Shown here piece after piece: positions 1 through 64,000 of a stretch of 64,000 nucleotides of DNA. The stretch is from assembly GCA_040220235.1 (NCBI GenBank), contig JAVJTO010000030.1; one strand, 5' to 3'. A program made the translations under genes and the position numbers. The notes under the pieces are model-generated. The model was not told the origin of the DNA and ran no database searches. It saw only the letters and a list, made by a program, of their open reading frames with translations. The stretch is from Coleofasciculus sp. B1-GNL1-01 (lineage in GTDB: Bacteria > Cyanobacteriota > Cyanobacteriia > Cyanobacteriales > Coleofasciculaceae). Numbering within the stretch: position 1 is the first letter of the stretch; each line of letters starts with the position of its first letter.

Positions 1-1344
1 GCTCGATTGAGTCCGATAAGTTCGTCTCCTTTGCTCAGTTGACCGACTTGGGTTTGACAGGCGCTGAGAACAACTAAGTTGGTGGCTTGTCTTAAATCGA
101 GTTGGTAAATCTCATGGACTTCTAAGCGACCATCATAACTGTTATCAGGGGCAAGACGCAGAGTGCTGAATAAGGGACTATGGGGGTTATATTCACCATG
201 AGTGGCTAAGTGTAAAATACCAGCTTGATTGGCTTGTGACCTTATGGCACGTTCTGTGGCTTGTCTGCCTAATAGGGGTTGAGTGACGTGTGACCTCCTC
301 CTACACTAAATCTTGCGATTATAGTGTAGGCTTCCTTACCTCACGATAAGGCTTTCCTGGTTATTTCCCTTGCGGGTATTTCACCACTTACCTAGTCACA
401 CCCAATTGCAAGAGATATGACCCCGGCAGACCGATTGCCCAGGCAGTTTCCATTCCGCACAGCCCATGCGTACTTGCTACCAATTGAACTGGAAGCTTTT
501 ACACCTAAGTACTGCTTTCGTTTTTACCCAGCTACAGCGTCGAACATACCGCGCTCAACATTTTTAGCTGGAACCCCTTAACGGAAGATTGTCAAGGTTC
601 AGACTAGTTTATGCCGTTTGCGCTGTTCACCACGCTACTTATGACGTGTCCGTTTGAGTCAAGGCAACCGTTAGTTATTCGGTAGATTGATACTATCATT
701 TCTGACAAAAACAAGCAAGAAAGCTTCGACTTTATTTGTTAATTTTAGGGATATTGAATCCCGTAAAATTAAATTGGGAGAGTCCATGTATCCCAACGCT
801 GACAGCAAGAGTACAGCGTGGGTCTTATAGCTCCCCCTCTCCCCCCACAAGAAGATAAATCGGAGATTTTCTCAACTTCTTGTTTGGCAAACGGTAAGTC
901 TAGAGTTGGGTTTCCTAGCGCCATGAGTTCGCCAGAGTCGGGTTTGCGTTTGTCTTGAAGAAAGCGCAGCATACTGGCACTGGGCAGGTTAAATAGGGTA
1001 TAGTTGTCAACCAAATAGTCTTTACCGTCACTGAGAGCTGGGAAGGGAAGATAGTGAAGTACGTTATGGGGGACGAGAGAAACCTTTGAGGTAGAGATGT
1101 GGGGTTGTAAGGGCGCAATTAACCACTGATGCAGTTGGGTTAAACTCTGAGGATGTTGACTGCTGAGTGTGGCAAAGTCATACTCGTAAAATCTCTGAAT
1201 CGCCTCTTGCAGGGCTTGTTTACTGACATCCAAGGTTACGGGGGTGAGTGTATCGCGAGTGATGACAAAGGCTAAGGTGCGGTTGTCGGTGACGAAATAC
1301 TCAACTAAGGTTGTATCGGTGTCTAGTAAACGTTGATCATCGCC
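1..1344 (-). pseudogene. CHAT (caspase-like) domain gene remnant; 5'-truncated and interrupted by an insertion at 290-854; runs off the window start
   Basis: The 855-1344 piece reads QRLLDTDTTLVEYFV..LHQWLIAPL..LVPHNVLHYLPFPAL..DLPFAKQEVEKISDL. The 1-289 piece reads VTQPLLGRQATE..LHLATHG..VVLSACQT (catalytic His/Cys motifs). Removing 290-854 joins them in frame (DL-Y-VTQ). There is no start codon, and the frame is closed upstream by the stop of the neighbouring kinase gene. Confidence 0.85.
290..854 (-). mobile_element. Non-autonomous IS200/IS605-family (PATE-like) element, probably encoding an omegaRNA
   Basis: Inserted directly 3' of TTTAT with no target duplication. Left-end hairpin CCCACGCTG..CAGCGTTGGG. 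Right-end hairpin CCTACACTA-TAATCGCAAGATT-TAGTGTAGG followed by AGGAGGTCAC. No long ORF inside. Confidence 0.8.
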
Positions 1345-2658
1345 TTAGGCTACTCTTGGGGAAGGCTTCGCTAACTCACCCGACTTTAAGGATTCTGGTG
1401 ACAGTTCAGAACCTACAGGAATCGTCACAATAAATGTTGTTCCTTTGCCTACTTCACTGTCTACCGCAATTTCACCCTGATGGCGTTCTACGCATTTTTT
1501 GACAATCGCTAATCCTAATCCCGTTCCCGATATTGTCCCCACATTACTGCTGCGATAAAAGGCATCAAATAATTGAGCTTTCTCTTTTTCGGGAATCCCA
1601 ATTCCTTGGTCTTTAATCGTGAACTTGACCTGATCAGCATCAAAAAACAGGTCAAATTGTACCGTTCCTCCCTCTGGGGAATACTTAATCGCATTTGACA
1701 GTAAATTGGTTAAAAATTGTCGTAATAGTTTCTCATCAAGACCAACCCAGCGTGATCTACCTTGACAGCGAAACCCAATTTGATGGGGCGTTTTCACCGT
1801 CAGTTGTAATTCTTCCACTAATTCTTGGCAAAATGCCTCTAAATCCAGAGAGACAGGTTTAAATTCCAGTTTACCTGCTTCCGCTTTATTAATTAATAAT
1901 ACATCACTAATTAACTGGGTCATGTGGTGGATTGTATTTTGAATCCGTTGGAAATGCCGCTGCTTTTTATCCTCCTGCCATTTATGACCGTAATGTTGCA
2001 GTAATTCGCTGGATGAGAGAATCGTGGCTAAGGGGGTGCGATATTCATGGGAGACGACGGAGATAATATTGGATTTGAGTTCACTGAGTTCTTTTTCTTT
2101 AGTTAAACTCTGGCGCAGTTCAGCTTCTAAGTGCTGGCGCTGGGCAATTTCTTGTTGTAAGTCATGATTTTTTTGTCGCAATTCTTCCGTTTGTTTAGCC
2201 ACGCGACATTCGAGTTCCTCATTAAGCTGTTGGAGTTTCTCCTCACTCTGGCGCAGCCGTTTTAAGGTTTGCGATCGCTCAATGGCATGGCGAATGGAAC
2301 GAGTCAGTAATTCATGATCAATTTTGCCTTTAACTAGATAATCTTGCGCCCCTTGGCGTAATGCTTCTAAGGCAGTCACTTTATCATTTAATCCCGTGAG
2401 AACCACAATCGGTAAATCGGGGACAGTTTCATGGGTTTTTGCCACAGTTCCTAATCCTTGTTTGTCGGGAAGCGATAAATCTAATAACACGACATCAAAG
2501 TCGTTGTTTTGTACTGTTGATAACGCCGCTTTGAGTTGTTCAACGTGCGTCAGTGACCAAGGCATTTCGTCGGCGTCTTCCAGAATTTCTTGCAACAGAT
2601 CCGCATCAGCCGGGTTATCTTCGACTAGCAATATTTTTATGGGCGGGGATATAGACAT
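1345..2658 (-). CDS. Hybrid response regulator / sensor histidine kinase (REC-coiled coil-HisKA-HATPase)
   Basis: KILLVEDN..LLDLSLPD receiver; SHEYRTPL H-box; NLLSNAIKYS, DQGIGI and GTGLGL boxes. Start placed at the ATG of MSISPP. Confidence 0.93.
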   Translation of the reverse strand: MSISPPIKILLVEDNPADADLLQEILEDADEMPWSLTHVEQLKAALSTVQNNDFDVVLLDLSLPDKQGLGTVAKTHETVPDLPIVVLTGLNDKVTALEALRQGAQDYLVKGKIDHELLTRSIRHAIERSQTLKRLRQSEEKLQQLNEELECRVAKQTEELRQKNHDLQQEIAQRQHLEAELRQSLTKEKELSELKSNIISVVSHEYRTPLATILSSSELLQHYGHKWQEDKKQRHFQRIQNTIHHMTQLISDVLLINKAEAGKLEFKPVSLDLEAFCQELVEELQLTVKTPHQIGFRCQGRSRWVGLDEKLLRQFLTNLLSNAIKYSPEGGTVQFDLFFDADQVKFTIKDQGIGIPEKEKAQLFDAFYRSSNVGTISGTGLGLAIVKKCVERHQGEIAVDSEVGKGTTFIVTIPVGSELSPESLKSGELAKPSPRVA

Positions 2659-2663
2659 TGTTG

Positions 2664-3101
2664 TTACTCCGAAGGTAGTTGAACCACAGCTAACCAAAAG
2701 GCTTCAATCAGTTTGACAACTGACATAAATTGTTCGACATCAATGGGTTTGGTGACATAACAGTTGCCATTCAATTCGTAGGTTTTCAGGATATCTCTCT
2801 CAGCGGCTGATGTAGTCAGAATAATCACCGGAATCCGCTTGAGTTGGGAATCCGCTTTAATTTCTGCTAAAACCTCGCGTCCATCTTTTTTGGGCATATT
2901 CAGGTCAAGCAAGATTAAATCTGGGCGGGGAACATCGCTATATTGACCTTGGCGTCGTAAAAAAGTTAGGGCTTCCACACCATCTTCAACCCAGTGTAAA
3001 TTGTTGAGAACTCTGGCTTCACTAAAAGCGTCAACGGTGAGATCAGCATCGCTGGGAGAGTCTTCAACCAGGAGAATTTCTATCGGTCGAATTGTCTTCA
3101 T
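2664..3101 (-). CDS. Single-domain response regulator (Rcp1-like)
   Basis: EILLVEDS..PDLILLDLNMPKKDGREVL..ILTTS..YVTKP; sits directly downstream of a Cph1-type kinase module. Confidence 0.92.
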   Translation of the reverse strand: MKTIRPIEILLVEDSPSDADLTVDAFSEARVLNNLHWVEDGVEALTFLRRQGQYSDVPRPDLILLDLNMPKKDGREVLAEIKADSQLKRIPVIILTTSAAERDILKTYELNGNCYVTKPIDVEQFMSVVKLIEAFWLAVVQLPSE

Positions 3102-3152
3102 AAACGTTAGGGTCATGATGAATGATGAATTTAATAGTGGTAGATTGGACAA

Positions 3153-6131
3153 TTAAACTGGAATCGTGAAATAAAACTTTGTGCCAATCCCTAACTCAGA
3201 ATCGACCCAAATTCGTCCTCCATGACGTTCGACAATTTTCTTACAGATAGCCAAACCAATTCCGGTTCCAGGATAGTCGCGGCGAGAATGTAAACGCTGA
3301 AATATGGTAAAAATGCGCTCTAAATATTCCGATTCCATACCAATCCCATTATCCTGAACCACAAACGTCCATTCATTTCCCTGATTTTGGGCAGAAATAT
3401 GGACATTTGGTGGGGTTTCACGGCGAAATTTAATCGCGTTACCGATGAGGTTTTGGAAGAGTTGAGTTAATTGAGTTGGATCAGCAATGACAGTGGGTAA
3501 GGCGTCATAAGTAACCATTGCTTGAGTTTCTGCGATCGCGACGTTTAAATTCTCCATTGCTTGTCGGATAATGGTCTCACTATCCGTGGGTTGTAGGGGT
3601 TTTCCTCGTGTTCCTACCCGTGAAAATTCCAGCAGATCATTAATTAATTGCTGCATCCGTGTCGCCCCGTCCATAATGTAATGGAGGTATTTATCCGCTT
3701 TGGCATCGAGTTGGTTTTGATACTTGCGGCTGAGAAGTTGGGCGTAACTATTGACGGCGCGTAAGGGTTCTTGTAAATCGTGAGAGGCGACATAAGCAAA
3801 CTGTTCTAAGTCGCGATTGGATTGCCATAATTCTTGATTGAGTTCTTTGAGTTTTTCTTTGGCTTGCTTGCGTTCCGTGACGACTTCGGTGTTCATAATA
3901 ATGCCGCTAATGTCGCCACTATTGCCAATCCAAGGACGGATTTCCCAGGAAATCCATTGCGTTTCACCATTAGCGCGGATAAATAAGTCTTCCTCACATT
4001 GTTCACTTGCCCCTTGGAGACAGCGGTGATGGATTTGTTTCCAAGTATCGGGGATTTCGGGAAAGAGTTCGTAGTGATTTTTGCCGATAATCTCTTGATT
4101 TTCTAAGGTGTAATCCTCTAACCAACGGCGACTGACTAACTGATAATTCATCTGCTTATCAAACATCGCGATCGCGGCGGGGGTATATTCTAGAAGTAGC
4201 CGCAGCATTTCGGCATTATGGCGCAAGGCTGTTTCAGTTTGTTTGGCTTCCGTAATATCTTGTACCAGGGACAAAATAGAAACCATATTACCCGATTCAT
4301 CTAAAAGGGCAGATTCGTACCATTGACAAATCACGACTCTCCCATCTTTGGTCAGATTGCGATTTTGGTAGACAACACTGGAGGTACTCCCATCCAGTAA
4401 CCCACTCATTTCTTGGCGGACAATTTCAATATCGTCAGGATAAATAAACTGCCAATCACCTGAACGCTTTCCGAATACCTCCGACGTCGTCCAACCAAAG
4501 ATTTTTTCCGCTTGTTTTGACCAACGCTGCACCCGGAACTGGTTATCCCATTCCACGACAGCTAAGGGAGAATTCTCGACATGGAATCCCAAGCGTTGAT
4601 GGGCGTCTTGTAAGGCTTTGGTTTGTTGCTTGAGGATAAGTTCGGCGTGTTTCTTTTCAGTAATATCCGTCCAAAAGCCGACCATTTCTAAAGGGTTTCC
4701 GGCTTCGTCACAAATCAGTTTCAGTTCATCATGCATCCAGCGGTAAGTGCCATGCTGATGTAAGAAGCGGTATTCATGAACATGATGTCCCGTGTCAAAA
4801 ATTTTGGGCAAATTGGCACAAACGCGGGGGACATCTTCGGGGTGAATATGGTTGACCCAAAACGGCGGGTTTGTGATAAAGTTTTGGGCAGAGTATCCCA
4901 CCACCGTTGCTGTATTATCACTCATAAACGTGATGTCATAGTTTCCGGAAACCTGGCGACTATAGAGTACCGCCGGACTATGAGATAGGAGATAACGCAA
5001 GCGTTCTTGAGTCAGCCGCAATGTAGACAGGGTACGTTTGCGATCGCTAATATCCCGATTTGACCCAACAATCCGATAAGGCTTACCATTAGCATCGCGT
5101 AAACTCGCGCCACGGGACAAAATCCAGCGGTAATTCCCCTCTTTATCCAGGAGACGATGTTCTAGTTCTAAGCTGGGGGTTAATCCGTCAATATAGTCTT
5201 GAAATGTCGCCAATACCCGTTCCCGATCGCCTGGATGAATCCGATTCAACCACTCAGTAAAGCGATCGGAAATTTCATCGACGTGATACCCTAAAGTTTG
5301 ACTCCAACGGGGAGAATAGTAAACCTGATCGGTTAGCAAATTCCAATCCCAAAGTCCATCATTGGATCGTTCTGCTACCAGTTCATACCGTTCTTGAGTT
5401 TCTTGAAGAATGGCTTGAGTCTGCTTCTGTTCAGTAATATCGCATCCCACCGCATAAATTAACCCTTTAGCCGGAAATGAGGCGCTATTCCAAGCTAACC
5501 AACGATAGGAACCATCTTGACAGCGATAGCGATTCTCAAATTGAATGGATGTTGTACCCGTCGCCAGTTTTTCTATTTCAGTTAAGGTGGCGACGCGATC
5601 ATCGGGATGAACCAATTCTAGAAAGGGTTGAGTTAAAAGTTCCGCTAGGGGATAGCCGAGAATCCTTTCAAAGGCGGGATTCACTCGTTTGAAATACCCA
5701 TCGCTTCCCGCAATCGCCATGAGATTAATGGACATATTGAAAAAGCGATCCAATTCACAGTCTCCGGGGAGTGAATCAGTAATTTCTCTGGCGACAGCAT
5801 ACCCATATCCCGCCTCATCAGAGTTCCATGTCCACTCTAGCCAGTGGTAGTTCCCTTGGTCGTGGCGATAACGGTTCCGAAAAGAAACAGGAACCTCTTG
5901 CTTGGCTAAAGCCGTCAGCGTGGCGGTAACATCCTCTGGATGGACAAGTTCAATCCAATGGCGCGATCGCACTTTTTCCGGTGTCCACCCCAAAACCTTG
6001 CACCAAGCGGGGTTGAGTTGTCCAATCCTGCCATCAGGTTCAATAATACAGAAGAGATCGGCTGAGTAATGGAAAAAAGCTTGCCATTGAGGGTCAGATT
6101 GAATTAATCTATGCTGCACGGGATTGCCCAT
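3153..6131 (-). CDS. Multi-PAS/PAC sensor histidine kinase
   Basis: Repeated PAS/PAC motifs (VHPED, VHPDD, IHPGD); FAYVASHDLQEPLR H-box; NLIGNAIKF; GTGIGL. Confidence 0.93.
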   Translation of the reverse strand: MGNPVQHRLIQSDPQWQAFFHYSADLFCIIEPDGRIGQLNPAWCKVLGWTPEKVRSRHWIELVHPEDVTATLTALAKQEVPVSFRNRYRHDQGNYHWLEWTWNSDEAGYGYAVAREITDSLPGDCELDRFFNMSINLMAIAGSDGYFKRVNPAFERILGYPLAELLTQPFLELVHPDDRVATLTEIEKLATGTTSIQFENRYRCQDGSYRWLAWNSASFPAKGLIYAVGCDITEQKQTQAILQETQERYELVAERSNDGLWDWNLLTDQVYYSPRWSQTLGYHVDEISDRFTEWLNRIHPGDRERVLATFQDYIDGLTPSLELEHRLLDKEGNYRWILSRGASLRDANGKPYRIVGSNRDISDRKRTLSTLRLTQERLRYLLSHSPAVLYSRQVSGNYDITFMSDNTATVVGYSAQNFITNPPFWVNHIHPEDVPRVCANLPKIFDTGHHVHEYRFLHQHGTYRWMHDELKLICDEAGNPLEMVGFWTDITEKKHAELILKQQTKALQDAHQRLGFHVENSPLAVVEWDNQFRVQRWSKQAEKIFGWTTSEVFGKRSGDWQFIYPDDIEIVRQEMSGLLDGSTSSVVYQNRNLTKDGRVVICQWYESALLDESGNMVSILSLVQDITEAKQTETALRHNAEMLRLLLEYTPAAIAMFDKQMNYQLVSRRWLEDYTLENQEIIGKNHYELFPEIPDTWKQIHHRCLQGASEQCEEDLFIRANGETQWISWEIRPWIGNSGDISGIIMNTEVVTERKQAKEKLKELNQELWQSNRDLEQFAYVASHDLQEPLRAVNSYAQLLSRKYQNQLDAKADKYLHYIMDGATRMQQLINDLLEFSRVGTRGKPLQPTDSETIIRQAMENLNVAIAETQAMVTYDALPTVIADPTQLTQLFQNLIGNAIKFRRETPPNVHISAQNQGNEWTFVVQDNGIGMESEYLERIFTIFQRLHSRRDYPGTGIGLAICKKIVERHGGRIWVDSELGIGTKFYFTIPV

Positions 6132-6532
6132 GAGAAGTCTTATCCTAGAAGCGGTTATACAGGGATGGTTTCCTTAATTTTCACCACTTTTAGACAAACT
6201 GTTGACCGAGAAAGTACCCAATTCCTTGAGGATGGCGTAGAGTCCTTCGGTGAAATCACGGATACTGGTTCGTAGTTCGTAGTTCGTAGTAGGGGCTTTA
6301 GCCCCTAATTGTATTAGTTTCTGGGCGTAATTCTAATCTGTTAAATTAGATAGACCGTAGGATGAGCATTGCCCACCAGCCAAAATTTCAGTACCATTCT
6401 ACCTAATGGAATTATACAGCTAAATTAGTGGAATAGATTTTAGAATTAAATCGGGCGCACGTCGGTCATCCGTGTCAACTTAGAGTGAAAAGCTTTCTGT
6501 GTGAAATTTGAATATCGTTACCTTGAAAATAA

Positions 6533-6616
6533 CCCCCCTTAATCCCCCCTTGCTAAGGGGGGAAACGTTCCCTCCCGGTTCCCTCCCCTTTAAAAGGGGA
6601 GGGTTAGGGTGGGGTC
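6533..6616. repeat. Pair of C/G-tract palindromic repeats (CCCCCTT..AAGGGGG type)
   Basis: CCCCCCTTGCTAAGGGGGG and CCCTCCCCTTTAAAAGGGGAGGG; related copies at about 38605-38648 and 38731-38762. Confidence 0.7.
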
Positions 6617-6784
6617 AGATCACGTTAGGCAACCTATTTGCCTGGTTATTAGAATAGGACGATTTATTAAACTGAAGTTCCCCCCAGCACAAAATAACGG
6701 AACGACTGGGTAAGTATTTGAACCCGTTTTAACGGGTTTAAGCTTTTAGCCAGAACTTTAGTTCAGGGCTTAATTATTGCCGCT

Positions 6785-7021
6785 TCATGTCACCTCCTGA
6801 ATCAGCTTTTCCAAATAAGTTTGAGCTTCATCAGGCGACATCAGTAACGCCTCACCCTGACGCAGAATTTCATATTTACCCTTATGATAACCATGACCTG
6901 CAATTAGCCCCAATTGAACCGCTTGATTCCCCAATTGAGTCAAATTGTTAATACTAATTGAATCCAACTCTTGATTAAGCTTTTGTCTGATAAAATCTTC
7001 GTTCATCGTCTTCTCCGGCAT
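6785..7021 (-). CDS. Small hypothetical protein
   Basis: 78-aa ORF with ATG start, co-directional and downstream of the DUF4255 gene. Confidence 0.65.
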   Translation of the reverse strand: MPEKTMNEDFIRQKLNQELDSISINNLTQLGNQAVQLGLIAGHGYHKGKYEILRQGEALLMSPDEAQTYLEKLIQEVT

Positions 7022-7078
7022 AAAGGATAACCAACTAGCACAAATTTAGAATGTCTAAAGCAATGAACAATCAACCAT

Positions 7079-8422
7079 TCAAATCGATATTCTCGGACCC
7101 ACATACTGATTAAATGTCGAACTATCCGGTTCAGTATCCACAATCAGCGGACTTTCTGCACCATCAACCAACAAACGAACTAAATAGCGTCCTCCTTTCA
7201 TCCGTTCCACGGGGAAAGAAACCCAAATTACATCTGTCTGGCGAGGAGACGCTTCAAACAAATAAGCCGCTGGTTGATTCGTATCAATTTCATTCAGGGC
7301 TAACAAAACGCGCTGCTTTTTACCTACGGTTAAATTGGAACGTACCCGTATTTCCGCAGACCGCAAATCTTCATCATCAACTTCTTTTTTGGATACCGTG
7401 GTTTTGGTAATCGTGGGACGAATCACCAACGGAGATACATTCGACTGAATACTAGAAACAAAGGTTTGCGGCTGATTAACCGTTTGCATCTGACCCCCAT
7501 TCCCACTTGTCTGACTCGCCCCATTACCATTATTCGATGTAGGTGGCATCACTTTGGCAAGACGATGCACCACTTGCAGACTATGCATTCCCGCCTGTAA
7601 CGAATCAGTGGGTATAGAGGACAGGGGTAATACAATTTGGGTATCGGTAATTTCACTGGGGGTGACTTCCATTTCCCCAATCCAAACTTGGGTGATATCG
7701 CTTTTTAAATGGTTTCCTTGAATTAAGACAGTACTGTCAGCTAATATGGGTTCCAATCGTCCAGCTTGAGAAATGATCCGCTCAATCTTCGGCTGATTAG
7801 TAAAGGGAACGATTCCATCTAAGGAACGAGCGCGTACTGGCAAAGGTCTACTGCCAGCTTCTTGCCCTTCCAGCATAATCACCCTAGCCCGATACGCCAC
7901 CGATAACAAGTAAGTGGTTTGAAAAAAAGCTGACCAGGCTTTGGATAAATCTTCTAGGGACAAATCGAGGGGCCACAGGGAGATTTCTTGGATCTGATCC
8001 GGTAAGTCAGACTCTAATAAATAAGAATAAGTAGAATCATGGAGAGTCCGCTCAATCCTCTCTTTTTTCAGAGTACGCCAGTCGTTAAGTCCACCCATTA
8101 CACTACCCATCAATCGTTGCGGTTGTAAGTCGTTGTCATTGCCGTAGAAACTAATCATGTAATGTAAGTCTAGGGCAGTTTGCGATCGCTTAGCACCTGG
8201 GTTTCTCCGACTGCGGGCTTGTACTTCAGCCTGTTGACGCCACGCATGGTTAATCTGAACCTGGTAGAGAAAGACATTCACACCCACTTGGGGAGTCGCT
8301 GTTCCCACTTCATTGGGTCGTAATGTGGTCACCGTCGCCCCACTAATATCGTTCTGAATCGACGTCTGTACGATTCGTTGTAGAGTGGCGGTTACGGTAG
8401 CAATGGCTAAAGAATTACTCAT
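7079..8422 (-). CDS. DUF4255 / Pvc16(Afp16)-like protein with IPT/TIG-like beta domains
   Basis: N-terminal MSNSLAIATVTATLQ..VNVFLYQV..LDLHYMISFYG..LSLEDLSKAWSAFFQTTYLLSVAY pattern matches DUF4255 proteins of contractile injection system loci (recognised from memory). Confidence 0.75.
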   Translation of the reverse strand: MSNSLAIATVTATLQRIVQTSIQNDISGATVTTLRPNEVGTATPQVGVNVFLYQVQINHAWRQQAEVQARSRRNPGAKRSQTALDLHYMISFYGNDNDLQPQRLMGSVMGGLNDWRTLKKERIERTLHDSTYSYLLESDLPDQIQEISLWPLDLSLEDLSKAWSAFFQTTYLLSVAYRARVIMLEGQEAGSRPLPVRARSLDGIVPFTNQPKIERIISQAGRLEPILADSTVLIQGNHLKSDITQVWIGEMEVTPSEITDTQIVLPLSSIPTDSLQAGMHSLQVVHRLAKVMPPTSNNGNGASQTSGNGGQMQTVNQPQTFVSSIQSNVSPLVIRPTITKTTVSKKEVDDEDLRSAEIRVRSNLTVGKKQRVLLALNEIDTNQPAAYLFEASPRQTDVIWVSFPVERMKGGRYLVRLLVDGAESPLIVDTEPDSSTFNQYVGPRISI

Positions 8423-9095
8423 GATGACTCAGAGGTTTCCACGGTTGACGATTGACAGTTGGCATCTAATCTGCTAATACACGCTTGAAACAATTGACCT
8501 GATCCACAGGGACAGGGGCGAGTGCTAACACCTTGAGCAAATAGGGGATTAAATGAAGATAGATCATCAAAATAATCGGCTGGTGGTTCAGTATAGCCCT
8601 ACGGGGATACGTTAGGACATTCCCCTGTTGCCTATTGCCTGTTGCCTGTTGCCTTTTCACCCAATTGTATTGTCCTAACCTTAATGCGTAGTGCTATATC
8701 TACAAGCACTTTAGCTTGGTCTAACTGAGGGATACACTCGATCAACTGTGACCCTATTTTTACCTGAACAGCGGTTTCTGACAAGGGGAAGACAAATTGA
8801 TGGTCATTTTGCAACCCTTGGATGCGTTCCAGGGTTTCCGACAACTGAAGCGGCGGACTATTTGTCACTAATACAACGGTGTTACCTACATTTAAGGGAC
8901 AGAGATAAACCGGGGCAAATGCGGCTTGAATGGTTTTTACTTGGTCAGCATAAAATCGTTCTTGTTGAAACAGATTCACCGCCAAAACCCCATTCTCAGA
9001 CAGGTGAGTTTGGCAGAGTTGATACAAGTCTTGAGTGGCTAACCAATAGGGTGTGTAACCGTTGCCGATAATAGCGTCGGTGAAATTGAAATAAA
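8419..9095 (-). pseudogene. Remnant of a spermidine-synthase-like SAM methyltransferase with a C-terminal SEC-C motif; 5'-truncated and MITE-disrupted
   Basis: TDAIIGNGYTPYWLATQDLYQLCQTHLSENGVLAVNL. After removing the MITE at 8594-8696 plus one TA, the frame continues VD-TEPPADYF..RPCPCGSGQLFQAC to TGA at 8419-8421. Confidence 0.7.
8594..8696. mobile_element. MITE with TA target duplication and imperfect terminal inverted repeats
   Basis: TA|TAGCCCTACG..GTTAGGACA ... TGTCCTAAC..CGTAGTGCTA|TA, with internal (TGTTGCC)n heptamers; excision restores a reading frame. Confidence 0.85.
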
Positions 9096-9107
9096 TGTTT
9101 TTTTGAG

Positions 9108-10826
9108 TTACTGTTTTGCCAGTAATGGAGCGGCTTGTAATAGGGTTTGGGTATAAGGATGCTGGGGATTGGTAAACAAGGCTTCCGTGTCTGCCATTTC
9201 CACAATCTGACCTTGATTCATCACCGCGATCGCGTCACAGAAAAACCGCGCTACCCAGAGATCATGGGTAATAAATAAATAGGTTAACTCAAAGTCCTGT
9301 TTTAGCGATCGCATTAATTCCAGTACCTGTGTCTGTACACTTGCATCTAACATACTCACGGGTTCATCACAGATAATCAAACGGGGACGAGTAATCAACG
9401 CCCGCGCGATCGCGACTCGTTGCTGTTGTCCTCCGGATAAGTCTCTGGGATAGCGGTGGTAGTAGTCGTCTGGAGGCGTTAATCCCACCCGTTCCAGCAT
9501 TTCCATCACCTGATGTTTCGCTGCTGTTGCTGTGGCTAAGTGGTGGATAAATAAAGGATCGGCAATACTATCACCCACTGTCATTAAGGGATTTAGACAA
9601 GCCAAGGGATCTTGAAAAATCATTTGGATGTGTCGCCGCATATCCCGTAGGGATTTCCGGTTCAGTTGGGTTAAATTGATGCCTTGAAATTCGACAATAC
9701 CAGAGGTGGGCGGAATCAGTTGCAAAATGGTGCGCGATAGGGTACTTTTTCCACATCCTGATTCTCCCACTAATCCCAAAACTTGCCCCGGATACAGGTC
9801 AAAACTAACCTCATCCACCGCTTTAATCAGTTGAGGTTCGCGGGACAAGAATTGGGCAATAAAATTTTGTTCTAAGGTGAAATACTGCTTTAACTGTTGC
9901 ACTCGGAGAATGGGTGTCTGTTGATTGTTCTCCCCCTGTTTCTCCATCAGGGCGGGTTTAGTTAGGTTATCGGTTTTTTGGCTATCGTTATCGGTAAAAC
10001 CCGCCCCTACAACTCCGCCTCTGTGCGTTCCCTGTTCCCCATCATTCACCGTTTGCATCAGCAGCGCCGCTTGCAGGAGCGATCGCGTATACTCATGCTG
10101 AGGCTGGTACAAAATATCCCCAACTGCTCCCATTTCTACCAGTTCACCCCCATACATCACCGCCACGCGATCGCAGTATTCCCCCACCATGGCTAAGTCG
10201 TGGGAAATTAACAACAGCGCCATCTCCCGTTCTTGGCAAAGTCGCGTCAATTCCTGTAAGATTTGGGCGGAGACGGTGACATCTAGACTTGTGGTTGGCT
10301 CATCCGCGACAATCATCTTAGGATTGAGTAAAAGGGCGAGTGCGATCGCGACTCGTTGCCGCATTCCCCCACTAAATTCATGGGGATACTGAGACCAACG
10401 GTTCGCGGGAATCTTCACCGCTTCTAGGGTTTCAATTGCCTTTTGTTTACACTCAGAACGCGATAACTCAGGTTTATGCGCTTGTAAGGTTTCTAGACAA
10501 TGATCCCCAATCGTCATCAACGGATCAAGGCGTGTCATCGGATCTTGAAATACCAGCGCCACCACTTCACCGCGAAACTGGCGCAGTTGAGTTGGGTTTA
10601 ACTCAAAAATAGACTGTCCTTTAAATTTAATTTGTCCTTCAATTTTGGTTGCTGTTGGTAATAACCGCATCGCCGCGCGTCCCAGAGTGGATTTGCCACA
10701 CCCTGACTCTCCCACCAATCCCAATCGTTCTCCAGGATTCAGGGTAAATGAGACATCATTCACCGCCCAATAGTCAGGATTACTCGGATAAGCAATATGT
10801 AAATTTTCGATACAAAATAAAGTCAT
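9108..10826 (-). CDS. Peptide/nickel ABC transporter ATP-binding protein with two fused NBDs (DppD/DppF-like)
   Basis: Two GESGCGKST Walker A motifs; signatures FSGGMRQR and LSGGQQQR; ADEPT and CDEPV Walker B motifs. Confidence 0.95.
   Translation of the reverse strand: MTLFCIENLHIAYPSNPDYWAVNDVSFTLNPGERLGLVGESGCGKSTLGRAAMRLLPTATKIEGQIKFKGQSIFELNPTQLRQFRGEVVALVFQDPMTRLDPLMTIGDHCLETLQAHKPELSRSECKQKAIETLEAVKIPANRWSQYPHEFSGGMRQRVAIALALLLNPKMIVADEPTTSLDVTVSAQILQELTRLCQEREMALLLISHDLAMVGEYCDRVAVMYGGELVEMGAVGDILYQPQHEYTRSLLQAALLMQTVNDGEQGTHRGGVVGAGFTDNDSQKTDNLTKPALMEKQGENNQQTPILRVQQLKQYFTLEQNFIAQFLSREPQLIKAVDEVSFDLYPGQVLGLVGESGCGKSTLSRTILQLIPPTSGIVEFQGINLTQLNRKSLRDMRRHIQMIFQDPLACLNPLMTVGDSIADPLFIHHLATATAAKHQVMEMLERVGLTPPDDYYHRYPRDLSGGQQQRVAIARALITRPRLIICDEPVSMLDASVQTQVLELMRSLKQDFELTYLFITHDLWVARFFCDAIAVMNQGQIVEMADTEALFTNPQHPYTQTLLQAAPLLAKQ
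9949..10010 (-). repeat. GTAG-type REP-like palindrome lying in frame inside the ABC ATPase linker
   Basis: GTAGGGGCGGGTTTT..AAACCCGCCCT; the same family occurs intergenically at 10833-10896, 23965-24027 and 34228-34289. Confidence 0.8.
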
Positions 10827-11032
10827 AAGCATGTAGGGGCGGGTTTAGGCGTTTAATTTTGATACCTACCGATAATTGAACAACAAAACCCGCCCTCCCC
10901 ACCGATAATTGAACTTAAGTTGATACCAATGCAAATCTTGCGCCCCTTATAGGGGTGTACTATCAGCACTTGGGAAGCGCTATACTTTATTAATCGTTTG
11001 GTCAGCCAATTCTTCACTGTGGAACTTTCACC

Positions 11033-11170
11033 ATGGAACAATTGCTGTCGATAGTGGAAACAACGGCGGCTTCTGCCACAACGTTGCTGAGTAAAATTAC
11101 CACAACTGTAATTTATCATACCGGAGAAGCCGATCAATTTGACGATATTACCCTGCTGGCTGTGCGGTGA
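11033..11170 (+). pseudogene. C-terminal remnant of a PP2C/SpoIIE-type phosphatase
   Basis: Translates as MEQLLSIVETTAASATTLLSKITTTVIYHTGEADQFDDITLLAVR*; DDITLL is the SpoIIE/RsbU terminal motif. Confidence 0.65.
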
Positions 11171-11359
11171 TTGCCCCTTTGATGTACTCCCTATCATTAA
11201 CCCTGACTAATACCAAATCCGATGACAGGAAGTCCCTTTTGCCATGACGATTGAAATCGCGGAACCACACAAACATAAGATTTACGCAAAGCCTTTATGT
11301 GTAGGGTGTGTTAGCGAAGCGTAACGCACCTTTGCCACTGAAATTGAGTTGGGGCGAAC

Positions 11360-12547
11360 TCACCCACAAAACGCTTCGACAAACCTGACAAAAACTTCAA
11401 CTCCGATTGCCAACGCCGTTTCATCAAAATCAAATTGGGGATGGTGGTGAGGGGCGTTCAATCCTTTCTTTGAATTAGCGGAACCAACGAAGAAAAAACA
11501 GCCAGGTATTTTCTGGAGAAAGTATGCCATATCTTCACTGGCTAACGTTTGGCAGTCTGAGGTAACATCCGTGGGTGTTTTGACCACAGACTCGGCAACG
11601 GAATGCAGTAAGTTAGTGATTGTCTCATCGTTGACTAAGGGAGGAGAAATTTGCTGATAATCCAGTTTGTAATCTGCCCCGTGAATCTGGCAAATACCCG
11701 CTATAATTTGCTCAATTCGTTGAGGAATAAATTGGGTCAAGGCTGGGTTAAAATAGCGTACTGTGCCGCTGAGTTTGGCAGTAGCCGCGACAACATTTTG
11801 TTTTGTCCCAGCGTGCAGTTCACCCACTGTAATTACGGCGGCGTCTAAGGGGTCGATATTGCGAGAAATAATCGTTTGTAAGGCTTGGATAATATGCGCC
11901 CCAACGACGACAGCATCTACGGTTTGATGGGGCATCCCACCATGTCCACCCTTGCCCAAAATTTGGCAGAAAAATGCTTCAGATGCTGCCATTAATGCAC
12001 CGTGGCGCACTCCTACTGTACCCAGAGGTAAATTATTCCAGAGGTGCAGCCCAATAATGGCGGCGACATTCTCCAGAACTCCAGCTTCAATCATGGCTTT
12101 GGCACCGCCTAATCCCTCTTCTGCGGGTTGGAATATCAGTTTGATTGTTCCAGCAAAATATTCTCGATGGTGAGCAAGATAATAGGCAGTTCCTAATAAA
12201 ATAGCTGTATGCCCATCATGACCGCAAGCGTGCATAATGCCGTGGTGTTGCGATTGATAAGGAACTGAGTTGTCTTCGAGAATAGGTAGGGCATCCATAT
12301 CAGCGCGAATGGCTAAATTTTGGGGATTGACACTGGGTTTTGTCCCTTCGATTTGGGCGATAATTCCGGTTTTGGCGATGCCTGTTTGATGGGTAATGCC
12401 CCATTCCGTTAATTTTTGGCTGATAAAGTTAGCGGTTTGGTGTTCTTGGAAAGCGAGTTCTGGATGTTGATGAATGTGCCGACGCCACTGGACTAAGTTC
12501 GGCTGTAATCTATGAATTTTATGTCGTCGGTGTAGTTGATTGTTCAT
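11360..12547 (-). CDS. M20D family amidohydrolase (N-acyl-amino acid amidohydrolase-like)
   Basis: RRHIHQHPELAFQE, RADMDALP, MHACGHDGH, FQPAEEG, SEDMAYF and HHHPQFDFDE motifs. Confidence 0.93.
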   Translation of the reverse strand: MNNQLHRRHKIHRLQPNLVQWRRHIHQHPELAFQEHQTANFISQKLTEWGITHQTGIAKTGIIAQIEGTKPSVNPQNLAIRADMDALPILEDNSVPYQSQHHGIMHACGHDGHTAILLGTAYYLAHHREYFAGTIKLIFQPAEEGLGGAKAMIEAGVLENVAAIIGLHLWNNLPLGTVGVRHGALMAASEAFFCQILGKGGHGGMPHQTVDAVVVGAHIIQALQTIISRNIDPLDAAVITVGELHAGTKQNVVAATAKLSGTVRYFNPALTQFIPQRIEQIIAGICQIHGADYKLDYQQISPPLVNDETITNLLHSVAESVVKTPTDVTSDCQTLASEDMAYFLQKIPGCFFFVGSANSKKGLNAPHHHPQFDFDETALAIGVEVFVRFVEAFCG

Positions 12548-12730
12548 TGGTTATTGGCAAAAAATTGTTATGGCATATTGAAGATCGAGGTAATATCATG
12601 TCCGGTCAAACACCCCTAATAAAAATTTATCCGTGTCTAGAACGTCTGGAGCGTCTGTCCTAATTATGGGTAATCGTTAGGACATAATATACATAATATA
12701 AAGGAATTGTAGGGGCGACCCGCTGCAATA

Positions 12731-12870
12731 ATGAACAGGAGAAGTGCCTAACTTAATCGGGTCGCCCGATATTCAATGAAAATCAATTCCCCATTACTTT
12801 GAGGTGGGCAAAAATTAGAAAAATGAACAGGAGAATTGTCTAACTTGATCGGGACGCCCGATATTCAATG
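12731..12870. repeat. Imperfect ~49-bp direct duplication inside REP-like DNA
   Basis: AATGAACAGGAGAA(G/T)TG(C/T)CTAACTT(A/G)ATCGGG(T/A)CGCCCGATATTCAATG at 12731 and 12822. Confidence 0.75.
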
Positions 12871-12942
12871 GCTAAAATGGTGGATTAGATGTGACCATTG
12901 AATCGGGCGCACGTCAGTGCGCCCCTACAATTGCGGGGTTTG

Positions 12943-14010
12943 TTAGCCGCTGATTTGAGTTAGTTTGGGAACGGTTTGTTGGGTTAATTGCTGTACTAAT
13001 AAGTTGAGAAACAAGCCCACATCAGTAACCACACCCAGAGACTCAACCGAACCGCGATCGCATAATTTGGTGACAACGGCGGGATTGATGTCTACACAGA
13101 CGATTTGCACGCCTGCGGGGGTCATGTTGCCGACGCCAATGGAATGTAGCATGGAGGATAGCATCAGAATCATGTCCGCACCATGCAACAAACGGGCGTA
13201 TTCCTGTTGGGCGACAACGGTATCGGTGATGGTGTCGGGTAGGGGTCCATCATCGCGAATGGAACCTGCTAAGGCAAAAGGTATCCCCTGTTTGACGCAT
13301 TCGTACATGACGCCATGATTGAGGATACCTTGATCGACAGCCCGTTCAATAGTGCCACATCGTCGGATACAATTAATGGCTTGCAGGTGGTGTCGATGTC
13401 CACCGCGAACGTTAATTCCTTGTTGCATATCTACCCCTAGGGATGTACCAAACAAGGCTTGTTCGATATCATGAACCGCGATCGCGTTTCCACCGAGTAA
13501 GGCTTGTACGTATCCTTGGCGAATCAACGTGGCTAAGGCGTCACCCCCGCCTGTATGAATAACCACTGGACCTGCGGTAATGACGACTTTCCAGCCGCTT
13601 TCCCGGTAGGTGAGTAAATCATTAGCAAGACGTTCTACAATTAAACGGACTTGGCGTTCACTGGAGACGCCGGAGGACATGAAACTAAATTCGCGATCAG
13701 GTGGGTTGGCTGTGGTTTTATCCGGGATGCGAATCCCCTCTTCTCCAACAACCACCAAATCGCCAACCTCCAAATCCCGCAACAGTTTGCACTCAGCGGA
13801 TAGGGTGGGGGTATAATTGAGTGCGATCGCGGCATCCATGCGCTGGTTTTTTACTCGTAACCATTCCCCGGCGATAAAGACATCTGTGGGGTAAATGGTT
13901 GTACCGTAAAAGTGGTCTGGGGCGACTCCGGCTTGGGTGACGGATGCGACATGGGCTTCTTCGGTATAGGAACAGAGGGACAATTGGGGACAATGAAGTA
14001 ATTGAGTCAT
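12943..14010 (-). CDS. Stand-alone TIGR00300-type protein matching the C-terminal ornithine cyclodeaminase region of ArgZ/AgrE
   Basis: AGVAPDHFYGTTIYPT..QRMDA..FSFMSSGVSSER..AGPVVIHTGG..GGNAIAVHDIE..LAGSIRDDGPLPDT..MLHSIGVGNMTP. Confidence 0.88.
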   Translation of the reverse strand: MTQLLHCPQLSLCSYTEEAHVASVTQAGVAPDHFYGTTIYPTDVFIAGEWLRVKNQRMDAAIALNYTPTLSAECKLLRDLEVGDLVVVGEEGIRIPDKTTANPPDREFSFMSSGVSSERQVRLIVERLANDLLTYRESGWKVVITAGPVVIHTGGGDALATLIRQGYVQALLGGNAIAVHDIEQALFGTSLGVDMQQGINVRGGHRHHLQAINCIRRCGTIERAVDQGILNHGVMYECVKQGIPFALAGSIRDDGPLPDTITDTVVAQQEYARLLHGADMILMLSSMLHSIGVGNMTPAGVQIVCVDINPAVVTKLCDRGSVESLGVVTDVGLFLNLLVQQLTQQTVPKLTQISG

Positions 14011-14139
14011 GATTCTTCTGTGATGAGTGTGAGGATGGAATTAGTGATCTTTGTTGTTTATGTGTCGGGTGTGTTAGCGCAGCCTAACGCACCTTTGCCA
14101 CGATAGGTGGTGTAGCTAAACCCGCCCAGACTCAGGGTT

Positions 14140-15069
14140 CTAGACTTTCCGTGAACCATTAAAATTGGCGATGGGTTCAGTTAGGCGCAGGGTTAAACAT
14201 TTGGCGGTTCCCCCGGATTTGAGAAATTCTGAAAGCGGGGTTTCAATGACTTGGAAACCGATGGTGGTTAAGCGATGTTTGAGTTCGTTACTGGCTTGGT
14301 GCAAGATAATCAAATTGTCGATATTCACCGCATTACAGGCAAAATTCTCAGCATCGACGGCTGATATCGGAATCCGCCGCGTTTTGGGGATGCGCTGTTC
14401 AATCAGGCGGTTGGAATGGTTATCGAAGGCGCGGGGATTATAGAGGAGATAGCCACCCGTTAACGGACAAAAGCAGGTATCCAGGTGATAAAATTTCGGA
14501 TTAATCAGGCGTAGGGAGACAACCTCAATATCTAGCCAGGAGGCTAAGTAACCATGGGAATCGAGTGTAGACCGGAAGCCGTATCCCGCCCAGAGTAAGG
14601 CTTCTCCTCGGTCAAGCAGGGCGTCTCCTGCACCTTCAAAGGGTAGGTTGGGTGGGAGTTCATAGACAGTAAAGCCTTGCTGTTGGAAGTAAGCCTTAAA
14701 GAAGGGTTCTTCCCCCTGGCGTTGTGGATGACGGAAGCGACTGACAATGGCTTTATCTCCACGGATAACCCCGGCGTTGGCGGTAAAGACGAAATCCGGT
14801 AAACCGGGTTGGGGTGGGATGAGTTCTACGGTGGCGTATGAGTGGATACTGTGATACAGTTTTTGCCATTGTTGGAAGACGCGATCGCGTTGGGTTTGGT
14901 GCAGGTTGCCTTCCATCCAGGGATTGATAATGTAGTCCACGTCAAAGTAATCGGGACGACACATGAGAATGCAATTCGCATCTCTTTTTTGGAAGTGTTT
15001 ATCTACTGCAATGGTTTCAAGCTCAAGGCTTTTCAATATGATGGTCATAACAAGTTGTTGGTAAAACAT
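14140..15069 (-). CDS. Stand-alone guanidino-modifying (amidinotransferase-fold) enzyme matching the arginine dihydrolase domain of ArgZ/AgrE
   Basis: LMCRPDYFDVDYIINPWM, PDFVFTANAG, RQGEE, FEGAGD (Glu), FYHLDTCF (His), GGTAKCLTL (Cys); GGAG lies upstream of the ATG. Confidence 0.88.
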   Translation of the reverse strand: MFYQQLVMTIILKSLELETIAVDKHFQKRDANCILMCRPDYFDVDYIINPWMEGNLHQTQRDRVFQQWQKLYHSIHSYATVELIPPQPGLPDFVFTANAGVIRGDKAIVSRFRHPQRQGEEPFFKAYFQQQGFTVYELPPNLPFEGAGDALLDRGEALLWAGYGFRSTLDSHGYLASWLDIEVVSLRLINPKFYHLDTCFCPLTGGYLLYNPRAFDNHSNRLIEQRIPKTRRIPISAVDAENFACNAVNIDNLIILHQASNELKHRLTTIGFQVIETPLSEFLKSGGTAKCLTLRLTEPIANFNGSRKV

Positions 15070-15236
15070 TATGCTCCGAATCCCTAGAGCAATTTCATAT
15101 TTGCACTAACTTCGTTAAGGTAGTTATCTTGTGTGTAAAGATCTACTGTGTGTACAAAAATGCACATATAGAATGGTTACACCAGAACTTGTACACTAAT
15201 GTGTATACACCTAGCCGAGTAGTAGCCTTGGATATT

Positions 15237-18200
15237 ATGGAACAACAGAGGTTTGATGAAATATTTGATAACCTTACACCTTCACAGCGGAAGATACTGC
15301 GGTTGTTAGCACAAGGTCAGAAGGATAATGAAATTTCTGTATCTTTGAAAATTGAACCAGCAACTGTCAGAACACATGTTAAAAATATCTGTCGAGCCTT
15401 TGGCTTGAGAAATGAACCCGGTGAAAAGTACTCGTTGCGTCCTACATTGATTACTCTATGTGCCAAGTACAAACCTAATTGGGTGAGTAAGCACACTCTT
15501 ACCAACTTGAATAATGTGGGAGTATTAGAAACACCCAACGCAGAAAAAATAAGATGGCAAACCAGTGACTCTTTGGTAGATCATGAAGCAATTGCAAGCT
15601 CTTACCACGATTTAGGAGAAGCACCCGATGTATTAATTTTCTTTGGACGCACGGAAGAGTTCGTCACTCTAAAGCAATGGATTGTCAGTGAGCGCTGCCG
15701 ACTGGTGGCAATATTAGGTATGCGAGGGATTGGCAAAACTAGTTTTTCAGTAAAGCTAGTAAAACAGATTCAGGATGATTTTGAGTACATCATTTGGCGG
15801 TCACTTTTCAATGCTCCACCAATCACAGACATCTTGACTGATTTAATCAAGTTTCTGTCTAATCAACAGGAAACTGATTTTCCGAACAATATAGACTTCC
15901 AAATATCACGGTTACTACACTATTTGCGCTCGCACCGTTGTTTAATTGTTTTAGATAATGTTGAAGCAATTCTGCAGGGTGGCGACAGTGCTGGGCAATG
16001 CCAAAAGGGATATGAAGATTATGGTAAGCTATTTAGGCAAGTTGGTAAAATTTATCATAATAGCTGTTTATTATTGACAAGCCGAGAAAAGCCGAAAGAA
16101 ATTGCTTTACTAGAAGGTAAAACAAGACCTATTCGTTCATTACTATTAAAAGGGTTAAATGAACTAGAAGGACAAAAGATTTTTACAGAAATTGATTGTT
16201 TTGCAAGTTCCGATGATGAATGGAAAGAAATTATCAATTTTTATGATGGCAATCCTCTTATTCTAGAGATCGTAGCTAAACACATTTATGATGTATTTAG
16301 AGGAAATATTGCAGGCTTTATAAGCTTAGGAAAGCAAGTTTTTAGTGATATATATGAATTACTCGATTGGCATTTTGAACGGCTTTCATGCTTGGAAAAA
16401 CAGGTATTTTATTGGTTGGCAATTAATCGTGAACTTGTTTCAGTTTTCCAGCTCCAAGATGATCTTTTGTCATCAATAGCAAAAGAAAAAGTAACAGAAA
16501 CTATACAGTCTCTACAACGGCGATTACCTATTATAAGAAGTATCAAAGGTTTTGCGCTGCAACCTGTACTAGTTGAGTACACATATAGAAAATTAATCAA
16601 GCAGATTTCCCAAGAGATTGTAACTGGAGAAATTGAACTCTTGAACAGTCATGCTTTACTCAAAGCTACTGCAAAAGATAACGTGAGGGAAGCCCAAGTT
16701 CGTCTTATTATTAAACCCATTAAGGATAAGTTACTGAATATTTTTAAAAACCAAAGCTATGTTGAAGATGCTCTGATTCAGATTTCAGATAAATCACGCC
16801 AGAAAAATCCTTTGGAGCCTGGGTATATTGGAGGTAATATATTGAATATACTGTGTCAAATAAAGACAGATTTGAAAGGTTATAATTTTTCTTTTATGAC
16901 TATTTGGCAAGCATACTTACAGGGAGTAAATCTGCACGATGTAAATTTTGCTTATTCGGAGTTTGCACATTCTATTTTTACTCAAACCATAGGTAGTATT
17001 TTATCAGTAAAATTTAGTCCGGATGGAAAATTATTGGCTACAGGTGATGCTACTGGTGAAATTAGCCTGTGGCAAATTGCAGATGATCAGGGTTATAAAA
17101 TATCAACCTGCCAGGGACATACTAACTGGATTTGGTCAGTTGCTTTCTGTTTAGATGACAATATCCTAGCTAGTGGGAGTTCAGACCAAACTGTAAAGCT
17201 TTGGGATATCAAAAACGGTCAATGCCTGAAAACGTTTAAGGGACATAACAACCGCGTTCGATCTGTAGCCTTTAGTCCTAAAGATAAAATTATGGTCAGT
17301 GGTAGTGAAGATAAAACAGTAAAAATATGGGATGTTAATACTGGTCAATGCTTGAACACTTTGCAGCAACAAAGCCGGGTCTGGTCAGTCACTTTTAACC
17401 CTACTGGTCAAATCCTTGCCATTAGCTGTGAAGATCATACTGTGAAACTATGGGATGTTAAGACTGGTCAATATTTCAAAAGTTTAAAGGGACACAAAGA
17501 TTGGGTCAATACTGTTGTTTTCAGTCCAGATGGTAAAATTATTGCTACTAGCAGTCATGACCAAACCGTAAAGATTTGGGATGTCCAAAATGGTCAATGC
17601 CTCAACACATTTATAGGACACACTAATGAGGTAACTTCAGTTATATTCAGTCCTAATAGTCAAACTCTAGCTACTGGTGGAGCTGACAAAACTGTGAAAC
17701 TTTGGCAGATCCAAAATGGTCGATGCCTAAAAACATTGAACAAACACACTAGCTGCGTGCGCTCCGTAACCTTTAGTCCTGACGGTCAACGCCTTGCCAG
17801 TGGTGGTGAAGACAGAACAGTAAAAATCTGGGATGTTAATACTGGTCAATGCTTAAACACTTTGCAGGGGTACATCAACTGGAACTGGTCAGTTGTTTTT
17901 AGCCCAGATGGTAAGATTATGGTCAGTGGTAGCGAAGACTATCAACTAAGATTATGGGAGGTTAAAACTGGTCAATGCCTTAATACTCTACCAGGACACA
18001 CTAGTTGTGTTTGGTCAGTTGCTTGCAGTCCTGATAATCACATTATTGCTAGTGGTAGCGCTGACCGAACGGTTAAGCTCTGGGATATCCGAACTGGTCG
18101 ATGCATCAAAACTTTGGTTGGTCACGCTGGTTGGATATTTTCCGTTGCCTTCAGTGCAGATGGTCAAACTTTGGCTAGTGGCAGTGAAGATCAAACCGTA

Positions 18201-18866
18201 AAGCTATGGGATGTCCGAACCGGGCAATGTATCAAAACTTTGGTAGGTCACGTCGGATGGGTGCGACCAGTAGCTTTCAGTGCAGATGGTCAAACTTTGG
18301 CTAGTGGTAGCGAAGATCAAACCGTAAGGCTCTGGGATGTCCGAACTGGTCAATGTCTAAATATTCTACAAGAACACACTAGCAGAATACGATCAGTGAC
18401 CTTCAGTTCTGATAAGCATATCCTCGTTAGTGGCAGCGATGACTATACCTTGAAGGTGTGGGATCTGAGAACTGGTCAATGTCTGAATACTTTATCTGGA
18501 CACACAAATTGGGTACAATCTGTAGCATTCTGTCCTGATAATCAAATTTTGGCTAGCGGTAGTAACGATAACACAATAAAGTTATGGAGCATCCAGAGTG
18601 GTCGGTGTCTAAATACTTGGCTGGAACATGCTGATGCAGTACTCTCCGTCGCATTTAGTCCCACTGGTAAACTTCTAGGCAGTGGGAGCCAAGATGGAAC
18701 TATTAAAATTTTCGATATTAACAGAGGTGAGTGCATCAAAACTCTCCGATCCGAACGCCCCTATGAGAGAATGAATATCACTGGAATTAAAGGTTTAACT
18801 GAATCTCAGAAAGCTACCCTATTAAGTTTAGGAGCTATTAATGAGGAACTAGAACTCCCTATTTAA
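15237..18866 (+). CDS. LuxR-type HTH + NB-ARC (STAND) + WD40-repeat protein
   Basis: LTPSQRKILRLLAQG..EPATVRTHVKNICRAFG HTH; GMRGIGKT Walker A; LIVLDNVE Walker B; about 14 GH..WD repeats. Start placed at the ATG of MEQQRF. Confidence 0.92.
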   Translation: MEQQRFDEIFDNLTPSQRKILRLLAQGQKDNEISVSLKIEPATVRTHVKNICRAFGLRNEPGEKYSLRPTLITLCAKYKPNWVSKHTLTNLNNVGVLETPNAEKIRWQTSDSLVDHEAIASSYHDLGEAPDVLIFFGRTEEFVTLKQWIVSERCRLVAILGMRGIGKTSFSVKLVKQIQDDFEYIIWRSLFNAPPITDILTDLIKFLSNQQETDFPNNIDFQISRLLHYLRSHRCLIVLDNVEAILQGGDSAGQCQKGYEDYGKLFRQVGKIYHNSCLLLTSREKPKEIALLEGKTRPIRSLLLKGLNELEGQKIFTEIDCFASSDDEWKEIINFYDGNPLILEIVAKHIYDVFRGNIAGFISLGKQVFSDIYELLDWHFERLSCLEKQVFYWLAINRELVSVFQLQDDLLSSIAKEKVTETIQSLQRRLPIIRSIKGFALQPVLVEYTYRKLIKQISQEIVTGEIELLNSHALLKATAKDNVREAQVRLIIKPIKDKLLNIFKNQSYVEDALIQISDKSRQKNPLEPGYIGGNILNILCQIKTDLKGYNFSFMTIWQAYLQGVNLHDVNFAYSEFAHSIFTQTIGSILSVKFSPDGKLLATGDATGEISLWQIADDQGYKISTCQGHTNWIWSVAFCLDDNILASGSSDQTVKLWDIKNGQCLKTFKGHNNRVRSVAFSPKDKIMVSGSEDKTVKIWDVNTGQCLNTLQQQSRVWSVTFNPTGQILAISCEDHTVKLWDVKTGQYFKSLKGHKDWVNTVVFSPDGKIIATSSHDQTVKIWDVQNGQCLNTFIGHTNEVTSVIFSPNSQTLATGGADKTVKLWQIQNGRCLKTLNKHTSCVRSVTFSPDGQRLASGGEDRTVKIWDVNTGQCLNTLQGYINWNWSVVFSPDGKIMVSGSEDYQLRLWEVKTGQCLNTLPGHTSCVWSVACSPDNHIIASGSADRTVKLWDIRTGRCIKTLVGHAGWIFSVAFSADGQTLASGSEDQTVKLWDVRTGQCIKTLVGHVGWVRPVAFSADGQTLASGSEDQTVRLWDVRTGQCLNILQEHTSRIRSVTFSSDKHILVSGSDDYTLKVWDLRTGQCLNTLSGHTNWVQSVAFCPDNQILASGSNDNTIKLWSIQSGRCLNTWLEHADAVLSVAFSPTGKLLGSGSQDGTIKIFDINRGECIKTLRSERPYERMNITGIKGLTESQKATLLSLGAINEELELPI

Positions 18867-18896
18867 AAATATTTTATAAAATCAATTATTTTTTAT

Positions 18897-19670
18897 TTAA
18901 GGTAGGAATCCTAATCTTAAATAAGAAGAATAATTAGATTTACCATTAAACCAAATCCGGTTTATTTTTCTTTTTTCAGTTCTTTTGAAGCTAGTTCTAC
19001 CATGTAAAACTTTTGTGTTGTCAAGAATTAGTATTTGATTGCGCTTAAGTTTTAAAATAGTTTGATGTTGAGGATTAGAAATAAAATCTTTAATTAAATT
19101 AAATAACTTAACAGCTTGAGGTTTTACTAAAATTCGTGCAGCATGGTCTGACCGGAAAGCCATTTGTACTCGACCATTTTTATACTCAAAGACAGCTCTT
19201 GTAGCAGTTTTTTTATTTCTTGTTACCGTAAAAACATCAGGTTGAAATAACATTAAAATATCATTAGGAGCTATCTGATATAAATATTCATATATGAGTT
19301 TAGCATTAATCAACTGAGTTAAGCCACCGCGATTAGCTGCAATTTCGCACTGCATAGCTATTACTTTTGGTGGATTTGTTTCAAATGAACCATCAGTATG
19401 TAATGATAGTGTTTGATTAGTTGTATTGACATATTGAGGATTATTAAAAATTGGCATAATAGGTACTACACCGTCATTGCAAGAATGATCATGGTATACT
19501 ATTTTTCCAAAAAAATTAGACAAATACAATAAACTTTCCCTATTTTTATAAATATCTTGGCACTCAATTATTAAAAAACCTGAATCATTAATAGTTTTTA
19601 ACATAGACAAGCACTCTGTTTCTTGCATATGCATCACATTTTCCACTTTAATTGAAACAATATGTGGCAT
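18897..19670 (-). CDS. TauD/TfdA (clavaminate-synthase-like) Fe(II)/2-oxoglutarate dioxygenase
   Basis: LHTDG HxD motif; DNTKVLHGR distal His; RKINRIW Arg; very AT-rich gene. Confidence 0.85.
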   Translation of the reverse strand: MPHIVSIKVENVMHMQETECLSMLKTINDSGFLIIECQDIYKNRESLLYLSNFFGKIVYHDHSCNDGVVPIMPIFNNPQYVNTTNQTLSLHTDGSFETNPPKVIAMQCEIAANRGGLTQLINAKLIYEYLYQIAPNDILMLFQPDVFTVTRNKKTATRAVFEYKNGRVQMAFRSDHAARILVKPQAVKLFNLIKDFISNPQHQTILKLKRNQILILDNTKVLHGRTSFKRTEKRKINRIWFNGKSNYSSYLRLGFLP

Positions 19671-19743
19671 AATAAATTATATTTCACTAACATTTCATAA
19701 AATTAATTTTGCTTAATAATTTAATTGGATAAAAATAAATAAT

Positions 19744-20982
19744 TCATCCTTTTATTTGACCATTATACCCCATTGCTCGTGCATTTACACCAAGTACACG
19801 TAGTAGTCCTTCTGAATCAGCATGATTGTAATTTCCAACAGCTTCAAGAGAAGAATTTTCTTGAGAATATAAGGAATGAGATACATGGTTAGCGGATAGA
19901 AAAGAGATATTTCCTTTATAAAGAGACACACCTATTGTTCCTGTAGCCAGTTCAGCTATGTGTTGAACAGCTTGAAGTGCCATCTGGGTAGTTAAATCAA
20001 ACCAATAACCTTGATAAGTTTGTCTACCAATTAATTTGGATAGCTGATCAAAGAACTCGCGAGCACGCCGATCCAAAATTAATTGGAGCAACATTTCATA
20101 ACAGGTGCCAAGTAGTTCCATACCGGGACTTTCATAAATACCGCGTGATTTGACTCCTACGAAGCGATTTTCAATCACATGAGTAGCGATCCCTATTCCA
20201 TGCCGTCCACCAATTACATTTGCCTGAAGAATTGCATCAAGTAAGGTAACAGGCTGACCATTGATTATAAGTGGACGTCCATGCTCGAAGCGTACAACAA
20301 ATTCTTCCGGTTTCTCTGAAGCATCTAACGGATGGCAACCCATAACAGGTTTAACAACATTGGCAGGAGTCGTAAGTGATTCAAGTAATCCTGCTTCGTG
20401 AGTTAGACCAAGCAAATTTGCATCTGTTGAGTAAGGTTCCTCCTTTGTGGCAGTTATGGGGAGCTTCCGTTCTTTACAGAAATCGATCATTTCGCTACGA
20501 CCACGAAAACGCTTTAGAAAGGCTTCGTCACGCCAAGGAGCATACACTTCAAAATCAGGAGCAAGCATATTAGTTATAATCTGAAAACGAACTTGATCGT
20601 TACCACGTCCTGTTGCTCCATGGCTAAGGATAGACAATCCTCTTTTTCGCATTTCTGAAATAAGGGCTTTCACGAGTACACATCTAGCAATTCCGGTGGT
20701 GTTCCAGTAGCTTCCTTCATAGCGAGCTTGAGATTGTATTACATAAAGACCAAATTCTGCCAATAATTCCTGGGCGGATAACAAAACAAAATCATCTGCT
20801 CCGCAACTAAGCATTCGACAGCGAATAACTTCCAAATCTTTTTCATCAGGTTGTCCTAGGTCGGCTGTAAAACACACAACACGTACACCTTTATCTGTAA
20901 GCCAACGTGTTATGGTGCAACTATCAAGACCACCTGAACCAGCAAAAGCAATAGTTTTCCCTTTTATATCTTGAACATTCAT
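19744..20982 (-). CDS. argG: Argininosuccinate synthase family protein (atypical, probably a second copy)
   Basis: SGGLDS, ADLGQ, HGATGRGNDQVRF, YSTDANL and ENRFVGVKSRGIYESPG motifs. Confidence 0.9.
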   Translation of the reverse strand: MNVQDIKGKTIAFAGSGGLDSCTITRWLTDKGVRVVCFTADLGQPDEKDLEVIRCRMLSCGADDFVLLSAQELLAEFGLYVIQSQARYEGSYWNTTGIARCVLVKALISEMRKRGLSILSHGATGRGNDQVRFQIITNMLAPDFEVYAPWRDEAFLKRFRGRSEMIDFCKERKLPITATKEEPYSTDANLLGLTHEAGLLESLTTPANVVKPVMGCHPLDASEKPEEFVVRFEHGRPLIINGQPVTLLDAILQANVIGGRHGIGIATHVIENRFVGVKSRGIYESPGMELLGTCYEMLLQLILDRRAREFFDQLSKLIGRQTYQGYWFDLTTQMALQAVQHIAELATGTIGVSLYKGNISFLSANHVSHSLYSQENSSLEAVGNYNHADSEGLLRVLGVNARAMGYNGQIKG

Positions 20983-21034
20983 GCCTGTTTTTCCTCTATA
21001 GGTGAATTACTAAACTGGTTTCGTAAAGATTTTA

Positions 21035-21262
21035 AGTAGTCGGACATAAATAAGCGGTACTACAGCATTTCTCAGTCTAGTGAGGTACCGTAACAAAACG
21101 ATGTTAGCCTCTGTGAGCGCAAAAGTCTTATTCTCAATGTACCTCACCAGCATAGAAAACGCTGTATGTCAATACATAAAAACTATTGTAAACTTTGACG
21201 CCCAAGGATTTGAGCGATGTTTACAAAAAATACACAGTGCCGAAAACCTTTGTCCGACTACT
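21035..21262. mobile_element. MITE containing a nested second MITE (21063-21164)
   Basis: Outer element TA|AGTAGTCGGACA..TGTCCGACTACT|TA; inner element TA|CAGCATTTCT..GTGAGGTAC...GTACCTCAC..AGAAAACGCTG|TA. Confidence 0.8.
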
Positions 21263-21339
21263 TACAGATGGAGATTAGGTTTCAGCCCTTTAGGTTCATT
21301 ATAATTCTACTTTCTCCTCAGAGTCAAAAAATTTGCTAG

Positions 21340-22047
21340 TCCGTTGCTTGGAATAATCCTGCTATCCCCTACCTGATCAGTCCCCGTCGCACCACTCTAC
21401 TCAATAATAAACCGACATTTCGTTGGCATCCTGTAGCCAACGCCACCCGCTACAAGGTACGTGTTAGGGGTGAGGATGTAGATTGGCAAACTCACGTCAA
21501 TGACACCGAAATAACGTATTCGGGTGAAACCCCCCTAACACCGGGCGTGTATTATTTATGGACAGTAGAAACTCGCGATCGCGGTTCGTTTGAGGAAAAT
21601 ATACCTGAACTTGGTTTCAGAATCCTGGATAGCCAAACCCAAGCCCAAATCAAGACAGCCGCCTCCCAAATTCTCGCCAATAATCAACTCAACCCGGAAG
21701 CCAAAGCCCTATCCTTGGTCAACCTTTACCTTAGCCACGACTTGAAACAAAACGCCATTGAAACCCTAGACGATTTAGTCAGTCAAGGAAACCCAACCGC
21801 CGCTATTTATCACCAACTGGGTAAACTCTATCGACAAGTGGGATTATCTCAGCTTGCCCTACAAAACTATCAGAAAGCCCTTGAACTCGCGGCTAGCCAA
21901 GATACCGATATTCCCGCCCTCGTTGCAGAAGACTTAAGCGAATTTTACACCGCATTGGGGGAAATAGAAAAGGCTAGGAAATGGTACAATCAAGCCCTAG
22001 CCCACTATGAAGCGTTAGGGGATGTCCAATGGGTGAATGAACGGTAA
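21340..22047 (+). pseudogene. 5'-truncated TPR-containing protein remnant
   Basis: The open frame extends upstream of the listed ORF (WNNPAIPYLISPRRTTLLNNKPTFRWHPV..) without a proper start; C-terminal TPR-like helices (YHQLGKLYRQVG..YQKALELA). Confidence 0.65.
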
Positions 22048-22163
22048 AAAGAAGATCGAACTTGATAACGAAAGTATTTCTACTTCCCCAGCTCCCAGAC
22101 GCGCCATGGCACGTCTCTACATTGCTTCCCCTGCTTTTCAGCTTAAGTTGACACCAATGTATA

Positions 22164-22308
22164 TAGCATTTGTAAATGAGTTGTAAACCTAGGAGGACTT
22201 TTCTTAGATTACTTAAAAACTCCGTATCTCTTTCCCCTATTGCCTATTGCCCATTGCCCATTGCCTTTTTATCAGGTTCCTGTGTTCACGACCCAAATGA
22301 AAACGCTA
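22164..22308. mobile_element. MITE (TAGC..GCTA termini, TA duplication)
   Basis: TA|TAGCATTTGTAAATGAGTTGTAAA ... TTCACGACCCAAATGAAAACGCTA|TA, with internal (ATTGCCY)n. Confidence 0.65.
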
Positions 22309-22326
22309 TATCAACTCGCCCCTCAC

Positions 22327-23673
22327 TTATTCACAAGATTGTTGTGTCCCATCGGGCAGAATGGCGTTACAGAGATTCGCTTGGTTAAGATTAGCCCCCT
22401 CTAGATTAGCCCCCCTGAGATTCGCCTCTTGTAGATTTGCCTTCTGCAAATTCGCCCCCGCTAAATTAGCATTACTCAAATCGGCTTGAAACAAGGTTGC
22501 TTCCTCAAAGTTCGTGTTTTGAAGGTCAGAATTGTACAGGCTTGCACCACTCAGATTCACATTGCGGAAATTTGCTCCGTTTAAATTAGCATTAAATAAA
22601 TTAGCACCCCGTAGTTCACGTTCCTCAGCCCCTTGATTCACAATTTCCCAAACCAAACGCCATTTGGAGTCAAGGGTCGTCTCTTCATTAATTTTTGCAG
22701 TTCTCAGATTAGCATTTTCTAGATTAGCCCCAGCTAAATTAACATTTCCGAGTTCGGCATTCCTTAAGTTGGCATTGGTTAAATCGGCATTACTCAGGTC
22801 AGCATAGCGCAATTCCGTATTAGTCAACTGAGTACCTTGCAGATTAGCGCCTCGTAAGTTGACAATAAATAAATACGCTTCAGCTAAATTCGCATTTTCT
22901 AAATTTGCGTTTTCCAAATTCAACCCTTCTAAATTCGCACCTGACAAATCCGCCCCTGCTAACGCTTGTCCGGCAATTCCTTGATTAACCAACTCCCAAA
23001 CAAATAACCATTTGTCATTCAAAACCGTTTGACTATTAAATTGGGTTCCCCTTAAATCGGTGCGAAATAACTTGGCATTTTCTAAGTTAGCGCCTTTGAG
23101 GTTTACCCCTCTTAATGAGGTTCCTTCTAAATTAGCGTCACCGAGATTGGCTCCTTCTAGAGATGCATTAGCTAATTTAGCCTGTCTTAAATCGGTTTCC
23201 TGTAAATTGCTACGAGTCAGATTAGCATTCTGTAATGAAGCATTCATCAGGTTTGCTTTCCGCAAATCGGCAAATTGTAAGTTAGCATTCTGGAGATTAG
23301 CGTCTTCTAAATTCGCCTCTTGTAGATTAACTTTAAGAAGTTTAGACCGAAATAAATTAGCGTTAGCGAGTCGAGCATTCCGGAGATCTGCATCCTCTAA
23401 ATTTGCCCCAGAAAGTCGGGCTTCCCGTAAGTCAGCTTCTCTTAAATCGGCTTCAACTAAGTTAGCACCTTCAATATTGAACCCCCTGAGATTCCGCTTC
23501 CTCAAACGCACTCCCCGCAGATTACAAGTCGGACATTCTCCTTCATCTAAAAGCTTTTCTACATCTTGATCCTTGGCGGCTTGCACGGAATTGCTGAGAC
23601 ATAGCAGGGTAACTAGAGCGATAGTTGTAAAGCTGGTGGCTAACGGGAGGGTTTTGATCGTGGATAAACGCAT
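22327..23673 (-). CDS. Pentapeptide repeat protein with signal peptide
   Basis: A(N/D)Lxx repeats; hydrophobic N-terminus ending in VQA; CPTC motif. Confidence 0.92.
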   Translation of the reverse strand: MRLSTIKTLPLATSFTTIALVTLLCLSNSVQAAKDQDVEKLLDEGECPTCNLRGVRLRKRNLRGFNIEGANLVEADLREADLREARLSGANLEDADLRNARLANANLFRSKLLKVNLQEANLEDANLQNANLQFADLRKANLMNASLQNANLTRSNLQETDLRQAKLANASLEGANLGDANLEGTSLRGVNLKGANLENAKLFRTDLRGTQFNSQTVLNDKWLFVWELVNQGIAGQALAGADLSGANLEGLNLENANLENANLAEAYLFIVNLRGANLQGTQLTNTELRYADLSNADLTNANLRNAELGNVNLAGANLENANLRTAKINEETTLDSKWRLVWEIVNQGAEERELRGANLFNANLNGANFRNVNLSGASLYNSDLQNTNFEEATLFQADLSNANLAGANLQKANLQEANLRGANLEGANLNQANLCNAILPDGTQQSCE

Positions 23674-23964
23674 AGAATAGTTAGTATAGATAAGTATTTA
23701 CTATAGCAATCTTAAATTGTATTGTACAAATCCTTCCACCTGATCAGGGGCTACGAGTTATACAGGTTAGTGCGATCGCGCCTTTAATCAAAAGCCTGTA
23801 AACCCCTTTGGCTACAGATGCAGCGGGGTAGCAAGAGAGAGTGCGATCGCCTAAGTCAGCCATGGATTCTCTGGCGGCGGAACTCTACCCTTTTCCCGTA
23901 ATATTGGTAATCAATTTTAAACCAGCAGGTAAAAAAACTCGAATTCAGAATTTATTAACCCATT

Positions 23965-24183
23965 GTAGGGGCGGGTTTAGGGACTCAATTGGGCTGGTTA
24001 CCGATAACTGAACAACAAAACCCGCCCTTTATTCAATGGCTTGCAATTCTCACCTGAATATCGGTGAGTTACCCCGCCCTTTATTCAATGGCTTGCAATT
24101 CCCACCTGAATATCGGTGGGTTACGGCGGATAGTTGATTAAATAATTATTGCCTGAATTAAATTCCGCCTAACCCACCCTACG
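23965..24183. repeat. Cluster of GTAG REP-like palindromes with an internal 52-bp tandem duplication
   Basis: CCCGCCCTTTATTCAATGGCTTGCAATTCYCACCTGAATATCGGTGRGTTAC occurs twice (24021, 24073); terminal CCGCCTAACCCACCCTAC. Confidence 0.75.
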
Positions 24184-24202
24184 ATCCTACGATCCCGCCA
24201 CT

Positions 24203-25837
24203 TTAAAATCGCAATGTGGTTCGTATTGTGCCAATGAAGACATCATCGTTATCGCTATTATGATCCGGTGCAGTTAGCCAAATTATCCCTGGTGTAATTG
24301 TAATATTATCGGTTAACTTATACTGGTAGAATGCTTCTAGATGTAGGGAGGTACTCGGATCATCAATGCCTAAATTCTTCAAACCATCGCTCCCGGTAAC
24401 TTTGGGTTCCATCCCGATAATAAATCCGCCTAGATTGCCAGTTTTGCCGAAATCGGGTAAGGCTAATGTTAGCGCCCAATACCACAAATTAGCATCCCCT
24501 TCATCAATAACATTGGCTTTGGTATAACCCGCCCATCCTCCAACCACAAATCGGGGATTAAGTTGTACGGAAGCGGCGAGGTTAACGGAATTGGTAACGA
24601 CGGGCAAATCTAATTGATTGACTAAATTAGTGTCTTGACTACCAACTTGCCAGTCTTGGTTATACGCATTAACATAGGTCAAGCCAATCGTGGCGCGATC
24701 GCGAATCTCAAATTTGACTTGGGCTAATGCGCCATAAGCCCCATCAAATAAGCCGTTACCGGGTTCCGGATTTCCGCCATTCCCAGCTAAATAGCCTAAG
24801 CTAACTTCTAACTGATCATTTACGGCGTGTCTTACCCCGACACCCGCCCCACTAACTAAATAATAAATCGGCGCACGAGTAGCAAAGCGAGATACCGCCC
24901 CACTCGCGCCATCCCCATCCAGGTAAGGGTTAATTGTATCCGTAAAGTCATCCGCCGCCCCAGCATTTGCCGCGATAACCACTTGCGTCTGATTCCCGAT
25001 CGGGAAACGGTACAATAAAGCATCAATCTCTAAGTCACTATCGCTAGCCCCAGTAAAAGATAGTTCCCCTTCCGGTGTACCTGTGCGACGTTCCAGACGC
25101 CCTAATCCTTCCGCTTGTAGTCGAGTTCGCAGTAAATCTTCACCCGTGAAACTCGTGTCTAAATTTAAGCGGGTACGATGTCCTAATGTGGTAACAGTAT
25201 CATCCTCAGAAACAATCCCCGCCGCGCCAATAATCACTTCTCCATCCAGTTGAGTTGTTGTCGAAAATTGGGTCAGTTCTAGTTCTCGAGTTCGGGCGGT
25301 TAAGGCGTCTACATCACCCCGTAGCAGGGAGAGTTCTAAAACAAATTCATTGGTTAACTGTTCTAGTGTGGCTAAGTCTGCGGGAGGAACATCGCGCCCC
25401 CTGGCAATTAAGGATTGGATTTGATCTAAAGCCTGACGTAATCCGGCGGCAAATTCGTAGCGAGTCATTGACCGATTGCCTCGGAATGTACGATCAGGAT
25501 ACCCTGTGAGTATGCCATATCGTTCAATGAGCGATCGCAAGGCAGTATATGCCCAATCACTGGGCTGTACATCCCGCAACTGGGAAACATTCGTCACTTG
25601 ACCTAAGCTATTATTATTCCCGTACTGATTAATTGGGTCTAAACGATTCTCAGTCGGATCACTCGACTCATTCCCTATTGTTTCTGGACTCTCTAAGGTT
25701 TCCCCTAAAACACAAAACTCCCCCGCACCCCCACACCCTTGCACCTCAACCTCTTGTGCCGTAACAGTTCCAGCCCACACTACCCAAAACGCGATCGCTG
25801 TATTCATCCACAGCAGTTTCGGCAAAATTTGATCCAT
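24203..25837 (-). CDS. Cyanobacterial SLH-domain outer membrane porin (OprB/SomA-like)
   Basis: QVTNVSQLRDVQPSDWAY..GYPDRTFRGNRSMTRYEFAAGL SLH motif; QFSTTTQLDGEV; C-terminal RTTLRF. Confidence 0.93.
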   Translation of the reverse strand: MDQILPKLLWMNTAIAFWVVWAGTVTAQEVEVQGCGGAGEFCVLGETLESPETIGNESSDPTENRLDPINQYGNNNSLGQVTNVSQLRDVQPSDWAYTALRSLIERYGILTGYPDRTFRGNRSMTRYEFAAGLRQALDQIQSLIARGRDVPPADLATLEQLTNEFVLELSLLRGDVDALTARTRELELTQFSTTTQLDGEVIIGAAGIVSEDDTVTTLGHRTRLNLDTSFTGEDLLRTRLQAEGLGRLERRTGTPEGELSFTGASDSDLEIDALLYRFPIGNQTQVVIAANAGAADDFTDTINPYLDGDGASGAVSRFATRAPIYYLVSGAGVGVRHAVNDQLEVSLGYLAGNGGNPEPGNGLFDGAYGALAQVKFEIRDRATIGLTYVNAYNQDWQVGSQDTNLVNQLDLPVVTNSVNLAASVQLNPRFVVGGWAGYTKANVIDEGDANLWYWALTLALPDFGKTGNLGGFIIGMEPKVTGSDGLKNLGIDDPSTSLHLEAFYQYKLTDNITITPGIIWLTAPDHNSDNDDVFIGTIRTTLRF

Positions 25838-26152
25838 TTTTCGGTTTCTCCTTATGTCCGGTTGAATACTTCAGTAGGTGGGGACAATTAAAGTTAACGG
25901 TGGAGATTGTCATTTGTCATTTGTCATTCGTCATTCGTCATTCGTCATACTCACTGTCGCGAGAAAGCAAGCTACGTCTTATGTCTTATGTAAGGGTTTG
26001 AGGGTTGTTTATATAACTCCACCCCCTAACCTCTACTGTATCAGTTCAATAAGTGGATTGGTTTTTATCGTATCAAGGCTTATTTCTAGGACTTTATCAA
26101 CCTTTAATCGTCGATTCCAGCTATTATCCCTAAATGATCGAAGTTTTTTCTT

Positions 26153-28240
26153 TCAAAACACCGTCCGCGATTCCAAATTTGCCTCGATATCCTGACGAGT
26201 CCGCCAAACCGATCGCAATTCTTTGCGGGCATATAAAGGTAACTGATCCCCAATATGCCTAGAACCCGGTTGTGTGGCATTGCCATAAACGGTGAGTACC
26301 CTTGCCTTAACTGGATCAGAAAACTCGATCGCGGCAATATAACTATCCCCAGCTACTGATTGCAACCCTGTCTCATTCATCGGTGCAAAATTAATCACCT
26401 GGAAACTGCCCAACTGCCCAGACGCGCCACTTCCCGGTAAATCCACATCCCCATACTTTAATCGTGCCCTCTCACCCCAAGGGATATCTAACCTGCCATA
26501 CCCTGATTTAACCCTAGCGGCGGCTTCTGCTAAAACCTCCACCGCCGCCACCGGATCTGCCAAACTATCAGGGGTAGTCAGAGGCGATTGAGGATTCCAA
26601 CCTGTAGCAAACTGATTCGTATTCGGCATTAACTGTACCCAAGTGGCAAACAAAACCGTCCCTCGACTGTCTGCATTTGCCTGTCGATCCCAGTTGGCTA
26701 ACACATTCGCGGCTTCATTGGCTAACTCGTCCCCCGACTGTCGTGTTGCAGCAATTAAGTCATCGAGTATCCGATCTGCCAATTCTAGACGCGAGGAGAA
26801 TTTTCGGGCAATCATCTCCTCAAAACTAATTGGATTCTCCCTGATCAACATTTTTGCCGATCGCTGGGCGCGGAAATTCATAGATTGGGGTGCCATGTAG
26901 GGCGGATAATCATCAGGGTTAATCGCTTGGGGGAATGTAGTCGTCCAAGGTGGATCATTGGCATTTTGTAACCAACCCGTTTCTGGGTCAAGGATGCGAG
27001 GTAAATCTTGATAGGGATGATACTTTGTCCATAAGGTTTCAGAGGTATCGCCAGGAACCACACCCTGCCAATACTGCCAATCTCCCTGAGAACGCACTGG
27101 CACTTGACCATTAAATATATGCAAAATATGCCCGTCTCGGTCAGCATAGAGGATCGTGAACATGGGCAGTTGCAAACGGGCGACGGCTGTCTCAAACTCT
27201 TGGCGATTACGCGATCGCACCATATCCCACAACTGTGCCATTAACTGAGGTTGGTCTAACCCCACCACCCGCAACGCGATCGCATTCCCCTCCTGCTGCG
27301 AAACCACAAAACCATGAATCGACCGCCGAATCACCAATTCCTGTTCCGCTAATGTCCCATTTTCCTGCTTTACCTTTAGAGTTTGGGTTTCGGTTGCAAA
27401 GGGGCGAACTTGCCCATCAAACTCATACCCCCCATCCGCCAGCGTGAGTTCATAAGCCGTCCAACCCCGATGAGTGTTTACTGTGGCTGTCCAACCCAAC
27501 TGATCATTAAACCCAATGGATAACATCGGCATTCCCACCAACGCCGCCCCATACGCATCAATCCCTGGGGCGGTTAACTGGGCTTCGTACCAGAGGTAAA
27601 AATTCGACCAGGGTAAGTGTGGATTCGCCAGTAGCATCGCATTCCCACTCGCCGAATGAGACGGTGCGATCGCCCATCCATTAGAACCCGCTTGAGACCC
27701 TCCCGATTGCAACGATTCTAAACGCTGGGGATTCACCACAAAATTAAAATGAGTTACCCGCTGTAAATGTGCCAACACATCAACCCCATCCACAGGCAAC
27801 ACCACCTTGACCTTATCGTCAATTTGGTCATCATGTTCGGCAGCATACCGATTAATCCCCGCCGCAAAGCTATCCAGATAACGCCGCATCGTCAGATCTT
27901 GCGCTTCGTACCATTCCTGCGCCCTGGCGGGAATGCCCATAGTGCGGACATACTTATCCGAGTCCAAATAATCTTGCCCCCAATACTCGGCTGCCTTACC
28001 CCGTGCCTGTCCATATAACCTTAGAATAAGATTGCCATGACTTGCCGCTTGCGCCCAACCAAACGCCTGGAATAGATTCTCTGTATTATTACCGTAAATA
28101 TGCGGTACGCCCCACCTATCCCAAAGAATCTCAGTTTGATTGTCTCCAGTCACTGGACGGTAAATTCCCCAGGCTACAGTAAAAATCACCGTCAGCACTA
28201 TGACGAGCAAAACTGAAAATCTTTTGTTCAATCGGGACAT
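26153..28240 (-). CDS. Penicillin acylase family (S45, Ntn-hydrolase) acylase, exported
   Basis: WDRWGVPHIY; GSNGWAIAP (Ser nucleophile); LANPHLPW; QNAND; N-terminal hydrophobic segment. Confidence 0.92.
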   Translation of the reverse strand: MSRLNKRFSVLLVIVLTVIFTVAWGIYRPVTGDNQTEILWDRWGVPHIYGNNTENLFQAFGWAQAASHGNLILRLYGQARGKAAEYWGQDYLDSDKYVRTMGIPARAQEWYEAQDLTMRRYLDSFAAGINRYAAEHDDQIDDKVKVVLPVDGVDVLAHLQRVTHFNFVVNPQRLESLQSGGSQAGSNGWAIAPSHSASGNAMLLANPHLPWSNFYLWYEAQLTAPGIDAYGAALVGMPMLSIGFNDQLGWTATVNTHRGWTAYELTLADGGYEFDGQVRPFATETQTLKVKQENGTLAEQELVIRRSIHGFVVSQQEGNAIALRVVGLDQPQLMAQLWDMVRSRNRQEFETAVARLQLPMFTILYADRDGHILHIFNGQVPVRSQGDWQYWQGVVPGDTSETLWTKYHPYQDLPRILDPETGWLQNANDPPWTTTFPQAINPDDYPPYMAPQSMNFRAQRSAKMLIRENPISFEEMIARKFSSRLELADRILDDLIAATRQSGDELANEAANVLANWDRQANADSRGTVLFATWVQLMPNTNQFATGWNPQSPLTTPDSLADPVAAVEVLAEAAARVKSGYGRLDIPWGERARLKYGDVDLPGSGASGQLGSFQVINFAPMNETGLQSVAGDSYIAAIEFSDPVKARVLTVYGNATQPGSRHIGDQLPLYARKELRSVWRTRQDIEANLESRTVF

Positions 28241-28438
28241 TCTCAATTAAAATAAACGTCGATATTTTTGTACGACTATAAATTATAGACCTTATTTGTT
28301 TAATCAACCACAATAAATTGTAAACTATTCCTTGAGGCTGAGTTCCTTCTTTAATACACCATTTTAGGGGCAATGCGTTAAACTAGACATTAGGTTAATA
28401 ATGGCAACCTAAACATCTCTAAAAATAATAGAACATTA

Positions 28439-29227
28439 ATGTCCACTGCTTTAATTACTGGAGCGTCGGCAGGGCTGGGGGCTGCATTTGCTCAGGAACT
28501 CGCTAAACAGTCAACCGATTTAGTTCTTGTCGCTCGTTCCCAAGACAAACTACAGCAACTTGCCCAAGATTTACAAGCCACATACGGGATTCAAGTTGAG
28601 GTTATTCCCCAAGATCTTACCGCACCTGATGCCGTCCCACACGTCTTTGAAATAGTCAATCAGAAAAATATTTCCATTGATTTACTGATTAATAATGCTG
28701 GGTTTGGCGACTACGGTGCCTTTAGTCAGACTGCTCGGCGTAAACAGCTAGAGATGATTCAGCTTAATGTCCTGGCGTTGGTAGACTTGACTCATCACTT
28801 TCTCCCGCAGATGCAACAACGAGGTTCTGGAAGTATTATTAACCTCTGCTCAATTTCTGGGTTTCAACCGCTCCCGTATCTATCAATCTATTCAGCAAGT
28901 AAAGCCTTTGTGCTTAGTTTCAGTGAGGCGCTTTGGGCAGAAAATCAGCATACGGGTGTTAAAATTATGGCAGCTTGTCCTGGACCAACGGAAACGAACT
29001 TTTTCACCACAGCGAATTTTGCCGAATATGCTCCTGATAGTTTAAAACAGCAACAAACCGATTCCCCGGAGGTAGTGGTTCAGGAAATTCTCCAGGCTCT
29101 AGACGCTGATGATTGTACGGTTGTGCCAGGGCGGTGGCAGAATAATTTTATCGTTAATCTGCCGAGATTCTTTCCCAGAAAAACTATGGTACAACTTGTT
29201 GAACAACAGTTTCGTCCTCAAAAATAA
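28439..29227 (+). CDS. SDR family oxidoreductase
   Basis: TGASAGLG, NNAGFG and YSASK motifs. Confidence 0.95.
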   Translation: MSTALITGASAGLGAAFAQELAKQSTDLVLVARSQDKLQQLAQDLQATYGIQVEVIPQDLTAPDAVPHVFEIVNQKNISIDLLINNAGFGDYGAFSQTARRKQLEMIQLNVLALVDLTHHFLPQMQQRGSGSIINLCSISGFQPLPYLSIYSASKAFVLSFSEALWAENQHTGVKIMAACPGPTETNFFTTANFAEYAPDSLKQQQTDSPEVVVQEILQALDADDCTVVPGRWQNNFIVNLPRFFPRKTMVQLVEQQFRPQK

Positions 29228-29312
29228 AGAAAAAGGGAACAGAGAACAGGGAACGTGGGAAGCAATGTAGAGACGTAGCATGCTACGTCTGGGAGCTGGG
29301 GAAGTAGAGATA

Positions 29313-29436
29313 AGCTGTAATGCATTTAAATTGGGTATTAGTAGCGAGCAAGATGCAAAGCCTGCGGCATGGCTTCGCTAAACGCACTACAAGGATTGCG
29401 CCATTATTGATATTAAGGTTTAAATGCCGAACAGCT
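29313..29436. mobile_element. MITE (AGCTG..CAGCT termini, TA duplication)
   Basis: TA|AGCTGTAATGCATTTAAA..TTTAAATGCCGAACAGCT|TA; homologous, in reverse orientation, to 43254-43490. Confidence 0.75.
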
Positions 29437-29740
29437 TACTTTCAAATGCCACGTTCGATAAGGGAATGCCTCGGTTCATGACCTATACATAAGTTTTATT
29501 GTGGTAAACGATTAAAATTGCTAATTTTATAGCAGTAGACACATCGATTAGGATTTTCGACACCATTGTAGAGACGTTGCATGCAACGTCTCTACATGAC
29601 AAAGGTGCAACCCGGTTTAGGCTGCACCCTTTCAGTTGTCTGTATAAGTCGAGGGGTCTGAAAACGTTTAGATTAATCGAGGTAATCAAGGAATAATGAC
29701 CAATTCGTCATTCCTCTACTGCTATGGAAGCAGTTGAGGA

Positions 29741-29932
29741 TCAATAGTTCGCCACTGGCGTAATTTCGTCTCCTAACAAGGGTCCGTACAGATTGGAAGC
29801 ACCCGTTTCGTGACTATTCCAGTTTCCTTGGATAAAGTAGATTCCATCATGGCTGGAAGCCGCGATTTTTCCCGTGTGACCTTTTAAAGAGCCTTTGGTG
29901 ATTTGCACGAGTTCATGTTGCTTGTAAACCAT
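29741..29932 (-). CDS. Small KOW-motif-like protein, copy 1
   Basis: VQITKGSLKGHTGKI; GGAGG upstream; paralog at 31925-32113. Confidence 0.75.
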   Translation of the reverse strand: MVYKQHELVQITKGSLKGHTGKIAASSHDGIYFIQGNWNSHETGASNLYGPLLGDEITPVANY

Positions 29933-30413
29933 TGTGATCCCTCCGTTTCACATTTGTTCAAAAATTAGCTTTTCCTACTTATACAGTATTTTGACAAAAG
30001 TTTTACATCATCAGCGACGATCTTTCGACAGATTTTAGAAATCTTTCAGGTTTACAATGCCTGACAATAACAAAGAACTCTGGAAACCGTTGGTATTGCT
30101 GGGGTCTGAACGATTGGCATCCAAGAGAACAAGCCACAGAGCAGATGGTAGAGGGCAGAAGGTTCCCAGGAAAAGGTATCCAAGTCATGCCTAGGGGTGA
30201 CTTCATCGGATTGGGTATACACCGTTGATCCCCTATAGGAAATACAGCTTTGGGATCAATGGCACTGAAAAGCGTGCTTTAAAACATCATGCCCATCCTG
30301 TCAAGGTAGAACTATTACATCTTTTTTCTAAGGGCAGATCCTCGCCCGGTGATGGATTTACAGTGGAAGTATCGTCTTCTAAATTTCTCCTCATGTAAAA
30401 AGGACGCTAAAAA

Positions 30414-31805
30414 ATGATGGTTAAATCTTACCGCCGACTGATTCTGTCCTTTATCATCATGGTTGGTCTGGTATTCGTGACCTCCTTTCAGTCCGTTGCC
30501 CAGGCTAGTGATGATGTCGTCAATGTCTATTTCTTCCACAGCAAAACCTGCCCCCATTGCCTCGAGCAAAAGCCGTTAATGACTTATATCGATCAACACA
30601 ATAAAAATGTTGAGGTTACGTCGCTTGAGGTTAACGACAATCCCAGGGAATGGCAGGAATTCCAAAAAGCCCGGGGAATCTCGTCCGGCGCTGTTCCCAG
30701 GACTGTAGTTAAGGACAAAATGTTCATTGGCTATAGTGAAGCCGAAGGACCCTTGGAATACACTCCAGTTCATCAAGCTTATATCGGCTACAAAAACCAA
30801 ATTATTGCAGCGATAGAAACAGCCGTCGGATCTCCACTCAATTTACCCACAACTGATCAACAGCAACAAACTAAGACCAGCCCCCCGTGGCAGGTCTTTT
30901 TAATCCCGTTCTGGTATCTCTGTAGTTATCCGTTTTTGAAAGACCAGCTTGAGAAACGACAAGGTAAACGCTATTGGATTGGCGGGTTGCTGGCAACAAC
31001 GATCATCAGTCTATTTGCGTTTCTTGCCCTCACCCCTGATGCTGTAATTAAAACCTTTGCCCAAGGGCTTCCCTTTCCCCTATTTGTCTCTACCATTGCC
31101 CTTGCCGATGGCTTTAACCCCTGTGCGTTTACGGTTTTAGTTATTCTGCTGTCGTTACTCACCTATACCCGCAGCCGCAAGGATATGACCTTGGTGGGGA
31201 CAACTTTTATTATCACATCAGCGGTGATGTATTTTATCTTTATCATGCTGATGGTCTTGGCGGGTTCAGTTTTCCTAGAAAACTATGGCGTTCGATTTAT
31301 GCAAATTCTGGGAATTCTGATTACTGGGGCGGGTCTAATCAATATCAAGGATTATTTTTGGTTTAAAAAATCTATCTCCTTATCCCTCTCGGAAAAACAA
31401 CAGTCAACGATCAATAAACGAGCGGGAACGATTGTCAGAAACCTGAGAAATGCTAAAGGCGATCGCAAGATGTTTCTGGCGGCATTAGCGGGGACGGTTC
31501 TATTAGCTGTCTTTGTCAATATTGTCGAACTTGGTTGTACAGCGATTCTGCCTGCGGTTTACATGACGGCGCTGTTACAGTACTGCTCCGATACAATTGG
31601 CTTGTGTCATATCTCGTGGACAGCGTTGTATGCCGCGATTTACATTATGCCGCTGTTGGCTATTTTAGGCAACTTTATCTATTCGTTTAAGTCCACTCGA
31701 CTCACTGAAAACCAAGGGAGAGTACTGAAACTGGTTGGCGGACTCTTTATGCTATTCTTTGGTCTGGCGATGATCTTTAAACCCCAGTTACTAACCCTTG
31801 GCTAG
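30414..31805 (+). CDS. Thioredoxin/glutaredoxin-like CxxC domain fused to a CcdA/DsbD-like transmembrane domain
   Basis: Signal peptide; YFFHSKTCPHC; ADGFNPCAF and NIVELGCTA membrane cysteines. Confidence 0.85.
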   Translation: MMVKSYRRLILSFIIMVGLVFVTSFQSVAQASDDVVNVYFFHSKTCPHCLEQKPLMTYIDQHNKNVEVTSLEVNDNPREWQEFQKARGISSGAVPRTVVKDKMFIGYSEAEGPLEYTPVHQAYIGYKNQIIAAIETAVGSPLNLPTTDQQQQTKTSPPWQVFLIPFWYLCSYPFLKDQLEKRQGKRYWIGGLLATTIISLFAFLALTPDAVIKTFAQGLPFPLFVSTIALADGFNPCAFTVLVILLSLLTYTRSRKDMTLVGTTFIITSAVMYFIFIMLMVLAGSVFLENYGVRFMQILGILITGAGLINIKDYFWFKKSISLSLSEKQQSTINKRAGTIVRNLRNAKGDRKMFLAALAGTVLLAVFVNIVELGCTAILPAVYMTALLQYCSDTIGLCHISWTALYAAIYIMPLLAILGNFIYSFKSTRLTENQGRVLKLVGGLFMLFFGLAMIFKPQLLTLG

Positions 31806-31924
31806 GACTTATCGCCCAAGGCAGAAGGCTTAAGGGAAGAAGCTTCAAAGGAAAAAGTACCCAAATTATTAAGGGGGTAAAGTTTATTCTCCCCCTGTTT
31901 TCGCATTGTATGAGTGAATTCAAT

Positions 31925-32113
31925 TTAATAAGATAAGGGTGAAATTTCGTCGCCCAGCAGTGGTCCGTATAGGTTGGACATATCGTTTGTTTGATGCGTC
32001 AAGTCTCTGGCAATAAAATAGCTACCTTCATGGCTACAAGAGGCAATTTTTCCTGTATGACCTTTGAGAGAGCCTTTGATGATTTTTACGCGATCGTTTT
32101 GTTGATAGACCAT
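31925..32113 (-). CDS. Small KOW-motif-like protein, copy 2
   Basis: VKIIKGSLKGHTGKI; AGGAG upstream; paralog at 29741-29932. Confidence 0.75.
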   Translation of the reverse strand: MVYQQNDRVKIIKGSLKGHTGKIASCSHEGSYFIARDLTHQTNDMSNLYGPLLGDEISPLSY

Positions 32114-32277
32114 GGTGCAACTCCTAGTTGGACGTTTTTCAATAAACTATTTCATTATATGAGTGTTATTTTTTCAATTCTATGAAGCTGAATCAGCTTT
32201 TCAATAAAGTTTTGGCAAAGTTTATTTTACAAAACTTTACAGTATATCTCCGAAAGATCCCCGACTTCTCTAAGAAG

Positions 32278-32383
32278 CTCCCCCTGCTCCCCCTGCTCCC
32301 CCTGCTCCCCCTGCTCCCCCTGCTCCCCCTGCTCCCTCTGCTCCCCCTGCTCCCCCTGCTCCCCCTGCTCCCCCTGCTTCCCC
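32278..32383. repeat. 9-bp tandem repeat (CTCCCCCTG)n, about 11 units
   Basis: Directly visible in the sequence; it produces the spurious LPL/GEQ ORFs. Confidence 0.95.
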
Positions 32384-33040
32384 TTAGCTATCTCCCCAAA
32401 GCTGGGATAGCTGTTGACGCACCTCAAAAAAGTCATTCCAGGGTAGGTAGGGCTTTTGACGTTCATCGAGATACTGGCGGAGGCGATCGCGGGCGAAGAC
32501 GACAGAGGCGTGCAATGCCATGTTAAAATCCGTTACCGAATCCCCGATCGCAATCTGTTCGTCTGCTGGGTGTTGTGCCATCACCTGAACTTTAGCAACC
32601 AATTCGCTATCCCCCTCAAACTCGGACAATGGCTGGAGATAGTCACCACTGGTATCCACATCTACCGCATAAACCGCCGCCACTCGTTCGAGCAGCGACG
32701 TTCGTCCCCGCTTTTCTCGACCCAACACCGTCTCCACCATACCGCGCAATCCCCCGGAAACCACCACAAACGGTACGCCGCGATCGTCTAGAAAATCGAG
32801 TAATTCGACTAAACCGGGGCGAATCGGTTTAGATTGGGTATAGGTGAGGATATCTGGATATCGAGAGGACGGAATTGATTCTAGGACGCGGCGCACACCT
32901 TCCCGTAGGGTTAGCCGTTTAGCATAAAGTTCGGGCATCACTTGGGCAGATACTTCAGGCGCAAAATCCTTTAACATCCCGGCAAAGGTTTCTACTGCCG
33001 TAATCGTACCGTCGAAGTCACAAAAGACAACTCGCTGCAT
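32384..33040 (-). CDS. HAD-IB family phosphatase (MtnX-like)
   Basis: DFDGTIT motif I; VVSGG motif II; IGDSVTD motif IV. Confidence 0.88.
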
Positions 33041-33789
33041 TCGAGATCAGAGGTTAGGTTTAACATTGATAAAGATGGTATATTCTTAGCCATCCCACTT
33101 GCTTTATTATGCCGCCTTAAATCTCTCTAAGCAAAGAATAGATCAGATAGTTTTTAATTTTAAGATGAATCGATAAAAATCATCCGGCTACAACCGATAA
33201 AGTTCTGAACGATGGAATAGACCGAAGTTAAGCAAAAGCCTTGAGAAGTCAATGTTCCTTATTTGTGATAGTCCTAACCCTCCTAATACAGGTCAAGCTA
33301 GAGTATTTTCGATTAAGTGATTATTCTCTAATTGATGTATATCTCGGAGTTATTAAAGTAGCAATAACTGAATAGATTTATCTTCAGAACCCAGAAATTA
33401 AGGGCATAGCTTGCTTGCTGCTTCGTGAGTATGACAATAGCTCAATGACCCCATAAGTACAATACCCAATGAACCGGAGTCTCCGTCTCCCCGGCAATAG
33501 GTCAGAGCCACGAACTTACAATGTTTGATCCATAAAGTAAATTGAATTAAATCATTGATATGACCAATAGTTATTGGGTTATGATTGAGTCAGGATATAG
33601 CGGTTCGCGATTCGGTGAGATACACTCTGCTCACAGGAAAAGGATGAGAGAGAAGGGATCAGGAATAACTTGACGTATCTCATCATAACCCGCGAAGAAG
33701 AACCGCGAAGACTATAGAAATCTAGTCCAAAGCGATTAGCTTGATCAGGGGGTATATACCACGTACAATTGTCAACCAATGCGAAAGGA

Positions 33790-34134
33790 ATGACTCTAAA
33801 CTATCCCATCATTGAAACCCAACTCAGACTCATTAGAGCTTTACAGCGCGGATACGCTGAAGCCTTAGAAGCTGGAGATTGGCAAGCGGCGGAGTATCGT
33901 TGCGCTCATTTACATCGGTTGTGTGAAGGGCTACATCATCTGAGTTATTTGCTGGATCGAGGCAATGCTTTATCCACAGTGACACCCCAAAATCAAAATA
34001 ATTGGGTGGGGACTATCCGGGGTAACAATCCGATGCACGCTTTAAATCAGTCCTCGGAGACGAACGAAAAGCCCCTTTCATCACGCCCCCTACCCCCTGA
34101 ACCACCACCGATTGATGAAGTGTGGAATCAGTAA
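33790..34134 (+). CDS. Hypothetical protein
   Basis: ORF with AAAGGA before the ATG; helical N-terminus and Pro-rich tail. Confidence 0.5.
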   Translation: MTLNYPIIETQLRLIRALQRGYAEALEAGDWQAAEYRCAHLHRLCEGLHHLSYLLDRGNALSTVTPQNQNNWVGTIRGNNPMHALNQSSETNEKPLSSRPLPPEPPPIDEVWNQ

Positions 34135-34420
34135 ATGCTTCTAACGTTTCATAGTTGATGAGGGAGATAGGGGAGATGTAGAAGATGAGGAAGATAGAGG
34201 AGTTCACTTGACATTTAACCTTCAGCAAGGGCGAGTTTAATTAAGGTAGGGGTTGTCTCCTGAACGGTATTGGTAAAACCCGCCCCTACACACCCTGTCC
34301 GACTAGCGAAGAAGGGTCAAGACGTGCCATGGCGCGTCTCTACCTTCCTTACTTTCGCCAACCCCATCTAAATCAAAGATTCTAGATAGGGACTGCGCTC
34401 AACTTTCGTTCAATGATTTG

Positions 34421-35065
34421 CTATTGCTTTTCTGTTGTATTCGGTTTTCTACCAATCAGAAGCGCCAGTTCCAGCCATTTCCAATAACAATCAACATCAG
34501 TATAACCAATTTCTCGTAGCCATTTCAGTTGAGTTTCTACATCCAATAATTTATTCGAGGGATCATCGGGTTTGTCAGCAATCCCCATGCAAACGCGGAA
34601 ATGTTCATGGAGTGCTGGTGTGGGAGAGGCGACGTGTTCTAAGTTACAAAAAATACCACCGGGTTCTAGTATGTTGAAGAGTTCAGCATAGAGGGAATAC
34701 TTGCGTTCATGAGTTAGGTGATGAATCGCAAAGCTAGACACGATCGCGTCAAATGTACCTAATTCTGGCAAGGGATGATCTAAATCATGGGTGATGATTT
34801 TTACTGTGTCATCCCCAGCAAACCGCTGTTTAGCAGCATCAAGCATCGTGGGCGAAAAATCGATCGCGATACTTTCGACATGGGGGCGGTCAATTTTCAG
34901 CAGTGCCAAAAGGCGTCCATCTCCAGTACCTAAATCGAGGATACGTTTAACGGTTTTGGGAACCTCTTCTAAGACAACAGCTTCACCTTCAGTGCGATGG
35001 GGGAGATTATCCGATCGCTCTAAATAAGATAGCGCATGGTCAGCCGATGTCCAGAGATTTGTCAT
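34421..35065 (-). CDS. Class I SAM-dependent methyltransferase
   Basis: ILDLGTGDG, IDFSPTML and FDAIVSSFAIHH motifs. Confidence 0.92.
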   Translation of the reverse strand: MTNLWTSADHALSYLERSDNLPHRTEGEAVVLEEVPKTVKRILDLGTGDGRLLALLKIDRPHVESIAIDFSPTMLDAAKQRFAGDDTVKIITHDLDHPLPELGTFDAIVSSFAIHHLTHERKYSLYAELFNILEPGGIFCNLEHVASPTPALHEHFRVCMGIADKPDDPSNKLLDVETQLKWLREIGYTDVDCYWKWLELALLIGRKPNTTEKQ

Positions 35066-35287
35066 TTGTCATTTGTCTTATGTCATCTTTGTAGGTTGGG
35101 TTGAGGAACGAAACCCAACCAGCGCGGGTTAATGCACCCAATCCTAAAAGTCCCAGCACCGTGAGACTACTCAGTTCAGGAACAGAGGGCGTTACGATTG
35201 AGACGGAACGTGCTTTTTCGAGGGGCTATGGCAGAATTATATCACTTGTGCGGTCTATAAAACCTGCTGAGAGTCTACACAAATCTT

Positions 35288-38200
35288 ATGATTGGAACAC
35301 GACTACGGGGGCGCTATGAAATTATCCAACCCTTGGGACGTGGGGGGTTTGGCGAAACCTACCTGGCACGCGATCGCGATTTACCCGGATATCCGTATTG
35401 TGTGGTTAAACAACTGAAGCCGCAGGTGTCGAATTCCTCTGTGTTAGAGGCGTCTCGCCGCCTATTTGATACCGAGGCGCGGGTTTTGTATCAATTGGGC
35501 AATCATGACCAAATTCCTCAGCTTTTAGCCCATTTCGAAGATAATCAGCAATTTTATTTAGTTCAAGAACATATTGAAGGGGAGGATTTACGTCACGAGT
35601 TAGTGGCTGGACGCCGATTGGATGAGATGCAGGCGATCCGGTTAGTCTGGGATATCTTAGAAATCTTAAACATTGTTCATCAACATCAGGTGATTCATCG
35701 GGATATTAAACCCTCTAATTTAATTCGACGGGCAGCGGATGGCAAGATTATTTTAATTGACTTTGGCACGGTTAAACAGGTGAGTACGGCGACAAGTTCC
35801 CCAACAGAGGTGACGATTGCTATTGGTACGCCCGGTTATATGCCTCCGGAACAATGTGCGGGAAAACCGCGTTTTAGTAGCGATATTCATGCGGTGGGAA
35901 TGTTGGGGATTCAAGCCTTAACTGGGGTATTACCTCATCATTTGCCAACTGATCCGAAAACCGGTGAGATACTGTGGCGAGATCAGGTGGCAGAAGCCTC
36001 ACGTTTTCATGACATTTTAGCGAAAATGGTGTGTCAGGATATCCGCGATCGCTATGACAATGTGAGAGAGGTATTAGACGCGATCGCCGCCTTACCATCT
36101 AGTGCGACAATCCCCTTCCCTAGTCAACCTTTACCTCGTCCCATGAGAACTGTAAACAGTTTACCGTCTCAGCTTCAAACTCAGCGCACCCTAGCCGCGA
36201 TCGCGTTTACCGATGGTGTGGGGTTTAGTGCCAGAATGTCGGCGGATGAAGAACATACTCTGGACTTAATTCACCGGGATTTAGAGTTAATGCGGCAATT
36301 ATGTCAGCAGTTTTCTGGACAGACGATTAAGTCTACTGGGGATGGCTTATTAATGTATTTTCCCAGTGCGGTTCTGGCGGTGGATTGTGCGATTGAAATT
36401 CAGAAATCCCTAGCTAAAGCTGCCCAAAGTTTATCGGAAAATGACATTATTTTACATCGGATTGGTATTCACTTAGGCGATGTCTTTGTCAGTGAAGGCG
36501 ATGTCATGGGCAATGGCGTGAATATTGCTGCCCGTTTAGAAGGGAAGGCACAACCGGGAGGGATTTGTATTTCTCGGATTGTTTATGATTTGGTCAAAAA
36601 TCATTTACAGTTACCTACGACATTTTTAGGGGATTTGTCGTTAAAAAATATTACTGACCCCGTACCGAGTTATTTAATTCAACCTGTATCCTCAGAAAAT
36701 AGAACCTATTCACCCCAAAGTTCTCCGTCTAAACCCCAACCGAAACAGACTCGCCAAGATGTACAGTTTCGCCACATATTACTCAATAAAGTGAGAAACT
36801 ATTGGATTAAAGGGGTATTAGAAACCTCATTACATGGTCGCGTCTTAATTGAACTGGGGTTAGAAGAACGCCTCGATTTAGTCGAACGCCCTTGGGAATT
36901 GGTTTGGGAGGGTTCTGGGGAATTCCAGCAAACCCTATTACCGGGAATCAAAGTCAGTGAGAAGTTTCTAGCGATGGGCGAGGGGCGATCGCTCTTAATT
37001 TTAGGGGAACCGGGAAGTGGCAAAACCACGACGCTTTTAGAATTAACTTGCGATCTATTGGATCAGGCGGACGTTGATAGTAATCACCCGATTCCTGTGG
37101 TCTTTAATTTATCCTCTTGGACGGGAGGTAAGCAAACCATTGCTGACTGGTTAGTTAATGAACTGCATACCAAATATCAAGTATCGAAAGATATTGGGAA
37201 AAGCTGGATTGATTCGGGAGAACTGTTACTCTTATTGGATGGGTTGGACGAAGTAAGTATTACATTAAGAGAGGCTTGTGTCACCGCCATCAATCAATTT
37301 AGTAGCGAACATGGCACAACTGAACTCGTGGTTTGTAGTCGGATTCGCGATTATCAAGCCCTACAGCAGCGTTTGAATTTACAAGCCGCCATTTGTCTGC
37401 AACCGCTTACCTTAGCCCAAATTGATCGCTATCTAAACAGTGCTGGGACGCAACTTACAGTCGTGCGCCAAGTTCTGCGATCGGATAGCACCTTACAAGA
37501 CTTAGCCCAATCCCCGTTAATGTTAAGTATTATCACCCTGGCATATCAGGGAATATCCCTGGATGAGTTACCGCAAAGGAGTGGTTTAGACGACTGGCGC
37601 AAGCACTTATTTGATCGGTACATTCAGCGGATGTTTAAGCGCAGACGGGGTCAAGAGAAGTATAACCAAGAGCAAGTAATTAACGGGTTGAGTTGGTTAG
37701 CAAAACGGATGTATCAAAACTCAGAAACCGTATTTTTAATTGAGCGATTGCAGCCGAGTTGGTTAGACACTAAGGCGCAAAAATGGCTGTATTCTCTAGG
37801 AGTCGGTTTAATCGGGGGATTAATTATGGGGTTGGGTGGGGGGCTGAATGTCGAGCTTATGTTTTGGCGGGAAATTACTCTATTGGCGGGATTAATTATG
37901 GGACTCGGTGGCGGATTGATGGCGGGGTTAATTGTCGCGTTGGTTATGAATCAGATTGAACCCGTGGAAACGTTGAAATGGTCATGGGTAAAAGCAAAAC
38001 GGAATCTATTACCGGGGTTGCGAATTGGGTTAACCGTAGGATTAATATTTGGCTTCAGCAGTGGACTCGTTTTCTGGCTGATTACGCCGAGTCAGGAGGC
38101 GATTATTGAGGGGCTAACCTATGGATTGAGTGGTATAGGAACGGGATTAATTTTCGTATTATTGCGTGGATTAACGGGAGGCGGAATTGAGACAAGTACA

Positions 38201-38542
38201 GTTCCCAATCAAGGGATATGGCAATCGGCACAAAATACCTTAATTTTTGCTTTAATTGGGGTAGTTGCTATGGTTGGTTTGGCGCAAATCGTGGGGCTAC
38301 CGATTTTATTTGGTGCAGTGATTGGATTGCTGTTTGGGTTGTTTTCACCTGCGGGAATTGCTTGTATTCAGCATTTCACATTACGGTTAGTGCTGTATTT
38401 TAGTGGGTGTATTCCCTGGAATTATGCGCGATTTCTGGATTATGCGACGCAGCAGATTTTTTTACAGAAGGTGGGAGGTGGGTATATTTTTATTCACCGA
38501 TTGTTATTGGAACATTTTGCTCAGATGGAGCGAAAAATGTAA
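35288..38542 (+). CDS. Ser/Thr kinase - class III nucleotide cyclase - NACHT - multi-transmembrane fusion protein
   Basis: Kinase GRGGFG/HRDIKPSN/DFG; cyclase FTDGVGFS, IKSTGDG, GDVMGNGVNIAARLE; NACHT GEPGSGKTT and LLLDGLDEV; Gly-rich TM segments; GGGYIFIHRLLLEHFA terminus. Confidence 0.9.
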   Translation: MIGTRLRGRYEIIQPLGRGGFGETYLARDRDLPGYPYCVVKQLKPQVSNSSVLEASRRLFDTEARVLYQLGNHDQIPQLLAHFEDNQQFYLVQEHIEGEDLRHELVAGRRLDEMQAIRLVWDILEILNIVHQHQVIHRDIKPSNLIRRAADGKIILIDFGTVKQVSTATSSPTEVTIAIGTPGYMPPEQCAGKPRFSSDIHAVGMLGIQALTGVLPHHLPTDPKTGEILWRDQVAEASRFHDILAKMVCQDIRDRYDNVREVLDAIAALPSSATIPFPSQPLPRPMRTVNSLPSQLQTQRTLAAIAFTDGVGFSARMSADEEHTLDLIHRDLELMRQLCQQFSGQTIKSTGDGLLMYFPSAVLAVDCAIEIQKSLAKAAQSLSENDIILHRIGIHLGDVFVSEGDVMGNGVNIAARLEGKAQPGGICISRIVYDLVKNHLQLPTTFLGDLSLKNITDPVPSYLIQPVSSENRTYSPQSSPSKPQPKQTRQDVQFRHILLNKVRNYWIKGVLETSLHGRVLIELGLEERLDLVERPWELVWEGSGEFQQTLLPGIKVSEKFLAMGEGRSLLILGEPGSGKTTTLLELTCDLLDQADVDSNHPIPVVFNLSSWTGGKQTIADWLVNELHTKYQVSKDIGKSWIDSGELLLLLDGLDEVSITLREACVTAINQFSSEHGTTELVVCSRIRDYQALQQRLNLQAAICLQPLTLAQIDRYLNSAGTQLTVVRQVLRSDSTLQDLAQSPLMLSIITLAYQGISLDELPQRSGLDDWRKHLFDRYIQRMFKRRRGQEKYNQEQVINGLSWLAKRMYQNSETVFLIERLQPSWLDTKAQKWLYSLGVGLIGGLIMGLGGGLNVELMFWREITLLAGLIMGLGGGLMAGLIVALVMNQIEPVETLKWSWVKAKRNLLPGLRIGLTVGLIFGFSSGLVFWLITPSQEAIIEGLTYGLSGIGTGLIFVLLRGLTGGGIETSTVPNQGIWQSAQNTLIFALIGVVAMVGLAQIVGLPILFGAVIGLLFGLFSPAGIACIQHFTLRLVLYFSGCIPWNYARFLDYATQQIFLQKVGGGYIFIHRLLLEHFAQMERKM

Positions 38543-38795
38543 TACCCGTAGGGGCGCACCGACGTGCGCCCTCTTCCACTGACGTGCTATTAGTGTCAAC
38601 TTAAACCCCCTCACCCCCAGCCCCTCTCCCACCAGGGGAGAGGGGAGCAAGAAGGAAGTTTCAGATGTAATATTAGAAGCATCTTTATGTGATGGTTTCC
38701 CTTCTTTTCCCACCTTTATTTCCCCGTTTATCCCTCCCTTTGAAAGGGTGACTAGGGGGGGATAGAGTAGGGTGGGTTAGGCGGAATTAAATCCA

Positions 38796-39052
38796 GGAAA
38801 TAATCCGATAATTGGATATCCGCCGTAACCCACCAATAATGAACACCTTGCACCATTAAAGCTTGGCGAATAGAATTCGCAGCTACACAAACAAAGTCCG
38901 CCTACGCTTTTATTAAACTTGGAAATAATTCGATAATGGGATATCCGCCGTAACCCACCAATAATGCACACCTTGCACCATTAAAGCTTGGCGAATAGAA
39001 TTCGCAGCTACACAAACAAAGTCCGCCTACGCGGACTTTTATTAAACTTGGA
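38796..39052. repeat. ~125-bp tandem duplication of REP-like composite DNA
   Basis: Units start at 38796 and 38921 and share GATATCCGCCGTAACCCACCAATAATG..CCATTAAAGCTTGGCGAATAGAATTCGCAGCTACACAAACAAAGTCCGCCTACGC. Confidence 0.9.
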
Positions 39053-39090
39053 TAAGTAAACTTTCTTTATCCAGCCCAAACCCTATCCTT

Positions 39091-42000
39091 TTAATCATCA
39101 AGTTGAGCTTGAATCCCTTGGATTCGAGACTCTAACCTATCACGCTGTTCCCTTTCGGGGCGAGTCATCGGCACCAACGCTAATCCCTGTTGTAACAACT
39201 CCCTCGCCCGGTCAAAATTACCATCAGCCAGTTCTAATTCGGCTAAATCCACACAGGCGCGAAGATTAATAGTCTGGTTCAGGGAGTTTTCAAAACAGGT
39301 GCGGGCTTCAGTCGGGTTCTGCATCGCATCTCGGTAGAAGCAGCCAAACTCATACCAGAAGTGACCGTTTTTTTGATTATCAAACTTAATCGCTTGCTGG
39401 AAATGTTTGATGGCTTGTTGGTAAACCTTCCGCCCTTTGCTACTATAATTGTGACCTTGGGCTTGATAGCACCGCGCCATGTACCAGTGAGCAACGCAAT
39501 GTTTGGGGGTTTTCGTCAGGGTAGGTTGGAGATAATCCATGACTGTGTAGGGATCTGGGGGTTGGCGTAGTAGCAAGAGAAAGGCATAGTTTAATGAGGC
39601 GAAGTTAACTGTTTTCTGGAGATCATCGCCATACTTCTTGATTCGGAATTTAGCAGATTTGATGGTTCTTTGATAAATTTCTGTAGCTTTATCTAACTCA
39701 CCACAGTCTCGAAAGAAGTTCGCCGCATAGATAACGCTTTGCCACTGCGATGTATGGAGTCGAGACTGGCTAATCAAATCAGCTAATCGATAGCAGGTTT
39801 CATAATCTAAATCATTTTGAAAGTAGCCAAAAATAAGACAGATAATGGTTGCATCTTTGGGGTACTGCTGCAAAACAAGATTGACAGCTTTTTGAATCAG
39901 TCGAGGTTGGGCATGATAATATAGGACAGGTAAAAATGCAGTCCATAAAGATTGGTCTACTTGTGCTTGCTGACTAATCCATTGCCATTGCTGGATGATA
40001 ATAGGCTCAATGTCGATGATGTCTTTGCCAGCCTTTCCAACTACAGCTAAGTAGGTTGTGCGAACTTCATGATCATCAGGATATAGTTGCAACCAAGTAG
40101 TAGTTAGAGCGATCGCCTCTTGCTTCTGTTGAGTTGTCCCACACTGCCCAATCAGTGCCAGATATTGAGTACGAACATTGGTATCATCAGGATGCAGTTG
40201 CAGCCAAGAAGAAGTTTGAGCGATCGCCTCCTGCTTCTGCTGAGATGTCCCACATTGCCCAATCAGTGCTAGGTATTTTTCACGAACAGTAATATCATCA
40301 GGATGCAGTTGCAGCCAAGTAGTAGTTAGAGCGATCGCCTCCTGCTTCTGTGGAGGTGTCCCACACTGCTCAATCAGTGCTAGGTATTTTCTGCGAACTT
40401 CACGATCATAAGGATGCAGTTGCAGCCAAGTAGTAGTTAGAGCGATCGCCTCCTGCTTTTGTAGAAGTGTCCCACACTGCTCAATCAGTACCAGGTATTG
40501 AAAACCCGAATGAGCGATCGCTTCTTGCTTTTGTCGGGTTGTGCCAAACTGCCCAATCAGTGCCAGGTATTTTCTGCGAACATGAGAATTATCAGGATGC
40601 AGTTGTAGCCAAGAGGAAGTTAGAGCGATCACCTCCTGCTTCTGTGGAGATGTCCCACATTGCCCAATCAGTGCCAGATATTGAGTGCGAACCCAGGAAT
40701 CATCAGGATGTAGTTGCAGCCAAGAGGAAGTTTTAGCGATCGCCTCCTGCTTCTGTTGAGATGTCCCAAACTGTCCAATCAGTGCTAGGTATTTGGTGCG
40801 AACCCAGGAATCATCAGGATGCAGTTGCAGCCAAGAGGAAGTTTTAGCGATCGCGTTCTGCTTTTGTTGAGATGTCCCAAACTGCCCAATCAGTGCTAGG
40901 TATTGAGTACGAACATATGTATCATCAGGATGCAGTTGCAGCCAAGAGGAAGTTAGAGCGATCGCCTCTTGCTTCTGTTGGTTCGTCCCCAACTGCCCAA
41001 TCAGTGCTAGGTATTTGGTGCGAACATGAAAATCATCAGGATGTAGTTGCAGCCAAGAGGAAGTTAGAGCGATCGCCTCCTGCTTTTGCTCATTTTTACC
41101 ACGCCTTTGTATCAGAGACAGCCAATAAACCCACTCTGATGAACTTTGTGGTTCAGTGGATAAAATTGCATCCAAGCAGCGATCGCGTTCCGACAGTAAA
41201 CCTACAGATTCATACATCTTTGACCATGTAAACCATCCACTAACCCCACTCTTATGCTGTAGAGATTGAATCTGGTTGGAATAGTCATCCACAACCTGAC
41301 GGACAAGAGTCACTTCACCATTCACAGCCAAAAGTCTCAATCCATGATACGCCCAGCGTTGATGAGTTTCTTTAGTTGCCTTTAAAGCCGGAATTGCCGC
41401 TCTTAAATAGTCTTCTAATAAATTAGGAGAATAGGGTAGATTCTCGCCCCGACTGCGCGGGTACTTCACCGTCATCGCTGTTTGGGCAATGAGTTCGTGA
41501 ATTGTTGCAAACCCATCATATCCAGCCTTCCAGATTATATTCACCAAGCCCTTTAATTCGGCATCTCTGGCAAAATCCACCACATCCCGCACCGCTTTTT
41601 TAGAATAGTTCGGCAAACACAACGGCAACACTCCCGTAGGTGTAATAATGCTGTATTGATAAAAACTGCAAATCACGCCAAAAACTTGATAAACCGGATA
41701 ATCCTCATCACTGGGCAAACGCCTAATCACATCCGCCACAATTAAATCAAAGGGTTTCCCTTCCGATAGCTGTAACATCAGTACCAACATTGAAGGCGCA
41801 GCCATTAACTGTTTCCGTTCTGCTGCTGCCATTTTCTCTAATCGGGCTTTGGCTTCCCCATCTTCCTGACAAATCCGATCCAAAATTCGCTGTTTTTCCT
41901 GAGATTCTGGCAAGGGAGATAATTCTAAATCCAGGGATTCAATCCGATATCCCCGCAACCGTAACTTGTCCTGCTGATCTTCATTCAACCGCGTTGTGCC

Positions 42001-42879
42001 AATTACCGTTAGCGGAAACTGTAACTCATTATTCTCCAACTCCTCCAGAATCGAATCATCCCGAAACACGTCATCGGCGATTAAATAAAAATGCTGATGA
42101 ATTTGCTCAGAAAACTCCCATAATGGGTCTAACCAGTAGGGTTCTTCTCGCTTTTTCTGCAACACCAGCCGATGTTGACCCGATAACTCATACGCCAACC
42201 ATTGCATCAGCGCCGTTTTCCCCGCCCCCGGTTGTCCCCGAATCAGCAACAGGGAAATCCCCGAATAGTTTGCCAACGCTTCAGCCTGGGCGAAAACCTC
42301 CCCTTGTTGATCCCGATCAATATAATTCCCTTGGGTAATCAACGACCAATTTTTAGACACAGAGGGTAATTTCAGGATGCGCGTCTCTCCCCCACGCCGC
42401 TTATGAAAGAATTTCTGATCCAACAAATCAAACTCAGGCGGGACAACCTTCCGCACCTGTCCCCAGGGATCGTTACCCTGGCGAGTTTGCGTCTGGCGTC
42501 GTTGGGTATCGCATTCTGCATCAAACCGAATCAGATTTTTCTGCTTGTCAGTCTCCCAGAGACGAATCGTTAGCTGCTGTGTCGAACCCTGCTGATTGTC
42601 TGGACGCTGAACGATCCCGAAACCCTCTAGAAACTTGATCGCTGATTCAACTTTGGCGTAAGTCAACCCACCCTCAGCCTGATCATTTTCGGTCAATTCC
42701 ACCAGAGAGTTAATCGTATAAGTGACAAACAATCCCGGCGGATCAGTTTGAGGGCGAACAGTCAGAGGTTTCTTCGTGGAATTTTGCCTCTCTAAGGTTC
42801 CATCAGCGACATCCAGCAACGCCGCCAATATACGCTTGGCATTCTCCTGAACGATTCGACCTTTACTATACTCTGTCAT
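39091..42879 (-). CDS. STAND-like P-loop NTPase with a putative N-terminal wHTH, an array of 37-aa near-identical repeats and C-terminal TPRs
   Basis: GQPGAGKT Walker A; FYLIADD Walker B; ten KQEAIA..WLQLHPDD..VR..YLALIGQ.G repeats; TPR-like C-terminus (AIKHFQQAIKFD, WYEFGCFY). Confidence 0.85.
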   Translation of the reverse strand: MTEYSKGRIVQENAKRILAALLDVADGTLERQNSTKKPLTVRPQTDPPGLFVTYTINSLVELTENDQAEGGLTYAKVESAIKFLEGFGIVQRPDNQQGSTQQLTIRLWETDKQKNLIRFDAECDTQRRQTQTRQGNDPWGQVRKVVPPEFDLLDQKFFHKRRGGETRILKLPSVSKNWSLITQGNYIDRDQQGEVFAQAEALANYSGISLLLIRGQPGAGKTALMQWLAYELSGQHRLVLQKKREEPYWLDPLWEFSEQIHQHFYLIADDVFRDDSILEELENNELQFPLTVIGTTRLNEDQQDKLRLRGYRIESLDLELSPLPESQEKQRILDRICQEDGEAKARLEKMAAAERKQLMAAPSMLVLMLQLSEGKPFDLIVADVIRRLPSDEDYPVYQVFGVICSFYQYSIITPTGVLPLCLPNYSKKAVRDVVDFARDAELKGLVNIIWKAGYDGFATIHELIAQTAMTVKYPRSRGENLPYSPNLLEDYLRAAIPALKATKETHQRWAYHGLRLLAVNGEVTLVRQVVDDYSNQIQSLQHKSGVSGWFTWSKMYESVGLLSERDRCLDAILSTEPQSSSEWVYWLSLIQRRGKNEQKQEAIALTSSWLQLHPDDFHVRTKYLALIGQLGTNQQKQEAIALTSSWLQLHPDDTYVRTQYLALIGQFGTSQQKQNAIAKTSSWLQLHPDDSWVRTKYLALIGQFGTSQQKQEAIAKTSSWLQLHPDDSWVRTQYLALIGQCGTSPQKQEVIALTSSWLQLHPDNSHVRRKYLALIGQFGTTRQKQEAIAHSGFQYLVLIEQCGTLLQKQEAIALTTTWLQLHPYDREVRRKYLALIEQCGTPPQKQEAIALTTTWLQLHPDDITVREKYLALIGQCGTSQQKQEAIAQTSSWLQLHPDDTNVRTQYLALIGQCGTTQQKQEAIALTTTWLQLYPDDHEVRTTYLAVVGKAGKDIIDIEPIIIQQWQWISQQAQVDQSLWTAFLPVLYYHAQPRLIQKAVNLVLQQYPKDATIICLIFGYFQNDLDYETCYRLADLISQSRLHTSQWQSVIYAANFFRDCGELDKATEIYQRTIKSAKFRIKKYGDDLQKTVNFASLNYAFLLLLRQPPDPYTVMDYLQPTLTKTPKHCVAHWYMARCYQAQGHNYSSKGRKVYQQAIKHFQQAIKFDNQKNGHFWYEFGCFYRDAMQNPTEARTCFENSLNQTINLRACVDLAELELADGNFDRARELLQQGLALVPMTRPEREQRDRLESRIQGIQAQLDD
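40030..41085 (-). repeat. Intragenic 111-bp tandem repeat array (9 full units plus one 72-bp truncated unit)
   Basis: Unit starts at 41085 and 40125 are 960 bp apart, which equals 8x111+72; 9 of 10 units contain a HIP1 GCGATCGC. Confidence 0.95.
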
Positions 42880-43062
42880 GCGTTGAACCCAGAGAGTTCT
42901 GTAAAACTTGATAACAACTTCAGGAAAACCGGAGGTGTTTTCCCTAACCGGAAGTGATAGAACTCCAAACCTAGTCTTTATTCTAAAGCCTTTACCCCAA
43001 GCCTGTTGCTTGCGGCTATCAACCGAACGATTTCATCGAACTGTAGCGTTCAAGGTTCGGTT

Positions 43063-43254
43063 ATGGGTTCAACCAAAAATTGTCGATGGATTCAACAATT
43101 AATCCAGGGGTTCAAACACTTGAATTCCCACGGATGGCTAATGATCATCATCAAGTTTCTGATTCCCTTCTTGATTGGATTGTTTTATCCCAATCTGGCG
43201 TTATTGATTGAAGTGTTAATTTTAAGTTGGGAACTGTGGGATAGTTTAAGGTAA
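43063..43254 (+). CDS. Small putative membrane protein divergent from the repeat NTPase
   Basis: 63-aa ORF from ATG 43063 with two hydrophobic segments (WLMIIIKFLIPFLIGLFY, LALLIEVLILSW). Confidence 0.45.
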   Translation: MGSTKNCRWIQQLIQGFKHLNSHGWLMIIIKFLIPFLIGLFYPNLALLIEVLILSWELWDSLR

Positions 43255-43490
43255 GCTGTTCGGCATTTAAACCATAATGTCAAGAATTGCGAAATCCTTG
43301 CCGTAGTGCGAGCATCTTGCTCGCTACATTGAGCATCTTGCTCGCTACATTGAGCATCTTGCTCGCTACCCATTCCCAATTTACAGCGCTTTTCAGGTTT
43401 ATGGAATACAAAATTGTATTGGCTTGCTTTTTAGCGCAATCATCGTCTGTAGTCTATTAACTTGAAAACTGCTGTAAATGCATGACAGCT
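43254..43490. mobile_element. MITE with internal 21-bp triplication and a nested MITE (43384-43474)
   Basis: Outer TA|AGCTGTTCGGCATTTAAA..TAAATGCATGACAGCT|TA; (GAGCATCTTGCTCGCTACATT) x3; inner TA|CAGCGCTTTCAGG..CTTGAAAACTGCTG|TA. Confidence 0.8.
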
Positions 43491-43817
43491 TAGTAGCGCG
43501 GCACAGTTTATTTGATGAATTAGATTCGGCTTGTAGTAGGGAACCTTAGCCCTAGATTCCGTTGGGTTTCCTGTCGTCAACCCAACCTACAACCTACCCC
43601 ACAATTTTAGCTATGTCAGTCCAGTAGTAGCGCGGCACACCTAATTTAGATTAGCCTTACATCCAGAAATCGTAGGGGCGCACGTCAGTGCGCCTGACAA
43701 AACCGTAAATTTTATTGTCTATTCCCATGAATGACTATTGCCCATTGCCTATTCCCTGTTCCCTAATCTCAACCGTTAACTCTACTTTTGCCCCACTACT
43801 GATCTATCAATATCAAT

Positions 43818-44627
43818 TTACCCCACCGCTAAAGGATTTAACCAGCGAATCATCTCTAATTTCAATCGATTTAAATCCCGATAAACCCCTTGCTTCATCC
43901 ACTGACCGATCGCATCAAATGGCGTGAAGGAATCTCCCGTTTTCCAATTGACATCTTGTCCCAACGGTGTTAAATGATTTCCCGGTAGCATTTGTAGCAC
44001 AACCATATTCGGAAATCGCTGTTGCAGCACAGGGGATAGGATTGCCGTTTGGTCAATCTCATCATTGATAAATTTAATCAGTAAATTGCGACGGATGGCG
44101 TATTGCTGGGCAATCAGATCATTCGTTTGTTGGGGTGAAGGAGTAAATTCAACGTCAAAGGCTGGCTTGATATTCAACTGCTTGAGGAATGTCAACTGAT
44201 CCAGCATATTGAACTGTTCCAGAAACGGAATCGCCTGTTTTGCTGGATAATTGTTGAAGGAAATCAAAATATTACCCGCCCGTTCCACGGAAAACAAACT
44301 GCCAATCAGCAGATGCAGTTTACACCCCATGCTATGTCCGACACCGTATATCGGTAAATACTGTTTCTTGAGTAGTCTTGTGGCTTTGAGGCGATCAAGG
44401 GTTGTCTCAAAACGGTTGAGGACTTCGCGGGCGATCGCAACGTGATCTAAGGTATTGAGAAACGGCGTCGCCACAACCAAATAACCCTGACGCCCTAATT
44501 GCTCAAGTAGCCAACGGTAGGTGACTTGGGGCGCAGCCGCAATAAATGCCCCACCCAAAAAATGCACAATGCCAACGGGACGAGACGGAATTAAAACCCA
44601 GCTACCAGATAGTTCTTGCCAGTCCAT
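43818..44627 (-). CDS. DUF1350 family alpha/beta-hydrolase-like protein
   Basis: MDWQELSGSWVLIP..HFLGGAF..GVGHSMGCKLHLL..GNHLTP. Confidence 0.85.
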   Translation of the reverse strand: MDWQELSGSWVLIPSRPVGIVHFLGGAFIAAAPQVTYRWLLEQLGRQGYLVVATPFLNTLDHVAIAREVLNRFETTLDRLKATRLLKKQYLPIYGVGHSMGCKLHLLIGSLFSVERAGNILISFNNYPAKQAIPFLEQFNMLDQLTFLKQLNIKPAFDVEFTPSPQQTNDLIAQQYAIRRNLLIKFINDEIDQTAILSPVLQQRFPNMVVLQMLPGNHLTPLGQDVNWKTGDSFTPFDAIGQWMKQGVYRDLNRLKLEMIRWLNPLAVG

Positions 44628-44895
44628 AGGAAGAGAGGGAAGTTCTTATATTTTTATATTGTGACGTACTCTTGGCGAGGTGGCGCTGCATATACCATGT
44701 CCGGTTGAGTACCTATACCTCGTTGCCTTCTAACGTGTCATTGGACAGCGTTGCCAAGAATCTCAGCGATATCATCGAGTTTGATTTATATATTTAATGA
44801 GAAATTGTTATCGGATAATGATTCCATAATTGGATCAGGTCTGTACACTGTTAGATAAGCTTTTTGTCCCTGATTAGACATATCCCTTAGCAATC

Positions 44896-45306
44896 ATGAT
44901 TAAATCCAAACTGGTTTTCACAAGCCTCCTGTCTACCGTAACCGTTACAGGTAGCCTATTCCTGGCAACGATTAGCCCCACTCAAGCCATCCCTTGTGCG
45001 TTTGGCAAAAAGGGTGTTTCCCAAAATGTTTCTGGAGAATCTCCTAGTCTCGTTGGCGATAAAATCAACTTCTACAAAAAATTCGGCATTGCTGGTGTTG
45101 GTATCGCCGCCGTAGCCGGAGGGTTAGTCGCTGTGAAAAAATTCAAAGCCCGCCAGAACCAACCCACTGAAGCGATTATCACAGAGACACCCTCATCGGA
45201 AGTCTTTGAACCCTATAACTTTGCTATCCCTGTTTCTCCAGAAGCGTTAGCTGCTTCAACTCCTGAAGCCGAGGAGTCTGAGCAGGATCTGACCTCCATA
45301 AGCTAA
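44896..45306 (+). CDS. Hypothetical membrane-anchored protein
   Basis: Signal-like N-terminus (TQA cleavage), a TM segment and an acidic tail. Confidence 0.7.
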   Translation: MIKSKLVFTSLLSTVTVTGSLFLATISPTQAIPCAFGKKGVSQNVSGESPSLVGDKINFYKKFGIAGVGIAAVAGGLVAVKKFKARQNQPTEAIITETPSSEVFEPYNFAIPVSPEALAASTPEAEESEQDLTSIS

Positions 45307-45399
45307 TTCAACTGGGTGAATGTTAGCTAAGGTGGGCAAGCGATAGACTGATTAACTCGGTTCATTAGCCTTGCTCACCCTACAGTCTCCTTAGACTTA

Positions 45400-45550
45400 T
45401 AGCAGTACTAAGACAGGGCGTGGACATTCTTTACTGTTCCCTGTTCCCTGTGACACACCGAGCGTGTTACCGAGCGGAGTCGAGGTAAGTCGAGGTGTTC
45501 CCTGTTCCCTTTTGGACTAACTGATGTCCTTTCCATACCCCATAGTGCTA
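45400..45550. mobile_element. MITE (TAGC..GCTA termini) with internal heptamer repeats
   Basis: TA|TAGCAGTACT..GGACAT ... ATGTCC..ATAGTGCTA|TA; similar in layout to 8594-8696. Confidence 0.6.
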
Positions 45551-45661
45551 TATGACTCACCTCCCAGATAGATATGACTGGTTAATCACGCTAGAGAAAT
45601 AATGCAAAATTTGCGCGAGTTGATACCCTAGAGGTGTTGACCAACTCCAAGGAAAATAAAT

Positions 45662-46090
45662 ATGGCACAAGCGAAAGTGGGTGATACCGTCAAAATTCAC
45701 TACACAGGTAAACTAAAGGACGGTACGGTCTTTGATTCTTCCCTGAGTCGCGAACCGATAGAATTCACCATTGATGCTGGACAGGTCATTCCAGGTTTCG
45801 AGCAAGCCGTTGTGGGTATGACGCCTGGGGATTCCAAAACCGAAATGATTCCCATGGATAAAGCTTATGGTCCCCATCGCTCAGAAATGGTACTGGAGGT
45901 GACACGAGACAAAATGCCCCCAGACTTGAATCCCGAAATCGGTCAGCAATTACAAATTCAACAACCCAACGGGCGAGTTATTCCCGTGGTGATTACCGAT
46001 GTCACCGACTCGAATGTGAGATTAGATGCCAATCATCCTCTAGCAGGACAAGACTTAACGTTTGAGATTCAGTTAGTGGACATTGCTTGA
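45662..46090 (+). CDS. FKBP-type peptidyl-prolyl cis-trans isomerase (SlyD/SlpA-like)
   Basis: [40 protein letters not shown]. Confidence 0.95.
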
Positions 46091-46209
46091 TCCAGGATTG
46101 TCTCAAAGAAGAGAGGGAGGAGAGAGTGCGTTGGGAATTGATCAACACAACTCATGTTGGCACTCTCTCTTTCTGCTAATAGGTCAGTCGCTATTTCCCT
46201 CAACATCCG

Positions 46210-47025
46210 CTAAGAACCCGACATTCCCCCCACACTAAAACTCGTCATTTCCAAGATTGCCCCACGTCGCTGCAAATCAAACTGGTTGGTTTCAGAGAGT
46301 CCCTCATTCTCTCCAAATCGAGCGTTCTCTACGTCGGTAATCTTCAGATCAACTTCCGTGAGATTGGTATTACTCAAATTGCTATAGCTTAAGTTCGCCC
46401 GATTCAAAGTAGCCTGAGTCAGATTAGCACCACTCAGATTCACACCAAACAGATCAGCACCACTGAGGTTAACCCGACTGAGATTGCTTCCTCTCAAATC
46501 AGCACCGCTGAGATTAGCGCCACTTAAGTTGGTATCGCTTAAGTCAGCACCAATTAAAAAAGCACCACTCAGATCAGCACCCACCATAATGGCTTCCTTG
46601 AGGATGGCTCCAAATAAGTTCGCACTACTTAAGTTCGCTCGACTGAGATTAACTTGAGTGAGATTAACTCGGCTGAGATTAACATCCGCTAAGTCAGCAT
46701 CCATGAGGTTCGCCTCAATCAAAGTCGCGCCTCTGAGATCAGCATTCATCAAGAAAGTACGGCTCAGGTTAGCTGCATTTAAATTGACACCGCTTAAGTT
46801 AGCCTGTTTCAGGTTAGCGCCACTAAGGTTGACTCGGCTGAGATCCGTGTTGCTCAAATTGGCGTCAATCAGTTGAGTACCCCTGAGATCAGCACCACTC
46901 AAATCAGCACCAATCAAGTCAGCACCGTTAAGATCAGCACCCATGAGATTGATCTTCCTGAGATTAGCACCCTGAAAATTCCGTTCCCTGGCTAGATAAC
47001 GCCGCAGGAGTTCGTTAGTATCCAT
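46210..47025 (-). CDS. Pentapeptide repeat protein
   Basis: MDTNELLRRYLARERNF followed by A(D/N)LSG repeats. Confidence 0.92.
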   Translation of the reverse strand: MDTNELLRRYLARERNFQGANLRKINLMGADLNGADLIGADLSGADLRGTQLIDANLSNTDLSRVNLSGANLKQANLSGVNLNAANLSRTFLMNADLRGATLIEANLMDADLADVNLSRVNLTQVNLSRANLSSANLFGAILKEAIMVGADLSGAFLIGADLSDTNLSGANLSGADLRGSNLSRVNLSGADLFGVNLSGANLTQATLNRANLSYSNLSNTNLTEVDLKITDVENARFGENEGLSETNQFDLQRRGAILEMTSFSVGGMSGS

Positions 47026-47560
47026 AATGTTTGGGGAAAACTGGAGTTGTACTATCAATTTCCCAAGGATTTCCCCCAGCATTGTGATGGGTGCTACCCC
47101 TCACCCCCACTAGAGCCAAATATGCTATGGATTACTCAATCAGACAAAAATTCATCAAATCTTTACACGCTTTTCATCATAGCTAAACATAAAAAGTCGT
47201 CCAAGGGTGCAAACTAGGTAAGTAAGGGAGCTTAAACGCATTCCAACGTGGTCGTTATTCTCCTGTTTAGTGTTTAGGTTGTTTGGGAATCCCCTAGCGG
47301 TGTCTTTGAGGCTCACCTAGGGGTTTTTTTTTAGGGTTTTTTTTTGGCGAGGGAAAGTAGATTGTCACCTCTTCAGGGGTTTACTATTCGACAGGGCAAA
47401 CCGCAAGCAGAGCCTTATGGGTTGGGTTCCGTTAATATTTATGAAGGATGCACGTTAGATGCACGTTATCCTGTTTCTCGAAGAACATCACTCTGGTTGT
47501 CCCTCTTATACTCTTCTGCTTTTGGTCAGAATCCGCCCAACCCAACATTTTGTTTCGTTC

Positions 47561-48409
47561 ATGAATGGTAACTCAATCCCAAACGACCAACCCGGGTGGT
47601 CACTCGATGAACGTGATCCCCAAACCATCCAATCTTTCATGCCCTTATGGGGATGGTTTTACCACTACTACTTTCGGGTGAAAACCGATGGCTGGCATCA
47701 CATTCCCGATCAGGATAACGCTTTGTTTGTGGGTTCTCACAATGGTGGACTTGTCGCGCCGGATATGATCATGGTCATGTATGACTGGTTTCGGCGTTTT
47801 GGTCCCGAACGTCCGGTTTATGGGCTAATGCATCCCAATGGCTGGAAATATGACCTAAATACGGCACGACTAGCGGCTAAGACAGGGGCAATTAGGACTC
47901 ATCCCAAAATGGCGATCGCGGCTTTGCGTCGAGGTGCTAGTGTCCTCGTCTACCCTGGGGGGGCACAGGATGTCTTTCGTCCCCATACCATGCGGAATAA
48001 AATCCATTTGGCGGGGCGTCAAGGGTTTATTAAGCTGGCATTACGGGAAGGTGTGCCGATTATACCCGTTATTTCCCACGGCGCTCATGATACATTGATT
48101 GTCTTGGCTGATTTTTACGATCAGATTCGACAACTGCACGATTGGGGATTGTTCCCTTGGTTATTTGGTCTTGATCCGGAAGTGTTTCCCATCTATTTAG
48201 GTTTACCCTGGGGATTAGCGATTGGACCTCTGCCCAATATTCCCTTACCTGTCCAAATTTACACTCGTATTTGTGCGCCGATTGTCTTTGAACGGTATGG
48301 TCGGGATGCAGCTAGCGATCGCGAATATGTCAATGCTTGCTATGAAAAAGTCTGTAGTCAGATGCAATGGGAACTTGATGGTTTAGTCAAGGTGGCGAGT
48401 AGAAGTTGA
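47561..48409 (+). CDS. Lysophospholipid/DGAT-like acyltransferase family protein
   Basis: GSHNGGLVAPD acyltransferase motif; VYPGG; GRQGFIKLAL. Start uncertain. Confidence 0.85.
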   Translation: MNGNSIPNDQPGWSLDERDPQTIQSFMPLWGWFYHYYFRVKTDGWHHIPDQDNALFVGSHNGGLVAPDMIMVMYDWFRRFGPERPVYGLMHPNGWKYDLNTARLAAKTGAIRTHPKMAIAALRRGASVLVYPGGAQDVFRPHTMRNKIHLAGRQGFIKLALREGVPIIPVISHGAHDTLIVLADFYDQIRQLHDWGLFPWLFGLDPEVFPIYLGLPWGLAIGPLPNIPLPVQIYTRICAPIVFERYGRDAASDREYVNACYEKVCSQMQWELDGLVKVASRS

Positions 48410-48626
48410 TCCGGCTGAGATGAACGAAGCGAAGGGACATGGGGGCTTTCACCTTCGCTATATTGTAAGAATTAACTGTAAATGGTCGGACACAAGAAAA
48501 CGGCACGCTCCGACAAGTGCAAGTAAATCGCCCTCAAACCCTTACTGTTCCCTGCCCGTGAGTTCCCTAATCTCCACCGTTTACTTTAATGCAAGTCCAC
48601 CTACTTATTAAGTTGAGGATAGTACC

Positions 48627-48830
48627 TTGAGTAATTCTACTGATCCGTCTCGATCCGTCTCTCGTCAGGATTTAGATTACTGGTTAGAACGTCAAACCGA
48701 ATACCAACAGACTCTTAATGTCATCGAATCAAGAGGAGAAAATAGTGAAAGTGTGTGGAAACTGAAAGGTAAGCTCGAAGCTGTAGGAGAAACGATCACT
48801 TACCTACAACGAAAGCTCAATAAAGTCTAG
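48627..48830 (+). CDS. Small hypothetical coiled-coil protein
   Basis: 67-aa ORF with GAGG upstream of a TTG start. Confidence 0.55.
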   Translation: MSNSTDPSRSVSRQDLDYWLERQTEYQQTLNVIESRGENSESVWKLKGKLEAVGETITYLQRKLNKV

Positions 48831-49112
48831 AGCATTGGTTTATTAATCGTAGTTGGAGGGCAAAACAACCGGGAAATTCTCCTGGGCAAAAAACCCAGTG
48901 ATAGTATCACTGGGTTAACAAGGGCTGCTGTAATAACTGAAGAAGATGTCGTTAGCTAGTATAGTATTGACTCAACGTTAAGTCTTGTTTATTCGCAGAT
49001 TAAAATTCACAATTAAAAAACTTCAATTCTATTCTGAAAAGTAAGTCATTAAAAATTACTAATTATAACAATTAATACTTGGCTTAAATTAGAAAACAAG
49101 CTGAAGGATGTA

Positions 49113-49214
49113 TAGCGACCGCCATGGCTGTTAGGACACATCATTTATGTAGAGACGTTGCATGCAACGTCTCTACAATGGTGCCGAACGTCCTAATCGA
49201 TGTGTCTATTGCTA
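49113..49214. mobile_element. MITE carrying a perfect GTAGAGACGTTGCATGCAACGTCTCTAC palindrome
   Basis: TA|TAGCG..TTAGGAC...GTCCTAA..TGCTA|TA; a reverse-oriented relative lies at about 29530-29600. Confidence 0.7.
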
Positions 49215-49380
49215 TACCTACGACCAAACCCTTCAGGTTATGGACGCAATGCTATAGTTACCTCAAACCTCCCTCTTGAGATAAGGCTAGACTTTATCAC
49301 CTGCGAAAGATGAAGCAACCTAAAATGAATGGAAGCATAGGGGCATAGAGGTTAGATTCGGAGGCTTCATTAGTTTAGTA

Positions 49381-49938
49381 ATGAAACATACGCAAGCTTG
49401 GCAATCCTTATTCGGAATCAGTGCTTTAGCGGTGATAAATTTACCGACAGTGGCGATGGCAACGCCAACCATGTCTGGGGGAAATCAATCGTTGATTCAG
49501 AATTCAGAAAACTATCAAATCGCCCAGGCTGGGAGTGATTGCCGTAAGGTTGATGCCAGATATGGTTTAAATATCCGTGAACGCCCGACAGAAAATAGTC
49601 GCATTGTTGGAGTTGTGGCAAATGGCGCAAAGATTAATATAGAAAGTCGCGGTCAAAATGGTTGGGTTCCCATCGACGATCCCAGAGATGGTTATGTATC
49701 AGCAGAGTACCTCAATTATTGTGGCACGCCAACACCACCTCAAGTGAGTTGCGCTCAAGTTGATGCCTATGGTGGCTTGAATGTGAGACGACGCCCAACA
49801 ACGAATAGTCCAATCATCCGGACGTTAGATAATGGGCGGTATGTCAATATTCGTGAGGCGCGAGGGAGTGACTGGGTGTCCATTAGTGCGCCAGTATCTG
49901 GTTTTGTGGCGTCGGGTTATTTGGAATCCTGTTCCTAG
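49381..49938 (+). CDS. Secreted protein with two bacterial SH3 domains
   Basis: Signal peptide; GLNIRERP..GWVPI..GYVSAEYL and GLNVRRRP..WVSI..GFVASGYL. Confidence 0.88.
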   Translation: MKHTQAWQSLFGISALAVINLPTVAMATPTMSGGNQSLIQNSENYQIAQAGSDCRKVDARYGLNIRERPTENSRIVGVVANGAKINIESRGQNGWVPIDDPRDGYVSAEYLNYCGTPTPPQVSCAQVDAYGGLNVRRRPTTNSPIIRTLDNGRYVNIREARGSDWVSISAPVSGFVASGYLESCS

Positions 49939-50135
49939 AATTTCTCTCATTCGGTTAAACATGATACCAAATCTGTAGAGTTTAGTGACTGGATCTAGCC
50001 CTCTTATAGAAATAGAAAAAACCCTCACTATCCATCAAAAGAGGTCAGCGAGGGGCGATTTTATTAAATTAGCGGAGACAAATTTGAGGTCGTTCCAGAC
50101 GCGCCATCATACCATGCTGTCTGGAACTGAGTTAT

Positions 50136-51212
50136 TTAACGAACCACGCCCTGTTGAGAAGCAACTTCCATGGGCTTCATCAGGTAGAGTCTCAGGAACT
50201 GCCAACCATTAGAGACATAGTAGGGCAGCTTCTTGAAAAATTGCAGGAACTTCGGACTGTTGGAGTTAGCAATTTCCGTTAACTTTTCGTTATTGCCAAT
50301 ACAGACTTCCAGACGTTCGTAGAACTTAGGATGTTCCACATCTAAAATCACCGGAAATACCCGTCCAGCCGTTTCGTTGGTCTTCTTAATCACATGCTTA
50401 TCATACTCGCGGGCATCTAAACCAATCGACTGATAGAAACCAGACCGTTGGATGTCATTTAGATACATTGTCACAAATACTGAGAGCAAGAAGAAGCGAG
50501 ACCATAACTTCGCCTGCCAATCATTTAACATTTGCGGCTGGGCTTTCATGATCGCATCAAAGAAATCCCCATGACGATTTTCGTCCTGACACCAGTTTTC
50601 AAAGAACCGGAAGATGGGGTAAATGCGGTCTTCAGGATGAGCTTCAAGATGGCGATAAATGGTGATATACCGCCAATAGCCAATCTTCTCGGACAAATAG
50701 GTGGCGTAGAAGATAAACTTCGGCTGGAAGAAGGTGTACTTCTTATTCTTGGTCAAAAATCCCAAATCCAGCGCCAGATTGAAATCTGACATCGCCTTAT
50801 TCAGAAAACCCGCATGACGTGCTTCATCACGAGACATCAGGGTGAAACACTCTGCCAGAACCGGGCTTTTATCTTTTATCCGACGACCCAGTTCTTTATA
50901 CAGTAAGAATCCAGAGAATTCTGCTGTACAGGAACGCTCCAGAAATTCCACAAACAAGCGGCGGGTTTCACCGTCGATATGCTCCCAAGACTGCTCAAAC
51001 TCAGCGTCCCGGACGAAGTGGTGGCGATTGTAGTCCGCACGGAACTCTTCTAGAATCGCCAATAGCTCATCCTCATTCGGCGAGATATCCATCTGCGCCA
51101 TGGCTTCAAAGTCTGTCGTGTAGAACCGAGGCGTCAGTATGGTCTCCTTTGCCGGAGATTTAACGCCAGGTCTCATTTCTTCAAAGGTAGGTTTTTTAAG
51201 GGTATCTACCAT
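50136..51212 (-). CDS. acsF: Mg-protoporphyrin IX monomethyl ester oxidative cyclase
   Basis: [36 protein letters not shown] and [10 protein letters not shown] di-iron motifs. Confidence 0.97.
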
Positions 51213-51579
51213 AGTTGGTTTTACTCGTTATCTTTTACTTACGATTTTGGACTTGAGAATGGGGCAATTGGGGGGTGACTCGACCCGCGCCGATTTTTTA
51301 GCGCTGCATATTGAGTCTACCAAGGTCTTGGGTGAGTGCAAAATCCAGTTAAGGTTAAAATTTGTAAATTTGCTTAACCTTTCTTCATGTTTGTCAGGGA
51401 ACAGGGAATAGGTAACAGATAACAACGTAAGTAGAGATGCGCTTTTGAAGCGTCTCTACAGAGAATTTTCATCTTTCCTATCTCCCCCATCTCCTCGGTT
51501 TTTGTCAAAAGGGACATGACTATCGCCATGCCCCTAATTAATTAAATCAAAGACGGTTTAGTACGGAAGTCCTAAGCCG

Positions 51580-52416
51580 TTAAGCGTCTTCAGCTTCAAC
51601 GCGACCGTAAAAGATCCCCCGAATCAAGACTTCTTCAGGTTCTTCTTCGGCTCCCAGGTCAGTATCAGCCGTCTGTTCGCTCTCAAAGGTACCAGCAATT
51701 TCACCGGTGAAGCTATCCACCTTAGAGACCTGTAGAGACATCTCACCCGAGCGGGTCTCTACGCGCTTAACGTTAGCGCGAACGAATTCCTCTTCATCCG
51801 CTTTGGAAGGCAGCGCGATCGCATTATCATAGCCAGATGCTACACCACGACCTTTGGGATCGAGGAACACAGCACCCCGATAAGACGGAACCTTAAATTC
51901 TCCTTCAAAGTCAGTAGACGTATTCACGCTCGTCATATTTGGCTGACTTGTGGCAACCAAACTTTTAATTGTGAACATGAAGGGAACTTGTTCGCCTCCA
52001 GGTAGCTGTACTGTAATCGCTTGAAAGTCAATACCATCCTCTTCAGTAAAGATAAGGCTGCCATTTTCTCCAAAATTCAAGGAACCTTCAACTTGGTCTA
52101 GGCTAGAGGTAGCCCGGGTCAATAACTTACCTGGGATATATTCTGCCTCTCTACGCTTATTTGTCGGTTCTTCCTTGACAAAGAAGCTGGTTGGCTGTAA
52201 ACACAGCTCGACAATTCGATAGGACTTATCAGACTCAATGGGAATAGAACCACGAGTTGTTTCTGAGAGCTGGGGACATAAATTCGCTAAGCCCGTATTT
52301 CTAATCTGGTCGTAGGTCAATTGATCAGGACTAGTCGCTGTTGCTGCATCCGAACAAGCAGTTAATACCCCCAGACACAATGCCAAAAAGGCAACAATAA
52401 ATGCGCGATACCTCAT
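51580..52416 (-). CDS. psbO: Photosystem II manganese-stabilising protein
   Basis: MRYRAFIVAFLALC..LTYDQIRNTGLANLCP..DGIDFQAITVQLPGGE..VPSYRGAVFLDPKGRG. Confidence 0.97.
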   Translation of the reverse strand: MRYRAFIVAFLALCLGVLTACSDAATATSPDQLTYDQIRNTGLANLCPQLSETTRGSIPIESDKSYRIVELCLQPTSFFVKEEPTNKRREAEYIPGKLLTRATSSLDQVEGSLNFGENGSLIFTEEDGIDFQAITVQLPGGEQVPFMFTIKSLVATSQPNMTSVNTSTDFEGEFKVPSYRGAVFLDPKGRGVASGYDNAIALPSKADEEEFVRANVKRVETRSGEMSLQVSKVDSFTGEIAGTFESEQTADTDLGAEEEPEEVLIRGIFYGRVEAEDA

Positions 52417-52625
52417 GGTCAACCTCAATCGTCAATCTCTAAAACAAGAAAAATTTTTTTATGGTGATTAGTTAGTGAATCAGGCTGTGGTTTATATAAA
52501 TAAAACCGCAACTATCCTTACCATATCAACGAAAGTCACCCTAAATTCACTCCACCTTAAATGCGGCAAAGGGGCGGACGAGGAGAACCCGGAGGGTCAG
52601 CGTCCGATAGCGAAGCAGGTGGGCA

Positions 52626-52806
52626 ACGCCCGACGAAATTGCCGCACTGGGATTACTCCCAAAAACACTTGGATTTCTCCGGTAAAGTTTACCTCGACGA
52701 GCTATGACTCGGTACTTTCTGAATAACACTGGCTTTCCCGCATAACCAGTTTAATTACTCAGTTGTAGGGCTTGGAACTGGCATGCATCCCAAGGTACGA
52801 ACGTTA
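52626..52806 (+). ncRNA. ssrS: Probable 6S RNA
   Basis: ~180-nt non-coding segment with a closing stem (TGCC..TGGGAT / ATCCCA.GGTA, G-U pair favouring the + strand). The internal sequence resembles cyanobacterial 6S RNA as recalled. Ends are approximate. Confidence 0.65.
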
Positions 52807-53130
52807 ACACTTAGTCATAACGGCTGCTCGGTTCGGCTCCGCTCACCGAGCGAAGTCGAGGTGAGCCGTCTGGTCAACAGGCTTTGGAGAGCCTACACCT
52901 GATCCTGCGATTAGGTGTGCGGTCGTTGACACCATGGTATAGTTTTGGTCACACGCTGGTTATCGGTGATCGTTTAGTAGATCGAACGGTGGCTTACTAA
53001 AGCCTTGTTCCCTACATGATGCCGAAAGCGTGAACCTTAGCTTTTCTCGCTTCATTGTACACGGGAAGCGACACTTTTACGCTTTCAATCAAGCGGATGG
53101 CAAGAAACAACGAAGATTGACAGGGGTAGG

Positions 53131-53451
53131 ATGAATTTTAGTGATGAGTTAGATGCTCAAGATCTACAGGTCAAATTACAAGCTCTAAGGACGGAGATTT
53201 GGGCGTTAGCCGATAGGCATCAAGGGGATACCTTAACACTGCTGGCTCTGCTGCGGACGCTGGAAGAGGCGCACCGCGAGATCCGAGATAGTCTATTTCA
53301 AGACTCGTTACCCGACAATCGACAAACCTTGTATGCGCTGCTCAAAGATATTGAAGAATTAGGGGGTTGGCCCTATGTGGCGCGGATGAAGCTGCGATCG
53401 CTGCTGACAAATTTCCCGGAAGCGGCAATCTCGGAGATTCAACAACCCTAA
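53131..53451 (+). CDS. Conserved cyanobacterial hypothetical protein
   Basis: LLALLRTLEEAHREIRDSLFQDSLPDNRQTLYALLKDIEELGGWPY pattern. Confidence 0.8.
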   Translation: MNFSDELDAQDLQVKLQALRTEIWALADRHQGDTLTLLALLRTLEEAHREIRDSLFQDSLPDNRQTLYALLKDIEELGGWPYVARMKLRSLLTNFPEAAISEIQQP

Positions 53452-53741
53452 CGTGATCTAGCGCTGGCTAACCCCAGCTAGCCGAGCCAGACGTTGACTC
53501 AAGCAGGGTAAAGTTAGGATCGTCTATAACGACTTAGAAGGCTTGGCTAATGAGATAAAAACAAGTTTTTTCTCTCTGCCAATTCATCTCACCGCTTGCG
53601 GAGCGAGATTATGGCGGGAAACGTCTTGGAGATTAGGTTAAACGATGTTGCGCCAACAAGACAGTTGGGGCAACAGGTGCTAAGATCCAGCCGTCAGTCT
53701 TAGCACTTTATTATCTTACTTCTTATTTTTGAGCAGGGACT

Positions 53742-55178
53742 ATGGATGAAATTAAGTTTGGCACAGACGGCTGGCGAGGTGTGATCGCCGCCGATTTTAC
53801 GTTTGAGCGTGTGGCGTTAGTTGCGACAGCCGCCACTCAAATCCTCGCTGATATTTATGGCAAAACCAGCGGTAGCCGTACTGTGGTTGTTGGTTATGAT
53901 CGGCGCTTTATGGCGGAAACCTTTGCCAAAAAGACGGCGGAGGTTGTCCAATCCCTGGGATTTGATGTGTTGCTTTCTGAAAGTTACGCGCCCACCCCGG
54001 CATTTAGCTGGGCAGCAAATAACCAGAATGCTCTAGGGGCTTTGGTTCTAACGGCTAGCCATAATCCAGCCAGTTATCTGGGATTAAAAGTGAAGGGGGC
54101 ATTTGGGGGATCAGTTCCGCCAGAAATTACCCAAAAAATTGAAGCCAAACTCGCTCAACCTCCAGCCTCAGCGCCAACACCAGGTAAAATCCAATCCTTT
54201 GATCCGTGGTCAAGTTATTGTGATGCGCTGCGCTCAAAAATAAATTTGGCGAGTATTCAGAACCTGATTAGCCAAGGTAAATTGACTGTCTTTGCCGATG
54301 TTATGCATGGCGCAGCCGCAGGGGGCTTGAGCAAAATTTTAAATGTACCGATTCAGGAACTCAATAGCTCCCGTGATCCCTTATTTGGTGGCGGTGCGCC
54401 GGAACCTTTGCCCCGTTATCTGTCTCAACTCTTTCGCCACATCCGTACCCACCGACGGCAAGCAGAGGCGGCTTTACGGGTAGGATTGGTCTTTGACGGA
54501 GATAGCGATCGCATCGCGGCAGTGGATGGACAAGGCAATTTCCTCAGTTCTCAAATTCTAATCCCGATTCTGATTGAACATTTAGCATCCCGACGGCAAG
54601 AGACAGGGGAAGTGGTAAAAACAATTAGTGGTTCGGATTTAATTCCCAAAATTGCTCAACTTTATCAATTGCCCCTCCACGAAACCCCCATTGGGTACAA
54701 ATATATTGCCGATCGCATGGTTTCTACCCAAGTCTTGCTGGGAGGTGAAGAATCCGGTGGAATTGGGTATGGGACACATATCCCAGAACGCGATGCCTTA
54801 CTCTCTGCCCTATATCTGTTGGAAGCGATCGCGGAATCGGGTATGGATTTAAGCCAACTCTACCAACGCTTACAAGGGCAAGTCGGCTATACCTCGGTTT
54901 ATGACCGCATTGATTTACATCTAGCAGGAATGGATGAGCGATCGCGTCTACTCAACCAACTGCAAACCCAACCCCCCACTGAGATTAATGGTCAAGGGGT
55001 TGTTGATTGTCAGACAATCGACGGGTACAAGTTCCGGTTAGCCAATGGTAGCTGGTTACTGATTCGGTTCAGTGGCACCGAACCCGTCTTACGCCTTTAC
55101 TGTGAAGCTTCGACTCCAGAACAAGTTCGTCAAACCCTCAGTTGGGCAAAAGATTGGGCAAATAGGAATCAGGGATAA
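53742..55178 (+). CDS. Phosphoglucomutase/phosphomannomutase family protein
   Basis: FGTDGWRG, TASHNP, DGDSDR, GGEESGG and RFSGTEP motifs. Confidence 0.95.
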   Translation: MDEIKFGTDGWRGVIAADFTFERVALVATAATQILADIYGKTSGSRTVVVGYDRRFMAETFAKKTAEVVQSLGFDVLLSESYAPTPAFSWAANNQNALGALVLTASHNPASYLGLKVKGAFGGSVPPEITQKIEAKLAQPPASAPTPGKIQSFDPWSSYCDALRSKINLASIQNLISQGKLTVFADVMHGAAAGGLSKILNVPIQELNSSRDPLFGGGAPEPLPRYLSQLFRHIRTHRRQAEAALRVGLVFDGDSDRIAAVDGQGNFLSSQILIPILIEHLASRRQETGEVVKTISGSDLIPKIAQLYQLPLHETPIGYKYIADRMVSTQVLLGGEESGGIGYGTHIPERDALLSALYLLEAIAESGMDLSQLYQRLQGQVGYTSVYDRIDLHLAGMDERSRLLNQLQTQPPTEINGQGVVDCQTIDGYKFRLANGSWLLIRFSGTEPVLRLYCEASTPEQVRQTLSWAKDWANRNQG

Positions 55179-55339
55179 GAGAGCAGGGGGAGTTATCAGT
55201 TATCAGTGAGCAGTTATCAGGAGCCGGGGGAGCCGGGGAAGCCGGGGGAGCCGGGGAAGATGGGGAAGTTAACTAGAAATTCTACCTTACCTGTTCACTG
55301 TTCCCTGTTCCCTAACAAATGACAAATGACCAATGACAA

Positions 55340-55912
55340 ATGACCAACCTAATTGTTGCCACTGGAAATCCAGGTAAATTACGCGAGATGCAGGCATATC
55401 TCGGTGATTCGCCTTGGGAATTGCAGCTTAAGCCACCGGAAATCGAGATTGAGGAAACGGGGGATACCTTTGCGGCGAATGCTCGTCTCAAGGCGTTAGG
55501 TGTCGCCCAAGCCACGGGTCAATGGTCAATCGCCGATGATTCTGGTTTACAAGTAGATGCTTTGGATGGAGCGCCGGGGATTTATTCTGCACGCTATGGG
55601 AAAACCGATGCAGAACGGATTCAGCGGTTGCTGTCCGAACTGGGGGATACGTCCAATCGGGGGGCGCAGTTTGTTTGTGCGATCGCGATCGCTCGTCCTA
55701 ATGGCACAATCGCCTTAGAAGTGGAGGGCGTGTGCCGAGGTGAAATTCTTAAGGCTCCCTTGGGTACAGGTGGCTTTGGCTACGATCCGATTTTTTACGT
55801 GCCAGAACAGAGATTAACCTTTGCCCAAATGACTCCGGAACTGAAGCGACGCTACAGTCACCGGGGCAAAGCCTTTGAATTACTCCTCCCCCAGTTCAAT
55901 CAACTCTTATGA
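55340..55912 (+). CDS. rdgB: Non-canonical purine NTP (dITP/XTP) pyrophosphatase
   Basis: ATGNPGK, ADDSGL, APGIYSAR, GFGYDPIF and SHRGKA motifs. Confidence 0.95.
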   Translation: MTNLIVATGNPGKLREMQAYLGDSPWELQLKPPEIEIEETGDTFAANARLKALGVAQATGQWSIADDSGLQVDALDGAPGIYSARYGKTDAERIQRLLSELGDTSNRGAQFVCAIAIARPNGTIALEVEGVCRGEILKAPLGTGGFGYDPIFYVPEQRLTFAQMTPELKRRYSHRGKAFELLLPQFNQLL

Positions 55913-55960
55913 ATTATGAATTAGAAACCTTAATTTTTAATCCATAATTCATAAGGTAAT

Positions 55961-56311
<351 letters not shown>

Positions 56312-56471
56312 TCACTTACGTTTCTTTATTTATATGTATCAGACCAGTATGACACGATGAACTACGGCGACTTACTTCGTTGAAGTCGCTGTTTCTGACG
56401 TTTCTTCGCCCCTAGTTGCTTCATACTTCCGTATCGCGATTTAGTTTTACACTCCCATCAATAAATTTTTT

Positions 56472-56485
56472 GTAACATTAAATAC
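56472..56485 (-). promoter_or_regulatory. NtcA binding site upstream of glnB
   Basis: Exact GTA-N8-TAC (GTAACATTAAATAC); glnB is an established NtcA target. Confidence 0.75.
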
Positions 56486-56685
56486 AGTTATTTAGAGTGT
56501 CGTATGCATTGCCCGTCGCCAATCGCCAATTCCCAGACGGTCAACACTCGATCAGGGCAGGGTGAAACTCGCCCCGACAAACTATGCCTTCAGTCGTCAA
56601 GGGTCAAAACTCTCGCATTTCCCCAATCCTCAGGCTACGGTGGTCGATCGCCAAACTTTTGATTAAAATGAGAAATATATCACGG

Positions 56686-57072
56686 GGGGCCTTAATGGTT
56701 TCGACGTGTTGGTGAAAGCCAACCCGTGATACAGGTCGAGAGTGAGTCTTCTCTCGTAAATCCCGGACTCAAACAAAAGTAACTGCGAACAACATCGTTC
56801 CTTTTGCTCGTAAGGCAGCTCCTGTAGCCGCTTAAACACCTCTTATAGGTTCGAGCGTTCTTAGTCTGACTCCGTTAAGGGCTAAGGACACAACCCCAAC
56901 GGATGCGCTAGTTAGCTGTCTTTGGTCGGCTGTCTAGCAAAGACCTAACCAAAGCATCCCACCATCCGGGATAATGGATGGTTCCCGCCCTGAGGATGAG
57001 AAGGGCTAAACCTGTGAATGATCGGTAGGTAAATACCCAATGCGGACACGGGTTCAATTCCCGTAGGCTCCA
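56686..57072 (+). ncRNA. ssrA: tmRNA
   Basis: Acceptor stem GGGGCCT/AGGCTCC-A; T-arm GGGTTCAATTCCC; tag frame ANNIVPFARKAAPVAA*; CCA not encoded. Confidence 0.97.
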
Positions 57073-57100
57073 TTCCTAAATTCAATTTTCCGATGCAATA

Positions 57101-57131
57101 AGACCCCTTCATGCTAGATGAAGGGGTTTTT
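57101..57131 (+). terminator. Intrinsic terminator after ssrA
   Basis: ACCCCTTCAT-GCTAG-ATGAAGGGGT followed by a T tract. Confidence 0.8.
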
Positions 57132-57559
57132 ATCATTGATAATACGTTGATTAGTTTGCCATCATTCATACCAAATGGGCTTCATTAACCTCCTGTATCA
57201 CCGGGGTACTGTTTCCTGGAAGCCATCTGCCATCTGCCATCTGCCATCTGCCTTGTCCTTACCAAGAAGGAAATAGTTAACCCGGATTCACTATCAGATT
57301 ATCCGGATGAATGCCTTGATGACAGAAAAAGGTAATCAAACGCCTTCGGTGCCCTTATCAATTTATTAACAATTGTTGCGGGTTAGATGAATGAACTCCA
57401 AACTCCGGCTTTGGTGTTCATTCAATCATGATATTGGAGGTAAGGATGCGAGGATTTGACCGCCCAAAAGGAGTAGGGAAGTAATCCTATCCCACTGAAT
57501 CCCTTACTCTGGAGTACCTCATCCTTAAATATGTAAACAACAACGAGCAAGAGCAAGTT

Positions 57560-58597
57560 ATGGTAATGCAACCTACGTATGGTAATGGTTTTATCGATAG
57601 CTCAACCATTGAACTTTCTCAGGAAGGATTGCGGTCTATTCTGAATCAGATTGAGGCGGAACTCATCGATAGTGAAGTTTACCGCCGCACCATGGCTGGG
57701 TTACAAACGATGTTAGGAGAAGCCTCAAGCAACGCTCATATTCTGGTCAAGGCGGTGGGGCGAGAAGCCGTAAGGTTGACATTTCAGGAATTTGCCAGAC
57801 AGTATAAAGTTGTTCCTGTAACTCCTGTGGCTTCTGACGGAATGAATCAACCGACAGAAACCGAAGAGGAGGAGTTGGAGATTCCCCAAACTGAAGAGAC
57901 GGAATGTCCCATTGGCTCTGGAGAAACGATGTCCCATAGGGTTGAGACAAACTTATCGCCCAGTTTAGCGGATCGAGAGATTGGGGAAACTCAGTCGCGT
58001 AAAAAACTCACTAAAGCAGAATTAGCCGCGCAAAAGCTTTCCCTAGAACGGGAAGAGATGTTGCAGCAAATTGGTCAACAACTGCGACGAGCGCGTAAAT
58101 CTCGCTCTTTGAGCCTTCAGCAACTCCATCGCCAAACCTTAGTCCCCATTCATCAAATTGAAGCATTAGAAACGGGTAGTCTGGCTCAGCTACCCGAGGA
58201 TATTTATATTCGTGGTTTTATTCGTCGGCTTGGTTATGCTCTAGGGTTAGATGGTGTAGGGTTAGCCTTGTCTTTGCCGGAAATTGATCCGGTCAAGTCT
58301 GTGATTCCTTCCTGGTATAAAGATCCAGTCGCTACAGGGTTTCACCTTAAATCTGTTCATTTATATCTAGGTTACGCCACGTTGATTGCAGGAGCAGTGG
58401 GAGGACTCAACTGGATGTCGAATCAACAATCAGCGCCACAAAACACAGCGGAACCTGAACCTGCGACTCCTGGTCAAAACGCTATTTCTCCAAACGCTGA
58501 AACTAGCAAATCTACCCATAGACCTGGGATTCAATCGGGTCAAACTGGTGTAAAGGCTGGAGCGGATATTGCTCCCCCGGAAGCATTTCCGTTTTAA
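57560..58597 (+). CDS. RodZ-like HTH (XRE/HTH_25) membrane-anchored protein
   Basis: IGQQLRRARKSRSLSL..IEALETG..LPEDIYIRGFIRR followed by a TM segment. Confidence 0.85.
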   Translation: MVMQPTYGNGFIDSSTIELSQEGLRSILNQIEAELIDSEVYRRTMAGLQTMLGEASSNAHILVKAVGREAVRLTFQEFARQYKVVPVTPVASDGMNQPTETEEEELEIPQTEETECPIGSGETMSHRVETNLSPSLADREIGETQSRKKLTKAELAAQKLSLEREEMLQQIGQQLRRARKSRSLSLQQLHRQTLVPIHQIEALETGSLAQLPEDIYIRGFIRRLGYALGLDGVGLALSLPEIDPVKSVIPSWYKDPVATGFHLKSVHLYLGYATLIAGAVGGLNWMSNQQSAPQNTAEPEPATPGQNAISPNAETSKSTHRPGIQSGQTGVKAGADIAPPEAFPF

Positions 58598-59027
58598 GGA
58601 GATGGGGAAGATGAGGAAGATGGGGAAGATGGGGAAGATGAGGGAGAGAATAAATTTTTCGGCGGAACCATGAACAATTAACGAAGGACGAATGACGTAG
58701 CTTCCTTCTCGATGAAAGCGAGTATGACGAATGACGAATGACGAATGACATAAGACATAAGACGAATGACCACTTTATAGACTCTTTGCCAATTCCTCAC
58801 CAACTCCTAACACAGATCTATCGGACGGAATTCCTGTCGTCAGAATAGTGATATAGAAACATAAAATAAGACTCGGCTGTTACGATCCTTTCTTGTAATT
58901 CAGTACCGAATTGCAAGCTGGGAGCTATTTGCCTTATTCATGACTTTATCCTGGCAAATCGACTGAATTATATAGTGTTTCCTTAACGATTTAACGATGT
59001 TGAGTAATCTTACCCCTTTTTAAGACA

Positions 59028-60689
59028 GTGACTTACTTAATCTGTACTTGTGACATATTACACAAGCAAATCTATCCATTAAGTTTAGGCGCGAATACAA
59101 TTGGGCGGGAAGAGGATAACACTATTGTAGTTGACCATACCTATCTTTCCCGTTACCACGCTCAGATTTTGTTTTCCCCTGACGCTGTGATACTGCGGGA
59201 TCTTAATAGTCTCAATGGTACATTTGTTAACGAGTTTAAAGTTGAACAATGTCAACTTAAGGATGGAGATTTTATTCGTTTAGGGGATGTATCGTTTAAG
59301 TTTGTACAGCAAATCCCTAGGGTTGAGAAAACTGTATCATCAGATGCTGATACGGAAATTTCAATTGTCAAGCAAGTCTCTCCGGAAAAAACTCGAATTG
59401 CCATCACTGATTTATTACAACCCGATAAGTCAGAAAATTCTATTATTAAACTGAAGCAGCAAGACGCTCATCAACGAACGGTTGATAAGTTGCAAATTTT
59501 ACTGGAAGTCAGTAAACAACTGTCTTCTCCGGAAGATCCCGATCAATTACTGCAAAAAATCGTCGATTTGCTATTTGAAATCATGCATATCGATCGCGCT
59601 ACTATTTTGATGGTTAATGAAACGACAGATTTTCTGGAACAAAAATCCGTAAACTGGCGATCGGGAATCCCGACTGACGAAAATTTTTACAGTAGTAAAA
59701 TTACTAATTTTGTCCGTGAACAGGGCGATGCAATTCTCACGGGTGATGCTCGCAAAGATGGCTTATTTAACGATTCAATCTCTATCGTTGAACAAGGGAT
59801 TCATGCCGCCATGTGTGTTCCTCTGAAGCCCGCAGATGAGGTGATTGGGGTATTGTATGTGGATAATTTGTCAATGGCTGATATCTATTCTGATGAGGAT
59901 TTAGAGTTTTTAACTTGTCTAGCCAACCAAGCCGCGATCGCGATCGAAAATTCCCGCCTGTATAAGAAGATGCAGGAACAGGAAGTGATGCAGGCAAAGT
60001 TACAACGATTCTTTCCACAATCCGTGAGTCGCAAGTTACGGGAAGAAGGACATTTAGCGACAGTGGAGACGGAAGTGACGGCTTTGTTTGCCGATATTAG
60101 CAACTATACGCAAATGTCGTCAGAAATGGAACCGTGTCAGATTGTTGAAATGCTGAATGAGTATTTTCAGGTTGTTGTTGAAGAGATTGTTTTCCCTTAC
60201 AAAGGCACATTAGAAAAGTATATTGGTGATGGAATTTTGGCAATTTGGGGCGCACCGTATCGCCAACCGGATGATGTGGATTTAGCGGTACAGGCAGCGA
60301 TAGAAATGCAATGGGCAGTTTCCCGCTTAAATCAAAAATGGATTCGAGACAACCGACAACCTATTCAAATTCACATTGGGTTAAATACAGGTACAGTCGC
60401 CGCTGGAAATATTGGTTCTAAAAATATGATTCAGTATGCCACAATTGGAGATACAACGAATGTGAGCAGTCGAATTTGTGATGTGGCTCAAGCGGGGCAA
60501 ATTTTAATCGCTCAAAGTACGTTTGATAAGCTGGGTGATCCGAGTATTCCCCTAGAAAAAATACCACCTGTTTGGGTGAAGGGTAAGACTTCGCCTTTGC
60601 ATCTCTATCGGGTTTTGTGGGAGCAGTATAACGCAACAGAGGTATTGTGCGAGAATGGTGGTCTAGTAACTACACTTAGCCGATCTTAA
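59028..60689 (+). CDS. FHA-GAF-class III adenylate cyclase (CyaD-like architecture)
   Basis: FHA IGR..SRYHA..DLNSLNGTFVN; GAF AMCVPL..LYVDN; cyclase FADISNYT, KYIGDG, IGDTTNVSSR. Confidence 0.92.
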   Translation: MTYLICTCDILHKQIYPLSLGANTIGREEDNTIVVDHTYLSRYHAQILFSPDAVILRDLNSLNGTFVNEFKVEQCQLKDGDFIRLGDVSFKFVQQIPRVEKTVSSDADTEISIVKQVSPEKTRIAITDLLQPDKSENSIIKLKQQDAHQRTVDKLQILLEVSKQLSSPEDPDQLLQKIVDLLFEIMHIDRATILMVNETTDFLEQKSVNWRSGIPTDENFYSSKITNFVREQGDAILTGDARKDGLFNDSISIVEQGIHAAMCVPLKPADEVIGVLYVDNLSMADIYSDEDLEFLTCLANQAAIAIENSRLYKKMQEQEVMQAKLQRFFPQSVSRKLREEGHLATVETEVTALFADISNYTQMSSEMEPCQIVEMLNEYFQVVVEEIVFPYKGTLEKYIGDGILAIWGAPYRQPDDVDLAVQAAIEMQWAVSRLNQKWIRDNRQPIQIHIGLNTGTVAAGNIGSKNMIQYATIGDTTNVSSRICDVAQAGQILIAQSTFDKLGDPSIPLEKIPPVWVKGKTSPLHLYRVLWEQYNATEVLCENGGLVTTLSRS

Positions 60690-60814
60690 CGACTGAACGT
60701 TGGACAAAATTTTACCAGGAACGTTTACCATGGCAAACCTCCTTTGTAAGTCGAGATGTTGAAACTATTGCCTATTGCCTATTCCCACCACAAGACTTAT
60801 TCAGCAGACTCTAC

Positions 60815-61849
60815 TTAGCTGATCACTGAAGCTTTACCCACAGTCTCTCGACCATGAGGTTCCATCAGGCTAGACACATCCGGACCGCTGGGGATAATTC
60901 CGCCAGGATTCAGCGGAAACAAATTCCCATAATAATCTCGCTTAACACTCTCTAAATCGCAGGTGTCCGCAACCCCCGGAAGCTGATACAAATCGCGCAG
61001 GTAAGCACCTAAATTTTGATAGTCTTTAATCCGGCGACGGTTGCACTTAAAGAGTCCGTAATAGACAATATCAAAGCGGAATAGGGTTGTAAATAGACGC
61101 ACATCTGCCAACGTCACTCTATCCCCACATAAATAGCGATTTGTCTCTAGCACCGCATCAATTTCATTGAGTGTAGTAAATAATTCATCACAGGCTTGAT
61201 CATAAGCTTCTTGAGATTGGGCAAAACCGCAGCGATATACCCCATTATTCACCGTATGGTAAATTTTATCATTCCACTCAGCGATCGCGGACTTCAGATC
61301 CTCTGGATACAAGTCCAGTGCAGCATTCTTCGCGAATTGATTAAACTGAGAGTTGAGCATGACAATAATCTCGGCACTCTCATTATTAACAATTGTCTTC
61401 GTCTGGTTGTCCCACAATACGGGAACCGTCGAACGCCCACCGTAACCGGATTGGGCTAACTGGTATAATTCTGGCAACGTGTGACAGCCCTGTTCGGGTT
61501 TCTCAAACACCCAGATTCCCTGATCTGAAGATGGCGAGACAATCGACACACCGATAACCTCATCCAATCCCTTCAGCGCCCTCACAACCAGCGTCCGGTG
61601 CGCCCAAGGACATCCGAGTCCTACAAACAGAGTATAGCGCCCCGGGGCGGGTGGATAGGGGTTTCCGGCGTCTGTTCCAATCGCCTGTCTAAACTGACTC
61701 TCTGGGCGAATATATTCTCCCTTTTTGCTCTTCGGTGCTAGTTTGGACATCATAGTCTGCCACATTGTCGTCCAGACAAACTTGCCCAACCGAATAATTA
61801 CGGTTGAGGGAAGAGATGTACCTTTCGGTTTCCAAGAAGATGTTGCCAT
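60815..61849 (-). CDS. Glutathionyl-hydroquinone reductase-type glutathione S-transferase
   Basis: CPWAHR, TVPVLWD, VNNESAEI, NNGVYRCGFA and TLFRFDIVY motifs. Confidence 0.93.
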   Translation of the reverse strand: MATSSWKPKGTSLPSTVIIRLGKFVWTTMWQTMMSKLAPKSKKGEYIRPESQFRQAIGTDAGNPYPPAPGRYTLFVGLGCPWAHRTLVVRALKGLDEVIGVSIVSPSSDQGIWVFEKPEQGCHTLPELYQLAQSGYGGRSTVPVLWDNQTKTIVNNESAEIIVMLNSQFNQFAKNAALDLYPEDLKSAIAEWNDKIYHTVNNGVYRCGFAQSQEAYDQACDELFTTLNEIDAVLETNRYLCGDRVTLADVRLFTTLFRFDIVYYGLFKCNRRRIKDYQNLGAYLRDLYQLPGVADTCDLESVKRDYYGNLFPLNPGGIIPSGPDVSSLMEPHGRETVGKASVIS

Positions 61850-62139
61850 GAGTGAAGAAATGAAATGTATCCTACTGGCGTGATACATCTAGTTTGATGG
61901 ATTAGCTTGGGTTCGTAGTAAGGGCTTTAGCCCTATATCCTATATTCTGTTGGGTTTCCTGTCGTCAACCCAACCTACAACTACAACCTCTTCCACAATT
62001 TTAGCTGTGCCACACCCCTACTGTATCGAATAGCCGCGAATAGTAGCGATCGCGATCGCATCCAGGGATGATAGTCTAGCTACTGTTGGGTTTTCCTGCT
62101 GATCATCCAACACCAAAGCACACCAGACAACGGTTAGAT

Positions 62140-62421
62140 ATGGCTAACATCACCATCCAATCCGCAACTGAACGTGACAACGGCTGGTCTTATCAGGTAA
62201 AACTAGAAAACGATCGCGAGTATAACTACGATGTCACCCTTAGTCAATCAGACTATAACCAATGGTCGCAAGGTAAAGTTTCACCCGAACAATTAGTCGA
62301 GGCGGCGTTTGAATTCCTACTGGAACGTGAACCCGCCTCGTCTATCCTGTCAAAATTTGATTGTTCCGTAATTCGCCGCTATTTTCCAGAAGTGGATAGC
62401 GAGTTACCGAAGAAACTTTAA
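62140..62421 (+). CDS. Conserved hypothetical protein
   Basis: PEQLVEAAFEFLLEREPASSILSKFDCSVIRRYFPE pattern; ATG start at 62140. Confidence 0.8.
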   Translation: MANITIQSATERDNGWSYQVKLENDREYNYDVTLSQSDYNQWSQGKVSPEQLVEAAFEFLLEREPASSILSKFDCSVIRRYFPEVDSELPKKL

Positions 62422-63590
62422 CGGTTAAAACTCAGGCTATTCATCATCTGGTCTAACACTTGTTTATTGCGTTGATAGCGTTGACCTTGCATATCATAGG
62501 TTGTCCCAATCAGAGTTTGTCCATCGAGATCGACGAAATATAAATAAGACCGGACTCCCTCAGGGATTAATCCTATCCCTGTGGCTTTATTTTCAACAAC
62601 CACCGCTTGATACCCATCAATAGTCGTCTGACGGCGAGACAGTTCTTGACTCGTCTGGTTATCCGCACTCGCTACCCGTTCAAAGGGAACATTATCAACT
62701 CGGATATGTACGGCTTCATCGAAACTTTCAGATTGTTCTGGCAATGAAATTGATTTTGGATCAAAAACCTTACACTGTTCTACCACCGATCCGGAATTTG
62801 TCACCCAACCTTGAGGATAACTCACCGTATAACTTACCGCCTCATTGGTGCAGGTTTGGCTGAGGGCGATAGGAGAATTGTCTTCAGGTTGCTGGGCATT
62901 CACGACGTAACGATTGGGTACACCCGACACATTTTTAACTTGACATAATGCAGCAGCAACTTGCGCCCGTGTTGCCGGATCAGTGGGGCCCATCAGTCGC
63001 ATATTTGGCTTGGGAGGACTAATGAGAATGCCTTTTTTAGTGGCGGCGGCAATTTTCCCTTCGGCGTATTCAGGAATCTCTTGAGCATCCGTATAGGCGG
63101 CGTTAAGCAGGGATTCCGGGGAAGTTGGACTCTCATAATCTAACCCACTGGCGAGGGCGACAAAGGCTTCTACCCGTACAATCAAATCATTGGGTTTAAA
63201 GACTTGACCCGGATATCCAGAGAGAAATCCTTTGCGATAGGTATTTTGAATCGCATCTTGACCCCAATAGGAGGCTGAGACATCTTTAAAATTAATCGCA
63301 TTTCGTTCTAAAGAGGTATTGGGAAATGCTTGGTCAATCATCGCCGCATATTCAGCGCGAGTAATCACATTATTTGGTTTAAAGGTTTGATCGGGATAAC
63401 CACTGACTACTCCTTGCTGAGTCAATCCTTGAATACATTGTTCAGCCCAATGACCTTGGATATCTGAGTAGTTCTGTGCCTTGGCAGGTGGGGCAATACT
63501 TCCACCAAAAGCATTAGCAAAGAGTCCGACCGATAGCCAGGAAAAAATAGGTTTAAGGTGTTGGACAGAATAAAGTATAGTGTTTTTCAT
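62418..63590 (-). CDS. Secreted S-layer homology (SLH) domain protein
   Basis: Signal peptide; DIQGHWA..SGYPDQTFKPNNVITRAEYA and further SLH repeats. Confidence 0.9.
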   Translation of the reverse strand: MKNTILYSVQHLKPIFSWLSVGLFANAFGGSIAPPAKAQNYSDIQGHWAEQCIQGLTQQGVVSGYPDQTFKPNNVITRAEYAAMIDQAFPNTSLERNAINFKDVSASYWGQDAIQNTYRKGFLSGYPGQVFKPNDLIVRVEAFVALASGLDYESPTSPESLLNAAYTDAQEIPEYAEGKIAAATKKGILISPPKPNMRLMGPTDPATRAQVAAALCQVKNVSGVPNRYVVNAQQPEDNSPIALSQTCTNEAVSYTVSYPQGWVTNSGSVVEQCKVFDPKSISLPEQSESFDEAVHIRVDNVPFERVASADNQTSQELSRRQTTIDGYQAVVVENKATGIGLIPEGVRSYLYFVDLDGQTLIGTTYDMQGQRYQRNKQVLDQMMNSLSFNR

Positions 63591-64000
63591 AGCACCCAAT
63601 TCTCTAAGGTTTTGATGTATTGGGTATCTTTTAGCAAAAATACGATCCTATATGCCTCTAACTTAAGAGGATGATTGGATTGGGGGTTTTTATAACTTTA
63701 GGTAGAGGCGCGATCGCTCTTTTCAGGAAGCTGTTCAGTATTTAGGTTGGCATCCTTAAATTCTACAAAGGTAACAGGGAACGGGGAACAGGGAATAGGG
63801 AATAGGGAATACTCAATTTAAATCCACATCAGCTTAATGGGCTTCCACCCAAAGGTGTGGTCATGTCATTTACTCAGATAGAGAATTTTGCTTTGATTCT
63901 ATCTGCGACGAATTGACTTGAAGTATTGTATTAATGTCCCGCTTGGGTGCAATACAGGCATTGTAAAAATGTGATAATGAGTCGTCAGGCAATCGCACCT

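Follow-up and report, generated by a model that had tools for sequence, protein, structure and literature searches.

What does a protein recognize when it carries ten copies of a 37-residue unit that differ most at one pair of residues? The question is raised by a gene on the minus strand of a 64,000-nucleotide stretch of a Coleofasciculus sp. B1-GNL1-01 contig (the window), which a sequence-only reading had put forward as a STAND-like NTPase with a candidate programmable sensor array. The answer favored here, with a probability of about 0.6, is an NLR-like sensor of invaders that probably binds proteins and is diversified by unit shuffling and selection, as fungal NLR repeats are. Published systems are compared from excerpts of the cited papers.

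The gene is a single intact frame of 1262 aa plus stop (ORF list, translation); its features are collected in Table 1. The EAD4 region is mixed alpha+beta in the predicted model, with helices and strands across aa 8-133. The nSTAND5 core was also recovered above cut-off in a six-frame search of the genome (42 bits). A Walker A motif (GxxxxGK[ST]) and a Walker B motif (hhhhDD) are both present, as noted earlier from the sequence; G215, G218, G220, K221 and T222 of Walker A were invariant in 30 aligned homologues and D269/D270 of Walker B nearly so. The segment at aa 301-598 connects the NTPase to the repeat array. Pfam TPR_14, TPR_2, TPR_12 and TPR_19 matched at aa 1135-1237, within the C-terminal 300 aa, in agreement with the ordinary TPRs previously read after the array. 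The gene is single-copy in the genome and its closest named homologue is from Coleofasciculus. The host is a filamentous, mat-forming cyanobacterium.

Table 1. Position of the gene and its features in the window
Feature	Position	Strand	Basis or content
Whole gene	39091..42879	-	EAD4, nSTAND5 NTPase, 37-aa repeat array, TPR-like tail; ORF list, translation, Pfam
EAD4 adaptor domain, aa 7-122	42514..42861	-	Pfam PF19959, 53.5 bits vs cut-off 27
nSTAND5 (nSTAND_NTPase5) P-loop NTPase core, aa 177-300	41980..42351	-	Pfam PF25199, 37.4 bits vs cut-off 34
Walker A GQPGAGKT, aa 215-222	42214-42237	-	Motif position
Walker B FYLIADD, aa 264-270	42070-42090	-	Motif position
GTTR motif of NTPase core	41989-42000	-	Motif position
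Helical and winged-helix-like domains and helical arm, aa 301-598	41086..41979	-	AF2 model, Foldseek
Repeat array, ten 37-aa helical-hairpin units, aa 599-955	40015..41085	-	KQEAIA anchors, TRF, AF2
Hypervariable codons 19-20, first five units	41026-41031, 40915-40920, 40804-40809, 40693-40698, 40582-40587	-	
Unit 6, shortened to 24 aa	40459..40530	-	KQEAIA-anchor cutting; AF2 model
Hypervariable codons 19-20, last four units	40399-40404, 40288-40293, 40177-40182, 40066-40071	-	
Conserved C-terminal TPR-like domain, aa 956-1262	39094..40014	-	Pfam; 86% identical to G003 orthologue

An AF2 model of aa 1-600 (pLDDT 82.6) was searched with Foldseek and matched SAMD9 (E = 7.3e-10), EfAvs5 (E = 6.7e-8) and Apaf-1 (E = 5e-7), with further matches to the STAND+TPR protein 6mfv, CED-4, NLRPs, plant NLRs/resistosomes and MalT (8bob). 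Across ranks 1-9, 488-668 columns were aligned to SAMD9, Avs5 and Apaf-1. An NTPase followed by helical and winged-helix domains is the Apaf-1/NLR-like fold, and the STAND/NLR-like switch proposed from the sequence is upheld by both profile and structure. The protein is a bacterial relative of the NLR immune receptors known in plants, animals and fungi. The domain architecture and the fold class are direct observations.

Tandem Repeats Finder located 111-nt arrays (86% matches) at 40072-41085. The protein was cut at its KQEAIA anchors, giving ten units, of which nine are 37 aa long and unit 6 is 24 aa. Unit 6 has lost 13 aa (positions ~7-19), the hypervariable pair included; in the AF2 model it forms one long helix (model residues 241-262, aa 781-802) over which pLDDT dips to 79-88, and the truncation interrupts the regular stack. 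The di-residues at 19-20 are, in unit order, FH, TY, SW, SW, SH, deleted, RE, IT, TN and HE, and those at 23-24 are TK, TQ, TK, TQ, RK, RK, EK, TQ and TT, exactly as listed earlier. The description of the units as near-identical at DNA level is overstated: units 1-9 share 80-91% of nucleotides (mean 0.846), and the last unit shares 63-73% with the others; the mean in the array of genome G003 was 0.852. Per-position entropy was highest at 20 (2.50 bits) and 19 (2.42 bits), followed by 35 (2.06), 32 (1.75), 36 (1.66), 24 (1.35), and 7 and 23 (1.22 each). Positions 7, 9-10, 32 and 35-36 are variable too, and position 27 is an invariant Ala in the Coleofasciculus sp. B1-GNL1-01 array. Across 22 other proteins whose arrays have 5 or more units, positions 19, 20 and 23 ranked first, second and third in within-array entropy. 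The pattern first surmised, a constant helical scaffold carrying a small number of hypervariable residues, is seen by entropy in the gene and in 22 further arrays.

The array alone exceeded the Pfam cut-offs of PPTA (82.4 bits vs 29.5, in 6 stretches) and TPR_14 (49.8 bits vs 23.5), both of which we take to be TPR clan members. The C-terminal AF2 model (pLDDT 91.1) is an all-helical solenoid built of helix pairs, and its Foldseek matches were the TPR, HAT and PPR solenoids Ctr9, Ski3, Prp6, IFT-A and PPR10. By profiles above cut-off and by the hairpin model, the array is a helical-hairpin solenoid of the TPR clan. A canonical 34-aa TPR was rejected because the period is 111 nt (37 aa), and a true protein prenyltransferase alpha subunit was rejected on the EAD4-NTPase-repeats layout and the lack of prenyltransferase context among the neighbours. 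Pfam HEAT models were absent among the matches listed for the whole protein and for the array.

A phmmer search of PDB sequences gave alphaRep proteins as best matches (6ft5, E = 2.4e-7; 4xl5, E = 2.3e-4). When the 37-aa unit is aligned with the alphaRep unit of 31 aa, its helix 1 is six residues longer. The period had been read as a misfit to TPR (34 aa) and other repeats; given this alignment, the TPR/HEAT-like class stays. The excerpted alphaRep description gives the motif DxxVRxxAAxALGxIG with variable positions 18, 19, 22, 23, 26 and 30 (PMC3754942). Residues 19, 20, 23 and 24 of the unit align with alphaRep 18, 19, 22 and 23, so that the variable pairs occupy the same columns. In alphaRep these are randomised positions on the concave side, where binding takes place (PMC3754942). 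Both repeats have the motif (D/E)D-x-x-V-R-x-x-..-L-G-x-(I)-G, with weak E-values for the match of each single stretch, and unit number varies here as in alphaRep libraries, in which the variable residues make the binding face (PMC3754942). The alphaRep proteins differ in their shorter unit, in a variable position 26 where position 27 of the array is invariant, and in being artificial and without an NTPase. The view that the protein belongs to no described family did not hold, as EAD4 and nSTAND5 are Pfam families that go back to the study of conflict systems by Kaur et al. and the array passes PPTA and TPR_14.

In the AF2 model each unit consists of a helix from 35' to 14, a loop at 15-18 (HPDD) and a helix from 19 to 32, followed by G33-T34. 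Entropy along helix 2 was helically periodic (moment 0.51), with positions 19, 20, 23, 24, 27, 30 and 31 each no more than 72 degrees from one helix-2 face; among these, 23 and 24 were the next most variable after 19 and 20, both in the gene and in the 22 related arrays. Residues 19, 20, 23 and 24, joined by 27, 30 and 31 in relatives, would thus share one helix-2 face and form a stripe along the solenoid. Two lines, the alphaRep alignment and the periodicity (348 of 5000 shuffles reached the same moment), point to one face and bear on a concave placement of 19, 20, 23 and 24. The stripe is a putative ligand-binding surface.

A constant helical scaffold on which each repeat presents a small group of variable residues is the arrangement of TALE RVDs and PPR proteins, and a programmable reader of nucleic acid, in the manner of TALE, PPR or PUF and with one unit to one base through 19-20, was weighed. 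Each unit does carry one variable di-residue, RNA-bound PPR10 was among the better structural superpositions (TM 0.47-0.49), and the commonest residues are T/S at 19 and N/D/S at 20. Enrichment of S, T, N and D is, however, expected at a helix N-terminus in any case. A four-letter code should recur in few pairs, whereas 258 units held 94 di-residues and 165 four-residue combinations, with 19 residue kinds accepted at 19 and at 20, W, F, Y and H included. No basic groove is expected from an array with 32 K+R against 31 D+E, the variable residues lie elsewhere within the unit than in TALE or PPR repeats, and the nearest sequence relatives, alphaRep and the TPR clan, bind proteins. Such a reader is the least probable of the explanations considered. 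Of the modular ligand- or nucleic-acid-recognition solenoid envisaged earlier, the modular, reshuffled part stands and the nucleic-acid code is unlikely.

At codon positions 1+2, codons 19-20 had a diversity of 0.68, compared with 0.17 for four-fold scaffold sites. With 25 unique units placed on a tree, codons 19 and 20 changed non-synonymously at 5.9 and 5.6 times the synonymous rate of the scaffold by a counting method that is not recombination-aware and ignores within-unit recombination; these estimates come from two arrays in draft assemblies, in which a repeat array is open to mis-assembly. The amino-acid-change excess anticipated at 19-20 was thus found. Scaffold dN/dS was 0.35. The flanks of the array gave dN/dS of 0.37 and, for the C-terminal domain, 0.35 against the intact G003 orthologue, and the gene is therefore under purifying selection.

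These rates bear on a MalT-like STAND protein with a housekeeping role in signalling or scaffolding, in which the variation would mark nothing more than surface positions free of constraint, in an array homogenised by gene conversion. The adjoining genes are of that kind: among the 15 ORFs of 100 aa or more at 24-52 kb, the neighbours include PsbO, rubrerythrin, FKBP and DUF1350, with no defence island. Structural matches include MalT, any helical hairpin would expose the positions that vary here, and no PADLOC defence model matched the gene; the neighbours and the PADLOC result also weigh against the favored invader sensor. Change by neutral drift would stay at or below the synonymous rate, however, and both the rates at codons 19/20 and the diversity contrast with four-fold sites run against it. 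Loss or decay in 7 of 8 congeners and exchange of the N-terminus for a caspase, TIR or nuclease would also be unexpected of a housekeeping regulator, which is an unlikely reading.

Copy number and order of the units vary among relatives. The array has 10 units (one truncated) here, 20 in G003 and 2 in a G004 remnant; the count of full-length (ungapped 37-aa) units was 9 in P0002 and 10 in P0003. Metagenome contigs of relatives connect through array stretches of 333 and 345 nt. Units were not positionally orthologous between arrays and three G003 units were 100% identical in DNA, so that the reshuffling among orthologues supposed from the sequence is observed within the genus as 2 to 20 units in shuffled order. 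The gene itself turns over: among 8 congeners it was intact in 1, left as remnants in 4 and without a match in 3, and 0 of 22 genomes of other genera matched it.

A decaying gene with no current function, its variability reflecting relaxed constraint on the way to loss, would account for the deletions and stop codons of the four remnants, the truncated unit 6 and the early end of P0003 at 1169 aa. It is very improbable here: all 1262 codons are open, the flanks show dN/dS of 0.35-0.37 when compared with the intact orthologue of G003, the Walker A residues do not vary among the homologues, and variation is limited to a few codons and helically periodic, not evenly spread.

The N-terminal slot is exchanged among relatives. 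In 60 homologues it held EAD4 in 11, caspase in 24, trypsin-like domains in 7, CHAT in 4 and no annotated domain in 14; 30 further representatives also had TIR, Cap4 nuclease, EAD8, DUF4062 and trypsin. EADs are described as recruiting adaptors (PMC7159879), with the second EAD copy usually on an effector and often adjacent (Kaur et al., 2020, PMC7159879; Kaur et al., 2021, PMC8195603). The 8.66-Mb genome gave only two EAD4 matches, the second on a different contig in a protein of EAD4 + NB-ARC + APAF1_C + repeats without an effector domain, and neither the operon nor the genome held a fusion of EAD4 to an effector. This counts against the favored reading at its output step.

Recognition of polymorphic proteins of conspecific strains in dense mats, leading to death or exclusion as with HET-E/NWD, would leave a similar record. 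Conserved repeats, repeat-number polymorphism and hypervariable helix sites are the signature of fungal het NLRs (PMC4986451), allorecognition is raised as an alternative for sensors of multicellular bacteria in the excerpted text of PMC10907252, and congeners do differ in having the gene present, absent or decayed. Self and invader ligands are not separated by these data. We consider this kin discrimination improbable, since no polymorphic partner locus is known, relatives carry fused outputs of the customary anti-phage kind (TIR, Cap4 nuclease, caspase), and the gene is single-copy, unlike the exchanging fungal NWD family.

For the favored invader sensor the following course is proposed. The product would be a cytoplasmic NLR-like receptor whose ten helical-hairpin units stack into an alpha-solenoid. 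Its ligand would most likely be an invader protein, for instance from a cyanophage or other mobile element; the binding of phage proteins is described for STAND sensors in PMC10907252. Binding may free the nSTAND5 NTPase from autoinhibition, nucleotide exchange may then lead to oligomerisation, and the clustered N-terminal EAD4 adaptors could recruit or switch on an effector of death or defence, a step that relatives would bypass through a caspase, trypsin, CHAT, TIR or nuclease fused in the same slot. Specificity would change by two routes, duplication, deletion and reordering of units through recombination between 85%-identical scaffolds, and diversifying selection on exposed codons.

Several known systems share parts of this design. 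As in the EAD-bearing STAND conflict systems, EAD4 lies N-terminal to a STAND NTPase that ends in helical repeats, the host is a filamentous cyanobacterium and effector domains are swapped among relatives; unlike there, the only second EAD4 belongs to a further STAND protein encoded on a separate contig, and the excerpts of Kaur et al. contain no description of a hypervariable 37-aa unit (PMC7159879, PMC8195603). Avs and bacterial NACHT proteins likewise place a STAND NTPase between an N-terminal effector and a C-terminal, TPR-like sensor to which phage proteins bind (PMC10907252; bioRxiv 10.64898/2026.01.04.697583), and EfAvs5 is among the top structural matches; the gene differs from them in its lack of a PADLOC match, and arrays of near-identical units with hypervariable sites do not appear in the excerpted accounts of Avs sensors (PMC10907252; bioRxiv 10.64898/2026.01.04.697583). 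In DGR systems, STAND conflict proteins of multicellular bacteria are likewise diversified at their sensor end, but there a C-type lectin fold is mutated via reverse transcriptase and template repeat (PMC10907252), whereas units are shuffled here. A DGR target was rejected, as Pfam found no reverse-transcriptase family among the 15 neighbouring ORFs.

A close likeness is to fungal NLRs (HET-E/NWD; Pa_2_10340, NB-ARC/TPR), as excerpted from PMC4986451: effector or adaptor, STAND NTPase and repeats in tripartite order, internally conserved units 80-90% identical, polymorphic in number and shuffled, and an amino-acid-change excess at a few hypervariable helix positions. Unit identity (0.846; 0.852 in G003), repeat-number polymorphism and non-synonymous excess all follow the fungal pattern. 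The differences are a bacterial host, nSTAND5 in place of NACHT or NB-ARC, a unit of 37 aa against 34 or 42, and a single-copy gene, hence no exchange with paralogues. The gene is a clear example of an already described receptor type, not a new kind of molecule.

The gene is one minus-strand ORF, whose features are collected in the table below. In addition to the domains tabulated, Pfam scanning of the whole protein returned PPTA and TPR_14 matches driven by the repeats, and ordinary TPR models towards the C-terminus. The Walker A residues did not vary across 30 aligned homologues. In comparisons with the PDB, residues 1-600 as modelled by AlphaFold2 (pLDDT 82.6) matched STAND proteins, including SAMD9, EfAvs5, Apaf-1, CED-4, NLRPs, MalT and plant resistosomes, with a further match to an archaeal-type STAND+TPR protein (6mfv). 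The Pfam domains, the P-loop motifs and the structural matches together identify the gene product as an NLR-like STAND NTPase that carries an N-terminal adaptor. PADLOC gave no usable match for the gene, NCBIfam nothing above a cut-off and Rfam no usable match over window 38400-43900, and the best public sequencing run contained at most 0.19 of the sampled words. RNA-library contigs of a ∼95%-identical relative span window 40950-42690 and were not counted as expression, since DNA carry-over is possible.

Features of the gene and its surroundings, in window nucleotides or in residues (aa) of the gene product.
Feature	Position	Details
Gene	window 39091-42879 (-)	1262 aa
EAD4	aa 7-122	Pfam, 53.5 bits (cut-off 27)
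nSTAND_NTPase5 (nSTAND5)	aa 177-300	Pfam, 37.4 bits (cut-off 34)
Walker A GQPGAGKT	aa 215-222	
Walker B FYLIADD	aa 264-270	
GTTR motif	aa 294-297	
Repeat units	aa 599-955 (window 40015-41085)	KQEAIA-anchor cutting of the protein, ten units
111-nt period	window 40072-41085	Tandem Repeats Finder, 86% matches
HIP1 octamers in the array	window 40109-41076	
Convergent neighbour	window 35288-38542 (+)	1084 aa
125-nt tandem repeat	window 38796-39052	2 copies, 94% matches
21-nt tandem repeat	window 43310-43369	2.9 copies, perfect

Nine of the ten units are full-length at 37 aa, and unit 6 is reduced to 24 aa by a 13-aa deletion. Within-array entropy was highest at unit positions 19 (2.42 bits) and 20 (2.50 bits), followed in order by 35, 32, 36, 24, 23 and 7; 15 of the 37 positions were invariant in the nine full units. 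The repeat and its hypervariable pattern are real and far beyond chance. The residues that the sequence-only reading had listed at positions 19-20 and 23-24 agreed exactly with those obtained by unit cutting. Its ten-unit array with variable pairs also stood, although its description of the units as near-identical in DNA was somewhat generous: units 1-9 share 80-91% identity, and the last, a capping unit, has 63-73% identity to the others. The HIP1 octamer GCGATCGC was found in 9 of the 10 units, at the same codons (E-A-I-A), and 9 of the 55 sites in the window fall inside the 1.07 kb of the array. Two plus-strand ORFs at window 40467-40736 (89 aa) and 40872-41231 (119 aa) were considered as genes and rejected: themselves repetitive (AQSV.GI...), they most likely arise from the repeat.

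The AlphaFold2 model of aa 541-1262 (pLDDT 91.1) consists of helix pairs throughout. Helix 1 of each unit runs from position 35 of the preceding unit to position 14, a loop (HPDD) occupies 15-18, and helix 2 covers 19-32 before G33-T34; the pair 19-20 thus forms the first two residues of helix 2, with 23-24 one turn on. Unit 6 was modeled as a single long helix at lower confidence. Foldseek placed the C-terminal half among TPR, HAT and PPR solenoids (Ctr9, Ski3, Prp6, IFT-A, PPR10). Scanned alone, the array exceeded the Pfam cut-offs of two TPR-clan families, scoring 82.4 bits for PPTA over six stretches and 49.8 bits for TPR_14. When the array sequence was searched against every chain in the PDB, the best matches were, unexpectedly, artificial alphaRep proteins (6ft5, E 2.4e-7; 4xl5, a binder of GFP, E 2.3e-4; 3ltj). 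The alignment sets D18-x19-x20-V-R-x23-x24 of the unit over D17-x18-x19-V-R-x22-x23 of alphaRep, and L-I-G-Q-x-G over A-L-G-x-I-G; six additional residues lie in helix 1, so that 37 = 31 + 6. In the alphaRep library, the choice of positions to randomise (18-19, 22-23, 26 and 30) followed how the parent repeats vary in nature, and these positions lie on the concave faces that make up the binding interface of crystallised complexes (PMC3754942). The helical moment of within-array entropy along helix 2 was 0.51, a value reached by 348 of 5000 shuffles, and positions 19, 20, 23, 24, 27, 30 and 31 all lie ≤72 degrees from one helix-2 face. From this periodicity and the alphaRep alignment we infer that 19, 20, 23 and 24 would lie on the binding face.

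A whole-protein search returned 60 proteins, of which the named ones were all cyanobacterial; the closest was from Coleofasciculus (86% identity), followed by Brasilonema, Nodosilinea, Trichocoleus, Spirulina, Waterburya and Pseudanabaena. PF25199 was present in 52 of the 60 homologues (precomputed lists), and their N-terminal slot held EAD4 (11), caspase (24), trypsin-like (7) or CHAT (4) domains or was unannotated (14). Searching with the array only gave 57 proteins, mostly members of the same family. Exhaustive phmmer searching of 1.84 billion representatives gave no more than 474 proteins at E ≤ 0.001, 84 of them at E ≤ 1e-30. Thirty of the 150 listed phmmer matches (new identifiers, at least 900 aa, taken by rank) were scanned: nSTAND5 was found in 21 and other named STAND families in none, with a generic AAA_16 P-loop match in one and an RNA_helicase match in one, and extra N-terminal domains comprised TIR, Cap4 nuclease, EAD8, DUF4062 and trypsin. 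Among the matches listed, the 37-aa repeat mostly accompanies one NTPase clade. nSTAND5 scored above its cut-off in 21 of 301 genomes sampled from the phylum; hits at E ≤ 1e-5 were discarded, being mostly generic P-loops and occurring in 5 of 14 control genomes, which leaves only the over-cut-off count usable.

Using an HMM of the unit, 238 ungapped units were extracted. Among the 22 other proteins that had five or more units, within-array variability ranked position 19 first, 20 second and 23 third, followed by 35, 14, 32 and 24; the hypervariable di-residue is therefore a family trait that extends beyond this gene. The sequence-only reading had proposed a solenoid that recognises a ligand or a nucleic acid, by analogy with TALE and PPR codes among others. 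A nucleic-acid reader of this kind was judged highly unlikely: the 258 units carry 94 different di-residues, either position accepts 19 kinds of residue, and the array is uncharged on balance.

Orthologues were sought in a genus sample of eight other species genomes. In one (G003) the orthologue is intact, with 20 units in 1645 aa, and another (G004) has a remnant that lacks the first ∼300 residues and retains two units; repeat number among relatives, a comparison suggested from the sequence, thus ranges ten-fold within one genus, from 2 to 20, with 10 here. Scattered pieces with stop codons were found in G001, G002 and G006. No match to the gene was found in the remaining three (G005, G007 and G008; 96-100% complete) or in 22 genomes of other genera. 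Two orthologues from other sources, P0002 and P0003, hold 9 and 10 full-length (ungapped 37-aa) units. Against G003, dN and dS were 0.035 and 0.096 in the N-terminal flank and 0.072 and 0.204 in the C-terminal flank; the flanks are under purifying selection. That the gene is in decay was judged very unlikely.

Unit DNA identity was no higher between the gene and G003 arrays (0.842) than within them (0.846 and 0.852), and units of the two had their best matches at non-corresponding positions. Units 8, 11 and 14 of G003 are identical in DNA, and the same unit types (HE.RH, IT.TK and TN.TQ, for example) occur in different places across orthologues. Metagenome contigs of ∼95%-identical relatives contain joins across 333 and 345 nt of the array, or a 615-nt step back. 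Codons 19-20 had a nucleotide diversity of 0.68 over their first two positions, versus 0.17 at ten scaffold four-fold sites; pooled Nei-Gojobori dN/dS for 30 scaffold codons was 0.35. In a tree inferred solely from the scaffold columns of 25 unique units, non-synonymous changes per site relative to the scaffold synonymous rate were 5.9 at codon 19 and 5.6 at codon 20, followed by 2.7 at 23, 2.4 at 36, 2.3 at 35, 2.1 at 9 and 1.7 at 24. Scaffold synonymous sites served as the denominator because multi-step codon paths inflate pS when it is calculated codon by codon at the hypervariable sites. All three measures come from counting methods applied to two draft assemblies with recombination ignored; the excess that they show at codons 19 and 20, which the sequence-only reading had named as a check, argues for diversifying selection, short of proof. 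A housekeeping STAND regulator, in which these surface residues are merely unconstrained, is improbable given that change exceeds the neutral level, the gene turns over among congeners and relatives swap effectors.

The neighbouring genes are housekeeping ones (DUF1350, FKBP, a pentapeptide protein, rubrerythrin, PsbO and a methyltransferase). Synteny on the upstream side is common to G002, G003 and G004; downstream homology to the same genomes ends at window 38767-38934, inside the 125-nt tandem repeat that lies between two convergent STAND genes. Positions 69-112 of this repeat belong to a dispersed ∼44-nt repeat with 42 matches in the genome and very high contig depth in metagenomes. The 1084-aa convergent neighbour has Ser/Thr kinase, adenylate/guanylate cyclase and NACHT NTPase domains together with a multi-pass membrane tail rich in glycine; its PADLOC matches (PD-T4-6, mad6, MkoA) are confined to the kinase part. 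In its place G003 has a Na+/H+ exchanger-TrkA gene, so the adjacent STAND pair occurs only in the Coleofasciculus sp. B1-GNL1-01 genome. The 21-nt tandem repeat is intergenic, between the gene start and DUF1350. In G002 (L025 6262-8131), ∼1.9 kb of unrelated DNA replaces the NTPase and array, between the first ∼74 codons of the remnant and its C-terminal domain, with ORFs of 188 and 223 aa, the latter pentapeptide-repeat-like by eye.

Only one other EAD4 was found in the genome. The 1343-aa protein that bears it (L008 2680-6711; G000:C88) scores 126.6 bits for EAD4 and also has NB-ARC, a helical APAF1_C domain and an extended HEAT-like array of the form LP..L..AL..A..IQDE..RA.AL..LA, and no effector domain. 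No EAD4-effector fusion was found in the genome. In published EAD systems, as PMC7159879 describes them, the cognate EAD is located on the effector, whereas here the second EAD4 is on an NB-ARC/APAF1_C protein.

The best reading is an NLR-like sensor of invaders, at a probability of about 0.6. A ligand, most probably a protein, would bind to the hypervariable stripe; binding would switch the NTPase and drive its oligomerisation, and EAD4 would recruit an executor. Relatives carry that executor as a direct fusion, in the form of a caspase, TIR, protease or nuclease. An unlikely alternative is a receptor for allorecognition like those encoded by fungal het genes. More speculatively, and at rather long odds, the array may be a natural, self-renewing binder library that gives a population-level, quasi-adaptive NLR repertoire by unit recombination. 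The units, all but one of which share the HIP1 palindrome, could then recombine within and between co-existing strains and yield new specificities on ecological time scales. If true, this would be the repertoire of a mat-forming bacterium against phages, or one for discriminating kin from non-kin, and its positional logic would be the one on which engineers later settled for alphaRep binders.

The evolutionary regime of the array is the same as that of fungal NLRs, in which PMC4986451 describes conserved repeats, repeat-number polymorphism and positively selected concave-face sites. According to a 2020 preprint, bacterial NLRs too have WD and TPR repeats whose internal identity reaches 80-90%, and might diversify like the fungal ones; bacterial NLR-like proteins with near-identical repeats have so far received only passing mention as possible counterparts of fast-evolving fungal NLR sensors (bioRxiv 10.1101/2020.01.06.895854). 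The unfamiliarity noted in the sequence-only reading holds for the 37-aa unit, since the literature searched, outside most subscription journals, gave no account of it, its hypervariable sites or the 2-to-20 copy range, but not for EAD4 and nSTAND5, which are curated Pfam families. Given the fungal-like regime, the preprint precedent and these families, the gene therefore belongs to a known receptor type, and a new kind of system is not revealed. The locus provides a concrete, tractable bacterial example, with a small repeat family, clear hypervariable sites and a wide range of array sizes, and the outputs fused in relatives (caspase, TIR or nuclease) should be directly assayable. The one unexpected detail is the alphaRep correspondence, which could guide ligand hunting and binder design. 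The match suggests that engineers of alphaRep binders randomise residue positions that nature varies in an immune-type receptor.
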